DNA of 64,000 nucleotides from Kiritimatiellia bacterium (GTDB lineage Bacteria > Verrucomicrobiota > Kiritimatiellia > RFP12 > UBA1067). Under the pieces are notes generated by a model. The model saw nothing but the letters and a program-made list of their open reading frames with translations. It searched no databases and had not been told where the DNA came from. The DNA lies in the NCBI GenBank assembly GCA_050949565.1, contig JBMNFY010000017.1, positions 1,376,001 through 1,440,000 on the forward strand. Direction: 5' to 3'. A program made the position numbers and the translations under genes. Of this stretch, positions 1-64,000 are shown in pieces; positions within the stretch are counted from its first letter, which is position 1; the number at the start of each line of letters is the position of its first letter.

Positions 1-12
1 ATTCCAAAGAAA

Positions 13-1059
13 TCAGATTTCGTGATGTTCAGGTCCATGACTTCTCGCGCCTTCTTGACAGACTGCGCGCAATTCACGGTTGACCGCCCCAGATTCAAAC
101 AGGTGAAGAAGAAAATCGGATTCGCATGGAGAACTCGGTTTTAATGCGAAACAGAGGTACAATGTCGATAAAACGCCTTTGTCATATCTATCCAAACGCT
201 TTGTCGCGCCATAGGGATACCCCTTGGCGGCACTTCGGTTGTAGGCGAACTCTCCTTTTTTCAGAAGGTAGTAACCGGTCACATTATCAGCCGACACACT
301 TTTATTGTAAAATTCAAGCTGGTTGATTAATCCGGTTTCGGCTGATGAAGTCAGTACGTTCGTATTATTTTCGCTGTTCTTGCGAGTTACCGGACTGCAT
401 ATCTCCCCCAACCGCACCTTTTTCCACGCTGTGCCTTTCCGTGTGTTCTGTGTATTCTGTGGTTCTGAAATTAGCTTCCGTAACAGCCATTGGAACCTTT
501 TCTCCTTCGCCTGAATCAGCCGTTCGGTTTTCTCGATGGCCTCGTCCCAAGTGGACAACAGGTCAGCAATGGCCTTTTGTTCGGGAAGCGAGGGAAGCGT
601 GATAGGCATTTTTGATATTATTTCGGTATTCAGATTCAGCATTGTCTGACCGAGAGCGTTTCTCTCAAGCCATTTACCAACAGAATCCAATTGCAAATAC
701 TGATGTAAATAACCTGGGAAGACATCGTTTTTCACCCTGGCTCTAAGACAGCCACTGCCGCATATCCAGCCATTGTTTTCATCACGAGCAACACCAATCC
801 GCCGTAAATCCCCCCTCCTTGGAAAGATTATATCGCCGGAAATTATTTTATGTTTTTTTAGCTTCCGTGCTTTGGTTTCAGAAATTCTAGCGACAGTTTC
901 GCTTGAAAGAAATCCTCCAAGAATATCTTTCGGCATAACGACAGGAATACCGACATCCACATATTCCTCGGCTTTCAGTTGGCTCCCAAATGGACCTGTT
1001 TGAATTCCTTTGGGGATAGCAATATCCTCAAGAAGAATTTGATTGTATGGTCTGCTCAT
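13..1059 (-). CDS. hsdS: Type I restriction-modification specificity subunit (apparent frameshift near nt 33; probably continues past the window edge)
   Basis: TGPFGSQLK, ITLPSLPEQKAIADLLSTWDEAIE and WKKVRLGEI motifs; two-TRD layout. After SHG the typical LNITKSDFFG continues in another frame. Confidence 0.9.
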   Translation of the reverse strand: MSRPYNQILLEDIAIPKGIQTGPFGSQLKAEEYVDVGIPVVMPKDILGGFLSSETVARISETKARKLKKHKIISGDIIFPRRGDLRRIGVARDENNGWICGSGCLRARVKNDVFPGYLHQYLQLDSVGKWLERNALGQTMLNLNTEIISKMPITLPSLPEQKAIADLLSTWDEAIEKTERLIQAKEKRFQWLLRKLISEPQNTQNTRKGTAWKKVRLGEICSPVTRKNSENNTNVLTSSAETGLINQLEFYNKSVSADNVTGYYLLKKGEFAYNRSAAKGYPYGATKRLDRYDKGVLSTLYLCFALKPSSPCESDFLLHLFESGAVNRELRAVCQEGARSHGPEHHEI

Positions 1060-1117
1060 CGCTGAACCTCCCCGGGTTCGCCGACCCTTTCGTTGGCATC
1101 GACAAACATGCATTCAA

Positions 1118-1196
1118 CCACTGAATACACTGAACACACTGAAGGCTCCTTTGCGGATCGGCTTTCCGTGTATTCCGTGTGTTCCGTGGTTCCTTT
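1118..1196. repeat. Hairpin repeat (TTEHTEYTE-type), single copy between fic and hsdS
   Basis: CCACTGAATACACTGAACACACTGAA...TTCCGTGTATTCCGTGTGTTCCGTGG; near-identical to the units at 2528-2850. Confidence 0.9.
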
Positions 1197-1218
1197 CATG
1201 ATGTCGGCTCCACTGGGT

Positions 1219-2379
1219 CTATTTCTTAGAGTCGTCATTTCGCTTTGTTTCCGTGGCCGATTCGACCTGGATGGATTCATCGGTTTTCGATTCACGAGGC
1301 AGATTGACAAACAGCTCCACCAGAGGTGTGTTGATGTAGTAGTTTGTACGACCGTGGCGGTGCTTCTCAAGAAATCCGGCATCCACAAGTTTTTCCAGGT
1401 AGCGCGTGGCGGTCAGGCGAGAGACGTCTAGATCCCGTTGCAGGAAGCTGATCTTGGTGTAGGGGTGGCGGAAGAGGTTGTTGAGCAGATCCTGGCTGTA
1501 GAAACTGGGGAACTGTTCGCGGATGCGGTGCTTGTAGTCCAGCATGATGTCGCGGATGCGGGTGATGAGCTGGATTGTTTGCCGCGAGGTTGTCGCGATG
1601 CCTTCGAGCATGAACAACACCCATTGTTCCCAGGCCTGTTTGGTGCGAACCTCCTGAAGTAACCGATAGTAGTCGCCTTTGTTCTGAATGATGTACCGGC
1701 TCAGATAGAGTACCGGCAGGTTGAGCAGGCCGTTTGCCACGAGATACAGGATGTTGATGATGCGGCCTGTGCGCCCATTGCCGTCGTAGAACGGGTGGAT
1801 GCTCTCAAACTGGTAATGGATGATCGCCATCTTGACGAGTGGGTCTACGTCAAGGCGTCCCGGATCGTTGATAAATAATTCGAGATCGCTCATCAGCTCG
1901 GCGATTTGCGCAGGATGCTGGGGGGGCGTATAGACCACTTCGCCTGTCGCTTTGTTTCGCAGCGCCGTTCCCGGCAGTTTGCGGAACCCAGCGGTGTTTT
2001 GCTCAAGCTCGCGCTGGATGTCGAGTATCTGATTGAGCGTGATCAAGCCTGTTTTCCGTACGGAAACAAATCCCACCCGGAGTGCGTTGACATAACGCGA
2101 GACCTCTTTTGCCGCAGGGCTGGCGGACTCGTCGGCCAATTCTGCCTTGAACAGATCGTCATGCGTGGTGACAATGTTCTCGATTTCCGAACTGTCTTTC
2201 GCTTCCTGAAGCGCAAGGGTTTGGATCAGGATGTTTTCGTTGGGGATCGTGGCCGCAACGCCCTTAAGTTCAGCAAGATGCCGATTCGCTTCGACCAGCT
2301 TTTTCAGTATGGCCTTGGTTTCGAAGTCGACGGAAGGGGGCAGCAGGGGAAGATTGAAACCATCCACATCCTGTGTCAT
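1219..2379 (-). CDS. Fic family protein (Fic/DOC N-terminal domain, Fic domain, C-terminal HTH)
   Basis: HPFYDGNGRTGR catalytic motif; SSEIENIVTT inhibitory-type motif; start taken at MTQDVD. Confidence 0.92.
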   Translation of the reverse strand: MTQDVDGFNLPLLPPSVDFETKAILKKLVEANRHLAELKGVAATIPNENILIQTLALQEAKDSSEIENIVTTHDDLFKAELADESASPAAKEVSRYVNALRVGFVSVRKTGLITLNQILDIQRELEQNTAGFRKLPGTALRNKATGEVVYTPPQHPAQIAELMSDLELFINDPGRLDVDPLVKMAIIHYQFESIHPFYDGNGRTGRIINILYLVANGLLNLPVLYLSRYIIQNKGDYYRLLQEVRTKQAWEQWVLFMLEGIATTSRQTIQLITRIRDIMLDYKHRIREQFPSFYSQDLLNNLFRHPYTKISFLQRDLDVSRLTATRYLEKLVDAGFLEKHRHGRTNYYINTPLVELFVNLPRESKTDESIQVESATETKRNDDSKK

Positions 2380-2406
2380 ATCGAACCTCCTGTTCTTCTT
2401 TTTTGG

Positions 2407-2503
2407 AAAAGTATACACGTCATCCTTGAAGTGTTCAAGAAACAGCAGAAAGTATACACGTCATCCTCGATGTGTTCAAAAAACGGCAAAAAGTATACAC
2501 GTC
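2407..2503. repeat. Three ~42-bp direct repeats upstream of fic
   Basis: AAAGTATACACGTC occurs three times; the first two are followed by ATCCT...GTGTTCAA. Confidence 0.8.
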
Positions 2504-2527
2504 GCAAGCGACCTGTGTACGTTCAAC

Positions 2528-2850
2528 CACTGAATACACTGAAGGCTCCTTTGCGGACCGGCTTTCCGTGTATTCCGTGTGTTCTGTGGTTCCTTTCTCC
2601 AACCACTGAATACACTGGACACACTGAAGGCTCCTTTGCGGACCGGCTTTCCGTGTATTCCGTGTGTTCCGTGGTTCCTTTCTCCACCACTGAATACACT
2701 GGACACACTGAAGGCTCCTTTGCGGACCGGCTTCCCGTGTATTCCGTGTGTTCCGTGGTTCCTTCTCCAACCACTGAATACACTGAACACACCGAAGGTT
2801 CCTTTGCGGACCGGCTTTCCGTGTATTCCGTGTGTTCCGTGGTTCCTTTC
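2528..2850. repeat. Tandem array of ~84-bp hairpin repeats (about 4 copies)
   Basis: Units start near 2528, 2603, 2687 and 2771; constant loop GGCTCCTTTGCGGACCGGC. Confidence 0.92.
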
Positions 2851-4444
2851 ACTTTCCAACTCCCAGCTCCTCCAGCTTTTCCGCCATCTTCGCCCGTACC
2901 GCGACCAACTCTTTTTCCAGCGCGTCGATTTCGGCCTGCACGGCGTCGATATCGATTTCCTCCTCCTCTTCAAAGGTGTCCACATAGCGGGGGATGTTGA
3001 GGTTGAAGTCGTTTTCCTTGATCTCGGCGAACTCGGCCAAATGGGCGTATTTTTCTTCTTCGGCCCTGGCGGTGTAAGTCGCCATAATCTTGTCAATGTG
3101 CGCTTCGGAGAGAGTGTTTTGATTCTTGCCCGAGACAAACTCACGGCTGGCATCGATGAAAAGGACGTTCTTGCACTCCTCACGGGTGCCGCCCTTTTCT
3201 CGGGAGCGGTCAAAGACCAGAATCGCCACCGGAATATTGGTGGTCGGGAACAGGTTGCCCGGCAGGCCGATCACGGCATCCAGCAGATTTTCCTCGATCA
3301 TTTTCCGGCGGATACGGCCTTCGGCCGCGCCACGGAACAGCACGCCATGGGGAACCACCACGGCGACGCGGCCCTGCTTTTCAAGGGCGGTTTCCACCAT
3401 GTGGCTGATAAAGGCCCAGTCGCCCTTGCTCTTCGGCGGGATCCCGCGCCAAAAGCGATTGTACGGATCGCTCTCCGCGTTTTCGGCGCCCCATTTATCC
3501 AGAAAGAAGGGCGGATTGGCCACCACGCAGTTGAACTTCATCAGCCGGTCTTTTTCCACCAAGAGCGGACTGTTCAGGGTGTCGCACCACTCGATGCGGG
3601 CGCTGTCAAAGCTGTGCAGGAACATGTTCATACGGCAGAGCGCCCAGGTGCTGCCGTTGGACTCCTGCCCGAAAAGGGCGAAGTTGCGCTTCCCTTGGGC
3701 GTCGTCCGCATTGCGCGCGACTTCGCGGGCGGCCTGAATCAAGAGCCCGCCCGATCCACACGCCGGATCGCAGATACGATCGCCGGGCCTGGGGGCAGCG
3801 AGCCTTGCCACCAACTCGCTCACCTTCGGAGGCGTGAAGAACTCCCCGGCCTTTTTACCCGAATCCGAGGCAAAGCGCTCAATCAGATAGATGTAGGTGT
3901 TGCCGATCACGTCATCATCAACCCGGCTGGGGCGCATATTAAGCTGCGGCTTGTGAAAATCCTCCAGCAATTGTTTGAGGCGGCGGTTGCGATCCTTGGT
4001 TTTTCCGAGATTGGCTTCACTGTTGAAGTCGATATTGCGGAAGACCCCTTCGAGCTTGCTCTTGTTGCTCGTCTCAATGTGGTCGAGTACGATGTTGATC
4101 AACTCGCCGATGTTGGCAGCGGCACGGCGTTCGTAAAGGCTGTAGTAGGTGGCGGGAAACTCATCCAACACCGTCTCGACACCTGTTTCTTCGTCCTTTT
4201 CGGTAAGCTTCACCACGGGGAGGACAAACCGTTCGCGGCTGAGCTTGCGGCGGATACGGACGTCGTCATCGCCATGCAACTCCTGATATTCCTCGTAATG
4301 GTCTTGCCAGACGTCAGAGATGTATTTCAAAAACAACATCACGAGGATGTAGTCTTTGTACTGCGCTGGATTAACGACTCCTCGAAAGGTGTCACACGCC
4401 GCCCATGCTGCGTTGTTGATGTCTTTTTGATCGATTTTACTCAT
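2849..4444 (-). CDS. hsdM: Type I restriction-modification methyltransferase subunit
   Basis: WAACDTFRG, GEFFTP, DPACGSGG (motif I), ANPPF (motif IV), NLNIPRYVD. Confidence 0.97.
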   Translation of the reverse strand: MSKIDQKDINNAAWAACDTFRGVVNPAQYKDYILVMLFLKYISDVWQDHYEEYQELHGDDDVRIRRKLSRERFVLPVVKLTEKDEETGVETVLDEFPATYYSLYERRAAANIGELINIVLDHIETSNKSKLEGVFRNIDFNSEANLGKTKDRNRRLKQLLEDFHKPQLNMRPSRVDDDVIGNTYIYLIERFASDSGKKAGEFFTPPKVSELVARLAAPRPGDRICDPACGSGGLLIQAAREVARNADDAQGKRNFALFGQESNGSTWALCRMNMFLHSFDSARIEWCDTLNSPLLVEKDRLMKFNCVVANPPFFLDKWGAENAESDPYNRFWRGIPPKSKGDWAFISHMVETALEKQGRVAVVVPHGVLFRGAAEGRIRRKMIEENLLDAVIGLPGNLFPTTNIPVAILVFDRSREKGGTREECKNVLFIDASREFVSGKNQNTLSEAHIDKIMATYTARAEEEKYAHLAEFAEIKENDFNLNIPRYVDTFEEEEEIDIDAVQAEIDALEKELVAVRAKMAEKLEELGVGK

Positions 4445-4460
4445 GACATACTCCCGTTTT

Positions 4461-6780
4461 TAACCACGGAATACACGGAATACACGGAAAGGAACAGGCT
4501 TCTGTGTATTCAGTGTGTTCTGTGGTTCCATCCTTAAACCCAAAGTCTCTCCGCGTGGTCTGCGGGTTTGTTTCTAACCACGGAATACACGGAACACACT
4601 GAAAGGAACAGGCTTCTGTGTATTCAGTGTGTTCTGTGGTTCCATCCCTAAACCAAAAGTCTCTCCGCGTGGTCTGCGGGTTTGTTTCTAACCACGGAAT
4701 ACACGGAACACACAGAAAAGGACAGCTTCCGTGTATTCAGTGTGTTCTGTGGTTCCACCTTAAACCCAAAGCCTTTCCGCGCGGTCTGCGGGTTTGTTTC
4801 TAACCACGGAATACACGGAACACACTGAAAGGAACAGGCTTCCGTGTATTCAGTGTGTTCTGTGGTTCCACCCCTAAACCCAAAGCCTTTCCGCGCGGTC
4901 TGCGGGTTTGTTTCTAACCACGGAATACACGGAACACACTGAAAGGAACAGGCTTCCGTGTATTCAGTGTGTTCTGTGGTTCCACCCCTAAACCAAAAGC
5001 CTTTCCGCGTGGTCTGCGGGTTTGTCTCTAACCACGGCGCGGTCTGCGGGTTTGTTTCTAACCACGGAATACACGGAACACACTGAAAGGACAGGCTTCC
5101 GTGTATTCAGTGTGTTCTGTGGTTCCACCCCTAAACCCAAAGCCTTTCCGCGCGGTCTGCGGGTTTGTTTCTAACCACGGAATACACGGAACACACTGAA
5201 AGGAACAGGCTTCTGTGTATTCAGTGTGTTCTGTGGTTCCATCCCTAAACCAAAAGCCTTTCCGCGTGGCCTGCGGGTTTGTTTCTAACCACGGAATACA
5301 CGGAACACACTGAAAGGAACAGGCTTCAGTGTATTCAGTGTGTTCTGTGGTTCCATCCCTAAACCCAAAGCCTTTCCGCGTGGTCTGCGGGTTTGTTTCT
5401 AACCACGGAATACACGGAACACACTGAAAGGAACAGGCTTCGTGTATTCAGTGTGTTCTGTGGTTCCACCCCTAAACCCAAAGCCTTTCCGCGCGGTCTG
5501 CGGGTTTGTTTCTAACCACGGAATACACGGAACACACTGAAAGGAACAGGCTTCCGTGTATTCAGTGTGTTCTGTGGTTCCACCCCTAAACCCAAAGCCT
5601 TTCCGCGCGGTCTGCGGGTTTGTTTCTAACCACGGAATACACGGAAACACACTGAAAGGAACAGGCTTCCGTGTATTCAGTGTGTTCTGTGGTTCCACCC
5701 TAAACCCAAAGCCTTTCCGCGCGGTCTGCGGGTTTGTTTCTAACCACGGAATACACGGAACACACTGAAAGGAACAGGCTTCCGTGTATTCAGTGTGTTC
5801 TGTGGTTCCACCCCTAAACCCAAAGCCTTTCCGCGCGGTCTGCGGGTTTGTTTCTAACCACGGAATACACGGAACACACTGAAAGGAACAGGCTTCAGTG
5901 TGTTCAGTGTGTTCTGTGGTTCCACCCCTAAACCCAAAGCCTTTCCGCGCGGTCTGCGGGTTTGTTTCTAACCACGGAATACACGGAACACACTGAAAGG
6001 AACAGGCTTCAGTGTGTTCAGTGTGTTCTGTGGTTCCACCCCTAAACCCAAAGCCTTTCCGCGCGGTCTGCGGGTTTGTTTCTAACCACGGAATACACGG
6101 AACACACTGAAAAGGAAACTTCCGTGTATTCAGTGTGTTCTGTGGTTCCACCCCTAAACCCAAAGCCTTTCCGCGCGGTCTGCGGGTTTGTTTCTAACCA
6201 CGGAATACACGGAACACACTGAAGGACACGTGTTTCGTGGTGGGGAACAGGCTTCCGTGTATTCAGTGTGTTCTGTGGTTCCACCCCTAAACCCAAAGCC
6301 TTTCCGCGCGGTCTGCGGGTTTGTTTCTAACCACGGAATACACGGAACACACTGAAAGGAACAGGCTTCAGTGTGTTCAGTGTGTTCTGTGGTTCCACCC
6401 CTAAACCCAAAGCCTTTCCGCGCGGTCTGCGGGTTTGTTTCTAACCACGGAATACACGGAACACACTGAAAAGGGGAAACTTCCGTGTATTCAGTGTGTT
6501 CTGTGGTTCCACCCCTAAACCCAAAGCCTTTCCGCGCGGTCTGCGGGTTTGTTTCTAACCACGGAATACACGGAACACACTGAAAAGGGGAAACTTCCGT
6601 GTATTCAGTGTGTTCTGTGGTTCCACCCCTAAACCCAAAGCCTTTCCGCGCGGTCTGCGGGTTTGTTTCTAACCACGGAATACACGGAACACACTGAAAA
6701 GGGGAAACTTCCGTGTATTCAGTGTGTTCTGTGGTTCCAACCTTAAACCAAAAGCCTTTCCGTGTTTTCTGTGGTTTCAT
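4461..6780. repeat. Tandem array of ~114-bp hairpin units (about 20 copies plus one partial)
   Basis: Unit TAACCACGGAATACACGGAACACACTGAA-loop-TTCCGTGTATTCAGTGTGTTCTGTGGTTCC-linker; starts at 4461, 4575, 4689, 4801 ... 6670. Confidence 0.97.
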
Positions 6781-7181
6781 TTGGCAATTCTCTCGATTGT
6801 TGCCATCGGGTAATGGCCGAAGTTCACCAAAAGTCCAAGTTGAAGCCTGCCCGCTTTCAAGTAGTTATGCACCTGCGCACGATGCTCGTCGCAAATTTCT
6901 TTGACCGCCTTGATCTCGACAATGATCTTCCCATAGCAGATAAAGTCCGGCCTATAGGACTGCTGAAGTCTTTCCTGTTTGTAGAACAACTCCAATTCAG
7001 GTTGAGACACAAACGGAATATGCTGTCTATGGAGTTCTTTCTCCAAGCATTCCTGATAGACCGCCTCTAGAAAGCCACACCCCATTTCACGGTACACCTC
7101 AAAAACTGCGCCTCGCAGCAGATAGCTCTCTTCCTCAAACAAAAAATTCTTCCGTGTATTCAGTGTATTCTGTGGTTCCAT
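6777..7181 (-). CDS. GxxExxY family protein (PD-(D/E)XK nuclease-like fold)
   Basis: GCGFLEAVYQECL, YRPDFIC, IIVEIKAV, HRAQVHNYLKA, GLLVNFG. Confidence 0.93.
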   Translation of the reverse strand: MEPQNTLNTRKNFLFEEESYLLRGAVFEVYREMGCGFLEAVYQECLEKELHRQHIPFVSQPELELFYKQERLQQSYRPDFICYGKIIVEIKAVKEICDEHRAQVHNYLKAGRLQLGLLVNFGHYPMATIERIAK

Positions 7182-7765
7182 AACCCTTCCCTCCCAGTGG
7201 TCGCATCCTGCATGAGTACCGCCGACACATATCGCGCGCGTTTGTCCGCCAGCGCGTGAAGCAGCTCTTGCTCACGAGCCGAAAGCGCGGCCAGTTCGAC
7301 GATACTTTTCTGCTTTTCCACACTCGGCAGCGCCACCTCCAGCTCCTCGACCGTTCGCTTGCTGATCATTTTCTGGGCCGACCCTTTGGCCCGGCTGTTC
7401 AAGAAGATCTGCGCTTCCCGCTGGCTGATGTACCAGTTCAGATACTCCGGCAAAATCACATCCGGCCTTTTCACCCTTATCCTCAGCAAAGGGGCGGCAA
7501 CAACAGCCTTGCCCGGATCATCCAGAAGCACCGCAGATGTGGCCATCTGGCCGCGTGACCTAAAAACCAGATCACCTTTTTTTACAAAATGATGCTCCTT
7601 CTCTTCCATATCGACCCTCATCAAGTCGTCACAACTCACCGTGTTGCTGTCGAGGAGATCCTTCATCTGGATAACCGCAAGGTTGCCGTCCTCAACCGCC
7701 TCAAGACGGGATCGGAACGAGTATCCCGTCTGCACGGTTGCTAACTCTTTAACTCTCTTTTTCAT
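7160..7765 (-). CDS. Single-TRD restriction endonuclease subunit S-like protein
   Basis: ELATVQTGYSFR, GDLVFRSRG, PEYLNWYI, LPSVEKQKSIVEL. Confidence 0.8.
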   Translation of the reverse strand: MKKRVKELATVQTGYSFRSRLEAVEDGNLAVIQMKDLLDSNTVSCDDLMRVDMEEKEHHFVKKGDLVFRSRGQMATSAVLLDDPGKAVVAAPLLRIRVKRPDVILPEYLNWYISQREAQIFLNSRAKGSAQKMISKRTVEELEVALPSVEKQKSIVELAALSAREQELLHALADKRARYVSAVLMQDATTGREGLWNHRIH

Positions 7766-7944
7766 CCGCCAATCACCCAGAATACAGTATCGCCGTTTCA
7801 GCAAACCATATAAAATCCCAGAGGCGTCCGTCAAACGCGTTTTGCAAAAACATCGTTACTGTGTTTTTTGCTTTGGGGGATAGGGCTCATTTTGGTATAA
7901 AACGCTCTGTGTATCTGGTACAGTTATGCGTGAAAGGAAATAAG

Positions 7945-8880
7945 ATGAAGAAAACGTTAGTGCCTTACCGGCCGATAAAAACAAGTTGTCTAACCACGGA
8001 ACACACAGAATACACGGAAAATAGTACAGTGCCCTTTCGGGTATTTCGTGTTTTTTGTGGTAAGGAATTTGGGTTGCGGGTGCCGTCCGCGTTAATCGCT
8101 GGCGCTGTGATGCTGGCAGTGGCATGGGGACATGCGGCCGACGCACCGCGGCTGCTGGCGCACCGGGGCGGCGGACACGAATACGATGAGAACAGCCTGG
8201 GCGCTTTCCGCGCGAGTTATGACAAAGGGCTGCGCGGCTTTGAGACCGACATCCGTTTGACGAAGGACAACGTGCTCGTGCTCCTGCACGATAATACGCT
8301 TGATCGCACCACCACTGGGACCGGCGCGATCGAAGATCTGACTGTGGACGAGGTCAAAGCGCTCAAGCTCAAAAAGTCCGGCGAACCAATCCCGCTCGTA
8401 CGAGACCTCTTCGAATATTTCAAGGACAAGGCGGACATCTTCATCGAATTGGAGATGAAGACCAGCACCAAACTGTACCCAGAGGAACGGCTGGAAATCT
8501 ATTGCAAAGCCCTGTACGAGGCGGCTACGACCACCCTGCCGCGCGGCACCTACATCTTCACCTCTTTCGACAAGCGTACGCTGGGCACGATGAAGCGGCT
8601 CTATCCAGATGCCGACATCGGATTGATCGTCGGCGGAGGACTGGACGAGAAGGTGATCAAGACCGCGCTCGAACTGGGCTGCAAGCGGATCGCGCCGACG
8701 ATGGACACGACCACCCGTAAAGCCGTTAGAGACGCCAAAAAAGCCGGGTTCGGACTGACCGGCTGGCCCACGCTGTCCGAGGCGGACTACAAGCTGGGTG
8801 CGGCGTTGGGCTTCGACTGCCTGACCACGGACTATCCGGTTAAACTGCACGAAAGCGTGAAAGCGGGTACATTGCGGTAA
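7945..8880 (+). CDS. Glycerophosphodiester phosphodiesterase (GDPD), probably secreted
   Basis: AHRGG, ENSLGAF, ETDIRLTKDNVLVLLHD, TTDYP; hydrophobic signal-like segment; AAGGA RBS before ATG 7945. Confidence 0.9.
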   Translation: MKKTLVPYRPIKTSCLTTEHTEYTENSTVPFRVFRVFCGKEFGLRVPSALIAGAVMLAVAWGHAADAPRLLAHRGGGHEYDENSLGAFRASYDKGLRGFETDIRLTKDNVLVLLHDNTLDRTTTGTGAIEDLTVDEVKALKLKKSGEPIPLVRDLFEYFKDKADIFIELEMKTSTKLYPEERLEIYCKALYEAATTTLPRGTYIFTSFDKRTLGTMKRLYPDADIGLIVGGGLDEKVIKTALELGCKRIAPTMDTTTRKAVRDAKKAGFGLTGWPTLSEADYKLGAALGFDCLTTDYPVKLHESVKAGTLR

Positions 8881-9309
8881 GAACAAAAACCGCCCCTCGC
8901 GCGCGTACGCCCGAACAACTTAACGCAATTCTTACACGAGCCCAATAAAGCACTCGCAGTAAGGAGATATCCTTAGCGCCGAACCCAGTACATACCAAGT
9001 TGTTTCTCGCGAAGGTACGGAGGGGCACGAAGGGCGATACATTTTTAAAGGCCCCCTTCGTGCCTTCGCCTTTATTCCGCGCTACGCTTGTCACTATGCC
9101 CCCGTTCATGTATAGTCCCCGCTTATCTATGTGCTCAACGCTCACGCTGGTGCATTGAGCGTCTGTTTGCCGAGCGCAACGAGAAAGGTAAAGGGGAGCA
9201 GGGAGTCGGATAAGCGTGGGCGTCCCCGCCCGCAACAACGTTCCCTGCAAAAGTCTGATGCGCATATCTACTGAGAGACAAACCGCGCACCTGAATCATG
9301 CATGGTGCG

Positions 9310-9415
9310 GACGAGCAGACGCTCGTCCCTCCCGCCCCGTGACCGGGCTTGCGAAGCACCGGGAGGGGCAAGCGTCTGCTTGCCCGCAGTGCGGGCGGGG
9401 ACGCCCGCACCCCCG
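9310..9415. repeat. REP-like palindromes (GGGAGGGGCAAGCGTCTGCTTG family)
   Basis: Related copies near 37350-37390, 52330-52365 and 60157-60190. Confidence 0.6.
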
Positions 9416-9436
9416 ACAGAAACTAAGGACTAAAAA

Positions 9437-9649
9437 ATGCTCGATATCGATTATCTCTTATGGTGGCAGCATATCCGGGAACTGACCGGCCATCGATTTG
9501 ATGAGGTGGCCTGGCACCTCTCGGATATCGGTCACTGGTTTGAAAGTTTTTTTATCCCGGCGATCGTCTACTGGGCCATCGACCGCAAAACCGGTGTGTT
9601 CTGTAATCTGGCGATATTTGGCACCGGTGAAAACAAGGAGACAGAATGA
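9437..9649 (+). pseudogene. Short ORF resembling the N-terminus of a PAP2-family membrane phosphatase, probably truncated
   Basis: IDYLLWWQHIRE...LSDIG...IVYWAIDRKTG pattern; no catalytic PAP2 motifs follow. Confidence 0.45.
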
Positions 9650-10905
9650 CTGCCGAGCAACAGAAAAAATTCAAATACTGGCAGCGGCGCACGATCATCG
9701 CGACCATGTTCGGTTATGCGCTCTTCTACTTTGTCAGGAAGAACCTCAGCGTCGCGATGCCCGCGCTGTCAGAGGACCTGGGGATTTCCAAGGCCGACCT
9801 GGGGATTTTCCTGACGCTGCACGGATTGCTGTACGGCTTGTCGCGCTTTGTAAACGGCTATTGGGCGGACCGCATGAATGCGCGGATATTCATGACCGCA
9901 GGACTCGTGCTCTCCGCCATCATGAATATCGCGTTCGGTTGTCAGTCGCTGCCGGTGCTGCTGGGCGCGGCGTGGGTGTTGAACGGCTGGGTGCAAGGCA
10001 TGGGCTTCCCGCCGTGCGCGCGCTTGCTGACCCACTGGATACCGCCGGAACAACTGGCTACAAAGATGTCGTTCTGGAACACCTCGCACTCCATCGGGGC
10101 GAGCTTGGTCGTGGTTTTCTGCGGCGCGCTGGTGGGCTTCGGTTGGCGCTGGTGCTTTTTTGTACCTGCGGGTATTGCACTGGTCGGCGCGGGCATACTG
10201 TGGCTGGCGCTGCGTGACACGCCCTCATCGGTCGGACTGCCGGAACTGGGCGAAGTCGAGGCGCGCACAAAACAAAAAGAGAACACCGCCGAGTTCCGCG
10301 CCTTTTTGCGCAAGCATGTGTTTCGCAACCCGTCCATCTGGTTTCTCTCCTTCGCCAACTTCTTCGTCTACATCGTGCGCTATGCAGTGCTGGACTGGGG
10401 CCCCACCCTGCTGAAAGAATCGAAGGGACTCTCGATCGTCCACGCGAGCTGGATGGTGGCCGCCTTCGAGATCGCGGGCGTCGTGGGGATGGTCGCCGCA
10501 GGCTGGGCGACCGACCGCTTCTTCGGCGGACGCGGACCGCGCACCTGCGCGGTGTGCATGACGATGACCGCGCTGTTCGTCTTTCTTTTCTGGTGGCTGC
10601 CCTCGCCGTCGATCTGGCTGGCGACCGCCCTGCTGATGGGCGCCGGCTTTTTCATCTATGGTCCTCAGGCACTGATCGGCATCTCGGCGGCGAACCTGGC
10701 GACCAAACGCGCGGCGGCGACAGCCTCGGGCTTCACAGGCATCTTCGGTTATTTGAGCACGATTGTTTCGGGCTGGGGTCTGGGCTGGATCGCACACCAC
10801 CGTGGATGGGACGCGGTCCTTATGACCATGCTGGGCGCGGCGGCCATCGGCTTGCTGATGTTCATCTGCATCTGGCGCGAGAAACCCCACGGATATGAAA
10901 CGTGA
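9646..10905 (+). CDS. MFS organophosphate:phosphate antiporter (GlpT/UhpT/UhpC family)
   Basis: GYALFYFVRKNL, WNTSHSIG, GFFIYGPQALIG, ASGFTGIFGY. Confidence 0.93.
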   Translation: MTAEQQKKFKYWQRRTIIATMFGYALFYFVRKNLSVAMPALSEDLGISKADLGIFLTLHGLLYGLSRFVNGYWADRMNARIFMTAGLVLSAIMNIAFGCQSLPVLLGAAWVLNGWVQGMGFPPCARLLTHWIPPEQLATKMSFWNTSHSIGASLVVVFCGALVGFGWRWCFFVPAGIALVGAGILWLALRDTPSSVGLPELGEVEARTKQKENTAEFRAFLRKHVFRNPSIWFLSFANFFVYIVRYAVLDWGPTLLKESKGLSIVHASWMVAAFEIAGVVGMVAAGWATDRFFGGRGPRTCAVCMTMTALFVFLFWWLPSPSIWLATALLMGAGFFIYGPQALIGISAANLATKRAAATASGFTGIFGYLSTIVSGWGLGWIAHHRGWDAVLMTMLGAAAIGLLMFICIWREKPHGYET

Positions 10906-11723
10906 CACAGGAGAAAACGCTTCACATGTCTTTTGATCTCAACAAAAAAAAGGTGTTTGTGTGTGACCTCGACGGCACGCTGTTTATGGGACCGCACCCG
11001 ATCGAACCGGCGGTCCGCTTCGTGATCGACTCATGCAACAGCAAACGATTCGCCTTTTACTATCTGACCAACAACACTTCAAAGACGCCGGACGCCTACA
11101 TCAAAAAGATCGGCGGTGCGGGCATACCGGTCACCGAAGAGCAGATCCTGACGCCGTTGATCACACTCGAGAACTACATCCGCGAACAGGCTTGCCGCTC
11201 AGTGTATATGGTCGCCAGCGAAGCGGTGGTCGCCCATCTGCAAGGGCTGCTGCCGGATGTCTCCTTCGAGTTCGCGCCCGATCGCAACGAACTGATGGTA
11301 CTGGCGTATGACGCGGAACTGACCTACGAAAAGCTGCGCCGCCTGGCCGTCCTGTACAATGCCCGGCCTGAACTGGACTTCGTCGCTACGCACCCCGACA
11401 CCTGTTGTCCGAGCGAGCACGGTCCGATTCCAGATGTCGGCGGCATGCTCAAGCTGCTCAAAGCCACCAACGGCATGACGCCCAGACATATCTTCGGCAA
11501 GCCCTCACCCAGCCTGATGGACCCCGTGCTGAAACGCTTCGCACGCGAAGAGATCGCGGTGGTCGGCGACCGGCTCTATACCGACAAAGCCATGGCCGAC
11601 CGCGCCGGCGTGGACTTCGTCTGCGTGCTCTCCGGCGAAACCACCCGCGAAAGCCTCGCCGCCTACGACGGCCCTCCCCCCGCCGTGGTAGTTGAACAAT
11701 TCGGAGAATTGTTAGCTCATTAG
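10902..11723 (+). CDS. HAD-IIA family hydrolase (NagD-like)
   Basis: DLDGTL, LTNNTSK, GKPSP, VGDRLYTD, VLSGET. Confidence 0.92.
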   Translation: MTQEKTLHMSFDLNKKKVFVCDLDGTLFMGPHPIEPAVRFVIDSCNSKRFAFYYLTNNTSKTPDAYIKKIGGAGIPVTEEQILTPLITLENYIREQACRSVYMVASEAVVAHLQGLLPDVSFEFAPDRNELMVLAYDAELTYEKLRRLAVLYNARPELDFVATHPDTCCPSEHGPIPDVGGMLKLLKATNGMTPRHIFGKPSPSLMDPVLKRFAREEIAVVGDRLYTDKAMADRAGVDFVCVLSGETTRESLAAYDGPPPAVVVEQFGELLAH

Positions 11724-11930
11724 TGCGTTAGTGCGCCGCAAGTCGCAAGTCGCGGGTCGCCCGTCAACTTCTCTTGTTGCGACCACGCAGTGGCGCACAA
11801 CAGTGAGAGTAAAAGCAGGGCGGACGCGCTTTATTTAACGCAGAGGCGTAGGAGAGTTCTGAGTTCGGCGTTCGGCGTTCAGCGTTCAGCGTTCGGGCGC
11901 GGCGCATCTCGCGCCGCGCCCAAATCCTCC

Positions 11931-11959
11931 TTGCAGTTTAGGACCTCAGTCCGTAATAT
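11931..11959 (+). promoter_or_regulatory. Candidate sigma70 promoter of tRNA-Arg
   Basis: TTGCAG-N17-TAATAT, 15 nt upstream of the tRNA. Confidence 0.55.
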
Positions 11960-11974
11960 AAGAACCCGTTTTAC

Positions 11975-12051
11975 GCGCCTGTAGCTCAATTGGATAGAGT
12001 GTTGGCCTCCGAAGCCAAAGGTTGTGGGTTCAATCCCCGCCAGGCGCACCA
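11975..12051 (+). tRNA. tRNA-Arg(CCG)
   Basis: Cloverleaf: GCGCCTG/CAGGCGC acceptor, TTGGC-CT-CCG-AA-GCCAA anticodon arm, GTTCAAT T-loop, encoded CCA. Confidence 0.96.
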
Positions 12052-12555
12052 TCCGGAAATGAACCCGCGTTTGCAGACGTAAGTATCGTGTATACCGAGT
12101 CTTGCGCGGGTTCAATCTTTTTTTCGGGGGTGAGCGTAAGTTTGCCGAAAACGATCCGAACCAGGTCTTTTGTTTGGGCGACCGTGAGCCCCTCGATCAG
12201 CTCGGCTGGATTTGTAAACACGCCGATCAGGATGTCGATGCACTCGGAACGGTGGTCGGATGAAGCGTCGTGGGACTCCAGCCAGACGCGGTGTTCGGCC
12301 AGTTCGGAGGTCAGCCGGTCTTTTTCGGCGGCGTACTCTTCGGCCGAAAACACACCCTCCAGCAGTGCGCTGCGCAGCCGGGCAAGCTGCGGTTCAATCC
12401 GTGAGACGGCGCGCTGCCGACGGGCGCGCTCCGCACGATCCGGATCTTGCAGATCAAGGTCGTTAACGGCTCCTTTCAGAAGCTCCAAAAATGATGCGAT
12501 CTTGCCGAGGTCGGACAGCATGGCCTCGATCTGGGCGTGGATGTCGTCGCGGTTG
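12030..12555 (-). pseudogene. C-terminal remnant of a large serine recombinase (integrase)
   Basis: Coiled coil LARLRSALLEGVFSAEEYAAEKDRLTSEL; ends GAPGGD* inside the tRNA 3' end; no catalytic N-terminal domain. Confidence 0.72.
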
Positions 12556-12765
12556 CCGGGAGACAAGAGCGCAAAACTGGCGGCTTTAGAACCGTCGTTT
12601 GAAAATGGAGATGTCCACGTCTACGCGCCGGGATGCGGGAAGTGGCTCGATCTGTGGCGGGAACAATTCGCGTCCTTCCCTGACGGGAAGAAAGACGACT
12701 TCTGCGACGCAACGGCGGTCATGTTCCATTCGCACGCCAAGGGCGGCTCGACGATGCTGATTTGA
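12544..12765 (+). pseudogene. C-terminal remnant of terminase large subunit (end of nuclease domain)
   Basis: RLPGDK...LEPSFENGDVHV...FASFPDGKKDDFCDA, directly upstream of the portal gene; no ATPase domain. Confidence 0.82.
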
Positions 12766-12777
12766 CCGCGCGGCCAT
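12762..12777 (+). promoter_or_regulatory. TTGAC-N5-GGCCAT motif (putative phage late promoter)
   Basis: Further copies at 14299, 19462, 20552 and 24871; variants at 19568 and 28104. Confidence 0.65.
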
Positions 12778-12781
12778 TGCC

Positions 12782-14302
12782 ATGAGCAACATCATCAGTA
12801 CACGGATTCACCGCATCCTCGCGGCGCGGCGCGAACAGATCGCGCGGAACATCGCCGCGTGGAGGGGCGGCCAGCCGTACATCGATCTGCGGCTGTGGCG
12901 CGCTCCGAACGAATCAGAACTGTCGTGGACGGGCACGCGGTCAGAGAGCGGCAAGCAGGTGTTTGTGAGCGTCGGGCGGAAGCAACGCGCGGCGATGATC
13001 AACGACGCCGGCCGGGTGGTCAGCAAGATCACGCAGTATCTGTTCAAGACTCACGCTGACAGGACCGGCATCGACGATGCGTGGGGCAAGGACGTGACCG
13101 GGCGCGGGCAGAGCGTCGGCAGCTTCTGGGTGGATGTTTCGGAGTTACTGACCGCCGGGCAGTGGGTGTGGCTACAGGTGGACCGGCTCGGGCAGATCAA
13201 GGACCCGATCACGGGGGAGATGCGGCAGCGCACACTGCTGGAGAAGCAGCGCGACAGCGACCAGGTGCGGTGGACGGCGTGGCCGAGCCTTTCAGTTCCG
13301 GACTGGTCGTTTGACTCGGCTGGCAGGCTGCAGTGGGTGATCACCGAGGGCGAGCAGTACGTGAACGACGACCCGAAGGTCGAGGCGGAAACGTACAAGC
13401 TGCGTACGCTGTGGGAGCGGACGGCGGGCGGGTACCGTGTGACGCAGTACCGTTCGGGCAAGGACGGCGAAAGCGTCCAGATCGGCGATACGGTGGCCGT
13501 CATCGGCGACGGTTTGCCATTCGTGCTGGTCGGGAAGCCAGATGAAGCCCCGTGGTGGTTCGATGACGTGGAATCGATACAGGCGCAACTGCTGAACCTC
13601 GACAGCCTGCATTACGAGAACCTGGTCCGCACCGTTTTTCCGCAGCTCGTGATCCCGACCGGCATGCTGGATTCATTGCAGTCCAAGCTGATCGAGCGCG
13701 TCGGTGCGCAGAACGGAGAAAAGATCGTCGAGCTGGTCAAGGAGATCGTCCGCGGGCTCGACGCGCCGATTGTCGAGTCAGCGGACGAGGCGGGAGTGAC
13801 GCGGTTCATCATGCCCGCTGCGAGCGACCAGAAAACGATTCCGGACGAGCTTCAGCGCAAGCGGGCGCTGCTGTTCGATATGGTTGGCCTGTCGCTGTTC
13901 AACAAAGAGACGCGGCAGATTCAGACGGCGGAATCTAAGCAGTTTGACCAGCTTGACACTGAATCGACGCTGAAGCACCGCGCCATCATCATGCAGGCGG
14001 CAGAGGAACGTCTGGTGGAAATCACGCTGAAGGTTGACCCGACGTTCGCGAAGTACACTCCGGTATGGCCGACATCGTTTGACGTGGTGGACGTGGAGTC
14101 CGACAGCGCGGCGATCGCCATGATCGGCAACCTGCCGGACATCACGCTGAGCATGCGCAAGATCGTTCTGCTGGCAGCCCTCCGGATCATCTCCGAGCGC
14201 GGCGGGTACGATCAGGACCTCATCGAGAAGGCGCGCCAGGAGATCAAGGACATCGCGGAAGAGCCGCCCGTAGAAGCAGGCGGCGACGGCCTCGATTTTT
14301 GA
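12782..14302 (+). CDS. Phage portal protein
   Basis: 506 aa between terminase and scaffold; TAESKQFDQLDTESTL resembles SPP1-type portal segments. Confidence 0.78.
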   Translation: MSNIISTRIHRILAARREQIARNIAAWRGGQPYIDLRLWRAPNESELSWTGTRSESGKQVFVSVGRKQRAAMINDAGRVVSKITQYLFKTHADRTGIDDAWGKDVTGRGQSVGSFWVDVSELLTAGQWVWLQVDRLGQIKDPITGEMRQRTLLEKQRDSDQVRWTAWPSLSVPDWSFDSAGRLQWVITEGEQYVNDDPKVEAETYKLRTLWERTAGGYRVTQYRSGKDGESVQIGDTVAVIGDGLPFVLVGKPDEAPWWFDDVESIQAQLLNLDSLHYENLVRTVFPQLVIPTGMLDSLQSKLIERVGAQNGEKIVELVKEIVRGLDAPIVESADEAGVTRFIMPAASDQKTIPDELQRKRALLFDMVGLSLFNKETRQIQTAESKQFDQLDTESTLKHRAIIMQAAEERLVEITLKVDPTFAKYTPVWPTSFDVVDVESDSAAIAMIGNLPDITLSMRKIVLLAALRIISERGGYDQDLIEKARQEIKDIAEEPPVEAGGDGLDF

Positions 14303-14400
14303 CGCACAGGCCATCATTACCCAATCGCTGGCTCCGCAGGGCGTGTCTACTGCGGTGAAACGACGCGGCGTATTCCGCGCGACAACGGAGACAGGTATCC

Positions 14401-15093
14401 ATGAACATCAAGGACATTCTCGCCAAACTTGCCAAGGGAGAGGAACTCACGGACGCTGAGAAAGCCTTCCTGAAAACGTACGATCCCGACAAGGAAAAGA
14501 ACGATGCGGCGGCGGCCGCCCGGCGCAAGGCCGAAGAGGAAGCGGCAGCGCTGAAGGCGGAAAACGCCGAGCTGAAAAAGAAGGCCGACGAGGCGAAGAA
14601 GGCGGAGGACGAAGCGAAGAAATCGCAGATGACCGCCGACCAGAAACGCGACGCCGAGTTCGCCGAACTGAAGGCGAAGATCGAGGGTTTGGAGAAGGCC
14701 AAGACGGACGCCGAGCAGAAGGCGGCAGCCGTTCAGCGGTCGCAGACCATCCGCGACGCGGCGAAGGCCGCGGGCATCGCGCTCGCTCCGAAAACCGTAT
14801 CCGAGACACTGTTCTACCAGATGCTGGAGGCGACACTCTCCGGAATCGACATCACCAACCAAGAGGCGCTCACGGCGGCGCTCGACAAGTTCAAGACCGA
14901 GAACCCCGGCATTATCACCGCCCCCGGCAACGGCAGCGGCGTGAATCCCGGCGACCCGGCGAACAGCGACAAGTCGGGCAAAAACCCGTGGGCGAAGGAC
15001 ACGTTCAATCTGAGCGAGCAGGTCACGCTGCTCGAAAAAGACCCGGACAAGGCGCGCGCGCTCGCGGCCGAGGCCGGCGTCAAACTTGAGTAA
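14401..15093 (+). CDS. Phage capsid scaffolding protein
   Basis: Ala/Lys/Glu-rich coiled coil; C-terminal KNPWAKDTFNLSEQ...DPDKARALAAEAG; directly before the capsid gene. Confidence 0.85.
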   Translation: MNIKDILAKLAKGEELTDAEKAFLKTYDPDKEKNDAAAAARRKAEEEAAALKAENAELKKKADEAKKAEDEAKKSQMTADQKRDAEFAELKAKIEGLEKAKTDAEQKAAAVQRSQTIRDAAKAAGIALAPKTVSETLFYQMLEATLSGIDITNQEALTAALDKFKTENPGIITAPGNGSGVNPGDPANSDKSGKNPWAKDTFNLSEQVTLLEKDPDKARALAAEAGVKLE

Positions 15094-15107
15094 AGGAGCA
15101 AGTCGTT

Positions 15108-16100
15108 ATGGCTGCAACAGTACTACAGGACATTGTATTCAACAACGCATTCGCGTTGTATTTCCACCGCGCCGTGACCGAGCTTTCGGCGCTGGTGCAA
15201 TCCGGCATCGCGGCGGTCGATCCGCGCATCGCGGCGTTGTGCGCCGAGGCCGGATTCGGCGGCAAGACGGTAAACCTGCCGTTTTGGAATGCGCTCGACG
15301 GCGACGACGAAGTGACTCCGGACGGAGAGGATATCGGCGTCAGCCCGCTGACCGCCGGGCAGGACGTGGCGGTCATCCTGCGCCGCAGCAAGGCATGGGG
15401 CGTCACAGACCTGGCGGTCGAGATCGCCGGCGACGATCCCATGAAAACCCTCGCCGACAAACTCGCCAACTATTGGAACCGCCGCCGCCAGAAAGCGCTG
15501 TTCGCCCAGTTGACGGGTGTGTTCGCGAACAACGTCGCCGAAAACGACAGCGACCTTGTGCTCGACATCAGCGGCGAGACCGGAGATGACGCGCTGCTGT
15601 CGAAAGACACGCTGTTGTATGCGGCTCAACTGCTTGGCGACGCCAAGGGCGGTTTGACCGCCGTCGCTATGCACTCGATGTGCGAGACGGTTCTGAACAC
15701 CGGCAACACCGGCAACCTGTTCAAGCCGGCCGATTCTCCGGCCACGCTGCCCACCTACAACGGCCGCAAGATCGTGATGGACGACGGGTGCCCGTACAAC
15801 CCGACCACCAAAGTCGCCGACATTTACCTGTTCGGCGCAGGTGCTGTCGCGTTGAACCCTGTGCCGTCGCGAAGGCCGTTCGAGGTTGGACGCGCGCCGC
15901 TCTCAAGCACGGATCTGGTTGTTTCGCGGCAGGCGTGGATTTCGCACCTGCGCGGCATCAAATGGAATCCGGCTCAGGGGGTGCCTGCGGGCGCGACGCC
16001 CACTAACGCGGAGCTGGCCGATGGCGCCAACTGGTCGCGTGTGTACGACAAGAAGGAAATCCGCGTCGTCAAGCTGCGCTGCAAGCTCGCGGCGTCGTAA
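15108..16100 (+). CDS. Major capsid protein
   Basis: SALVQSGI, GKTVNLPFWNALDG, RSKAWG, GDDPM, AVAMHS, PTNAELADGANWSRVYDKKEI. Confidence 0.9.
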   Translation: MAATVLQDIVFNNAFALYFHRAVTELSALVQSGIAAVDPRIAALCAEAGFGGKTVNLPFWNALDGDDEVTPDGEDIGVSPLTAGQDVAVILRRSKAWGVTDLAVEIAGDDPMKTLADKLANYWNRRRQKALFAQLTGVFANNVAENDSDLVLDISGETGDDALLSKDTLLYAAQLLGDAKGGLTAVAMHSMCETVLNTGNTGNLFKPADSPATLPTYNGRKIVMDDGCPYNPTTKVADIYLFGAGAVALNPVPSRRPFEVGRAPLSSTDLVVSRQAWISHLRGIKWNPAQGVPAGATPTNAELADGANWSRVYDKKEIRVVKLRCKLAAS

Positions 16101-16169
16101 TCCGCACGGGGCGGCGTCTGCCAATTCCGGACGCGCCCCGCTTTTCTCACTCCAACGGAGACGAATTGT

Positions 16170-16589
16170 ATGAAAAAGATGTTCCTGATTCTGGCGTTTC
16201 TCGTGGCCGTCGCGGGCTACGTGGACATGGCCGCGGCAGCGCCGGCGGCAAGCGACGTAGTATGCAACGACAAGCTGATCCCGACCAACAAGGTCGTGAG
16301 TTTCACGCTGTCGCAACGGTACACCTCGCGCCCGATCTGGCTGAACGTGGACGCGGCCTATCCCGACAACGGGACGGTGACCGTCCGCTGGTTGCACCAC
16401 CGTGCCGACGGCACGGTGCAGACCAACACGGCCGGCGCGATCTCGCTCACGTCCGGAGCGGTGAGCACGAACCTCGCGTCGCTGTTCACGCAGTACTGCT
16501 ATCCCGGCGAACCGGTGAGCGTGATTTTCAGCACGGCGACCAACGGCGCTTTGCAGGTGGTCGGCGAACTGTACGGATCTCGGAAATAG
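16170..16589 (+). CDS. Phage protein with predicted Sec signal peptide
   Basis: MKKMFLILAFLVAVAGYVDMAAAA N-terminus; beta-rich mature part; GGAG RBS. Confidence 0.7.
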   Translation: MKKMFLILAFLVAVAGYVDMAAAAPAASDVVCNDKLIPTNKVVSFTLSQRYTSRPIWLNVDAAYPDNGTVTVRWLHHRADGTVQTNTAGAISLTSGAVSTNLASLFTQYCYPGEPVSVIFSTATNGALQVVGELYGSRK

Positions 16590-16598
16590 GAGGCTTCC

Positions 16599-16853
16599 AT
16601 GGCTGAGAAGAAACCCAACGACACACTCTCACTCTACCGGTCGCACTGCCAGGCGGCGCGCAACCGGGCAGACGCGGCGCTTGCGAAAGCCGTTGCCGCC
16701 GTTCTGCCGAAGCAGCTCGCTGCCGACGGCGACAAGCCACCCATCCCCCCGCCCGGCGGGGATAAAACGAACCCTGACCCGGACGCGGACAAATCCGCCG
16801 ACGCGCCGAAGCCTGCGCCGAAGCCTGCGCCGACGGGCAAGAAGCGCGGGTAA
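16599..16853 (+). CDS. Small phage protein, Pro/Ala/Lys-rich
   Basis: AGGAGG RBS; lies in the head module. Confidence 0.65.
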   Translation: MAEKKPNDTLSLYRSHCQAARNRADAALAKAVAAVLPKQLAADGDKPPIPPPGGDKTNPDPDADKSADAPKPAPKPAPTGKKRG

Positions 16854-16877
16854 CCAAATTAACCCCCCAATGAACGC

Positions 16878-16919
16878 GCCGCTCCGGCATGGGACCCCCC
16901 GTGACGGGGCGGCTTTTTT
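16878..16919 (+). terminator. Intrinsic terminator
   Basis: GCCGCTCC...GGGGCGGC hairpin followed by TTTTTT. Confidence 0.65.
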
Positions 16920-16929
16920 GTGAGGCACC

Positions 16930-17316
16930 ATGATTTCTTTCGACAGAGCGCAAACCTACTTCGGAGCAGAGAACCACCACAAGGCGGCCGTGTGGTCGGC
17001 GTTCGGACAGGCGCACAGGACAGGCGCGATCGCGGCGGCGCGGCGCGTGTTGTCGCGCGGGCTCGGCCGCTCGATGGATGAAAACGAACCTGCCTACAAA
17101 GAGGGCGACAGGACGCGCGACGAGTACGCCGTGTACGAACAGGCGTTGTGGATGCTGGAGAACGGGCAGGTGGCCGACGCCGACGGAAACGACCCTGTGC
17201 CGGTCTTGACCGGACGCCCGGACACGGAAGACGTGCGCAGCACAAGCGCATCGGTGTACGCGCCCGAGGCATTGCGATGGCTAGGCATGACAGGCGGCGC
17301 GGTGATCAGGGGGTGA
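16930..17316 (+). CDS. Putative head-tail connector protein
   Basis: AQTYF...W...AVYEQALWML pattern; position in the module. Confidence 0.65.
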   Translation: MISFDRAQTYFGAENHHKAAVWSAFGQAHRTGAIAAARRVLSRGLGRSMDENEPAYKEGDRTRDEYAVYEQALWMLENGQVADADGNDPVPVLTGRPDTEDVRSTSASVYAPEALRWLGMTGGAVIRG

Positions 17317-17319
17317 GAC

Positions 17320-17505
17320 GTGACGAGCATCAGCGTTAGGTTCACGCCCGGTCAGACGGTCGTTATTTTGGCTCTGAATGTCCAGGGATTCATCGAAAAC
17401 GTGCTGATCAGTCGCGGCAATGTAATCCGGTATGACGTGACCTATTGGTTCAACGGCAATCGCGAAACAAAATGCCTGACAGAGGAAGAGATCGATGCCG
17501 TCTAG
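17320..17505 (+). CDS. Small hypothetical phage protein
   Basis: 61-aa ORF coupled to both neighbours. Confidence 0.55.
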   Translation: MTSISVRFTPGQTVVILALNVQGFIENVLISRGNVIRYDVTYWFNGNRETKCLTEEEIDAV

Positions 17506-19219
17506 TCTCCCGCCACCTCTCCGGAAGCTACGCGCGTACCAGACGCGCACGATGGCCGATCTCATGCGCGAACTGAAACGCGCCCGCAAAGAGGTGCGCG
17601 CGGCGATCGCGCTGGCCGCGGCGAAGGCAAAGGCAGCATCGAGCGCGAAGGAACGCGAGGAACTGTACGCGGAGATCGAAGAGAAGTACAGGGAGCTGGC
17701 CGAAAACATTGATGCGCAGATCAGAAAACTGACCGGCATTGCGGCGAAGGCGGGACATGACACGGCGTTGGCGGACATTGCGGATCGCGCGAAAATAACA
17801 GCTTACGACCCGGAACGCGCCGAGCGTTATTTCCAGCTCGTCCACCCGTCTAACGCGCAAAATCTGGCAGCCGTGTTCACCGACCAGATGAGCAGGCGGA
17901 CGGTCGAATCGTTACGGTTCGCCGTTGTTGATGCGTTCCGGCGCGGCGCGATCGAGGGCCTGTCCGCCAACGAGATGCAGCGGGCGATCCGCGACAAATG
18001 GGACGCGCTCGCCGGCAGCGAAGACCCGTTCCGGTTTGTTGATCGCGCGGGGCGCCGGTGGGAGGGCGCGCGATACCTGCAGATGGTGACGCGCACAACA
18101 GCGCAGCGCGTGGCCATCGAGAGCAGCATCGACACTTTTACGGCCAACGGCTACGAGTTGGCGCAGATCAGTCGAGGCGGCGACGGCGAATGCCCGATCT
18201 GCGCAGCGTGGGAAGGGCGTATCATCCAGATGGCCGGAAAATCGAAACGCTGGCCGACGTATGCCGAGGCGCGCGCGGCGGGCATGTTCCATCCCAACTG
18301 CGTCCATCGGCTGCTTCCCGTGGACAGCCTGGTGGACGCAGACGAGATCGAGCAGCAGGGGCGGATCACCAAGCCGACGGCCGACCAAATGGCAGACCCG
18401 GAGTTCATGCAGGCGCAGCACGACCAGATCGACGAGGCGCGATACATGGCCACAGGATTGACGGAAGAGGACGCCAGACGCGCCGTGACCGCCGACCGGC
18501 TGGAGAAGGCAATCAGAAGCGGGACATTTTCCGACGCAGCAGCAGAGGCAGCACGCATGCTTTCGCCGGAGCAGATCGACATGATCAGAGAGCGCGGCAT
18601 CCCGAAGTTTGAACAGGCGCGAAACAACGAGCAGCCGGGGACAAAATTTCAAGGCCGGCTTTTGACACCGCGCAACCCAAACGCCGACGACATTTTGCGG
18701 GTGCTCGGGCTGCCCAAGAGCGGGGGCGACACATCTCCGAAGCCGACACCGAAACCCCCTCCAAGCCTGAAACGCCTGGAGGGGAAGATCGGCGACTGGA
18801 AATCGTTGGGACTCGAAAAAGGGGAGTCCATGAAGGCCGACAACCGCGAGCCGCTCGTATCGGCAAAAGATGCCAGAGCGCGCATCGCCGCCGGTGAGAG
18901 TGTCGAGAATCCGATCGGGGAAACGTTGGCGTTTGACACCGTGACGCTCAAGTACTTGCTGAAATCAGACAGGAAGCCAAGCGATGTCCAGAAACGTTTG
19001 GCCGAGATGGATCAAGCGAAGGCGACGGTGGCGGCTCCGCATGAAATCTGGAAAGACCCGAAGACGGGGCGCAAGAAGTACATCCGTTTCGTCAAGGGCA
19101 GCGGCGGCAACATAGTCGTCAATGTCGTGGATCACAAGGGCAGGCATATCTATAGCTGGCACACGAACGAGCGCAGCCTGAACCATTGGAGAAAAGGGAC
19201 GCTGGTCTACGTCAGGTAA
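17495..19219 (+). CDS. Minor capsid (MuF-like) protein with C-terminal PBECR2-like RNase/toxin domain
   Basis: FVDRAGRRW, CPICAAWEGRI, GMFHPNCVHRL; Pro-rich linker; C-terminal PHEIW...KYIRF...WRKGTLVYVR. Confidence 0.8.
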   Translation: MPSSLPPPLRKLRAYQTRTMADLMRELKRARKEVRAAIALAAAKAKAASSAKEREELYAEIEEKYRELAENIDAQIRKLTGIAAKAGHDTALADIADRAKITAYDPERAERYFQLVHPSNAQNLAAVFTDQMSRRTVESLRFAVVDAFRRGAIEGLSANEMQRAIRDKWDALAGSEDPFRFVDRAGRRWEGARYLQMVTRTTAQRVAIESSIDTFTANGYELAQISRGGDGECPICAAWEGRIIQMAGKSKRWPTYAEARAAGMFHPNCVHRLLPVDSLVDADEIEQQGRITKPTADQMADPEFMQAQHDQIDEARYMATGLTEEDARRAVTADRLEKAIRSGTFSDAAAEAARMLSPEQIDMIRERGIPKFEQARNNEQPGTKFQGRLLTPRNPNADDILRVLGLPKSGGDTSPKPTPKPPPSLKRLEGKIGDWKSLGLEKGESMKADNREPLVSAKDARARIAAGESVENPIGETLAFDTVTLKYLLKSDRKPSDVQKRLAEMDQAKATVAAPHEIWKDPKTGRKKYIRFVKGSGGNIVVNVVDHKGRHIYSWHTNERSLNHWRKGTLVYVR

Positions 19220-19380
19220 AAAAATGGCGGGCCCCCTTTCAAGGTCCCGCCTGAAGGTTAGACTCGCGCCCCCTTCCATGGACACGGGGGACTGTGCCGC
19301 CCCCCCCCAGCAACATCCGGTCGCAGCCTGGCACGGCTACCGGATCGCCCCTTACGGGTAGTCGGAGACTTTCCCGTAGC
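19218..19380 (-). ncRNA. Candidate ~160-nt structured antisense sRNA convergent on the toxin gene
   Basis: Minus-strand TTGACA-N18-TATCTT promoter; three hairpins and a possible pseudoknot; GAAA-loop terminator hairpin followed by U7. Confidence 0.6.
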
Positions 19381-19386
19381 AGTGTT

Positions 19387-19416
19387 AAGATAGCATTTAT
19401 CCGGCCTTTGTGTCAA
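19387..19416 (-). promoter_or_regulatory. Sigma70 promoter with extended -10
   Basis: -35 TTGACA (19416-19411); TG-n-TATCTT (-10 at 19392-19387). Confidence 0.7.
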
Positions 19417-19529
19417 CCGCTGATTTTGACAAATTCCGCCCCGCGTTCCGCCCCCTTGATTTTGACGCGCCGGCCATAGTTGCACACTGTACACGCCGAC
19501 ACTCGCATGTCGTGTTGATTCCTTCACTA

Positions 19530-19565
19530 GCCTCCCCCGTCTGACCACAGGCGGGGGAGGTTTTT
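19530..19565 (+). terminator. Intrinsic terminator
   Basis: CCTCCCCCG...CGGGGGAGG followed by a T run. Confidence 0.75.
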
Positions 19566-19587
19566 GTTTTACCGTATGGCCATAGCT

Positions 19588-20085
19588 ATGGACGTGATCG
19601 TAACAGGGACAGAGGAACTGCTCGCCGCATTAGACAAGTTGCCTGCGACAGCCCGGGCTGCGGCCGTACGCGGAATCACGCGAGCCACTACGCTCGTGTG
19701 GCGCGAATCGGTGAAGAACGCGCCGAGATCGCCGACGGCGGCGCAGAAGGCCAGATTCACGCGCAAGACGCGCCGCGACACATCGGCAAGACGAAAGGCA
19801 ACGGCGCACACACGCGCGAAACCGGGCGGTCTGGAACGCTCAATTTCGATGGACGTGAACGCATCCGCAATCGCGGGTGCGGTGTTCGTGGCTCGGAACG
19901 CGGAGGCCGGAAAGTACGCCAAGCGTATCCACGATGAAAAGGGGGCTTCGTGGCAGAACAGAGGCCCGGGAACAATCGCCAAGGGTCCGCGAGCAGACGA
20001 ACTGTTCATCTCCCGTGCGCTTGAAGATAACCGCCCGAAGATCGACGCGATCATGGCGGAAGAAATGCGGAAGGTGGACCTATGA
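19588..20085 (+). CDS. HK97 gp10-like tail completion protein
   Basis: VTGTEELLAAL, GGLERSI, YAKRIHD, FISRALED. Confidence 0.7.
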   Translation: MDVIVTGTEELLAALDKLPATARAAAVRGITRATTLVWRESVKNAPRSPTAAQKARFTRKTRRDTSARRKATAHTRAKPGGLERSISMDVNASAIAGAVFVARNAEAGKYAKRIHDEKGASWQNRGPGTIAKGPRADELFISRALEDNRPKIDAIMAEEMRKVDL

Positions 20086-20555
20086 TTGACCCGGCATCAT
20101 TCGAGACGGCATGGACAGAGGCGGAGCGGCGCGCGTTCGAGGTGCTTATTGCAGCCGCAGGCGGCACTGAAAACCGCGACGCATTTCTCGGGCGCAACCC
20201 CGGCATCCTGAACGCCTGGCATTTTACGAGCCTCGACGTGACCAACATCGGCGAGAGCGTGCTGCTCGCCCGCGACCTCCCGTCCCTCGGCATCCCCTAC
20301 TACGCCGAGTGCGCGTACCTGAACCGCGACCGCTGCCAGGAGTGGGCGATGCGCGTGATCGCCGGACTGCCGCTGGTGCAGGATGAAATGTCGAACATCG
20401 CCTTGTTCCGGATCAACGGGATCGGCGGGATCGACCATATCACCGTGGACGTGCCGAACGAGAAGCAGCCGGTTGACGTGTGGGGCCTGCGCTTGACGTT
20501 CGATCTCGTGTTCGCTACCGGCGGCAAGCAGAACGCCGTCACGGCCACGGCTTGA
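20082..20555 (+). CDS. Putative tail terminator protein
   Basis: Size and position between the gp10-like gene and the tail tube gene. Confidence 0.5.
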   Translation: MIDPASFETAWTEAERRAFEVLIAAAGGTENRDAFLGRNPGILNAWHFTSLDVTNIGESVLLARDLPSLGIPYYAECAYLNRDRCQEWAMRVIAGLPLVQDEMSNIALFRINGIGGIDHITVDVPNEKQPVDVWGLRLTFDLVFATGGKQNAVTATA

Positions 20556-20584
20556 CGGCGCGGCCATAGGAAAGGAGAAAACCT

Positions 20585-21313
20585 ATGACCACAACCCCAA
20601 CTTTTTTCAGTCCCACCGACGCAATCGACATCAACACGCTGCTGGGGCTCGGCGAAACCGACCCGAAGTGGGTCATCCAGACCGCCGGACCCAGCACACA
20701 GAAAGACCGCGCGTCCGGGCTCGGCGCCGACGGCGATGAGGTCGCGAAAGAAGAATACAACAAGCGCAAGTCCGTCTCGCTGACCTACAAATGCTTTTCG
20801 GCGACAGGGAACCTGTCGCTCCCCTCCGCAGGCACTATTTCAGGCGGCTACCACATCGACAGCGTCGCTCTGGCCTATTCGCCGACCGACTGGCCGACGC
20901 TGACCGTGACCGCCCACAAGCACGACGACGGCGCGACGCACGCGGCCGATTCCTGCCGGACATACACGACCGACCTTGTGTTCCCCGCCCAGTTCGGAGT
21001 GCCGTCCTCGATCAGCGACGGGACAGCGACGGTCATGTTCGCGATGTCTGTCGCGGGGATCGGCATGCGCTCGCTGTCGTTCAGCCTCGCCTGCACCCAC
21101 GTCGACGAGCAGGGAAGCGCGGGCAACTGGCTGGCCGGCGAAAACCACGACGGCGTGGAAACACTAGACGCCGAGTTCACTGGTGTTCCGGCGAGCGGAG
21201 ATTTGACGATCCACGCCGACTGGACAATGACCAGTGACGGCGAAACGAGCGGCAACACGGCCGTGGATTCCCGCACCGTCTCGCTGACACGCCACATCGC
21301 CAAGGACGATTAA
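20585..21313 (+). CDS. Putative major tail tube protein
   Basis: Thr/Ser/Gly-rich 242 aa with two similar halves; strong AAGGAG RBS; position. Confidence 0.6.
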   Translation: MTTTPTFFSPTDAIDINTLLGLGETDPKWVIQTAGPSTQKDRASGLGADGDEVAKEEYNKRKSVSLTYKCFSATGNLSLPSAGTISGGYHIDSVALAYSPTDWPTLTVTAHKHDDGATHAADSCRTYTTDLVFPAQFGVPSSISDGTATVMFAMSVAGIGMRSLSFSLACTHVDEQGSAGNWLAGENHDGVETLDAEFTGVPASGDLTIHADWTMTSDGETSGNTAVDSRTVSLTRHIAKDD

Positions 21314-21318
21314 TCGCT

Positions 21319-22047
21319 GTGATCGCAAAGCCGACCATTCATCCGATGGCCGAACAGCACCTGCGCGAACTGCGCGAGCGCTGGGGCATCGAGCCTGATC
21401 TGAGCGAGGCGCTCTGGATCGTGCAGCTTTGCGACAGGGTGCTCCACCCGACCGGCGACCGCGCCGACCTGTGCGGACTCCCCGTGCGGGCCGGCGTGTC
21501 CGATGTCTGGCTCTGGCCGGTCACGATAGGCGCAGGCATCTTTATCGAGGACAGGCTCCAGCGGTGGTACGGCGGCGACAACCGCCGTGGGACGCTCGCG
21601 CTGGCATGGGTGCTGGCACACGCGAGAGATTCTCAAGCCCTGCGGCAGGCGGCGCGCGGCAGGGAGTTCGCCGACGCGCTGATCGACGAATGGACCGCCG
21701 GGCTGACATGCACCGTCCCCGAGCTTGAGGTGGCGCTTGACGAATTGCTGCCGCCGTCCCCCGAGAAAAAAGACGAACAGGAACCGGCCGAACCGGCGGG
21801 CGCCAACTGGCCGGAGATCGTGCGCGAGCTTGAGGTCATCACGGGACTTCCGGCAGACCACTGGCTGTGGGACATCTCGCGCGACGGCACGGTCAGCGCA
21901 TGGCTGAAAGCGCGCGCGGTAGTCGCGGCGAAAGCCGGCGGTCCAGCGCCGCGCATGTTGTCAGAGATCGATGCCGCGCTACAGGATCTCGCCACTGCCA
22001 AAGCTGCGATCATCAAAGCGCACAAGGAAGCCGACAGTGAGCAATAA
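21319..22047 (+). CDS. Putative tail assembly chaperone
   Basis: Lies between the tube gene and the tape measure gene. Confidence 0.5.
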   Translation: MIAKPTIHPMAEQHLRELRERWGIEPDLSEALWIVQLCDRVLHPTGDRADLCGLPVRAGVSDVWLWPVTIGAGIFIEDRLQRWYGGDNRRGTLALAWVLAHARDSQALRQAARGREFADALIDEWTAGLTCTVPELEVALDELLPPSPEKKDEQEPAEPAGANWPEIVRELEVITGLPADHWLWDISRDGTVSAWLKARAVVAAKAGGPAPRMLSEIDAALQDLATAKAAIIKAHKEADSEQ

Positions 22048-23368
22048 AGTCCTTGAATACATCATCCGCGCGATCGATAAGACACGCGGGGGAACCAGCT
22101 CGGCGCGGAAGAACGTCGAGGAAATGGCCGACGCCGGTGAGAAGGCATCGAGCAGGTGGGGCGACGCGATGGCCGGACTTGGCGCGAAGATCAGCCTCGT
22201 CACGCTGGCGTTCAAAGTGGGGTGGGACATCGGCAAAAAGATAAACGAATGGATCTCCCCCACTCAGCGGCTGGCCAAGGCATGGGAAAAGGTCGCCGAG
22301 CGCGCTAAACAGGCGCAACAATATATCGCTGGGCACATCCGAGAACTAAAAGAGGTGTTGCGGCAAGCAAGGGATGCGGATAATGCTGACGAACGGCGTA
22401 TTCGGAGGGCTGCAGATTTTAAGGTGGGCATGTTGAATGCAGACAAGACCAGCATCAGCCCAGAAGAGGCCGCCATTCGCAGGGATGAAGCCAGCTACCT
22501 CAAGAATCTGGCGGATCGCCGCGTCAAAGAAACTCAAAAACAACTCGATGAAGCGCGTCGTGAGCAAGAGCAGGCCAGAAGTAGAGCACAAAGCCTTGTG
22601 CGTCCAGAAGGCATATCTGATAAAGACTGGGAGACACGCAAAAAAAATGTCGTCACGGCAGGCAAGCTCGCGGATGAAAAGGTCGCACTCCTAGAAAAAT
22701 CGCTTGCCGAAGTTTCAGAAACGGCGGCAGAGGCGGAAGGAGACCTGATTCTCGCAGAAGCTAAACTTGCCGGCTCTATCAAGAAGAAAAATGAAGACGC
22801 GATCAAAGCTCAAGAGGCAGAGACTCAGAAACGGCTAAAAGCAGAAGAAGCTGTAGCCAAAAAACGTGAGGCGCAGCTTGCAAGAGAAGCCGAACTGATG
22901 CGTAGAGCAGCGGCAAAAGAAGCAGCCGAACGGGAGCGGGCGGCGATCAAGGCAGCCCAAGCCGAACATCGCGTCAGAGTCAACAACATCCGCAAAGAGA
23001 TAACCGTCTCGTCCGAGGCACAATCCCGCGCATCTGATCGGTTAGCCCGCGCGCAAACAGCGGCGCAGCAGGCGTGGCAGTGGTACCGCGATCCGGATGC
23101 GTTCGAGTCGCAGCTAAAAAGAGAACGCGAGGACGCCGACGCGGAGGCGCAGTTCCAGCGCGACTTCGAGTGGCTCAAAAAACAGCGCTACGGCAAATGG
23201 GGCGAACAGGACTGGAGGACAGCAGAATTGAGGGGCGAAAGCGAGGCGATCAAGCGTGTCGCGCTCGCACGCGAGGAACAGGAAAATGCGCGCAACGAGC
23301 TGAAAGAGATCGCGGCGAACACCAGGGGGCTTTCCGACAAGCTCGACGAAATCATGAGGGCTAAGTAA
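22037..23368 (+). CDS. Short tape-measure-like protein
   Basis: LEYIIRAIDKT start; AFKVGWDIGKKI segment; long Ala/Glu/Arg coiled coil; ends EIAANTRGL. Confidence 0.7.
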   Translation: MSNKVLEYIIRAIDKTRGGTSSARKNVEEMADAGEKASSRWGDAMAGLGAKISLVTLAFKVGWDIGKKINEWISPTQRLAKAWEKVAERAKQAQQYIAGHIRELKEVLRQARDADNADERRIRRAADFKVGMLNADKTSISPEEAAIRRDEASYLKNLADRRVKETQKQLDEARREQEQARSRAQSLVRPEGISDKDWETRKKNVVTAGKLADEKVALLEKSLAEVSETAAEAEGDLILAEAKLAGSIKKKNEDAIKAQEAETQKRLKAEEAVAKKREAQLAREAELMRRAAAKEAAERERAAIKAAQAEHRVRVNNIRKEITVSSEAQSRASDRLARAQTAAQQAWQWYRDPDAFESQLKREREDADAEAQFQRDFEWLKKQRYGKWGEQDWRTAELRGESEAIKRVALAREEQENARNELKEIAANTRGLSDKLDEIMRAK

Positions 23369-23787
23369 TGGGATGGATCGACCAGGTTTCATTCAGCATC
23401 GTCGAGCACAGCAAAATCCCGTCGCTATCGTTCCAGAGTCGGCAGGACCCCCGTGTGCGCGGCGAAACGCGCCATTACTACATCAACGGCGTCCAACAAG
23501 AGAGAACTTATACCGTCTGGGTCCCGTATGAGCAAGAGCAGCGGCGGTGGGTGAAAACGGTGACGGAAACAACGGTGTCAGAGGCTGTCGGGTTGACGCG
23601 GGCTGCGGCTCAAAGCTACGGACAAGAAAGCGGACAAATAAACGCCGGAACAGAGGAATGGTCGTCGACCTATTATACATCACAAAAAATGAACGATGCC
23701 GACGGATGGAAGGTTGTGAAAATCGAAACCACGGTGACTGTCACCCGTGGGCAATGGATGGACTATAATCCGCCGCCGGCGGGGTAA
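23368..23787 (+). CDS. Phage tail-tip region hypothetical protein
   Basis: Coupled to the tape measure gene (TAATG). Confidence 0.65.
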   Translation: MGWIDQVSFSIVEHSKIPSLSFQSRQDPRVRGETRHYYINGVQQERTYTVWVPYEQEQRRWVKTVTETTVSEAVGLTRAAAQSYGQESGQINAGTEEWSSTYYTSQKMNDADGWKVVKIETTVTVTRGQWMDYNPPPAG

Positions 23788-23803
23788 CTTCGGGAGATCG
23801 TGA

Positions 23804-24220
23804 ATGATCAAGAAGGTAAAGCGCGGAGAGTTTCTGGCGACGGCCTGGGGGTCGCGCGACTACAACGAGGTCGCAGACTTTGTGAACGGTGCGGAGGGCG
23901 GCGATGGCGTAACAGTAAAGCGCGGCAAAAACGGCGGACTGCAGATCAACCTGGGAGACGGCTCGTTCCAGTTCAGGCATGTCACCATAGTCGATCAGAC
24001 GACGACCGGCGACGGGCGCAACGCGCTGGCGTTCAGGCGCGTCTGTGTCCTCTGCACGACGCCATCCGATCCATTCGCGATAATTCCGTTACCAAACACG
24101 GAAGCAGAAGAGGGCTGGAGCGTGACGCCGGAATTCAACTCTTATGACGAGCTCGTAAGCCTGACTTTCACGCAGGGCGAAACGGTAAAGGTTGTCGATG
24201 TTGAACCGTGCGACGAATAG
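23804..24220 (+). CDS. Phage tail-tip region hypothetical protein
   Basis: GGAG RBS; co-oriented with the module. Confidence 0.6.
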   Translation: MIKKVKRGEFLATAWGSRDYNEVADFVNGAEGGDGVTVKRGKNGGLQINLGDGSFQFRHVTIVDQTTTGDGRNALAFRRVCVLCTTPSDPFAIIPLPNTEAEEGWSVTPEFNSYDELVSLTFTQGETVKVVDVEPCDE

Positions 24221-24233
24221 GGGGACGTTGTAA

Positions 24234-24677
24234 ATGGCAGAGCCGGGCGGTTCAAGTGCCCCATGCGGAGGGCTGAGACGGAATCAGGCGGGTGCCCTGC
24301 TCAGGAACGCCGTGACGGGGGCGTTGCTATCGCAATGCCCATCTGGCGGCGGTACGCCTCCCGATCCTCCTGAAACGAAGAGCTACAAGTGTTCGTGGAC
24401 TCAACGCGAGATTGTGCGTGCTGGTGTAGCGGGGCCGGTGATTTCCGAGTATAGCTTCGATAGAGATTATGTAGAAAGCGTCCGCGAAGATTTGTCGCCG
24501 AAGGAATTTGATATTGCGGTAGTCCAAGATCCAGATGGCACTGTATATTGGGCAACCGGATCGCTTTCGTTCAACGGAGATTTCACAATAACACCAAATT
24601 TCATTGAGTTCGACAGCGGACCTCTGCATCACGAGATAACCATGATCAACATCAGTAGTGTGCTGTGGGGATCATGA
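24234..24677 (+). CDS. Phage hypothetical protein (lower-GC 3' part)
   Basis: Co-oriented ORF with RBS-like GGGGA. Confidence 0.55.
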   Translation: MAEPGGSSAPCGGLRRNQAGALLRNAVTGALLSQCPSGGGTPPDPPETKSYKCSWTQREIVRAGVAGPVISEYSFDRDYVESVREDLSPKEFDIAVVQDPDGTVYWATGSLSFNGDFTITPNFIEFDSGPLHHEITMINISSVLWGS

Positions 24678-24874
24678 GCATGAAGGTCCGCGAGTGGATA
24701 GCTTTGACCGAGGCCATACGCGCGAGCGGCAACGCTGAGCTGAACAGATTGCTCGACAGGTATCACCGTAAGCTTTTTACGGACGACAAGACATGTTGGG
24801 TGGCCGGGGCTCGCAGACACATTGCGATGCGGGCGGCCGCGCTAGGGGTTACGAAAAAAACGAACTCCGTTTGA
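24674..24874 (+). CDS. Small phage hypothetical protein
   Basis: ATGA overlap with the upstream gene. Confidence 0.55.
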   Translation: MSMKVREWIALTEAIRASGNAELNRLLDRYHRKLFTDDKTCWVAGARRHIAMRAAALGVTKKTNSV

Positions 24875-24890
24875 CCGCGCGGCCAATAGC

Positions 24891-25859
24891 ATGAGAGCCA
24901 TTGCAATTTTCCTGACATGCGCCATGACGGCATGTGCCATCGCCGGGCGCGTCGAGCAGATCACGCTCGACCTCGAACGCCCGGCGCGTCCGTTCGCGCT
25001 GACGGTCACCGAGGCGACGGACGTAACCGTCCGCGCGAACCTGCTGTCGGCCGGAGCGGAGTTTGACCCGACCGGCTGGACAGGACTCCTGTGGATCGGC
25101 GACCGTGGCGGCGACGGCGGCGGCATGACGCTGACCAACGGCACGGCCGTCCACGGACGCATGACATGGGAGCTCGCGGCGGCATCGACGCCGACCAACG
25201 GCAGATACGACGCGATTGTCCTAGGGGCACAGGACGGGCGGATCGAAGAGTGGGGGCGCGGCGCGGCCGTGGTGCGGCTGAACCCGGCGCGCACGTCGCT
25301 CCCCGCCGAATGGTCGTACGGCGACCTCTCGTATGTGATCGCGACGCAGGCGCTCGCGGCCGCATCCGCCGCGGCGACCACGCAGCGGGTGGATGAGCTC
25401 GAAGCACTGCTGGCTGAGAGCTATATGCAACGAGAGGAATCGGACGCATGCTACATGCTCCGGACGGGGCGCGTCGATGTGGCCGGCGACTGGATGGTGA
25501 GCGTCCCGGGCGGATCGTCGTTGTCGTTGAGGTCTAGTCCGAGTCTTAATCTGATCGACACGAGCAACTCTAACTTGCGTCGTAGCGTGGCACTAGACAC
25601 GATGCGTTTAAGATTTGCGATAAGCACTATATCTCCTCCGTCTGGTCATATGTGGACGTACAGTTTTGCGCCCGGCAATCCAGACACAGTTATTCGCAGA
25701 GAGGACATGCCGGAGTTCACCGACCCGCTGGCGACGAAGGTGTACGTTGACAATTCGATTCTGAACATGTCCGCGCCGATGCTGATAATCGATGGAGTGA
25801 CATACCGGCAGTACTGGGACACGAACCTACTCACGACAGCATGGGAGCCGGTGCAATGA
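24891..25859 (+). CDS. Tail fibre/baseplate-like protein with signal peptide
   Basis: MRAIAIFLTCAMTACAIA signal; beta-rich N-domain, short coiled coil, variable C-part. Confidence 0.6.
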   Translation: MRAIAIFLTCAMTACAIAGRVEQITLDLERPARPFALTVTEATDVTVRANLLSAGAEFDPTGWTGLLWIGDRGGDGGGMTLTNGTAVHGRMTWELAAASTPTNGRYDAIVLGAQDGRIEEWGRGAAVVRLNPARTSLPAEWSYGDLSYVIATQALAAASAAATTQRVDELEALLAESYMQREESDACYMLRTGRVDVAGDWMVSVPGGSSLSLRSSPSLNLIDTSNSNLRRSVALDTMRLRFAISTISPPSGHMWTYSFAPGNPDTVIRREDMPEFTDPLATKVYVDNSILNMSAPMLIIDGVTYRQYWDTNLLTTAWEPVQ

Positions 25860-26674
25860 GGCGAATCATTTTCATGATAGCGGCGTTGATCGCGGCGGGC
25901 GCGGCACAGGGGCAGATCAGCGGCGGGTGGTTTGACTTGACCGTTCACGACGCGGTGTTCGGCGACGGCGGCAGCAATCTCGTGTCGGGCACAATACACC
26001 CTCTCGGCGTGGTGCCCACGATGCAGGAATTTCGCGAGGCAGAGGCGGCGATCATCCAGGCCGACGCCGTGGCCACGCAGGCGCTCGCGATCGCGGTGGC
26101 GTCGAGCAACCGGGCGGCGACCGCGTGGCACGACGTGGCGGATCTCACGTCGAACGGCGTGTGGGAGATCGCTTTTACCATGAGCGCTCTGCGGGGAGTC
26201 GGCGCGGCGGACGACATCGCCAGCGAGACGGTCGGGTTCAGCGTCGAGGACACGGCGGACGGGCGGCAGTGCCACATCATCCAGTGGTTCGCCGAGGTTC
26301 CTCCGCAGATGCCTGATTTTGTCGCCACGCACACGACCAACCTGCTCGAAAACGGGTTCGAGGAAATCACGGTGACGAACACGTTCCCGAATCAAATCGG
26401 GACACCGGCAGACTACGGGAAAACGGGCGGCGCCTGCTACCGCGTGACGGCGACCGTCCCGTTGTCTTGGGGGCAGTGTTTCTTCAAACTGCTCGCAACC
26501 GGATTCGTGATCCGGGGTAACGCGCTGCCCATCGTGCGCGGCGTAGCTGGAGGCGCGCATCACGACATAGTCGCACTCGACGCGGTGGGCTTGACCAACG
26601 TCGTTTTGAACATCCGCGGCGGGTTCGCGGTGGATACCAACAACCCGCTCGTGATCATGATGATGGAACCGTAA
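25856..26674 (+). CDS. Phage protein with signal peptide
   Basis: MRRIIFMIAALIAAGAAQG signal; ATGA overlap. Confidence 0.65.
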   Translation: MRRIIFMIAALIAAGAAQGQISGGWFDLTVHDAVFGDGGSNLVSGTIHPLGVVPTMQEFREAEAAIIQADAVATQALAIAVASSNRAATAWHDVADLTSNGVWEIAFTMSALRGVGAADDIASETVGFSVEDTADGRQCHIIQWFAEVPPQMPDFVATHTTNLLENGFEEITVTNTFPNQIGTPADYGKTGGACYRVTATVPLSWGQCFFKLLATGFVIRGNALPIVRGVAGGAHHDIVALDAVGLTNVVLNIRGGFAVDTNNPLVIMMMEP

Positions 26675-26676
26675 CG

Positions 26677-27675
26677 ATGACAATCCACGAACAGTGCCAG
26701 CTTGAACTCGCCGCGTGGCTGTTTGTGCTCGCGGCCGTACCGCTCTGTCTCGCGGCGCGGTGGCTGATACGGCGTCGCCGCTGGCACCCGCTACCGACCA
26801 TGGGCGTTGTGTTGATCGGTGGTTTGTGCGCGGCGGCGTTCGCACTGGCCGACGGCGAAAGAGGAAAGCCTGTGCCACCGCAGGTGTACCGCTACATGAG
26901 AGTCCGGAAAGAATGGCTTAAATGGACGCAGGCGGTGAAAGCGTCGTGGCTGGAAATGCTTTCCGGCATAACGTTCGTCCGTGAGCGCGTCGAGGTGATA
27001 GATACCGAAATCATCGCGATCACGAACGCGGTGAAACGGCCGGCGCGGAAACCGCCGGTAATGCAGTTGCGGCCAAACCTGCTCAACAACCCGAACAATC
27101 AGAACATCAAACTGCGGCCGAAAAATCTGACCAACAACGGCGATGGAACGTGGACGGTTGAGGTGCAGGCATCGCGAGAGATCACAGACGAACCCGCCGT
27201 CATGATGTACCTGCGTCGGCGGCGCGACGGCGCGACATGGTGGGTAGAGCACGAAAGTACGAGCTACCCCAGCAACACATCCGTCAATGCGTACACTTAC
27301 ACGTTCCGTCCACCCGTCGGCGTGGACGGGTACATAGCGGCTGCGGATGAGATTCTGCTTGGAGGTCCGAACGGTTGCCAGATCGAGGGCGTCGTGCTGG
27401 TCGATCCAGTGAGCGGCAAGATGTATGAGGGCATCACCGGAGACTACATCATCGATGGCCGACCGGTGCAGATCAAAGGCGGCGTGTTCAAGATGGAACC
27501 GAAGGTCGCGACGCAGGGCGAGGGCGGTGATCCTGAACCGATGGCGAAATCGGCGGGAGGTACGGGCGCGTTGACAGCACGTGATCTCATTCCTGATGTG
27601 GTAGCAGAGGAACCGGATGTGCCGAGGCTGAAACTGGCCATGCCTCCGCTCGACAACATGAGGACGATCAAATGA
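26677..27675 (+). CDS. Phage membrane-anchored protein
   Basis: Two N-terminal hydrophobic segments separated by RRRR; soluble beta-rich remainder. Confidence 0.62.
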   Translation: MTIHEQCQLELAAWLFVLAAVPLCLAARWLIRRRRWHPLPTMGVVLIGGLCAAAFALADGERGKPVPPQVYRYMRVRKEWLKWTQAVKASWLEMLSGITFVRERVEVIDTEIIAITNAVKRPARKPPVMQLRPNLLNNPNNQNIKLRPKNLTNNGDGTWTVEVQASREITDEPAVMMYLRRRRDGATWWVEHESTSYPSNTSVNAYTYTFRPPVGVDGYIAAADEILLGGPNGCQIEGVVLVDPVSGKMYEGITGDYIIDGRPVQIKGGVFKMEPKVATQGEGGDPEPMAKSAGGTGALTARDLIPDVVAEEPDVPRLKLAMPPLDNMRTIK

Positions 27676-28124
27676 TGGAGCTTGTTTGCAGGATCTACGC
27701 TTGGACTGTCGCCGCCGTCTTGTCCGGTGTCGGCTGGGACATGCAGGCGTTCGGGAACGTGATCGTCTGCGGCGGAACGGCCGTGCAAGTACAGCCGGGG
27801 TGCCTCGCAGCCCGGGCCGTCGGCCTGGTCGGCCTGGTCGGCCTGGTCGCGTCAGCCGGGCTGCGGCAGGCGTGGCCGTTCCCCGCTGCGCTGGCCGCCG
27901 GCACGGCGATGAGCTGGCTTAGATGTTTCACGCTTGTCGCACTCTGTTTGCGCCATCCGGCCATATTTGAGCGCGTACACGGGCAGTGCGGCTATGCAGT
28001 GTTTCTTGCATCGACCTTGGTGCTCTTGGTGCTCTTGGTGATTTTCCGGCGGACACGGTGTCGGCCGGCATCGCGCGGTTCCTTCGGAGTTCCACCGCGC
28101 GATGTAACTTTTCGGCCATTATAG
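27672..28124 (+). CDS. Exosortase/archaeosortase-like membrane protein
   Basis: VQPGC (Cys), SWLR (Arg) and FERVHGQCGYAVF (His) in the order and membrane context of the exosortase triad. Confidence 0.6.
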   Translation: MMELVCRIYAWTVAAVLSGVGWDMQAFGNVIVCGGTAVQVQPGCLAARAVGLVGLVGLVASAGLRQAWPFPAALAAGTAMSWLRCFTLVALCLRHPAIFERVHGQCGYAVFLASTLVLLVLLVIFRRTRCRPASRGSFGVPPRDVTFRPL

Positions 28125-28136
28125 AGGAGTTTTTTC

Positions 28137-28472
28137 ATGGTTGTAAAATCGTTCAAAGAAGAAGTGCGGTACGGGACGATACGCATTTTTGCCGTCATGC
28201 TGATTGCTTCGCTTTTCGCCGTCTCGCTGGTGGTGGCCACGGAGATGCCCGATCCGTTCACAGCGGCCGAGCGTATCGAAAAACTGAGCGCCACCGGCAT
28301 ACTCGCATTCGGGTTCATTCTGAGCTTAGGAACGACAGCCTATTTGATCAAGCTACAGTTCAGTAAATTTGACACGATCATCGAAGCGAACACCAGAGTG
28401 ATCGCGGAAACTTGCCGCGCGATGGAGCAGGTGCAATCTGCGATAAATCACTGTCGGCGCAGCAACGAGTAA
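28137..28472 (+). CDS. Holin-like or membrane protein
   Basis: Two hydrophobic segments and a C-terminal coiled coil; GAGGAG RBS. Confidence 0.55.
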   Translation: MVVKSFKEEVRYGTIRIFAVMLIASLFAVSLVVATEMPDPFTAAERIEKLSATGILAFGFILSLGTTAYLIKLQFSKFDTIIEANTRVIAETCRAMEQVQSAINHCRRSNE

Positions 28473-28519
28473 CGACGATTTCATCCACGGCGCGATGCCG
28501 TGGCCAACAGGAGAAACAC

Positions 28520-28867
28520 ATGAACGAACTACTGAACAACGTGCAGGTCCAGACTGCGCTCATCACGCTGATCGTGCTAGCGCTCAACGCTCTGGCGCAA
28601 TGGCTGAAGAGCAAGACGCGCGGATCGCTGCTCGAATACGTGTGGTGCTACGCGCAGCCGATCATCGCGGCATTCATTGCGGCCGCGCGTGAGGTGATGC
28701 AAGAAGGCGGCGAAGGATCGGCCGCGATACGCGGGATCATGGATAAATCGCTGGCCGAGTTCGCCGACCAATACGAACTGTTCGAGGGCCGTCCTCCGAC
28801 CGAGGCAGAGATCGCTGCGGTGCGGAATGAACTGGTCACGCAACTAAAACGCATTATCGGAGGCTAA
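28520..28867 (+). CDS. Holin-like protein
   Basis: One N-terminal TM followed by KSK and amphipathic helices; AGGAG RBS. Confidence 0.55.
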   Translation: MNELLNNVQVQTALITLIVLALNALAQWLKSKTRGSLLEYVWCYAQPIIAAFIAAAREVMQEGGEGSAAIRGIMDKSLAEFADQYELFEGRPPTEAEIAAVRNELVTQLKRIIGG

Positions 28868-28869
28868 GC

Positions 28870-29052
28870 GTGGAAAAATACGATCAGATCACATCGCCTG
28901 ACGACAAGGGCAAAGCAGAATTTATTCGGAGGTCCGACAACAAATCGGCACGGGTAAAAATCACATGGTTCAAGGCTTCTCCGGACGGCGACGGCATGGT
29001 GGCTGTTAGCCGAGTCAAGGCGATCCGCCTGTCGGGGTTGCATTGGGCGTAA
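28870..29052 (+). CDS. Small hypothetical protein
   Basis: GGAGG RBS, GTG start. Confidence 0.5.
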   Translation: MEKYDQITSPDDKGKAEFIRRSDNKSARVKITWFKASPDGDGMVAVSRVKAIRLSGLHWA

Positions 29053-29069
29053 TCAGGAGGGATACCATC

Positions 29070-29813
29070 ATGATAAAACGGTTCACGAATTGGCTGGTTG
29101 CGCTGGCACTGGTTGCGGTGTCCGGGGTAACGGCGGGTTGCTACACAAAAGCGGTCGCATTCTCAAGGGTGCATCCGGACGGAGTGCGCGAGTGCGAAAT
29201 GCGTGTTATCGGCACCGGCGACAAAGCATCGCAGGTCGCGGCCGACGGCATGTTTGCCGATGGATCGCTCGATGACTTCGGGGCGGGTGTTCGGAGCACG
29301 TCTGCCAGCCAGCAGTCGTCGGGAGTAGACGGCACCATCAACGCACTCGGGTCGCTCATGAGCATCATGGCGCAGTTCATGGCCAACGGACAGCAATACA
29401 GGGTTGGCGTCGGCACGCCCGCCGCATCCACCATGACGGACAGTTCAACGGATAGCGTATCGGCACCTGCGCAGCGGACTACATCAGTTGTTTTAAGCGG
29501 CAAGGTTGCAGAGGCTAAGGCGGCGAACAAAACGCTGATCGTCGTGGCAGGGAATCCTGCGTGTTCGTACTGCACAAAATTCAACGAGGCGGTCGCCGCC
29601 TCGACTTTGTCGACCAGGAGCGACATTATCTTCGTTAGCGAATCCGCTCCGTGGGCTGAAAACAGCGCACTGGACTGGACCGGAGGCGGGAACGCCCCTA
29701 TCGTCCGGATAACGCGATGGAATGCCGACGGATCGATAATGTGCGACCAGAAACTCAACCGCCCGAGCATTGCGGAGATTGAGGCCGCGATCACGGCCTG
29801 CGTAGCAAAGTAG
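29070..29813 (+). CDS. Lipoprotein with C-terminal thioredoxin-like CxxC domain
   Basis: Lipobox-like VTAG-C; AKAANKTLIVVAGNPACSYCTKF; GNAPIVRI. Confidence 0.68.
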   Translation: MIKRFTNWLVALALVAVSGVTAGCYTKAVAFSRVHPDGVRECEMRVIGTGDKASQVAADGMFADGSLDDFGAGVRSTSASQQSSGVDGTINALGSLMSIMAQFMANGQQYRVGVGTPAASTMTDSSTDSVSAPAQRTTSVVLSGKVAEAKAANKTLIVVAGNPACSYCTKFNEAVAASTLSTRSDIIFVSESAPWAENSALDWTGGGNAPIVRITRWNADGSIMCDQKLNRPSIAEIEAAITACVAK

Positions 29814-29992
29814 CCGCAACACCGACTATGCTGCTCTGGCCAGCCGGTCGTACGAAGCGCGACGACGCAACAAGGCCGCCCGTAAAGCGGCCGGCAAATC
29901 TACGCCGCCCTCAGCAACGACTTGATGGCCATCGCTGCTTCTGCTACTATCGAGATCACGGTTTCAATTTTTTTACCGTGATCCGCACCATC

Positions 29993-30101
29993 TGTGGCAT
30001 GGGCGTCTCGCCCATGAAACACGGGCAAGATGCCCGTGCCACACCGCCTCGTGGCATGGGCGTCCCGCCCATGAAACACGGGCAAGATGCCCGTGCCACA
30101 C
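29993..30101. repeat. REP-like palindrome pair (GTGGCATGGGCGTCCCGCCCATG...CACGGGCAAGATGCCCGTGCCAC)
   Basis: Other copies near 30600, 46855, 52801, 53221, 53680, 53790 and 54768. Confidence 0.85.
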
Positions 30102-30125
30102 CCGGTTGCGGCGTCAGGAGTCTTT

Positions 30126-30524
30126 TTGCTTAGCCCGGAAACGATAGACAAAATCAAAGCGCGCATGGCCCTGGCCTCGGTCTTCGAGGAGGACCTTCAG
30201 GAGTCGTTTATTCTGGGTTCAGGCCCCGGTGGGCAAAAGACCAACAAAACCTCATCGACCGTCCGCCTCTATCACGCGCCCAGCGGCATGACGATCAAGT
30301 ATGGTCGCAGCCGTTCGCGCGAGGCGAACCGCTGGCTCGCGCGCCGCGAACTGGCCGAGAAGATTTTAGAGCGCGCGAAAAGCGAGCTTTCAGCGCGCCG
30401 TCAGGCCGCTGAAAAAATCCGCCGCCAAAAACGACGCCGCTCCCGCCGCCAGAAAGCGCGCATGCTCGACGAAAAGCGCAAGCACAGCGAGAAAAAAGCC
30501 GCACGCGCACGCGTCGAGTTTTGA
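30126..30524 (+). CDS. Peptide chain release factor-like protein (ArfB/RF-1 domain)
   Basis: GSGPGGQKTNKTSS, RSREANR, basic C-terminal tail; AGGAG RBS before TTG. Confidence 0.88.
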   Translation: MLSPETIDKIKARMALASVFEEDLQESFILGSGPGGQKTNKTSSTVRLYHAPSGMTIKYGRSRSREANRWLARRELAEKILERAKSELSARRQAAEKIRRQKRRRSRRQKARMLDEKRKHSEKKAARARVEF

Positions 30525-30724
30525 TTCCGCGTATGGCGCGGAGCCAAAACTCGAGTTGACATTTAGGAATTAGGATTTAGGAGTTAGTTCTGCCGGGTTT
30601 GCGGCATGGGCGGGTGCCCATGCCCACGGGCAGGATGCCCGTGCCACACCACCCGCAGGATCGGCAGTACCGGCAGTCCCCAAAGCCGAGCCATGCAAAA
30701 CTCCTAACTCCTAACTCCTAAATT

Positions 30725-33946
<3,222 letters not shown>

Positions 33947-35890
33947 CTACTTGAGTTCTTTCAACGTGGCCTGAATCAGCGCGCGTTCCTCATCGCGTGT
34001 TGCCCACTCAAGCGCACGCGTCAGCGCGGCGCGTTTCTGCTCGACCGGAATCTGCTGCGCCGGTACAAGCTTGGCATACGCCCGCAACGCCAGGATGCCG
34101 ATGCGCGACGCTTTGTCCGCCGTGATCAGCGCTTCCAGATCCGGCACGACATCGGGCGACTGCCAGTCGCACAGTGCGCGTTGCGCGGCTTCTTTGAGCG
34201 TCGGGTCGGCACTCGCGGCCGCCTGTCGCACCAGCGCCAGCGACTCCGCGCCGCCGATGTTGCTCAGAATACGCAGCAGTGCAAGCTTCGGCGCACCGTT
34301 CGCTTGCGCATACGCATCGGTCAGCGCCTTGAAAACCGGCGGCGGCAACGCGGCAGCACCAACGTCAATCCGCAACGTAGCGCCCTCGCCCGTTTTAGCT
34401 TTGCGCGGCACGCCGTTGATGGTGTAGGTCATCTCGAACTGCTTGACCTTGCCCGGTGCCGAATCACCGAACGAGCCATTGTTGATCTCAAGCATCGTCT
34501 TGCCGTCTTTGATCATCTCCGCCACCTTGGCGGTGACCTCTTTCTGCGGGCCATCAGGCAGCACGCCGTAAACGGCCTTGATCACCGCAACCGCGCCGGG
34601 CTTGAGCACACTCAGCCGCTGGCACACCGCCGACACCGCACGCTCAGCCGCTTCGAGCACCGGCGTCTTCGGCAAGATCGTCAGCAACGCATTCAGTTCG
34701 CCCTCTCCGGCCAACTCGCCGAGAACCTTGAGGCTGGCCGCCGCGAGTTGCGCATCTTGCGAAGCGGCCAAATCCAACAAACGCGGCACAGCCGAAACGA
34801 TGCGGCGACGTCCAGCCAGATCAATCCCCAACAGGCGCAACGCATTGTCCGGCTTATCGAGCAGTGACACGATCATGGCGTCAGCCTCTTGGCCGCTAAA
34901 CGAAACCAGCGCCGCTTGAGCGGCCTTGACAACCTGCTCGTCCTCCTTGGATACCGCCAAGCGCGCAAACACCGGCAATGCCGCAGCACAGCCCAGCCGT
35001 TCGAGCGCAGCAATGGCCGCCACGCGCGCCACAGGCTCGCCACGCTCGACCAGCGCGATCAACGCCGGTGCGGCCGCGCCGTCACCGCGCTCGCCCAGCA
35101 ACGCAACCACCCCCACCTGCTTGACAGCAGGCAAACGCGGCAGTTCAGTCGCAAACGCCTGCGTGACACCGGTGCCGACCAGCTCTTGACCGACCCGCAG
35201 CGCCACGCTGAACATCGCGGGATCATCGCTCCGAAGCTGTTCCAGCAACAGCGGCAGACCGGCCTCCGCACCGCGCGACAGAATCGCACCGCGCACAGCG
35301 GCCATCTTCACATGCGACGGCACTTGCGACGCACGCAACCGGTCATACAGTGCGCACGCATCGGTCGGCACAGCCGCTTCGGCACACGCCAACAACCCCT
35401 CCGCCGCCGCAGGCACCCGCCCGAGCGCACCCACCAGAGGCTCACGCGCAGCCGGCGTACCGATACGCCCGAGCGCGACAGCCGCAGCCGCCGCGACTTC
35501 AGGATCAGTCGCGCCAAGGTGCTTGGCCAACGCCGGCACCGCCTGTGCATCGCGCCGCACGCCAACCGACTGGATCACGCCCGTCAGCAGACGCCCTTGC
35601 AGACGGCCAAGCGCGGCGCGCAACGCCTCGTCGACCGACGGGTGCGGGATCGTCTCCAACGCGTAACGCGCCATGTGGGCGAGCTTGTCATCGGCCAGCA
35701 GCGCAGCCAGCGGGGCCACCGCCGCCTGAGTGCCCACGCGTCCCAGTTCAATGCAGGCGTCATTTTTTTGATGGTGCGTCGACGCGCCATCGGTCAGCAC
35801 CTTGATGAGCGCCGCTTCAGACTGCGGTTCCGCCGCCAGCAGCGGCAGACTCAAACAACACGCAAACAACAGATGTGTAATGGTTTTCAT
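33947..35890 (-). CDS. Secreted HEAT-repeat protein
   Basis: Signal peptide; repeated AAAVALGRIG-type helices; inserted beta domain (KAVYG...FGDSAPGKVK). Confidence 0.85.
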   Translation of the reverse strand: MKTITHLLFACCLSLPLLAAEPQSEAALIKVLTDGASTHHQKNDACIELGRVGTQAAVAPLAALLADDKLAHMARYALETIPHPSVDEALRAALGRLQGRLLTGVIQSVGVRRDAQAVPALAKHLGATDPEVAAAAAVALGRIGTPAAREPLVGALGRVPAAAEGLLACAEAAVPTDACALYDRLRASQVPSHVKMAAVRGAILSRGAEAGLPLLLEQLRSDDPAMFSVALRVGQELVGTGVTQAFATELPRLPAVKQVGVVALLGERGDGAAAPALIALVERGEPVARVAAIAALERLGCAAALPVFARLAVSKEDEQVVKAAQAALVSFSGQEADAMIVSLLDKPDNALRLLGIDLAGRRRIVSAVPRLLDLAASQDAQLAAASLKVLGELAGEGELNALLTILPKTPVLEAAERAVSAVCQRLSVLKPGAVAVIKAVYGVLPDGPQKEVTAKVAEMIKDGKTMLEINNGSFGDSAPGKVKQFEMTYTINGVPRKAKTGEGATLRIDVGAAALPPPVFKALTDAYAQANGAPKLALLRILSNIGGAESLALVRQAAASADPTLKEAAQRALCDWQSPDVVPDLEALITADKASRIGILALRAYAKLVPAQQIPVEQKRAALTRALEWATRDEERALIQATLKELK

Positions 35891-35916
35891 ACGTCTCCTT
35901 GACTCACATTCGAAGG

Positions 35917-37254
35917 TTAGATTTGCCACGGCTGACGCATCGCGCGCGAACGCATACGGTTGGCTTCCGGGTCGTTGATGAACTCGTTCTTGACCGGGTC
36001 AAAGCGCATGTCGCGTTTCAGCCACATCGCGATGTTTGCCGCATGCACGGCCGCCATCGAGTAGTGCATGACCCCGGCATCCGCCACCGGTTGCTGGCGT
36101 GTACGCACGCAGTCGAGGAAGTTGCGCATGTGTCCCATACGGCGGCCCGTGCGTGCCTGATAGTCGTTGACCAGCTTAGTGTAGTCGGCCAGCAGCGACG
36201 GACGCGAGACCTCCGGCCGCTGATAACCGTCGGCACAGGCGACCCACCCCTCGCTCCCCTCAAAGCGCACCCCGCACGAGCCGTGCCAGCCGGTACGCTG
36301 CGACACCATCTCCACGCCGTTGGCAAAGCGCATCACCATGCCGTCGCTGGTTTCGTTGTTCACATATCCGTAAAAGACCGGCGCGGAATGGCCCAGCCCC
36401 AACGCCACATGACACTGCGCGAAGGTGTGCGAGCCCCACTCGCCGATGCAGCTCGTGTGGAAATCGTACTGTCCGTGCCAGCCGCCTCTGACATAGCGCG
36501 AATTGTAAGGCCGCCACGGTGCCGGCCCGAGCCAAGCATCCCAGTCCAACTCTTCGCGCGGCGGCTCCGGTTCGGCCGGCAGCCAAGCGCGGTTCATGTA
36601 GGCGCTGTCCCACGGCGCGATATGCGCACGCACCGTGTGGATCTTGCCGAGCCGGCCCAGCCGCAGCAATTCATTAGCCACCGTGAAATTCGCCTCGCTC
36701 AGGCGCTGGGTGCCGGTCTGGAAAACGCGGGCGTAACGCCGCGCCGCATCCACCACCGCCTGCCCCTCTGCGATCGTCATCGAGCCAGGCTTCTCGCAAT
36801 AGACATCCTTACCGGCGCGCATCGCCAACACAGAGGCTGCGGCATGCCAGCGGTCGCTGGTGGCGATCAACACCGCATCGATGTCAGTACGCGTGGCCAG
36901 AAACTCGCGGATATCGCTGTAGGTCGCGCAATCCTGATTGCCGTACTTGGTGTCCACCATACGCTTGACCGCTTCGCGCCGGTCCTTGCGCACATCACAG
37001 ACCGCCACAAACTGCGTATCCTTCTCAGGCAGAATGCCGTGGCCCAGATCAGCCGAGCCGCGCCCGCCGATGCCGATGCCTCCCATCACAATCCGCTCAC
37101 TGGGCGCAACCGCGCCGTCACGCCCCAAGGCCGACGCCGGTATCAAGGTCGGCATCGCGAGCGCCCCGCCAGCAGCGGCAGCGCATTTGAGGAACCCGCG
37201 ACGGCTCACCGCGCCGCCCGTTCCCGACTGCTTACTTCCGATGTGTATTGACAT
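35917..37254 (-). CDS. Tat-exported Gfo/Idh/MocA family oxidoreductase
   Basis: SRRGFLK, IGIGGRG, DVYCEKP, QTGTQR. Confidence 0.92.
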   Translation of the reverse strand: MSIHIGSKQSGTGGAVSRRGFLKCAAAAGGALAMPTLIPASALGRDGAVAPSERIVMGGIGIGGRGSADLGHGILPEKDTQFVAVCDVRKDRREAVKRMVDTKYGNQDCATYSDIREFLATRTDIDAVLIATSDRWHAAASVLAMRAGKDVYCEKPGSMTIAEGQAVVDAARRYARVFQTGTQRLSEANFTVANELLRLGRLGKIHTVRAHIAPWDSAYMNRAWLPAEPEPPREELDWDAWLGPAPWRPYNSRYVRGGWHGQYDFHTSCIGEWGSHTFAQCHVALGLGHSAPVFYGYVNNETSDGMVMRFANGVEMVSQRTGWHGSCGVRFEGSEGWVACADGYQRPEVSRPSLLADYTKLVNDYQARTGRRMGHMRNFLDCVRTRQQPVADAGVMHYSMAAVHAANIAMWLKRDMRFDPVKNEFINDPEANRMRSRAMRQPWQI

Positions 37255-37293
37255 AATCCCTCTTTCTTTCCTTCTTTCCGTTTCTCCTACAGC

Positions 37294-37345
37294 CCTGTGG
37301 GCGGCGTTGGTCCTGTGGGCGGCGTTGGTCCTGTGGGCGGCGTTT
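37294..37345. repeat. Three 18-bp tandem repeats
   Basis: CCTGTGGGCGGCGTT(GGT) x3. Confidence 0.8.
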
Positions 37346-37395
37346 ACGCCGCCGGGCAAGCGGACGCTTGCCCCTCCCGGCGCACCGCGCCGCAC

Positions 37396-40300
37396 TCACC
37401 GCGCATACCGCAGCTTGACCGGCTGCTGATTCTGCTTTTCGCGCGCGACCTCTTGCTTGAGCACCTCGAGCGCCGCATCAAGCTGCCGATCCCGGCCTGC
37501 CGCCGCGTCGCCCGGTTCATTCCAAACCAACACATCCGGTTGCGTGCCGTTCAGCTCCATATCGGTGCCATCCGGCAGGAACCAGCCGCGATGCGGCAAC
37601 CGCAACGTACCAAGGTCCAGCAGCGCAACATCCGAAGTCGCGATCACGCCGCCGCAGGTCGGCACGCCGACAATCTTACCACGCTTCAACGTCTTGATGG
37701 CGTGCGTGAAAATCTCACCGTTGCTGACCGTGTTCTCGTTGCACAGCACCACGATCGGCTTGTCCCAGACCGGCCGGCCCCAGTAACCGGAGAGATAGGC
37801 CGGCGCCGCATCACGCGCCACGGCGATCGAATGCACGTTGCCGCACAGCACGCCCAAGATGCGGTCAGCCACAAAGCCGCCGGTGTTGTCGCGCACGTCG
37901 ATGATCAGCCCTTCCTTGTCAAACCCTTCGGCGAAAATATCCTGCTCAAACCGGTAGTAGTCATCCCAGCGCATGCGCTGGATGTTAAGGTAACCGAGCC
38001 GACCGCCGCTGGCCTCGCGCACCCGCGCACGCACCGCTTCGAATGCGGCTGTCTTGAGCTTTTCACGGATCGTGCTGTATGTCGCGGCGGGCAGCGTGAT
38101 CTGGCGCGGCGCTTGGTCGCCGGAACGCACGGTCAGCTCGATGTTGCGCTTCTCCGGTCCGTTGAGCACTTCTGCGGGATCGGTCTTGGGGCCGACCGAC
38201 TTACCGTCCACCGCCAACACACGGTCGCCGGATTTCAGCTTCAGTGTGATCTGATCGGCCGGACCGTCCGGCACCACATCACGAATCAGCCAGCCGGGCC
38301 CCGCGTCCGACGGCTCGAAGCGCAGGCCAAGATGCGCGGTCACGATCGACCACGATTGAAACTCCGCCGTTTTGTCCCACTCTTTTCTGCTGCTCGAAGA
38401 GGTCGTGAATCCCAGATGCGAGGAGTTCAGCTCACCGTGCAAGAGCGCCATCACGCGCTGAAAGACCGAGTAGCTGGGCGCGTAACGCGCGGCATCGCGA
38501 TACTTCGCCTTCACGCGCGGCCAATCCGCGCCATGATAACCGGCATCGTAAAACCAATCGCGCAGCTTGGCCCAGGCCATCAAAAAGCCAAGCTCCTGAT
38601 AGTCGCGCAGATCGGTTTCCTGATAGGCGGAAAAGGCAAAGGTCTTGTCGAAATGCGCAGGCAGGTTGTCGCTCAACCAGAGTAGCCGGTTATCCTTGGC
38701 CAACCACTGGAGTGCGCGGCCACGCCGACGCGTCAACAATTCCGGCGTCAGCTTATCCGGCAGCACCACCTTGTAGGTGCCCGCGACACCCTTGACGGTC
38801 GCCTCGAAAGCCAGCGTGCGGCTGTCGTGCGAAAAGAAGGGATGCGCGGGCGTCACATCCTTCAATGTGATCCGGCGCACACGCAGATGCAGGTCATCGA
38901 AATCGATGGTGACCGGCGTAACGGCGGCATCCTCCTTCTTCTTCTCGTCCTCTGCCTTCTTCTTGCCGCTCCCCTTTTTCATCGCCGCGCGCGCCGCCTC
39001 CCGCTCCTTGTCGAAGGTGTTGCGCTCTTCATCGGCCCGGCTCAGCCAGACGTAAAAGAGATCGGTCTGGTTATCCGGCCGCACCCCCACGAACGCCACC
39101 AGCTTGCCGTCCGGCGACCAACACGGATAGCCGTCCCAATTGAAGTGGCGCGAGAGGTTGTAATCCGCCGCCTTGCCATCCGCCGCCAGCAACCAGATAT
39201 CCAGGTTGCCGTAGTCATCCGCCAGCGAAGCCACCAGCCAGCGGCTGTCCGGCGACCAGGCGTAAGTGCCCGCGTTCGATGCCCGCCGACAGCGCGTGAC
39301 CACCACACCGTTGGTATCGGCCACCACCAAGTTGCCGCACGGCTCCACCCAAGAGAGGCGCGTGCCGTCCGGGCTGATCTGCAACTGGCGGCGGTTTGTC
39401 TCGTCATGCGTCAGCACGGTCCTGCGGAAGGTCGTGTTCTCCCACCAGCAGAGGGCGGCATCCGCGCGTTCCGCGCGCCATAGCGCGACACCGTCGCCTT
39501 GGTCGGAGAGATAGTAGAGCGCCGTGCCATCCGGCGTGAAGACACAGTCGCGCTCATGCGTGCGCGTCGCGCCGTGTACCAGTTTGGGATCGCGCAGCAC
39601 CGTGTCCATCACCCAGAGGTCGCCGCCCGTCGTGAAAGCGATCTGCATGCCGTCGTCGCAGAATGCCACGCAGCCCGCCTCGTCATTATTCCAGCAGGCG
39701 GTGTAGTAGCGGCGACGCGAGACCGGCCGCGATGGCGCGGAGCCCGCCTGCAACACGATACGTTCCGGCGGCTGCTCCGGCCGCGTCGGGTCCATGCGGT
39801 AGAAGTCAAACAGCCGACGGAAAATCAGCGTGCGCCCATCATGCGAAAGGGTGGGGTGAATGACGGCATCTTCCGTGTAATGTGTGATCGGCCGCTCGTC
39901 GCCGGAAGCCAGGTCGTGGTGACGCACATTCATGCAGCCGCCCTCGCCCGACACGTAGTAGAAGCCCTTGCCGTCGGGTGTCCACAGCGGCGTGCGGCTC
40001 TCGGTCGTGCGCTTGACCAGACAGGTAAAGCGCTGGTCGCGCCGGTCGTACAGCCAGATCTGGGCCGACTGACTGCTGGTGGCACGCCAACGATAAAGGT
40101 CGCCGCCGCCGATCATAAAGAGCAGGCGCTGGCCGTCCGGCGCGAGACACGGCTCGGTCGCCGGATTATCAAAGAGCACCTGCTCCGGGCCGCGCGCAGC
40201 GGTCGGCAGGAGCGCCACACGCTCCAGCGAACGACCGCCGTCATGGTCGCGCGCGATGACCGCCAGCAGCGCCGTGCCATCCGCCGTCCAGCCGTAGGGA

Positions 40301-40668
40301 CGCGCGCCCTCCGAATGGAACGAGAGCTGGCGCGTCCGGCCGTCATCCAGATTCACCTCAAAGATCTTCCAGCCGCCGTCGCGATTGCTTTGGAACGCCA
40401 CGCGCTTGCCGTCCGGTGCCAGCACCGGCCAGACATCCTTCGCGTTGCCATTCTGCAATGGGGTCGCCGTACCGCCCGCCGTTGGCGCGATCCAGATGTT
40501 ATCGCACCACTCAAAGACAAACCGGCTGCCGTCAGCCGATACCGACGGACGCGACCCCAGATAGATCCGGTCAAACGTATTCGTCGCATCAGCCGCCCAG
40601 CCATACAGCGTGGCCGCCACTACGCCAACGAACACACCCCGCGTCATCCTCCACTTCAATACATTCAC
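37396..40668 (-). CDS. Tricorn-like S41 family peptidase (PD40 propellers, PDZ, S41 domain)
   Basis: WSPDGK-type repeats, GELNSSH, LIIDVRDNTGG, TVSNGEIF, GVPTCGGVI. Confidence 0.92.
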   Translation of the reverse strand: MNVLKWRMTRGVFVGVVAATLYGWAADATNTFDRIYLGSRPSVSADGSRFVFEWCDNIWIAPTAGGTATPLQNGNAKDVWPVLAPDGKRVAFQSNRDGGWKIFEVNLDDGRTRQLSFHSEGARPYGWTADGTALLAVIARDHDGGRSLERVALLPTAARGPEQVLFDNPATEPCLAPDGQRLLFMIGGGDLYRWRATSSQSAQIWLYDRRDQRFTCLVKRTTESRTPLWTPDGKGFYYVSGEGGCMNVRHHDLASGDERPITHYTEDAVIHPTLSHDGRTLIFRRLFDFYRMDPTRPEQPPERIVLQAGSAPSRPVSRRRYYTACWNNDEAGCVAFCDDGMQIAFTTGGDLWVMDTVLRDPKLVHGATRTHERDCVFTPDGTALYYLSDQGDGVALWRAERADAALCWWENTTFRRTVLTHDETNRRQLQISPDGTRLSWVEPCGNLVVADTNGVVVTRCRRASNAGTYAWSPDSRWLVASLADDYGNLDIWLLAADGKAADYNLSRHFNWDGYPCWSPDGKLVAFVGVRPDNQTDLFYVWLSRADEERNTFDKEREAARAAMKKGSGKKKAEDEKKKEDAAVTPVTIDFDDLHLRVRRITLKDVTPAHPFFSHDSRTLAFEATVKGVAGTYKVVLPDKLTPELLTRRRGRALQWLAKDNRLLWLSDNLPAHFDKTFAFSAYQETDLRDYQELGFLMAWAKLRDWFYDAGYHGADWPRVKAKYRDAARYAPSYSVFQRVMALLHGELNSSHLGFTTSSSSRKEWDKTAEFQSWSIVTAHLGLRFEPSDAGPGWLIRDVVPDGPADQITLKLKSGDRVLAVDGKSVGPKTDPAEVLNGPEKRNIELTVRSGDQAPRQITLPAATYSTIREKLKTAAFEAVRARVREASGGRLGYLNIQRMRWDDYYRFEQDIFAEGFDKEGLIIDVRDNTGGFVADRILGVLCGNVHSIAVARDAAPAYLSGYWGRPVWDKPIVVLCNENTVSNGEIFTHAIKTLKRGKIVGVPTCGGVIATSDVALLDLGTLRLPHRGWFLPDGTDMELNGTQPDVLVWNEPGDAAAGRDRQLDAALEVLKQEVAREKQNQQPVKLRYAR

Positions 40669-40848
40669 ACAAATACCTTACACCTTTCCCGCCTCAGCCG
40701 CAATCCTTCCGTTCGTGCGGATTATTGCGACCACGCAGTGGCTCGCAATCGTGAGAGTAAAAGCGCTGCCCCAAAAATCTTTGTGGTCTTTGCGATCTTT
40801 GCGGCTATTTAAACCAAACCATGCCCCAAAATCCCCCAAAAATCACGC

Positions 40849-40877
40849 TTGCAACTCTGCGGAGCGTTTGATACATT
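40849..40877 (+). promoter_or_regulatory. Candidate sigma70 promoter of tRNA-Asp
   Basis: TTGCAA-N17-TACATT. Confidence 0.55.
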
Positions 40878-40892
40878 GCTGTTCACTTTTGC

Positions 40893-40969
40893 GGGGTGGT
40901 GGCGCAATTGGTTAGCGCACCGGACTGTCGATCCGGTGGTCGCGGGTTCGAATCCCGTCCACCCCGCCA
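40893..40969 (+). tRNA. tRNA-Asp(GTC)
   Basis: GGGGTGG/CCACCCC acceptor, CCGGA-CT-GTC-GA-TCCGG anticodon arm, GTTCGAAT T-loop, CCA. Confidence 0.97.
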
Positions 40970-40982
40970 TTTTGATTTTCGA

Positions 40983-41017
40983 GAACCGCGAGTCCGCAAG
41001 GATTCGCGGTTTTTTTT
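40983..41017 (+). terminator. Intrinsic terminator after tRNA-Asp
   Basis: AACCGCGAGTCC-GCAA-GGATTCGCGGTT followed by a T run. Confidence 0.85.
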
Positions 41018-41388
41018 GTTTGCGGGGGGAGCGGATATCTCACACGAAGGACACAAAGCCACGAAGGTTTTTAGGAGCAGCCATGCGTTGAGACGCAGCG
41101 TGCTGGAAAGGCGAGCGCACATCCTGGAGTGCGGTGACAAGAGCCGCGCTGTGCGCGGGTCGCGGCACCGCTTTCCGGCCCGTCTGTGCCAAAGCGGCGT
41201 CGCGCGGAATACCGCTTGCCGCCGCACTCCAGATACATGGTTGTGCGACTCGCGGGGACGCTCGTCCGTTCGTGATTGGGCTTGCGGATCGCCGGGAGGG
41301 CAAGTGCCAATTGCCCAGTGGCAGTCACGCCGCTCCTGTGAACAGCGAACGCCGGAAGGAAAAACTCCTAAATCCTAAATCCTAAATT

Positions 41389-42681
41389 TCAACTGCCGGC
41401 GGGCTCCGCGCCACGCGCGGAGCCCGCCGGCGCGGAGCCCGTCAGCACCTCCGGCAGCGCCCGCGCGAGATCGGCGGCGAGCTCGCTGGCTTTGGGCTTG
41501 AAGTAATGGCGCAACACCAGGTCCACGGTTTTGTGGCCGGTGAGGGCGCGCACCTTATCCAAGCTCACGCCGCCGCTGATGGCGAGCGTCACAAAGGAGG
41601 TCCGCAGCGCGTGGAAGTCGTAAGTGGAGGCCGCGCGCACGCCGACGCGCCGCTGGCTTTGCGTGACCGACTTGATCGCGGCGGTGATGCCACGCGCCAA
41701 CTGCTCGGGGGTCGCGAAGGCGCGTGCAAAAACCTTTTTCACGCGCCATGTAATGCCGCCCGGATTGTCGCGCAGTAGCGCTTCCGCTTCCGGAAAGACA
41801 TACAGGCAGCCCTTGGCGCGTAGACCGGCGCGACGCTCGAGCACCTCGCGCAGACGCGGCAGGATCGGCAGCGTCAGGCTCACGCCGGTCTTGGCCGCCA
41901 CCAGCCGCAACGCGCCGCGATCGAGATCCACCTGCTCCCAGCGCAGACGACAAACATCGCCGCGCCGCAGTCCGGTCGAAAGCCCGGTCACAATCAGGTC
42001 GCATGCCAGTGGATCACTCTCCGCCGCTTGCAGCAGACGCCGGATCTCATCGCCGTCGAGCGGCGTGCGGTTGACCACGCGGTCGCCGCGCTCCGGCAGG
42101 ATACAGAGTGCCTTGAAGGGGTTGTCGCGATGCGGCTCCGACACCAGCGCGAACGCCTGCGTCAACACCGTCTTCATGGTGCGCAGCGTCTTGGCGGTGC
42201 GCTGTCGGCCGCTGGCGTCCGGTGCGCGCAGACGATCGAAATACGCTTGCGCCACACTGCGGCTGATCTGCTCCGGCGTCTGCAACGCCTGCGCCTCAGC
42301 CCATGTTACAAAGTCTTCAAGCAGACCGCGTTTCCATGTCGCCCACGATGATGCGCAGTGGCGCAGGGTGTCGGCGACACGCATGCGCTCCAACATCTCC
42401 CGCAGCGTGGGTGATGGATACGGCCCTGCGTCGGGCGATGCCGTGTTGTGACGGCTGCGATCGGCGGCCGCGCGCGCCTCAGCGCGGTGACGCTGCAAGA
42501 CCGCCTCGGCGCGCCGACGCGATGCTTCAAAGATGGCATCGCCGCGCTCACGCATGGATGCCGGAGGTGTGCCTTGCCAGCGGATGCCGGTATTGATGAC
42601 CCTCGCGCGCTTGTTGAGATAATACCGCCCATACAAAAACGGCAACAGCCGCCCATTCTTCTTCCGTAGTTCGATTGCCAT
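41389..42681 (-). CDS. Tyrosine recombinase/integrase
   Basis: TGLRRGD, FHALRTSF, LTGHKT and HY catalytic residues. Confidence 0.92.
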   Translation of the reverse strand: MAIELRKKNGRLLPFLYGRYYLNKRARVINTGIRWQGTPPASMRERGDAIFEASRRRAEAVLQRHRAEARAAADRSRHNTASPDAGPYPSPTLREMLERMRVADTLRHCASSWATWKRGLLEDFVTWAEAQALQTPEQISRSVAQAYFDRLRAPDASGRQRTAKTLRTMKTVLTQAFALVSEPHRDNPFKALCILPERGDRVVNRTPLDGDEIRRLLQAAESDPLACDLIVTGLSTGLRRGDVCRLRWEQVDLDRGALRLVAAKTGVSLTLPILPRLREVLERRAGLRAKGCLYVFPEAEALLRDNPGGITWRVKKVFARAFATPEQLARGITAAIKSVTQSQRRVGVRAASTYDFHALRTSFVTLAISGGVSLDKVRALTGHKTVDLVLRHYFKPKASELAADLARALPEVLTGSAPAGSARGAEPAGS

Positions 42682-42854
42682 TGGTTGCTCCTAAGTGAGA
42701 GGTAATAAGTAAGAAGGGGTAAGTTTAGTTAGGAGTTAGGAGTTAGGAGTTAGGAGTTTTTGCATTTTTTCTCACAGAGGCACAGAGGGCACGTTTAACT
42801 CAGAACGTAGAACTCAGAACATCGAACTCAGAAGTGGAAAACTCCTAAATCCTA

Positions 42855-43065
42855 TCGGGATCGGGATCGCTATCGGGATCGATTGTTTAACCACGGAACA
42901 CACCGAACACACGGAAAGGCATGGCTCTGTTTCCGTGTGTTTAGTGTGTTCCGTGGTTCCAATCAGAAATTGCGTTCTGCACCAAATAGGTGCGGCGCGG
43001 ATCTCAACGGAAGCCAATGTTTACGGAGCTTTGCTCAAAATCTGCATGCTCAACTGCTCTTTTTA
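42855..43065. repeat. ~210-bp composite repeat module (copy 1 of 4)
   Basis: ATCGGG hexamers plus TTTAACCACGGAACACACCGAACACACGGAA hairpin; same orientation at ~52560, ~52980 and ~53455. Confidence 0.88.
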
Positions 43066-43273
43066 GTTTTAACTCAGAACGTAGAACTCTGAACATCGAA
43101 CTCAGAAGTGGAAAACTCCTAAATCCTAAATGTAAACTCCGCGCATAGCGCGGCACTCCCGGCAGCTCTGCTCAGTTTTTTTAGCCGCAGAGAACGCAAA
43201 GATCGCAAAGATTTTTCAGGGGCTCGGGTGGCGGCGTAAAAAAAATCACAAATCTAAAATCACAAATCCGCTA

Positions 43274-43715
43274 AATCCGCGCGACAGCGCGGCAAGGGGT
43301 GCCCTGATTTTCATGAAGTTTCATGTGTTTCATGGTCCCAAATCACAAATCACAAATCTCAACTCCTAAATCCTAAATTTTAAATCCTAAATCCGCGCAC
43401 CGCGCGGCAAGGGGTGCCCTGATTTTCATGAAGTTTCATGTGTTTCATGGTCCCAAATCAACTCCTAAATCCTAAATTCTAAATCCTAAATCCGCGCGAC
43501 CGCGCGGCAAGGGGTCCCTGATTTTCATGAAGTTTCATGTGTTTCATGGTCCCAAATCACAACTACAAACTAAATCCTAAATCCAAATTTAAATCCTAAA
43601 TCCGCGCACCGCGCGGCAAGGGGTGCCCTGATTTTCATGAAGTTTCATGTGTTTCATGGTCCCAAATCAACTCCTAAATCCTAAATTTTAAATCCTAAAT
43701 CCGCGCACCGCGCGG
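43274..43715. repeat. Four ~100-115-bp tandem units with TCCTAAA heptamers
   Basis: Core GATTTTCATGAAGTTTCATGTGTTTCATGGT at ~43306, 43421, 43520 and 43630; reverse complement of the core in the 57.6-kb array. Confidence 0.9.
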
Positions 43716-43776
43716 TAGCGCGGCACTCTCACTTCTCGCGCTTCACAGCGCGGCGTGTGTTTGCTATGCTTTTGAC

Positions 43777-44730
43777 ATGAAAACCTTCGGGTATACTATG
43801 CGAGATAAGGCCGGGGCGCTCCAGCGCGGCTCGTTGCAGGCGCGTGACCGACAAGAAGCGCTACAGAAAATCCGGGCACTGGGCGGCACGCCGGTCAATG
43901 TCACGGAGAGCAGCGTGCCTAAAACACCGTTCGTCTGGCAACCGGCCTGGACGCGTGCCGCCGTCGGGCTCGGTGTCGCTGTCGTGGTGATCGCGGGCAT
44001 CGTCCTTTGGCTGCAACGTCCGCGCACACCGCCGCGTCCTGCACCCACACCTGCCCCGACACCGGTGACACCATCCGGTGCTGATACCTCGCGCCCGGCC
44101 GACACGCCCCGTCCCGATACCCCACCCGCCAATCCACGCACCGGAATCGCATCCCCCCGCGTGCCTGCTACCGGTCCCGCGCCCGTTGCGCCGCCTGCTG
44201 GTCCCGGCGGCACTGCCACTTCTCACGTTGCTCAGGTTACGCCCGACGCCGCTAACGAGCCGCTTGAAGAGGCACCGCCTGTGCGTCCCACGCCGTTTAA
44301 AACCGGCACCGAGCAGATCCTCGCGATCATCCAAACGACGCCGCCGGGCGTTCAGATGCCCCCGCTACCGGACTTGCACGGTATGGAGGAGGACTACAGA
44401 CGCGCCACCACCAACGTGCTGACCATCTTTGATACCGACAGCGATGAACTGGCGGGAACCATTGAAAACGTCGCCTGGGCCAAGGTGGAACTGGGCGAAC
44501 TGGTCAAGCAAGGCTGGAAGCCGGACGAGGTGCTCCAGGAACTCACACGCCAGCACAACGAAGAGGCCTCCTTGCGCACTGCCGCTTCGCTGGCGCTCAA
44601 AAAGATGGTGGATGACGGACAGTTCACCGCCGCCACCCTGAAAGAAGAACTTGAAGTGATCAACGCCGAGTTGAAAGAACGCGGTTTGCCGGAAATCATG
44701 CCCTCTGAGTTGGGGCTGATCGAGGAGTGA
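43777..44730 (+). CDS. Membrane protein with PilC/GspF-like N-terminal motif and Pro-rich linker
   Basis: FGYTMRDKAGALQRGSLQARDRQEALQKIR; one TM; PT-rich region. Confidence 0.7.
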   Translation: MKTFGYTMRDKAGALQRGSLQARDRQEALQKIRALGGTPVNVTESSVPKTPFVWQPAWTRAAVGLGVAVVVIAGIVLWLQRPRTPPRPAPTPAPTPVTPSGADTSRPADTPRPDTPPANPRTGIASPRVPATGPAPVAPPAGPGGTATSHVAQVTPDAANEPLEEAPPVRPTPFKTGTEQILAIIQTTPPGVQMPPLPDLHGMEEDYRRATTNVLTIFDTDSDELAGTIENVAWAKVELGELVKQGWKPDEVLQELTRQHNEEASLRTAASLALKKMVDDGQFTAATLKEELEVINAELKERGLPEIMPSELGLIEE

Positions 44731-44731
44731 C

Positions 44732-46834
44732 ATGAAAAAAACATTGCCCGCATGGATAATCTTTCTCGGTTCTTTTTTGCTCTTCGGGGTTCAACCCATG
44801 CTCGGGCGCACCCTGCTCCCATCCTTCGGCGGCACCGCCACCGTCTGGACCGTCTGCCTCGCCTCATACCAGACCCTGTTGCTGATCGGTTATTTCTATG
44901 CCCACCTGATCCGTAAACGGCCGGTGCGGCAACAGCAGCAACTCCACCGTGCCCTGTTGATTGTTTCGGTCATCTGGACTGCCGCTTTTGCCTTTGCGCG
45001 TCCACTGCTGAAACCCTTGATCGGCAACGGCTCCCAGCCTGCCCTGGAGGTGCTCTTCTGTGTGTTGCTCTGCGCCGGACTTCCGTATGTGTTGCTCTCG
45101 GCCAACAGCACGTTGATCCAGTCCTGGCTCACCGCGCACTCTGACTCCGCTACGGCCGGCACAGACTCCCGTGCCGTCTACCGCCTCTATGGCCTCTCCA
45201 ACCTCGGTTCGCTGCTGGGCTTGGTCGTCTATCCCTTCATCCTCGAGCCGTACGTCTCGCTGAGCGCCCAATGGTGGGGTTTCACCGCCGGGCTGGCCGC
45301 CTACACCGCCCTGATATGGCGGCTGGGCGCAGGTGCCCCAGCGTTGTCCGACAGGTCAGACAAGTCCGATGCGTCCGACCTGTCTGACTCGTCTGACTCA
45401 TCCGCCCACGCCTGGCTCTGGTTCGTGCTGCCGGGAGTCTCGGTTTTCCTGCTCAACGCGGTGACCGCGCACCTGACGCTTGATGTTATGCCGCTGCCGC
45501 TCTTGTGGGTGGTGCTGCTGGCGTTGTTCCTGCTAAGCTACGTCATCGGTTTCTCCTCATGGTCGCCGCGCCTGCTGCCCTTCCTGCCGGCCGTGACCGT
45601 GCTGAGTGTGGCCGGTATCGCGCTGACCTACCGCAATACCGGGCCTGACGGTGGTTTCGCCCTGAACCTCGCCGCCAGCCTCGTCCTCTGCCTCGTGGGC
45701 TGCACCTTCATCCACGCCTGGCTCTACAGCCTGCGCCCCAATACGCGCTTGCTCACCCGCTATTATCTCGGCAACGCTGCGGGCGGCGCGGTCGGCGGCT
45801 TGGCGGCCTCGCTGCTCATGCCTCTGGTCGCCAACACGGTGGCCGAGTTCCCGATCGCCGTGGTGCTGGTGGCTCTGGCGGTTCCGCTTTACGGCTTCAC
45901 CCGCAACGCTCACAAGCCGGTCAACGCCTACGCGCTTGTTCACACCCTGCTGGCCGCCGCCGCACTTGCCGGGCTCGCTTTTGCTTTCCAACCGCGCAAA
46001 GACGACCGCCCCGTCGTACGTTATGCGCGCGGTTTCTTCGGCACACTGCAGGTGCTTGAGGCCAAGGCTCGCTCCGCCCAAGGCGAAGGCGTGATCCACG
46101 AGTTTGTCCACGGCAACACGGTTCACGGCATCCAGGCACTGATTCCCGGCATGGAGCGCATGCCCACCACCTATTTCACCCCGCAGAACGGCGGCTACGC
46201 CATCCTCGGCCATCCCAAATACCGTGCCGGAGAACCCCTGCGCGTCAACATCCTCGGCCTCGGCGTGGGCGTGATGCTGGCTTACGCCCGCACCAACGAT
46301 TTCTACCGCTGCTACGAGATCAGCCCGGAAGCGTTGCGCATCGCCTCCGATCCCAGCCTCTTCACCTTTGTCAGCGGCTGTCCCGCCTCCCTCGACGTGC
46401 GCCTGCAGGACGCGCGCAAAGGACTTGAATCCGAGCTGGCCGCAGACGAGGAGCCTTACGACGTGATCCAGATCGATGCCTTCACCGGCGACAATCTGCC
46501 CTACCACCTCTCTACCCGCGAGGCGTTCGAGCTGTATTTCAAGATGCTCAAGCCCGACGGCATCCTCGCCGTCAACATCTCCAACTGGCACCTGGGGCTT
46601 GAACCGTTCATCAAGGCTGCGGGTGACGCCTTTGCCTGTCCAGTCGTGGTAATCGCCTCGCGCAATGACTATGCGCGCCTCTCCTTTGCCGCCAAGTTTG
46701 CCTTTTTCTGCCGGACCCCCGAAAAACTCGGCCCCCTGCCCGAGGGCGCTATGGTTCTCAACCTTGCGCAGGCCAAACCCTTTACCTTGCCCGTCGATGA
46801 AAAAGGCAGCTTTGTAAAACTGATCAACTGGTAG
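44732..46834 (+). CDS. Fused membrane domain / spermidine synthase-like SAM-dependent transferase
   Basis: FLLFGVQPM, LYGLSNLGSLLG, HGNTVHGIQ, ILGLGVG, IQIDAF, HLSTREAF. Confidence 0.88.
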   Translation: MKKTLPAWIIFLGSFLLFGVQPMLGRTLLPSFGGTATVWTVCLASYQTLLLIGYFYAHLIRKRPVRQQQQLHRALLIVSVIWTAAFAFARPLLKPLIGNGSQPALEVLFCVLLCAGLPYVLLSANSTLIQSWLTAHSDSATAGTDSRAVYRLYGLSNLGSLLGLVVYPFILEPYVSLSAQWWGFTAGLAAYTALIWRLGAGAPALSDRSDKSDASDLSDSSDSSAHAWLWFVLPGVSVFLLNAVTAHLTLDVMPLPLLWVVLLALFLLSYVIGFSSWSPRLLPFLPAVTVLSVAGIALTYRNTGPDGGFALNLAASLVLCLVGCTFIHAWLYSLRPNTRLLTRYYLGNAAGGAVGGLAASLLMPLVANTVAEFPIAVVLVALAVPLYGFTRNAHKPVNAYALVHTLLAAAALAGLAFAFQPRKDDRPVVRYARGFFGTLQVLEAKARSAQGEGVIHEFVHGNTVHGIQALIPGMERMPTTYFTPQNGGYAILGHPKYRAGEPLRVNILGLGVGVMLAYARTNDFYRCYEISPEALRIASDPSLFTFVSGCPASLDVRLQDARKGLESELAADEEPYDVIQIDAFTGDNLPYHLSTREAFELYFKMLKPDGILAVNISNWHLGLEPFIKAAGDAFACPVVVIASRNDYARLSFAAKFAFFCRTPEKLGPLPEGAMVLNLAQAKPFTLPVDEKGSFVKLINW

Positions 46835-46967
46835 AGACCCTTGCAAAACCCTGCGTGGCATGGGCGTCCCGCCCATGAAACACGGGCAGGATGCTCGTGC
46901 TACACCTGCGAGTAAGGGTTTTGTAAAAGTCTCACTAGAGGGAGTGTGAAGGAAAAAACGGAGTAGA

Positions 46968-47642
46968 ATGCGAATGAAAATGAGAATGTTGTTGTTGCTC
47001 TTGCCGATGGCGTTGCTGGCGGCGGAAAAGCCCGCCGTAAAACCGGCCCAACCCGCGCCGCCCCAAAAGAACGCGGTGCTGGAGCCGATCAAGGATGTCG
47101 ACGCCCTGTTACCTGCTGACGCGGACCAGCGTGCGCATGTGCTCTTTGTCAACGTTGGCAAGGCTCTGTCTGACGCCGAGTTCCGCGAGGCCGCCGCCTA
47201 CGTGCGCATGAAATACATGCTAAACGTGGCGGTGTGTGCGGCACCCAAACCCTTCGCACAAGAGGTCGTAGCCGACACCGCCGCGCTGAAAAAACGCTTC
47301 GGCAAGAACGCGTTGATTGTGGTGGCGATAGTCAAACAGGAAAAAAGCCCTTCGTTCATCAATGTGCCGGGCTTCTTCTCGCAGGTCAACCTGCGCGGGC
47401 TGGACAAGGATAACCCCGAAGAACTCTTTCTCAAAAAGCGCACGCGCCAGATGTTCCTCAAAGGCCTCGCCCACGCCTGCGGCATCGGTGCCACGATCGA
47501 CAATATGTGCGTGATGTTCTGCAACAGCTTCACGCTGGAAGGCATGGATCGTGTCAGCGCCACCTTCGGCCCCAACGCCTATTTCCCCATCCGCGAATTG
47601 CTCAGGGAACTGGGCGGGGAAGACATCTTTGTGCAGTGGTAA
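46968..47642 (+). CDS. Secreted protein, archaemetzincin-like with degenerate zinc motif
   Basis: Signal peptide; RTRQMFLKGLAHACG...CVM. Confidence 0.6.
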   Translation: MRMKMRMLLLLLPMALLAAEKPAVKPAQPAPPQKNAVLEPIKDVDALLPADADQRAHVLFVNVGKALSDAEFREAAAYVRMKYMLNVAVCAAPKPFAQEVVADTAALKKRFGKNALIVVAIVKQEKSPSFINVPGFFSQVNLRGLDKDNPEELFLKKRTRQMFLKGLAHACGIGATIDNMCVMFCNSFTLEGMDRVSATFGPNAYFPIRELLRELGGEDIFVQW

Positions 47643-47977
47643 GGAGCGGATTTAGGGGCTGACCCGTCTGACTTTCTCGCCCTTGCCGCGCTGCGCACGG
47701 CATACAGCCGCTCGGTGAAGCCGCCCTTTTCCAAAAACTCGCGCTCTTGCTCTTGAGCCTCAAGCTGACGGCGCAGCAGGTAGGTGGCTTGGTGCGCGGC
47801 GCAGAGCAGGGTGTTGGCGGCAATCTCCGGCGAGGCCTTCGCCACTAAAGCCGCGAGACCGTCAAGAAAAGCATCGTCGCACAACGCACGGCGGGTTTCC
47901 AGCGCCTCGGGCGCATTCTTGTCGGTAACTCCGCAAATGGCGGTAACCGCCTGAAGGCAACAATGCTCCGTCTTCAC
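47640..47977 (-). pseudogene. Four-helix-bundle suffix domain fragment
   Basis: SPEIAANTLLCAAHQATYLLRRQL...FLEKGGFTERLY; no upstream four-helix-bundle domain. Confidence 0.72.
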
Positions 47978-48316
47978 TCATGGGGGCATGGTACAGCATC
48001 GGGAATGCGCTTGCAAGGCTCGTTTTTGGGGGATTCGGCTTTTAGTCTGCCCCGTCCGCCCCGTCCGCCCCGTCCGACCCGTCCGACTTTCGCGCCGCGC
48101 TGTGCGCGGCATACAGCCGCCGCAGACAACCAAGGGACGGTTGGCACATTTAGCGGCCGCCCAACTCCTCCCAACCTTCCAACTGGGCGAAAACGGGCGA
48201 CGGGACATGATAAGCAAGCCTGCGCACGGCTTCAACGCTAAGAACATGTGCAAACTGCGATAAAGCTGCTTATTTGCTGTCAAAAAGCAAGCTTAACATT
48301 TGCTTTCCTTTGTTTA

Positions 48317-49070
48317 ACGCCCAGGTCGAGAGCGTCAACATCGTGGGGTACAACACCGTCACGCTTGACAAGCAGTGGACCATCATCGCGGCGAACTTCG
48401 AGGCCGTCGGCGGCGGTGCCATTGCCATTGCAGGATGCCTTCCCCTACAGTGACGGCATGACCAAGGGAAACACGACGGCAACGGCCGACGTCTTGCAGA
48501 TTCAGAATGCGGTAGGCGGCTATGACACTTACTACCTGAGCAACGGCAAGAACGCCAAGGGCGCGACGGTCGCAGGCTTGGACGGTAAGTGGGCGGCGGG
48601 CGGCACCTATTCACCGACTACGGCGACGATCGTCTCAGGTACAGCGCTCTGGTACAACGCGCGCAACCCTAGCTCGACACTGAAAATCACGGTGGCGGGA
48701 CAGGCACTCACCACAGCCGCGAGCGATATGCCGATCAATCTGACGTGGAAACACATCGCCAACCCCTACCCGACCGACCTGCCGCTCAATGATGGCATCC
48801 CCTACACGGATGGCATGACCAAAGGAAACACGACGGCTACCGCCGACAACATTCAGATCCAGAACGCGCTGGGCGGCTACGACACCTACTACATGAGCAA
48901 CGGCAAGAACGCCAAGGGCGCGACGGTCGCAGGCTTGGACGGATAAGTGGGCGGCGGGAGGTACGTACTCGCCGGCTACTGCTTCAATCCCCGTCGGTTC
49001 GGGTGCGTGGTATATGCGCCGTGGTTCGACGAGCTTCACTGTGCAGGTAGTGCGTCCTTACGCTCTGTAA
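48317..49070 (+). pseudogene. Headless (silent) copy of a secreted surface protein with an internal duplication
   Basis: Begins at AQVESVNIVGY with no start codon or signal peptide; homologous to 50622-51376; frameshifts near 48430 and 48943. Confidence 0.75.
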
Positions 49071-49138
49071 ACCAAACGCTTTACCTGCTGGGGCACGTTG
49101 TCCCATCCGGTGAAACTGAAACAACGAAAACAAGGATA

Positions 49139-49702
49139 ATGAAAATGAAGAAGTTCATGACCATTGCGTGCGTGCTCGCCTTCGTGGGTGTGGCGCAGGC
49201 CGCTTCGCTTGCGTGGGGCGGTTTGTTGGTAACTCGCAGGAAGCCACCGGTACGATGGGTGCGACGGGTGCCTATGCCAACCTGATCTACATCGGGATGG
49301 CCGATCCGGGCACCGCAGTGACCTCTTGGGATAAACCCACCGGACTCACCAATCTGGGCGGCACAATCGTGGCGACCCACGCCATCACGCGCGGGAAGCC
49401 ACGTCGACTATGCGTTCGTTGGACATCTTCGTCCGCGCGGATGGAGAAGGCGGTGTCAACGGATACTGGATGATGGTGGTCTACGATCCCAACACCTCAG
49501 CCGGACTATTTCGGTTGGCATATCGCGCAGGTCACCGGTATCTCGGACTCCACCGGTGCGGGTGACCTTCCAGCTCATGACCGGCTTTGGTCCGGGCGAG
49601 TATCTGGACGCCGGCATGCAGGCAGTTCCTGAGCCGACCTCGATGGCGTTGCTGGCTCTCGGCGTCGCGGCTCTTGGCCTGCGCCGGAAGTTCCGCGCGT
49701 AA
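49139..49702 (+). CDS. PEP-CTERM sorting domain protein, variant A (several frameshifts)
   Basis: MKMKKFMTIACVLAFVGVAQA signal; VPEPTSMALLALGVAALGLRRKFRA. Confidence 0.85.
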
Positions 49703-49726
49703 GCGAGCAACCGCTTAATTAAGACG

Positions 49727-49768
49727 AAACAGGTTCCTTGGTGAAAGCCGGGGAACCTGTTTGTTTTT
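49727..49768 (+). terminator. Terminator of cassette A
   Basis: AAACAGGTTCC...GGAACCTGTTT followed by GTTTTT. Confidence 0.75.
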
Positions 49769-49843
49769 AGGGACGGCACGTAAACGCCTGTTCAAATCGG
49801 GATTGGAACCGATGGTTTAACCAAATTTTGAAACAGCCCCTCC

Positions 49844-49882
49844 AAAAAAACAAACCCCGGGATTTCTCCCGAGGTCTGTTTT
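49844..49882 (-). terminator. Terminator of cassette B
   Basis: Imperfect hairpin AAACAGACCTCGGGA...CCCGGGGTTTGTTT followed by a T run on the minus strand. Confidence 0.6.
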
Positions 49883-49939
49883 CAATCCACCTTTAACTCA
49901 TGCACGAATTAACTCATGCACGAATTAACTATGAACTTC

Positions 49940-50513
49940 CTATTTGCGCACCTTGCGGCGCAGGCCGAGGGCTGCAACGCCCAACGCCAAGAGCGCCATC
50001 GAGGTCGGCTCAGGAATGACACCGATCTGGGCGCCAGCATCCAGATACTCGCCCGGGTTCCAGCCCGTAGTGAGCTGAATATCACCCGCACCGGTAGAGT
50101 CCGAAATACCGGTGACCTGCGCGATATGCCAGCCGAAGTAATCCGGTGAGGTGTTGGGATCGTAGACCACCATCATCCAATATCCGTTGACACCGCCTGC
50201 GTCCGTCCGCGCGGGCGAAGTAGTCAACGAACGCGTAATCCTCCGTGGCTTCCCGCGCCGTGATGTCGTGGGTCGCCACGACATTGCCGCCAAGATTGGA
50301 GAGACCCGTGGTTTTATCCCATGTGGTTACTGCACTACCCGGATCGGCCAGTCCCATGTAGATCAACGTAGCGTAAGCACCAGTCGAACCCATTGTACCG
50401 GTGCCGTCCTGCGAATTGCCTAAGAATCCGCCCCAATTGAGCGAAGCGGCCTGCGCCGCGCCCGCCAAGGCGAGCACGCACGCAATGGTCATGAACTTCT
50501 TCATTTTCATCAT
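49940..50513 (-). CDS. PEP-CTERM sorting domain protein, variant B (frameshifts near 50205-50245)
   Basis: MKMKKFMTIACVLALAGAAQA signal; VIPEPTSMALLALGVAALGLRRKVRK. Confidence 0.88.
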
Positions 50514-50621
50514 CCTTGTTTTCGTTGTTCCAGTTTCGCGGATGCGGGCACATCCCGCATCCGCAATTGTTCTTACTTACTTAACGCACCAGCCAACTGA
50601 TGCACTAATGAGCTTCTCCGT

Positions 50622-51428
50622 TTACAGAGCGTAAGGACGCACCACCTGCACGGTGAAGTCCGTCGAGCCGCGACGCAGATACCACGCACCCGCGCCGACG
50701 GGAATCTGCAGCCGTAGTCGGTGTGTACTGACCAGCCTGCGCCCACTTACCGTCCAAACCCGCGACCGTCGCGCCCTTGGCGTTCTTGCCGTTGCTCATG
50801 TAGTAGATGTCGTAGCCGCCCGCGCATTCTGGATCTGAATCATATCGGCGGTAGCCGTCGTGTTTCCTTTGGTCATGCCGTCCGTGTAAGGAATGCCATC
50901 ATTGAGCGGCAGGTCGGTCGGGTAGGGGTTGGCGATGTGTTTCCACGTCAGATTGATCGGCATATCGCTCGCGGCTGTGGTGAGTGCCTGTCCCGCCACC
51001 GTGATTTTCAGTGTCGAGCTAGGGTTGCGCGCGTTGTACCAGAGCGCTGTGCCAGGGGCGATCGTCGCCGTAGTCGGCGTGAATAGTGCCGCCCTGCCGC
51101 CCACTTACCGTCCAAGCCCGCGACCGTCGCGCCCTTGGCGTTCTTGCCGTTGCTCAGGTAGTAGATGTCATAGCCGCCTACCGCATTCTGAATCTGCAAG
51201 ACGTCGGCCGTTGCCGTCGTGTTTCCCTTGGTCATGCCGTCGCTGTAGGGGAAGGCGTCCTGAATGGCAATGGCACCACCGCCGACGGCCTCGAAGTTCG
51301 CCGCGACAATCGTCCACTGCTTGTCGATCGTGACGGTGTTGTACCCCACGATGTTGACGCTCTCGCACCTGGGCGTCAACCAGACCGGCAAGAGCGCATG
51401 CTGCAAATGCAGTTACTAACTTTTTCAT
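50622..51428 (-). CDS. Secreted surface protein, complete copy (several frameshifts)
   Basis: GGAGG RBS; MKKLVTAFAACALAGLV signal; ESVNIVGY; two copies of DGMTKGNTTATAD..QIQNA.GGYD.YY.SNGKNAKGATVAGLDGKW. Confidence 0.8.
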
Positions 51429-51580
51429 TCTCAAACCTCCAGAGAAAGTTAGGATTTAGGATTTAGGATTTAGGAGTTGGGGGCTGACGCCCTTGTTTCA
51501 ACCCGTTAAACCGCTTTCTCCCGCCTCGTTCCTTCCTCGTTTGTTTCGGAGTTTTCCTTTTCCAACTCAAAGACGCGAAC

Positions 51581-51610
51581 AGTTTACCCTGTGGTACACT
51601 GACACGTCAA
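51581..51610 (-). promoter_or_regulatory. Candidate sigma70 promoter of cassette B
   Basis: TTGACG-N18-TAAACT on the minus strand, ~150 nt before the ATG. Confidence 0.6.
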
Positions 51611-52471
51611 CAACCTTTTTTGGGTAAAACTTGCCATCTTTTCCAGATTCAGGATTCCGTTGTCGGCTCCAGGTACCAAGCACTTACTCAATACCTACTA
51701 CCTGTACCTCCTGCCTATTCCTACTCCAGGGTCGTGACTCTCCGCAACGGCGTCGAACGCAGCCATATCCCGCCTTCCGACCGTGCTCCCTCGCGAATCG
51801 CCCCGGGGCACCTAGCCGCCAACCTTGACACTTGATGCTGCCAGACCGCCGGGTGTACAACAACGAAAGAATGACCAACATCCCGTCCGCCAGTCTGTCC
51901 AGCACCGCTGCCCTCTAACCTTTCTGCACCACTCCCGGAGCCCAGATCCATGTCCGTCCACTACCCACTACCACACTAATCAGACTAACTATTGCACTAA
52001 TGAACCAAGAACTCACGCACTTCTCTAGACTCGCCCTGCCTTTCTAAAACGGTGTTTTGATCCCTTTAACGGAATCGCACCCGCACCCGCGGGCACAATC
52101 CACCTTTTTTACGTCAATGGTAAGTGTAGACTAACGGACAAGGGAGCGCAAGCGGAAAACGCGGAAAAAATAAAATTTTTTTCGCCGCGTTTTCCGCAGT
52201 TAGGAGGTAGCCGCGCTATGCGCGGAGTTGTACATTTAGGAGTTAGGAGTTAGGATGTTAGGAGTTTTTAACTTCGGCGTTGGGCGTTCTGCGTTGGACG
52301 TTCTGCGTTCAGAAGCGGCGGCGCGGCCGCCGCCGGTCAAGCAGACGCTTGCCCCTCCCGGCGCTTCGCAAGTCTGGCGAAAAAATTTGGAGTGCGGCGG
52401 CAAGCGGTATTCCGCGCGACGCCGCTTTTTGAGCAGGAGTACGGCGGCAGGGCGGCGCACAAAAGACGAGG

Positions 52472-54010
52472 TTAACCTAAAAAGAGCAGTTGAACCTTCA
52501 ACTCTCTTTGGTTTCTGGTTTCAAGGTTTCAAGGTTTCATGGTTTCAGGTTTCATCCAAATCGGGATCGGGATCGCTATCGGGATCGATTGTTTAACCAC
52601 GGAACACACCGAACACACGGAAAGGCATGGCTCTGTTTCCGTGTGTTTAGTGTGTTCCGTGGTTCCAATCAGAAATGGCGTTCTGCACCAAATAGGTGCG
52701 GCGCGGATCTCAACGGAAGCCGATGTTTACGGGGCTTTGCTCAAAATCTGCATGCTCAACTGCTCTTTTTAGGTTTAACGCAGAACGCAGAACGCAGAGG
52801 TGTGGCACGGGCATCTTGCCCGTGTTTTCATGGGCGGGACGCCCATGCTCCGCAGTTAGGAGTTAGGATTTAGGAGTTTTTGGCGTTGCTCGGGGGGGGG
52901 GGGGGGTTAACCTAAAAAGAGCAGTTGAACCTTCAACTCTCTTTGGTTTCTGGTTTCAAGGTTTCATGGTTTCATCCAAATCGGGATCGGGATCGCTATC
53001 GGGATCGATTGTTTAACCACGGAACACACCGAACACACGGAAAGGCATGGCTCTGTTTCCGTGTGTTTAGTGTGTTCCGTGGTTCCAATCAGAAATGGCG
53101 TTCTGCACCAAATAGGTGCGGCGCGGATCTCAACGGAAGCCGATGTTTACGGGGCTTTGCTCAAAATCTGCATGCTCAACTGCTCTTTTTAGGTTTAACG
53201 CAGAACGCCGAACGCAGAGGTGTAGCACGGGCATCTTGCCCGTGTTTTCATGGGCGGGACGCCCATGCCACGGCTTTTTGCGCGTGAACGCCAAACGCAG
53301 AACGCAGAAGGAATGAAACTCCTAAATCCTAAATCCTAAATGTCAACTCAAGCGCGGCGCGCAGTTGCGCGGCGCGCTTGACGTATGCCGCTAGGGAAAC
53401 GATACTGCTGGTGCTTTGGGGATGAGAGTGTGAGGGACTGTGACATCATCCAAATCGGGATCGGGATCGCTATCGGGATCGATTGTTTAACCACGGAACA
53501 CACCGAACACACGGAAAGGCATGGCTCTGTTTCCGTGTGTTTAGTGTGTTCCGTGGTTCCAATCAGAAATTGCGTTCTGCACCAAATAGGTGCGGCGCGG
53601 ATCTCAACGGAAGCCGATGTTTACGGGGCTTTGCTCAACTGCTCTTTTTAGGTTTAACGCAGAACGCAGAACGCAGAGGTGTAGCACGGGCATCCTGCCC
53701 GTGTTTTCATGGGCGGGACGCCCATGCCACGGCTTTTTGCGCGTGAACGCCGAACGTAGAACGCAGAACGCAAAACGCCGAACGCAGAGGTGTGGCACGG
53801 GCATCTTGCCCGTGTTTTCATGGGCGGGACGCCCATGCCACGGCTTTTTGCGGCGTGAACGCAGAACGCAGAACGCAGAACGCAGAAGGAATGAAACTCC
53901 TAAATCCTAAATCCTAAATGTCAACTCAAGCGCGGCGCGCAGTTGCGCGGCGCGCTTGACGTATGCCGCTAGGGAAACGATACTGCTGGTGCTTTGGGGA
54001 TGAGAGTGTG
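52472..54010. repeat. Three imperfect tandem copies of a composite repeat block
   Basis: Modules at ~52560, ~52980 and ~53455 with REP-like palindromes and heptamers; 53310-53430 is duplicated at 53889-54010. Confidence 0.88.
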
Positions 54011-54036
54011 GGCGACTAAGTGTGAGGAATAGTGTG

Positions 54037-54741
54037 ATGGCCTATAGACTACGTTTGTTTATCGCAGTAATGATGTGTCCGGTGTTGCTGTGCGCTAAGG
54101 CTGCGCCGGAACCGCGCTGGATTGCGGCGGAGCTGCCGGCACCGGCGGAGGAGCCGACGCGCTTTTTGCGGACGTTTCATCTGGCGCATGCGCCTGCAAG
54201 GACCTGGGTGCGTGTCCACGCACACGACCGCTATCGCCTGATTGTGAATGCGCATCCGGTGAGCGTGGGCGATACGACATGGGATGCGGAGACGTATGAT
54301 ATCTCGTCGTTCGCGACGGTCGGCACGAATAGGATCGAGATCGCCGCCGATGCTGATACGCAGAGCCCCGCCAATTGTTTTGTCTGGCTACGACGGCGTT
54401 TGCCGGCACCGGCGGCGTTCGAGCGGCTCAGCTTCCGGACGCGCGACGCGCGTCGGGAGGAGTGGCTCTATATCGAGGTGGTTGACGACAAGGGACGCAC
54501 CTCGGGGTTTTACTGCGTGGAGCGGCGCGGCGCGACCTGCTTTGCCGTGGCGCGCCTTTGTCCGGAGCGTGTGCGCCGTCAGGCGGAAAAGCGGCCGGCA
54601 CGCGTCAAGGATCGCAAGGGGGCCTGGATCGTGCTCGATGGCTTCCGGCCCGAGGATCTCGGGCCGCACGAGGCTTCGCTGCCGCCGGTCGGTGACGCGA
54701 TGCGGCTTGTGTTTAAGGGGCGGGAGGTGCGAGTGAAGTGA
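54037..54741 (+). pseudogene. Secreted protein with alpha-L-rhamnosidase N-terminal-like beta sandwich, probably internally deleted
   Basis: FLRTFHL...VHAHDRYRLIVN...YDISSF...GTNRIEI; no catalytic domain. Confidence 0.5.
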
Positions 54742-55011
54742 GGATTTAGGATTTAGGATTTAGGAGTTGTGGCATGGGCGTCCCGCCCATGAAACACGGG
54801 CAAGATGCCCGTGCCACACTTGCAGACAAGGGGTTTTGCAAGCCCCTCTTGGGTGAGGAGTGAGGAGATGGCGGCGTAAACGCCGCCCACAGAACCATGG
54901 CGGCGTGGACGCCGCCCACAGAACTGTGGCGCTTTTTGAGCCGCTGCGTGGTCGCAATAAGGCGCGGATGGCGCTTGAAACCCTCATGCGTAACCTTTAA
55001 ACTACGGGCCT

Positions 55012-55788
55012 ATGGAAATGAACAAACGTAAGCTTATGTTGGTCGATGACGACCCGGGCCTGCTCGACGTTCTGGGCGACTTTCTGTCGTTCGAAGGTTT
55101 CGAGGTGCTGTGCGCCGTGAGCGGCGAGGATGCGTTGGTGAAGATGCGTCCCTTCCAGCCTGACCTCATCATCCTCGATATGGGCATGCCCGGTATGGGC
55201 GGGACGGGATTTCTCGACCGCATCACTAATCCCGACGGGCTCACGCTCTATCCGGTGCTGGTTTTGACGGCGCGCTCTTCGATGGCCGAGTACTTTGCCG
55301 ATAAGCAGATCGCTGGTTTTCTGGCGAAGCCTTGCGATCCGTCGGACCTGTTGATGGAGGTCAACCGTATCCTGTTCGAGACCGCCGGTGCCGGACACGT
55401 CGCGGCAAGCGCGCCTGCGTTGCGTCGCTTGGTGGTCGCGGAACATGACGCTGTCCTGCGGCAGAAGCTGGAGGTCGAGTTCATACAGGCGGGCTTTGAC
55501 GTGAAGGCGGTCGCTACGGGACCGGAGGCGGTCGAGGCGTGCGTCACCTTGCAGCCGCATGCCATCGTGATGCGTCTGGAACTCGCGGAGATGAGCGCGG
55601 ATGAGGTCGTCGCCATGCTGCGACGTCTCCCGACCACGCGCGAAACGCCAGCGATCGTCTACGGCATGGACCTGCCGGAAGCGCAGCTTGATCATGTGGC
55701 CAATCTCGATGTCCCGCAGACCTGCATGCTGAAGGACCTGACGGTCAACTCCATTATTGATCGGACAATGGCCGTGACGGGCGCGTGA
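55012..55788 (+). CDS. Response regulator with two receiver domains
   Basis: LVDDD, LIILDMGMPGMGG, LTA, KP; second receiver domain degenerate (AEHD, IVMRL). Confidence 0.88.
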   Translation: MEMNKRKLMLVDDDPGLLDVLGDFLSFEGFEVLCAVSGEDALVKMRPFQPDLIILDMGMPGMGGTGFLDRITNPDGLTLYPVLVLTARSSMAEYFADKQIAGFLAKPCDPSDLLMEVNRILFETAGAGHVAASAPALRRLVVAEHDAVLRQKLEVEFIQAGFDVKAVATGPEAVEACVTLQPHAIVMRLELAEMSADEVVAMLRRLPTTRETPAIVYGMDLPEAQLDHVANLDVPQTCMLKDLTVNSIIDRTMAVTGA

Positions 55789-55976
55789 CAAACGTCATTT
55801 AGGATTTGTGATTTAGGATTTAGGATTTAGGATTTGGCGCTTGGAACCACGGAGACACAGAGACACAGAGGTTTTTTGGGAGGCTCTGCTCCAACCGCAG
55901 GTCGCGGGTCGAATGTCGCGGGTCAACCTCTCTTATTGCGACCACAAAGTGGCTCGCAATCTTGAGAGTAAAAGCG

Positions 55977-57012
55977 CTGCTCGGGTTTGTTTAACCACAG
56001 AGAACACAGAGAGCACAGAGGGTTTTGGAGGGCATGGATGCGTTTTTTTAACGCAGAGACGCAGAGGCGCGGAGGTTTTTTGGAGGGAGCGCTGCTCGGG
56101 TTTGTTTAACCACAGAGAACACAGAGAGCACAGAGGGTTTTTGAGGGCAGGGATGCGTTTTTTTAACGCAGAGACGCAGAGGCGCGGAGGTTTTTTGGAG
56201 GGAGCGCTGCTCGGGTTTGTTTAACCACAGAGAACACAGAGAGCACAGAGGGTTTTGGAGGGCAGGGATGCGTTTTTTTAACGCAGAGACGCAGAGGCGC
56301 GGAGGTTTTTTGGAGGGAGCGCTGCTCGGGTTTGTTTAACCACAGAGAACACAGAGAGCACAGAGGGTTTTGGAGGGCATGGATGCGTTTTTTTAACGCA
56401 GAGACGCAGAGGCGCGGAGGTTTTTTGGAGGGAGCGCTGCTCGGGTTTGTTTAACCACAGAGAACACAGAGAGCACAGAGGGTTTTGGAGGGCATGGATG
56501 CGTTTTTTTAACGCAGAGACGCAGAGGCGCGGAGGTTTTTTGGAGGGAGCGCTGCTCGGGTTTGTTTAACCACAGAGAACACAGAGAGCACAGAGGGTTT
56601 TGGAGGGCATGGATGCGTTTTTTTAACGCAGAGACGCAGAGGCGCAGAGGTTTTTTGGAGGGAACGCCTGCTCGGGTTTGTTTAACCACAGAGAACACAG
56701 AGAGCACAGAGGGTTTTGGAGGGCATGGATGCGTTTTTTTAACGCAGAGACGCAGAGGCGCGGAGGTTTTTTGGAGGGAACGCCTGCTCGGGTTTGTTTA
56801 ACCACAGAGAACACAGAGAGCACAGAGGGTTTTGGAGGGCATGGATGCGTTTTTTTAACGCAGAGACGCAGAGGCGCGGAGGTTTTTTGGAGGGAGCGCT
56901 GCTCGGGTTTGTTTAACCACAGAGAACACAGAGAGCACAGAGGGTTTTGGAGGGCATGGATGCGTTTTTTTAACGCAGAGACGCAGAGGCGCAGAGGTTT
57001 TTTGGAGGGAGC
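55977..57012. repeat. Tandem array of 115-bp units (9 copies)
   Basis: TTAACCACAGAGAACACAGAGAGCACAGAG...TTAACGCAGAGACGCAGAGGCGCGGAG; starts at 55991, 56106, 56221 ... 56913. Confidence 0.96.
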
Positions 57013-57157
57013 TGCCCTGTGGGCTCTGCCGGGACTGCGGGATCTGCGAGTGGTGGCGGCGTGACCGCCGCCGGGCTGTGCGCTGGCGACTAAGTGTGAG
57101 AAACTAAGTGTGAGAAACTCCCAACTCCTAAATCCTAAATCCTAACTGTAAACTCCC

Positions 57158-57604
57158 ATGCGTTGTCCCAAATGTGGCCATTTAGATGATAAGGTGCTGG
57201 ACAGCCGCGCGGCGCGTGAAGGCGCGTCGATCCGTCGGCGGCGGCAGTGTCTTGCTTGTGAGCATCGCTTCACGACTTACGAAGAGATCGTGAAGGACGA
57301 GCTGCGCGTGGTCAAACACGATGGCCGGCGCGAAGAGTTCAGCCGGGAGAAACTTGTGCGCGGCCTGATGCGCGCCTGCGAAAAGCGTCCGATCAGCGCG
57401 GATCAAATACGTGATTTGGTCGATCAGGTCGTCGAAAGCTTCGAAGGCGAGAGCGAAGTGACGACGGAAAAAATCGGACAGGCGGTGATGGCGCGGCTGC
57501 ACCGGCTTGATGATGTGGCCTATATCCGCTTTGCTTCGGTCTACCGCCGCTTCGCTGATGTCAACCAGTTCTTGCAAGCGGTCAAGGATATGGTGGAGAA
57601 GTAA
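57158..57604 (+). CDS. nrdR: Transcriptional repressor NrdR
   Basis: MRCPKC, DSR, IRRRRQC, RFTTYE, VAYIRFASVYRRF. Confidence 0.97.
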   Translation: MRCPKCGHLDDKVLDSRAAREGASIRRRRQCLACEHRFTTYEEIVKDELRVVKHDGRREEFSREKLVRGLMRACEKRPISADQIRDLVDQVVESFEGESEVTTEKIGQAVMARLHRLDDVAYIRFASVYRRFADVNQFLQAVKDMVEK

Positions 57605-58582
57605 ATTTGGGATTTAGGATTTGGAACCATGAAACACATGAAACTTCATGAAAATCAGAGGCTGCCCCTTGCCGCACAGAGCGCGACCCGCGCTATGTGT
57701 GGAGTTAGAAATTTAGGATTTAGGATTTGGAACCATGAAACACATGAAACTTCATGAAAATCAGAGGCTGCCCCTTGCCGCACAGAGCGCGACCCGCGCT
57801 ATGTGTGGAGTTAGAAATTTAGGATTTAGGATTTGGAACCATGAAACACATGAAACTTCATGAAAATCAGAGGCTGCCCCTTGCCGCACAGAGCGCGACC
57901 CGCGCTATGTGTGGAGTTAGAAATTTAGGATTTAGGATTTGGAACCATGAAACACATGAAACTTCATGAAAATCAGAGGCTGCCCCTTGCCGCACAGAGC
58001 GCGACCCGCGCTATGTGTGGAGTTAGAAATTTAGGATTTAGGATTTGGAACCATGAAACACATGAAACTTCATGAAAATCAGAGGCTGCCCCTTGCCGCA
58101 CAGAGCGCGACCCGCGCTATGTGTGGAGTTAGAAATTTAGGATTTAGGATTTGGAACCATGAAACACATGAAACTTCATGAAAATCAGAGGCTGCCCCTT
58201 GCCGCACAGAGCGCGACCCGCGCTATGTGTGGAGTTAGAAATTTAGGATTTAGGATTTGGAACCATGAAACACATGAAACTTCATGAAAAGCAGAGGCTG
58301 CCCCTTGCCGCACAGAGCGCGACCCGCGCTATGTGTGGAGTTAGAAATTTAGGATTTAGGATTTGGAACCATGAAACACATGAAACTTCATGAAAATCAG
58401 AGGCTGCCCCTTGCCGCACAGAGCGCGACCCGCGCTATGTGTGGAGTTAGAAATTTAGGATTTAGGATTTGGAACCATGAAACACATGAAACTTCATGAA
58501 AAGCAGAGGCTGCCCCTTGCCGCACAGAGCGCGACCCGCGCTATGTGTGGAGTTAGAAATTTAGGATTTAGGATTTAGGATT
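57605..58582. repeat. Tandem array of 106-bp units (9 copies)
   Basis: GGAACCATGAAACACATGAAACTTCATGAAAA core at 57623, 57729 ... 58471, with ATTTAGG heptamers. Confidence 0.97.
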
Positions 58583-58941
58583 TGTACAAGTTGACTGTCT
58601 ATATTCCGGAGTCGCATCTTGAGGTTGTGAAGGATGCGCTGTTTGCTGCGGGGGCCGGACGTTACGCCGCCTATGACCGTTGCTGCTGGCAGGTGCTGGG
58701 CCAGGGGCAGTTCCGTCCGCTCGCTGGCAGTGATCCGTTCATCGGGACACAGGACCAAGAGGAGCGTCTGCCCGAGTACCGTGTCGAGATGATCTGCGCC
58801 GATGATGTGGTCGCTGCGGTAACGGATGCGCTGCGCGCCGCGCATCCCTATGAGGAGCCGGCGTTTGATTTTGTGCGCTGCTCGGGTGTCGGCTCTGCCG
58901 GGACTGCCGGTGATGCGACGCATGCGCCGACGCACTCCTAA
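58582..58941 (+). CDS. YqfO/NIF3-related small protein
   Basis: YKLTVYIPESHLEVVKDALFAAGAG, GQGQFRPL, AHPYEEPAFD. Confidence 0.85.
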   Translation: MYKLTVYIPESHLEVVKDALFAAGAGRYAAYDRCCWQVLGQGQFRPLAGSDPFIGTQDQEERLPEYRVEMICADDVVAAVTDALRAAHPYEEPAFDFVRCSGVGSAGTAGDATHAPTHS

Positions 58942-59077
58942 ATCCTTGTCTATAAATTGACAGGATTACATGATTTACATGATTTTCAGGATTGAATAAC
59001 ATCATGTTAATCATGTAATCATGTCCTAAACTTACTCCATGGTTTTTTCGTGGCGAAGCCACGCGGCAGGCTAACTC

Positions 59078-59995
59078 CTAAATGCAAACTTCTTCCGCGC
59101 CGGGCGCGGAAGGCACGATCACCGAGAGTGCTTTGGGGCGTACGTTGATCGTTACGGGAGTGGTGCCGATGATGTCGCCGTCGGCCTGTACGACGATCGG
59201 GGTTTCGCAGTCGATGGAAACACTGCGGCTGGCCGGCAGTTCGTGGATGATGCGGTTGACATGGCGCGGAAAGATGCTGCGCGGGAAGAGCTTGCGTATG
59301 AAGTAGTACCACGGGTACTCAATCGCCACCTTCATGCAGATGATGCAGACATCCACCTGTCCATCGTCGGCTCGGACGTCCGGACAGTTGGGATGCAGCA
59401 CGCGCACCAGCATACCGCAGTTTGAGATCAGCACGTCGGTCGCATCATAGGTGCGCGCTTCTTCGCCGTCGATGGAGATGGCCAGGTGTTGCGGCTTGGC
59501 CTGCAGCACTTTCCAGACGGCCGTCCCCACATACGCAGTGCGGCCGAACAGGCTCTTGCCCAGACGTGACGTGCGGTCGATGACCTCGGCATTGATCCCC
59601 ACTCCGGCATTCAGCAGATAGGTGAAGCCGTTGATCAGCATGGCATCGATAGCGCGTAGCGCGTGCGGCCCTGCCGCAAGCGCCACGGCCGCACGGATGT
59701 CGAGCGGGATGCCGAGTTCACGCGCGACCAGATTGCCGGTTCCCGCCGGCACGATGCCAAGCGGCACGTGTGTATCGGTCAAGGCGTGTGCCACGGATGA
59801 GACCGTGCCATCTCCCCCGACCGCCACCACGCCGTCAAACCCTTCATGCAGGCGCGCGCTGACGACTTCGGGAATCGAAACGTCTGGCGTGACTGCAAAA
59901 ATCTCACACTCTGACGAAAGGTCTTGCAGGGCCGTCTTCAGGACGGCGCGTGTCTCCTCGCCTATGGTCGGCGCTACTATGAACAGCAGCTTCAT
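59078..59995 (-). CDS. Diacylglycerol kinase family lipid kinase
   Basis: VGGDGTVS, PAGTGNLVAREL, NAGVG, QADGD. Confidence 0.92.
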   Translation of the reverse strand: MKLLFIVAPTIGEETRAVLKTALQDLSSECEIFAVTPDVSIPEVVSARLHEGFDGVVAVGGDGTVSSVAHALTDTHVPLGIVPAGTGNLVARELGIPLDIRAAVALAAGPHALRAIDAMLINGFTYLLNAGVGINAEVIDRTSRLGKSLFGRTAYVGTAVWKVLQAKPQHLAISIDGEEARTYDATDVLISNCGMLVRVLHPNCPDVRADDGQVDVCIICMKVAIEYPWYYFIRKLFPRSIFPRHVNRIIHELPASRSVSIDCETPIVVQADGDIIGTTPVTINVRPKALSVIVPSAPGAEEVCI

Positions 59996-60019
59996 GCCGC
60001 TCAGATTAACAAAACGGTG

Positions 60020-60104
60020 AGCTAGTGGCTAGTGGCTAGTGGTTAGTGGTTAGTGGTTAGTGGTTAGTGGCTAGTGGCTAGTGGCTAGTGGTTAGTGGCT
60101 AGTG
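60020..60104. repeat. Heptamer tandem repeat (TAGTGGY) x~11
   Basis: Directly visible in the sequence. Confidence 0.92.
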
Positions 60105-60200
60105 GGGCGCGGCTACGGGACTGCGGGGTACTACCGGTGGTGGCGGCACATGTGCCGCCGGTCAAGCAGACGCTTGACCCTCCCGGTGCTTCGCAGGCCG

Positions 60201-62685
<2,485 letters not shown>

Positions 62686-62782
62686 CGTCAGCCCTTCGTT
62701 CGTTTTCCGATCATGCAAAAGGTTTCCGCCGCTGACGGAAACCCTCTGCAACGTTCGCGTGTCCGAGCGAACCGACGATGGC

Positions 62783-62962
62783 TTACGCCTCGATCGTCAG
62801 AACTTTGCGTCCTCTGTACATGCCGCAGGACTGGCACACGCGGTGCGTCTGCTGCGGGGCACCGCAACTCGGGCAACTCTGTGTCTGGGCGACGATCGCC
62901 TTGACCTGCCCACGGCGCTGACGCACCCGCATCTTCGACTTTTTCCTCTTTGGAACGGCCAT
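62783..62962 (-). CDS. rpmF: 50S ribosomal protein L32 (absent from the ORF track)
   Basis: Manual translation MAVPKRKKSKMRVRQRRG...CPSCG...HRVCQSCGMYRGRKVLTIEA; yceD-rpmF-plsX synteny. Confidence 0.95.
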   Translation of the reverse strand: MAVPKRKKSKMRVRQRRGQVKAIVAQTQSCPSCGAPQQTHRVCQSCGMYRGRKVLTIEA

Positions 62963-62973
62963 TTGTTCTCTCC

Positions 62974-63498
62974 TTACTTCTCTCTCGGTCGTGCGCGTTT
63001 CGAGCGCGACGCATCCAGATCTGTTTTCAACACGTCAAGCGCTGCCCACCGGTGATCTTTGCCCTCTTCGTGGCACCGGCACGCGGCATTGTTCAGGTTT
63101 GTCCCGCAAGTCATGCAGAGACCCCGGCACGATTCGCTACAAACCGGATAACCGGGAAGGGCAAGAATGATAGCTTCCCGGACCTCTTCGGTCAAGTCCA
63201 CGAAGTCTGTTGTCGCATTTATTTCGTACGACTGGACAAATTCGGGTTCCACGACCTCCGTCACGAAGTTCTCCGCACAGCGCGAACAGACACACGTCAG
63301 CCGTTGGCGCACCTCGCCCCGCACCAGCAACTCGCTGCCGATCAGTTCCACCTTCAGCGCATAACACATGCCGCCTTCCGGCGTCACGAATTCGCTCTCG
63401 CCCAGATCCAGCAGGTTGTCCGCGGTCTCGCCACGGAACCATTCGCCGTCTTTCGCGAGGCGCGCGACATCAACGATCAAACGCCCCTGTGTCTCCAA
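62974..63498 (-). CDS. yceD: DUF177/YceD family protein
   Basis: CSRCAE, DLTEEVREAIILALP, CSESCRGLCMTCGTNLN, RWAAL. Confidence 0.9.
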   Translation of the reverse strand: METQGRLIVDVARLAKDGEWFRGETADNLLDLGESEFVTPEGGMCYALKVELIGSELLVRGEVRQRLTCVCSRCAENFVTEVVEPEFVQSYEINATTDFVDLTEEVREAIILALPGYPVCSESCRGLCMTCGTNLNNAACRCHEEGKDHRWAALDVLKTDLDASRSKRARPREK

Positions 63499-64000
63499 CT
63501 CCGCCTCCTGTCCGGATACACTGCTCCGGATGCTGGCGCATGTGCGCCTCGATATAGGTCTGAACCTGCGGCGGCACGAATGCACGGGTATCGCCGCCGT
63601 AACGCGCGATCTCGCGGATCATACTGGCCGTCACATAGCTGTAGCTCTCGTTCGGCATCATGAACAACGTCTCGACATCGGGTTCGAGCTTGCGGTTGGT
63701 CAGCGCCATCTGGAACTCATACTCAAAATCAGAATACACGCGCAGGCCGCGCACCACCACACCGATCCCACGGTTGCGACAGTAGTCAACCAATAAGCAG
63801 TCAAGCCGGTCAACCTCCACGTTTTTCATGCCGGCCGCCTCCGCGCTTTCGCGGATCATGGCCATGCGCTCTTGCAAGTCAAACATGCCGGTCGCTTTGA
63901 ACGATACGCCGGCGACCACGACGATCACCTTGTCAAATAGCGACGCACTGCGCCGCAACAGATCAAAGTGACCCATCGTCAGCGGGTCGAACGTCCCGGG
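63470..64000 (-). CDS. coaD: Pantetheine-phosphate adenylyltransferase (5' end beyond the window)
   Basis: PGTFDPLTMGH, VRGLR, DFEYEFQMALTNR. Confidence 0.96.
   Translation of the reverse strand, partial: PGTFDPLTMGHFDLLRRSASLFDKVIVVVAGVSFKATGMFDLQERMAMIRESAEAAGMKNVEVDRLDCLLVDYCRNRGIGVVVRGLRVYSDFEYEFQMALTNRKLEPDVETLFMMPNESYSYVTASMIREIARYGGDTRAFVPPQVQTYIEAHMRQHPEQCIRTGGGVGDTGAFDR

Follow-up and report, generated by a model that had tools for sequence, protein, structure and literature searches.

Where phage head proteins carry toxin tips, a small immunity protein is generally assumed to be required, and RNase tips of the PBECR type often seem to be without one. MuF toxins in particular have been argued to require a cognate immunity factor, and a small ORF (<150 aa) lies behind 89.4% of 191 MuF toxin genes (PMC5576092, available in part). 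The locus analysed here raises the question of what fills this place behind a PBECR-tipped head protein. The window, by which we mean the whole stretch of DNA analysed, comprises 64,000 nt of contig JBMNFY010000017.1 in assembly GCA_050949565.1 (positions 1,376,001-1,440,000, plus strand), from a Kiritimatiellia bacterium (UBA1067). Its toxin side is defined by three features:

17495-19219, plus strand: MuF-type minor capsid gene with a C-terminal PBECR2 RNase domain, 574 aa (Pfam and PHROGs)
18761-19216, plus strand: region of the PBECR2-type domain (aa 423-574), forming the toxin half of the cassette
18953-18955, plus strand: codon 487 at the active-site position, TAC (Tyr) in place of the family's His, which follows a Lys

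The product of this gene has the architecture of a MuF polymorphic toxin, with a MuF-type head domain followed by a variable C-terminal tip, and the same N-terminal MuF part bears other tips in relatives. Pfam places Phage_min_cap2 at aa 10-275 (57.5 bits) and PBECR2 (PF18810) at aa 494-572 (33.4 bits, above the cut-off of 27.1; 36.2 bits in a whole-genome PF18810 scan), which bears out the earlier note's reading of a minor capsid gene ending in a PBECR2-like domain. The PHROGs match is to a minor head protein (E 7.9e-25), and the surroundings are those of a phage head module, the gene being preceded by portal and major head genes and followed by a neck gene. The domain region matched 83 library representatives at E<=0.001, every one of them at its own C-terminal end. 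Its AF2 model (pLDDT 96.2) shows three helices (60-66, 73-81 and 83-91) and, after them, five strands, the BECR fold being a helix and then a sheet of four to five strands. Among the nine best structural matches of this model, seven are solved RNase/CDI toxins (7m5f, 7vd7, 6cp9, 5i4q, 8ey4, 5znm and 3u97), with Z scores of just 3.3-4.4, and Foldseek returned no match in the PDB at E<=0.001. Searches with tblastn gave zero matches to the domain among 50,697 phage records, the PF18810 profile was absent from all 14 control genomes, and a word-index protein search yielded two close relatives only. The assignment of the tip to the PBECR2/BECR-type RNase domains is supported.

The active site of PBECR domains has been described as a histidine in the N-terminal (pre-alpha) helix, often preceded by lysine, together with a C-terminal Ser/Thr or His (PMC5512222; bioRxiv 10.64898/2026.08.28.747851; both available in part). 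The window's domain retains Ser-Trp-His at its C-terminus, and its residues 486-487 are Lys-Tyr, in a column where 15 of the 16 aligned homologues, and also P0002, have His. The position varies even among near-identical copies (99-100% identity; four His, three Tyr and one Arg among eight, the window included); it is His in all three loci of 83-84% identity (L013-L015), and position 18953 reads C, encoding His, in contigs from four of four RNA runs. Since Tyr stands in place of the family's catalytic His, the window's toxin may be inactive: this copy is a member of the PBECR2 family by descent but is probably not catalytic.

Behind the toxin gene lies a gap of 368 nt (19220-19587), with the next conserved start an ATG at 19588. 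The earlier note had reported that no immunity ORF follows, and this was borne out, as no conserved or family-matching immunity ORF is present in 19220-19587. Of the nine ORFs listed for the gap, the four scanned against Pfam (44-96 aa) gave no match, its minus-strand frames are not conserved among relatives, and a tRNA/tmRNA scan of the gap found none. Conserved blocks do exist here and are read in different frames across lineages (e.g. L016, L017 and L018); this, together with the empty Pfam search, indicates a non-coding unit. The following features, all on the minus strand, make up the unit:

19387-19416, minus strand: sigma-70-type promoter-like site with an extended -10 (TG), TTGACA-N18-TATCTT (consensus scan)
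19218-19380, minus strand: predicted small RNA of about 163 nt, its start placed about 7 nt past the -10 and its end inside the U run
19353-19378, minus strand: H1, 5' hairpin of 6 bp with a large loop (fold and homologous hairpin counts)
19315-19345, minus strand: H2, two-tier hairpin of 7 bp and 4 bp with a six-base loop (fold, -16.9 kcal/mol)
19282-19297, minus strand: small local hairpin, tentative and drawn by eye, using bases of a previously proposed pseudoknot
19253-19276, minus strand: D motif, with a 5-bp outer stem, one-base bulge, 3-bp inner stem with a GNRA loop, and three-base bulge
19218-19251, minus strand: intrinsic terminator, a stem-loop (19226-19251) and a seven-U run (19218-19224) (fold)

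The promoter-like site and the terminator of the unit are where the earlier note had put them. The scan recovered the promoter-like site at 19416..19387 as the sole one in 17000-21500, which, against a chance expectation of 0.9 +/- 1.0, makes it no better than chance by itself; like sites in relatives occupy the same position relative to the RNA, and it is the related loci, not the window by itself, that raise the unit above chance. The terminator, said to overlap the toxin stop codon, is indeed present, its U run overlapping the TAA at 19217-19219; the stem-loop, closed by a GNRA-type loop, has a folding energy of -18.1 kcal/mol that none of 200 shuffles equalled, and it had escaped the consensus scanner owing to an internal mismatch. 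A GAAA-type terminator loop is shared by the relatives of the window's type (the window, L002, L016, L017 and L018), and a U run stands at the equivalent place in eight of the ten lineages printed. The G-U pairs and GNRA loops are consistent with the minus strand only, and the full RNA folds to -78.7 kcal/mol on that strand (z -1.76) versus -61.2 kcal/mol on the plus strand (z +0.37). Rfam 15, including the abiF motif, gave no covariance-model match at or near 19218-19386 at E<=10, and none was obtained on 15 related loci at E<=1. As to expression, RNA-library contigs from two studies stop at 19358 and 19365, within the predicted RNA and 15-22 nt from its start, which is a weak hint; their strand is unreadable, such contigs show neither the strand nor the ends of an RNA, and such libraries may contain DNA. 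The interval 19366-19561 has no contig cover in the four RNA runs, and the uncovered part proves nothing either way. Elsewhere, a joint on the opposite strand (18930/19206) appeared in one RNA run only and was set aside.

Comparison among relatives provides the principal evidence for a structured RNA. In the D motif, whose alignment was fitted to the model, all 48 of 48 cells are paired in six lineages and five of eight pairs are compensatory, giving a covariation score of 0.658 against 0.316 in shuffles; none of 500 shuffles reaches it, and slid controls stay at or below 0.15. For H1, a plain MAFFT alignment of the homologous hairpin in five other lineages shows pairing in 29 of 30 cells and compensatory change in five of six pairs, which 0 of 500 shuffles matched. 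The window's own H1 (-11.3 kcal/mol; 0 of 200 shuffles as stable) was excluded from the count for its loop, longer than those of the homologues. The check for covariation proposed at the outset finds two hairpins with compensatory pairs beyond all 500 shuffles, in counts that cover five to six lineages only. The D core keeps a mean column identity of 77% where the proteins are 40-46% identical. The remaining hairpins were compared by eye only: a like-placed H2 with an identical inner stem occurs in L027/L028, with variable hairpins elsewhere, and a hairpin of 3-8 bp with changed stems stands at the equivalent of 19282-19297 in all ten printed lineages. Longer stretches, in which MAFFT misplaced the variable hairpins, were excluded from the counts.

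The internal architecture proposed in the earlier note stood in part. Its hairpins at 19353-19378 and 19315-19345 are present, whereas the third, at 19269-19290, can be drawn but was rejected, as it competes with the covarying D motif and the relatives favour the fold at 19253-19276. Likewise, the five-base complementarity of 19330-34 with 19294-98, on which a pseudoknot had been postulated, exists, but it finds no consistent comparative backing: by eye, four to five complementary bases can be drawn between an apical loop and a G-rich stretch in six of eight lineages, in two registers, two lineages have a linker that would not reach across the helix, and the window's own pseudoknot bases can instead form the local hairpin. 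A pseudoknot, neither kept in register nor needed, is not supported.

The D motif also served as a search model, R1, which scores 47.4 bits on the window's copy, its sole high-scoring match genome-wide. A high-scoring D motif occurs once per genome, beside the PBECR2 gene, in G000, G465, G616 and G652, and in a sample of 151 genomes of the order R1 matched in G000 and G652 only, in both cases adjacent to PBECR2. Divergent RNAs score low (11-13 bits in L027/L028/L032/L048, from the Verrucomicrobiota genus g11, and 17.8 bits in L029), so the negatives cover the window-type motif only. Two R1 hits in L054 (23-24 bits) proved to be plain GC hairpins. A D-motif pattern scan of viral contigs returned the window's own phage and, beyond it, L023, L024 and L025, which resemble coding sequence and were discarded as chance.

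To place the unit in a wider context, we used a comparison set of 25 distinct PBECR2-type ORFs, in all of which Pfam reports PBECR2 at E<=6.4e-4 and in 18 of which it exceeds the cut-off. Left out were L036 and L040, which run off their contigs; L038, a partial match; L049, whose domain lies within a 1421-aa frame with a tRNA behind it; L043-L047, weak matches with E above 1e-7; and, as near-duplicates, L026, L028, L031, L052, L055 and L022, the last from the viral-contig scan. Besides the window, the carrier proteins are Phage_min_cap2 (2), Portal_Mu (4), Phage_Mu_F (2) or none recognised (17). A convergent non-coding unit lies behind PBECR2 domains of 26-46% identity whatever the carrier, be it MuF-type, Mu portal, Mu F or none, and the portal fusion L018 has the same RNA type as the window. 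The genes that follow the unit vary, from neck-type in the window to a Mu-like protease in L021, L030, L034, L041 and L042, and where PBECR2 ORFs stand in tandem (two on one contig, three on another) each has its own unit behind it. Compared with L002, domain and gap are 87-96% identical, and the flanks 55-82%.

The strand signals agree with this orientation. The conserved antisense promoter that was to be looked for downstream of PBECR2-type genes appears as a bias: a promoter score of at least 9 is found on the opposite strand in 15 of the 25 loci versus one on the gene strand, the loci being partly related and thus not independent, and the opposite strand outscores the gene strand in 18, ties with it in six and falls below it in one. 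Ten loci score below 9 with this consensus, which is of the sigma-70 type, the promoter rules of the phylum not being established. The bias in folding is modest (mean z -1.82 on the opposite strand versus -1.40, the opposite strand being better in 15 of 23). Behind remoter PBECR2 and PBECR3 domains the units are shorter and resemble the window's RNA in position and orientation only; in the three PBECR3 relatives the gap is again non-coding, the promoter scores 10 at a distance of 74-99 nt, and a motif is common to all three.

Relatives with other tips carry something else in the same slot. MuF relatives tipped with a glutamine deamidase (L003, L061 and L068) are followed by a conserved convergent ORF of about 100 aa, and other non-RNase tips (another deamidase in L073, an ADP-ribosyltransferase in L071 and DUF3626 in L081), as well as L067, by co-directional ORFs of 62-86 aa. 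The RNA unit is missing behind MuF relatives with other tips or with none. The distribution supports the view that the gap holds a conserved, structured minus-strand RNA gene that accompanies the toxin domain whatever the carrier or phage backbone, and we consider it highly probable that this is a real RNA gene coupled to PBECR2.

With the anatomy, conservation, covariation and strand bias of the unit and its linkage to the toxin domain established here, the function of the RNA can be considered. Because many prophages that are only distantly related have the same toxin-plus-RNA pair, the RNA probably serves as an antidote in lieu of the usual protein, and the specific claim that it is the immunity or antitoxin partner of the PBECR2 RNase domain we judge to be evenly balanced. 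We infer that the RNA is transcribed in lysogens, that the domain is toxic, and that the RNA neutralises it by binding directly to the protein, and the mechanism would run as follows. A structured RNA would be transcribed separately, towards the toxin gene, ending at the toxin stop codon; toxin domain and RNA gene move as one cassette, as do the toxin tips and immunity genes of polymorphic toxin systems. The prophage would make the RNA from its housekeeping-type promoter; the RNA, as a folded, uncleaved look-alike of the substrate, would bind and block the RNase domain, and would thereby shield the lysogen or producing cell from the enzyme carried by sibling virions. Inhibition through direct binding of RNA to protein is a more tentative element, which we consider possible but somewhat doubtful. 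Two points count against immunity: the window keeps its RNA gene intact although its own toxin is without the catalytic His, and PBECR domains have been proposed to act on the newly infected host (PMC5512222, available in part), where immunity would not be needed.

The most serious alternative is that the RNA is a cis-antisense regulator of the type I kind, which would form a duplex with the 3' stretch of the toxin or late-operon mRNA and so bring about its cleavage or block its expression. Such an RNA would act when late genes leak in the lysogen and would require no protein binding; the convergent layout and the end of the RNA at the stop codon suit it, and prophage type I systems with 3'-overlapping antitoxins have a layout resembling the convergent unit here. 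Overlap with the toxin mRNA hinges on read-through, which is to be expected, since on the plus strand the hairpin beyond the stop lacks a U run and no terminator is evident ahead of the one at 19529-19562; in Mu-like relatives, moreover, the unit sits between two late genes of a single operon. Because the toxin mRNA is without an evident terminator ahead of the RNA gene, simple antisense action is on that ground equally possible. However, complementarity would be automatic, and neither conserved loops nor a covarying two-tier hairpin would be needed across toxins 40-46% identical; the strong terminator halts the RNA short of the coding region; and the toxins of known type I systems are small membrane peptides, quite unlike an RNase domain in a virion protein. 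On balance, we regard antisense regulation as unlikely.

A helper or substrate role, in which the RNA would be a cofactor, a guide, a capsid-packaged partner or an RNA processed by the enzyme, draws on the same tight linkage and co-variation with the toxin subfamily as the immunity reading, and conserved loops and unpaired stretches might serve for recognition. Against this, the unit's own housekeeping-type promoter opposes the late operon, as would suit an RNA produced at times without toxin synthesis, relatives with other toxins have candidate immunity ORFs in this slot, and the literature searched offers no precedent; this reading appears improbable. To a similar degree we doubt that the RNA is an unrelated prophage moron, either a regulatory sRNA of lysogeny or a transcription insulator placed there by shared descent. 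Kinship does inflate the association, all loci being drawn from metagenomes and from the prophage head modules of a single phylum, but the unit tracks the domain over three carrier proteins, stand-alone copies, tandem arrays and varied downstream genes, it is missing after MuF relatives with other tips or none, and a mosaic block unites domain and RNA. Finally, an overlooked small immunity protein in the gap is very improbable, for minus-strand ORFs of 60-120 aa ending near the toxin stop can be drawn at many loci, but open frames are expected anyway in GC-rich DNA, the N-terminal portions are unrelated among loci, the window's ORF begins upstream of the promoter-like site, the compensatory changes lie 19 nt apart, and the differing frames of two conserved blocks in L016/L017/L018, with no common frame and no family hits, speak against it.

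If the RNA is indeed the immunity partner, its conservation would explain the absent immunity gene and add RNA to the kinds of immunity factor known for delivered toxins. RNA immunity could even be the rule for PBECR-type RNase tips of virion proteins, each subfamily (at least two PBECR2 groups, and PBECR3) co-evolving with its own convergent, structured RNA that would occupy the substrate site as a mimic resistant to cleavage, with cassette exchange extending to orphan arrays, and these would then be the first RNA immunity genes in a polymorphic-toxin-like system; we put this forward with more reserve than conviction. The unit would represent an RNA family not described before, whose structural elements are clear and open to mutation, and, if it mimics the substrate, a handle on what PBECR RNases recognise. 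In practical terms, a seemingly empty gap behind a toxin gene deserves a search for RNA genes before the toxin is classed as an orphan.

Several known systems resemble parts of this arrangement. The PBECR domains of phage polyvalent proteins, predicted to be RNases injected along with the DNA, belong to the same family and form the same MuF and portal fusions (PMC5512222), and the literature searched, including the available part of that source, contains no link of PBECR to an RNA partner. The MuF polymorphic toxins of temperate phages share the MuF-type head protein, the swappable C-terminal toxin and the head/packaging module (PMC5576092, available in part); here, in contrast, an RNA gene fills the slot, while the deamidase-tipped relatives retain a protein ORF. 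The AbiF toxin with its RCd22 RNA (abiF motif) is likewise prophage-borne, in Clostridioides difficile, and differs in its Abi_2 toxin, as opposed to PBECR2, and in its RNA family, to which the Rfam search here gave no match (PMC12373285, available in part). Type III toxin-antitoxin systems (ToxIN, CptIN and TenpIN) also pair an endoribonuclease with a non-coding RNA gene in place of a protein antidote, travel on mobile elements and have a terminator between the two genes. Nevertheless, the likeness to ToxI drawn in the earlier note does not hold: the type III RNA is a tandem short-repeat array, upstream on the same strand and processed by the toxin, whereas here a one-copy, multi-hairpin RNA of 160 nt lies downstream and convergent, with no tandem repeats in 18700-19700, and, in place of a ToxN/AbiQ-type protein, a virion protein bearing a BECR-fold domain supplies the toxin. 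Type I systems with a 3'-overlapping antisense RNA have a convergent small RNA complementary to the toxin mRNA; the unit here is convergent and ends at the toxin stop codon, and would overlap the mRNA on read-through. Their toxin is a small hydrophobic peptide and not a 150-aa RNase domain of a 574-aa virion protein. A further parallel is colicin D with its immunity protein, a BECR-fold tRNase that is among the structural matches obtained here (Z 3.5). Colicin D is blocked by a partner that occupies the substrate site, a protein said to mimic tRNA; the inhibitor there is thus a protein, whereas the candidate inhibitor here would be the RNA itself.

The minor capsid gene and the gap behind it carry the following features.

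17495-19219, plus strand: minor capsid protein ORF, 574 aa
18953-18955: putative catalytic codon of the RNase domain, Tyr in the window
19416..19387, minus strand: promoter-like site from the scan, TTGACA-N18-TATCTT, with TG upstream of the -10
19353..19378, minus strand: hairpin H1
19315..19345, minus strand: hairpin H2
19253..19276, minus strand: D motif
19226-19251, minus strand: terminator stem-loop with a GNRA-type loop; seven U at 19218-19224 overlap the TAA

The capsid protein contains a Phage_min_cap2 domain (aa 10-275) and a PBECR2 domain (aa 494-572) that scores 33.4 bits against a Pfam cut-off of 27.1, so the profile bears out the PBECR2-like ending described in an earlier note. PHROGs labels the product as a minor head protein, and the gene is preceded by portal and major head genes and followed by a neck-type gene. 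In an AF2 model (pLDDT 96.2), the toxin domain consists of helices followed by a five-stranded sheet. Of the nine structures that match it best, seven belong to solved RNase or CDI toxins, with CdiA-CT toxins, colicin D and BrnT among the matches; since Z is only 3.3-4.4, the fold assignment depends mainly on the Pfam match. Across the library, the domain search yielded 83 representatives, with the domain C-terminal in every one. About 730 nt upstream of the portal gene, a tRNA-Arg(CCG) gene (11975-12051) overlaps the start of ORF 12022-12765, the end of which shows weak similarity to the C-terminal region of a large terminase (E 3.2e-6). This tRNA gene may be an integration site, the mark of a truncated prophage, or phage-borne. 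Some BECR toxins are tRNases, and a phage-linked tRNA may therefore be of interest.

Judged against a relative, the next gene starts at ATG 19588, and the 368 bases in between (19220-19587) are non-coding. The promoter-like site and terminator that the earlier note had listed for a minus-strand unit are indeed present in this gap. The promoter-like site is the only one in 17000-21500, where shuffled sequences give 0.9 +/- 1.0, and so it proves nothing on its own. The terminator has a folding energy of -18.1 kcal/mol, reached by none of 200 shuffles, and the 169-nt stretch folds to -78.7 kcal/mol (z -1.76) on the minus strand versus -61.2 kcal/mol (z +0.37) on the plus strand. Scans of the RNA-unit stretch found no Rfam family, tRNA or tandem repeat. 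Runs that contain the stretch carry the labels anaerobic digester or bioreactor metagenome. Part of it is present in six metatranscriptome runs, and the contigs of four were compared: in two studies, contigs stop at 19358 and 19365, 15-22 nt within the predicted RNA, and two others end at a homopolymer at about 19301-19308. These ends are a weak hint of a transcript boundary, as strand is not readable from contigs and DNA may be present in RNA libraries. The run of about nine C at 19299-19308 (G on the RNA strand) lies within the RNA gene, is the break point of two of the four RNA-library contigs, and is interrupted by one change in copies of the type of L002, a related prophage.

The right half of the gap contains a strong terminator-like hairpin (19529-19569, plus strand; 15 pairs and a T run) shortly before the neck gene. 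A 10-base word occurs in two exact copies, 36 nt apart (19421-19430 and 19457-19466), adjoined by an inverted pentamer, which shares bases with the -35 element of the RNA promoter, and a 10-base inverted repeat (19215-19224 / 19564-19573) brackets the entire gap. This half is common only to L002-type phages and is replaced in the related locus L014. Its possible contents are an operator region or a second, divergent small RNA; a search for a plus-strand promoter found none.

Open frames can be drawn on the minus strand of this GC-rich DNA. A small protein encoded there was rejected as an explanation: the H1 and D blocks fall in different relative frames in the related loci L016, L017 and L018, the 'proteins' outside these blocks are unrelated between relatives, and the window's own frame begins upstream of the promoter site. 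None of the minus-strand frames scanned has a Pfam match, in agreement with the earlier statement that no immunity ORF follows the toxin.

A domain HMM hit 22 genomes in a sample of 401 from the phylum, and 11 in one of 319 from the order. We retained 25 distinct PBECR2-type loci for comparison, all with a Pfam PBECR2 match (18 above the cut-off). Their carriers, besides the window, are Phage_min_cap2 (2), Portal_Mu (4) and Phage_Mu_F (2); the other 17 have no recognised carrier, and several of these are short ORFs that stand alone. The downstream genes also vary, being neck-type in the window and a Mu-like protease in five loci. In L002, the protein is 75% identical, and the DNA is 87-96% identical to the window over 18800-19550 versus only 55-82% across the gene's N-terminal portion and the gene that follows, so the domain and the gap form one mosaic block. 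Two other differences from L002, a 48-base indel in the Pro/Lys-rich linker before the RNase domain (about 18700-18800) and some 170 absent or unalignable bases directly upstream of the gene start (17300-17500), are mosaic joints of the phage. Metagenome contigs supplied 12 loci. Three of these, at 40-46% identity, repeat the arrangement behind the stop codon, with an A run, a GC hairpin and conserved blocks, and with a hexamer resembling a -35 element on the opposite strand. Tandem PBECR2 ORFs, each with its own downstream unit, occur as two on one contig of genome G191 (L027/L048) and as three on one contig of G394 (L051, L050, L039). The later ORFs of these arrays are short and without a carrier domain, and the RNA-like units within an array differ from each other. 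The arrays resemble the orphan toxin-immunity cassettes of polymorphic toxin loci (CDI, Rhs), which are arranged likewise.

The checks proposed earlier, for a conserved antisense promoter downstream of PBECR2-type genes and for covariation in relatives, both gave positive results. Taking the best promoter-like score per strand in the 260 nt after the stop of the 25 loci, a score of at least 9 was found on the opposite strand in 15 and on the gene strand in 1; the opposite strand outscored the gene strand in 18 loci, tied with it in 6 and fell below it in 1, counts to which related loci do not contribute independently. Folding of these regions is more stable than that of shuffles, the mean z being -1.82 for the opposite strand and -1.40 for the gene strand; the bias to the opposite strand, better in 15 of 23, is modest. 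The window's RNA type is shared by the window/L002, L016, L017, L018, L053 and L054, and more loosely by L029 and a divergent one-genus variant (L027, L028, L032, L048). In its common plan, H1, a 5' hairpin with a large conserved loop, is followed by the long and variable H2 and a small hairpin; a G-rich single-stranded stretch, which is conserved, then leads to the D motif and the terminator. The D motif is a two-tier hairpin with a GNRA loop and two bulges. Across six lineages, all 48 of its cells are paired and 5 of 8 pairs changed on both sides, and its covariation score is 0.658 versus 0.316 in shuffles (0/500 as high) and at most 0.15 with partners slid; the alignment had been fitted to the model, a bias towards the structure. 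H1 was counted in a plain MAFFT alignment of five lineages, excluding the window because its loop is longer: 29 of 30 cells are paired, 5 of the 6 pairs are compensatory, and 0/500 shuffles score as high. Only the strand opposite the toxin gene offers the GNRA loops and the G-U pairs of these stems, and mean column identity in the D core is 77% at a protein identity of 40-46%.

A covariance model of the D core (R1, built from five sequences) gave one high-scoring match per genome, adjoining a PBECR2 gene, in G000, G465, G616 and G652; among 151 genomes of the order, it matched only in G000 and G652, at these PBECR2-adjacent sites. The model is narrow, with the divergent one-genus variant (L027, L048) scoring only 11-13 bits. 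As controls, we used genes sharing the N-terminal MuF-type part (23 of 401 genomes). Behind glutamine-deamidase tips (L003, L061, L068) lies a conserved ORF of about 100 aa, convergent and without a Pfam family (4517-4966, minus strand, in L003), which is a candidate for a new family of immunity proteins. Another deamidase tip (L073), an ADP-ribosyltransferase (L071), DUF3626 (L081) and L067 are each followed by a co-directional ORF, 62-86 aa long. After the three PBECR3 tips (L063, L065, L066), the gap is non-coding, the opposite strand has a promoter-like site scoring 10 at 74-99 nt, and a short motif of 11 bases is shared near the 3' end; these convergent units of about 75-100 nt are possibly a second RNA family paired with a second RNase family. 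In these phages, the slot behind the toxin tip is thus occupied by a protein gene where the toxin is not an RNase, and by an RNA-like unit where it is a PBECR RNase.

According to PMC5512222 and bioRxiv 10.64898/2026.08.28.747851, PBECR and colicin-like enzymes have a catalytic His in the N-terminal (pre-alpha) helix, often with Lys before it, and Ser/Thr or His on the last strands. The corresponding alignment position is the Lys-His of helix 60-66, where His is present in 15 of 16 aligned sequences and in the homologous protein P0002; with Tyr there, the window's copy is probably inactive. The codon is polymorphic between nearly identical prophage copies (loci L005-L015): among eight at 99-100% identity, the window included, it reads His in four, Tyr in three and Arg in one, and it reads His in the three loci at 83-84% (L013-L015) and in the contigs of all four RNA runs. 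Two different replacements at one catalytic codon suggest that the active enzyme would be costly, and as independent events they look like selection against active toxin; such a cost fits real toxicity of the domain.

The earlier note had cast the RNA as an antitoxin or decoy substrate in place of an immunity protein. Linkage, cassette behaviour and controls together favour a toxin-partner pair, and the part of the claim that names the mode of action faces a standing rival. We favour an immunity role in which the folded RNA would block the PBECR2 RNase directly, because the loops are conserved and the stems covary across deep toxin divergence, because the RNA type follows the toxin subfamily and not the carrier, and because RNases bind RNA and solved BECR toxins such as colicin D are blocked at the substrate site by immunity proteins. 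The main rival is antisense action on toxin or late mRNA, which has no evident terminator before the RNA gene and would thus be complementary to the RNA; however, a purely antisense RNA would not need such loops and stems. Direct blocking and antisense action could both be true together. Less probably, the RNA is a helper or a substrate of the RNase, or an unrelated sRNA.

A full-text literature search of partial coverage turned up no account that pairs PBECR or MuF toxins with an RNA. The closest known systems to this unit are type III toxin-antitoxin pairs and the AbiF/RCd22 pair, in which, as PMC12373285 describes, a structured RNA neutralises a prophage toxin by binding. The RNA family, gene layout, toxin fold and virion-protein context of the unit described here are unlike those of either system.
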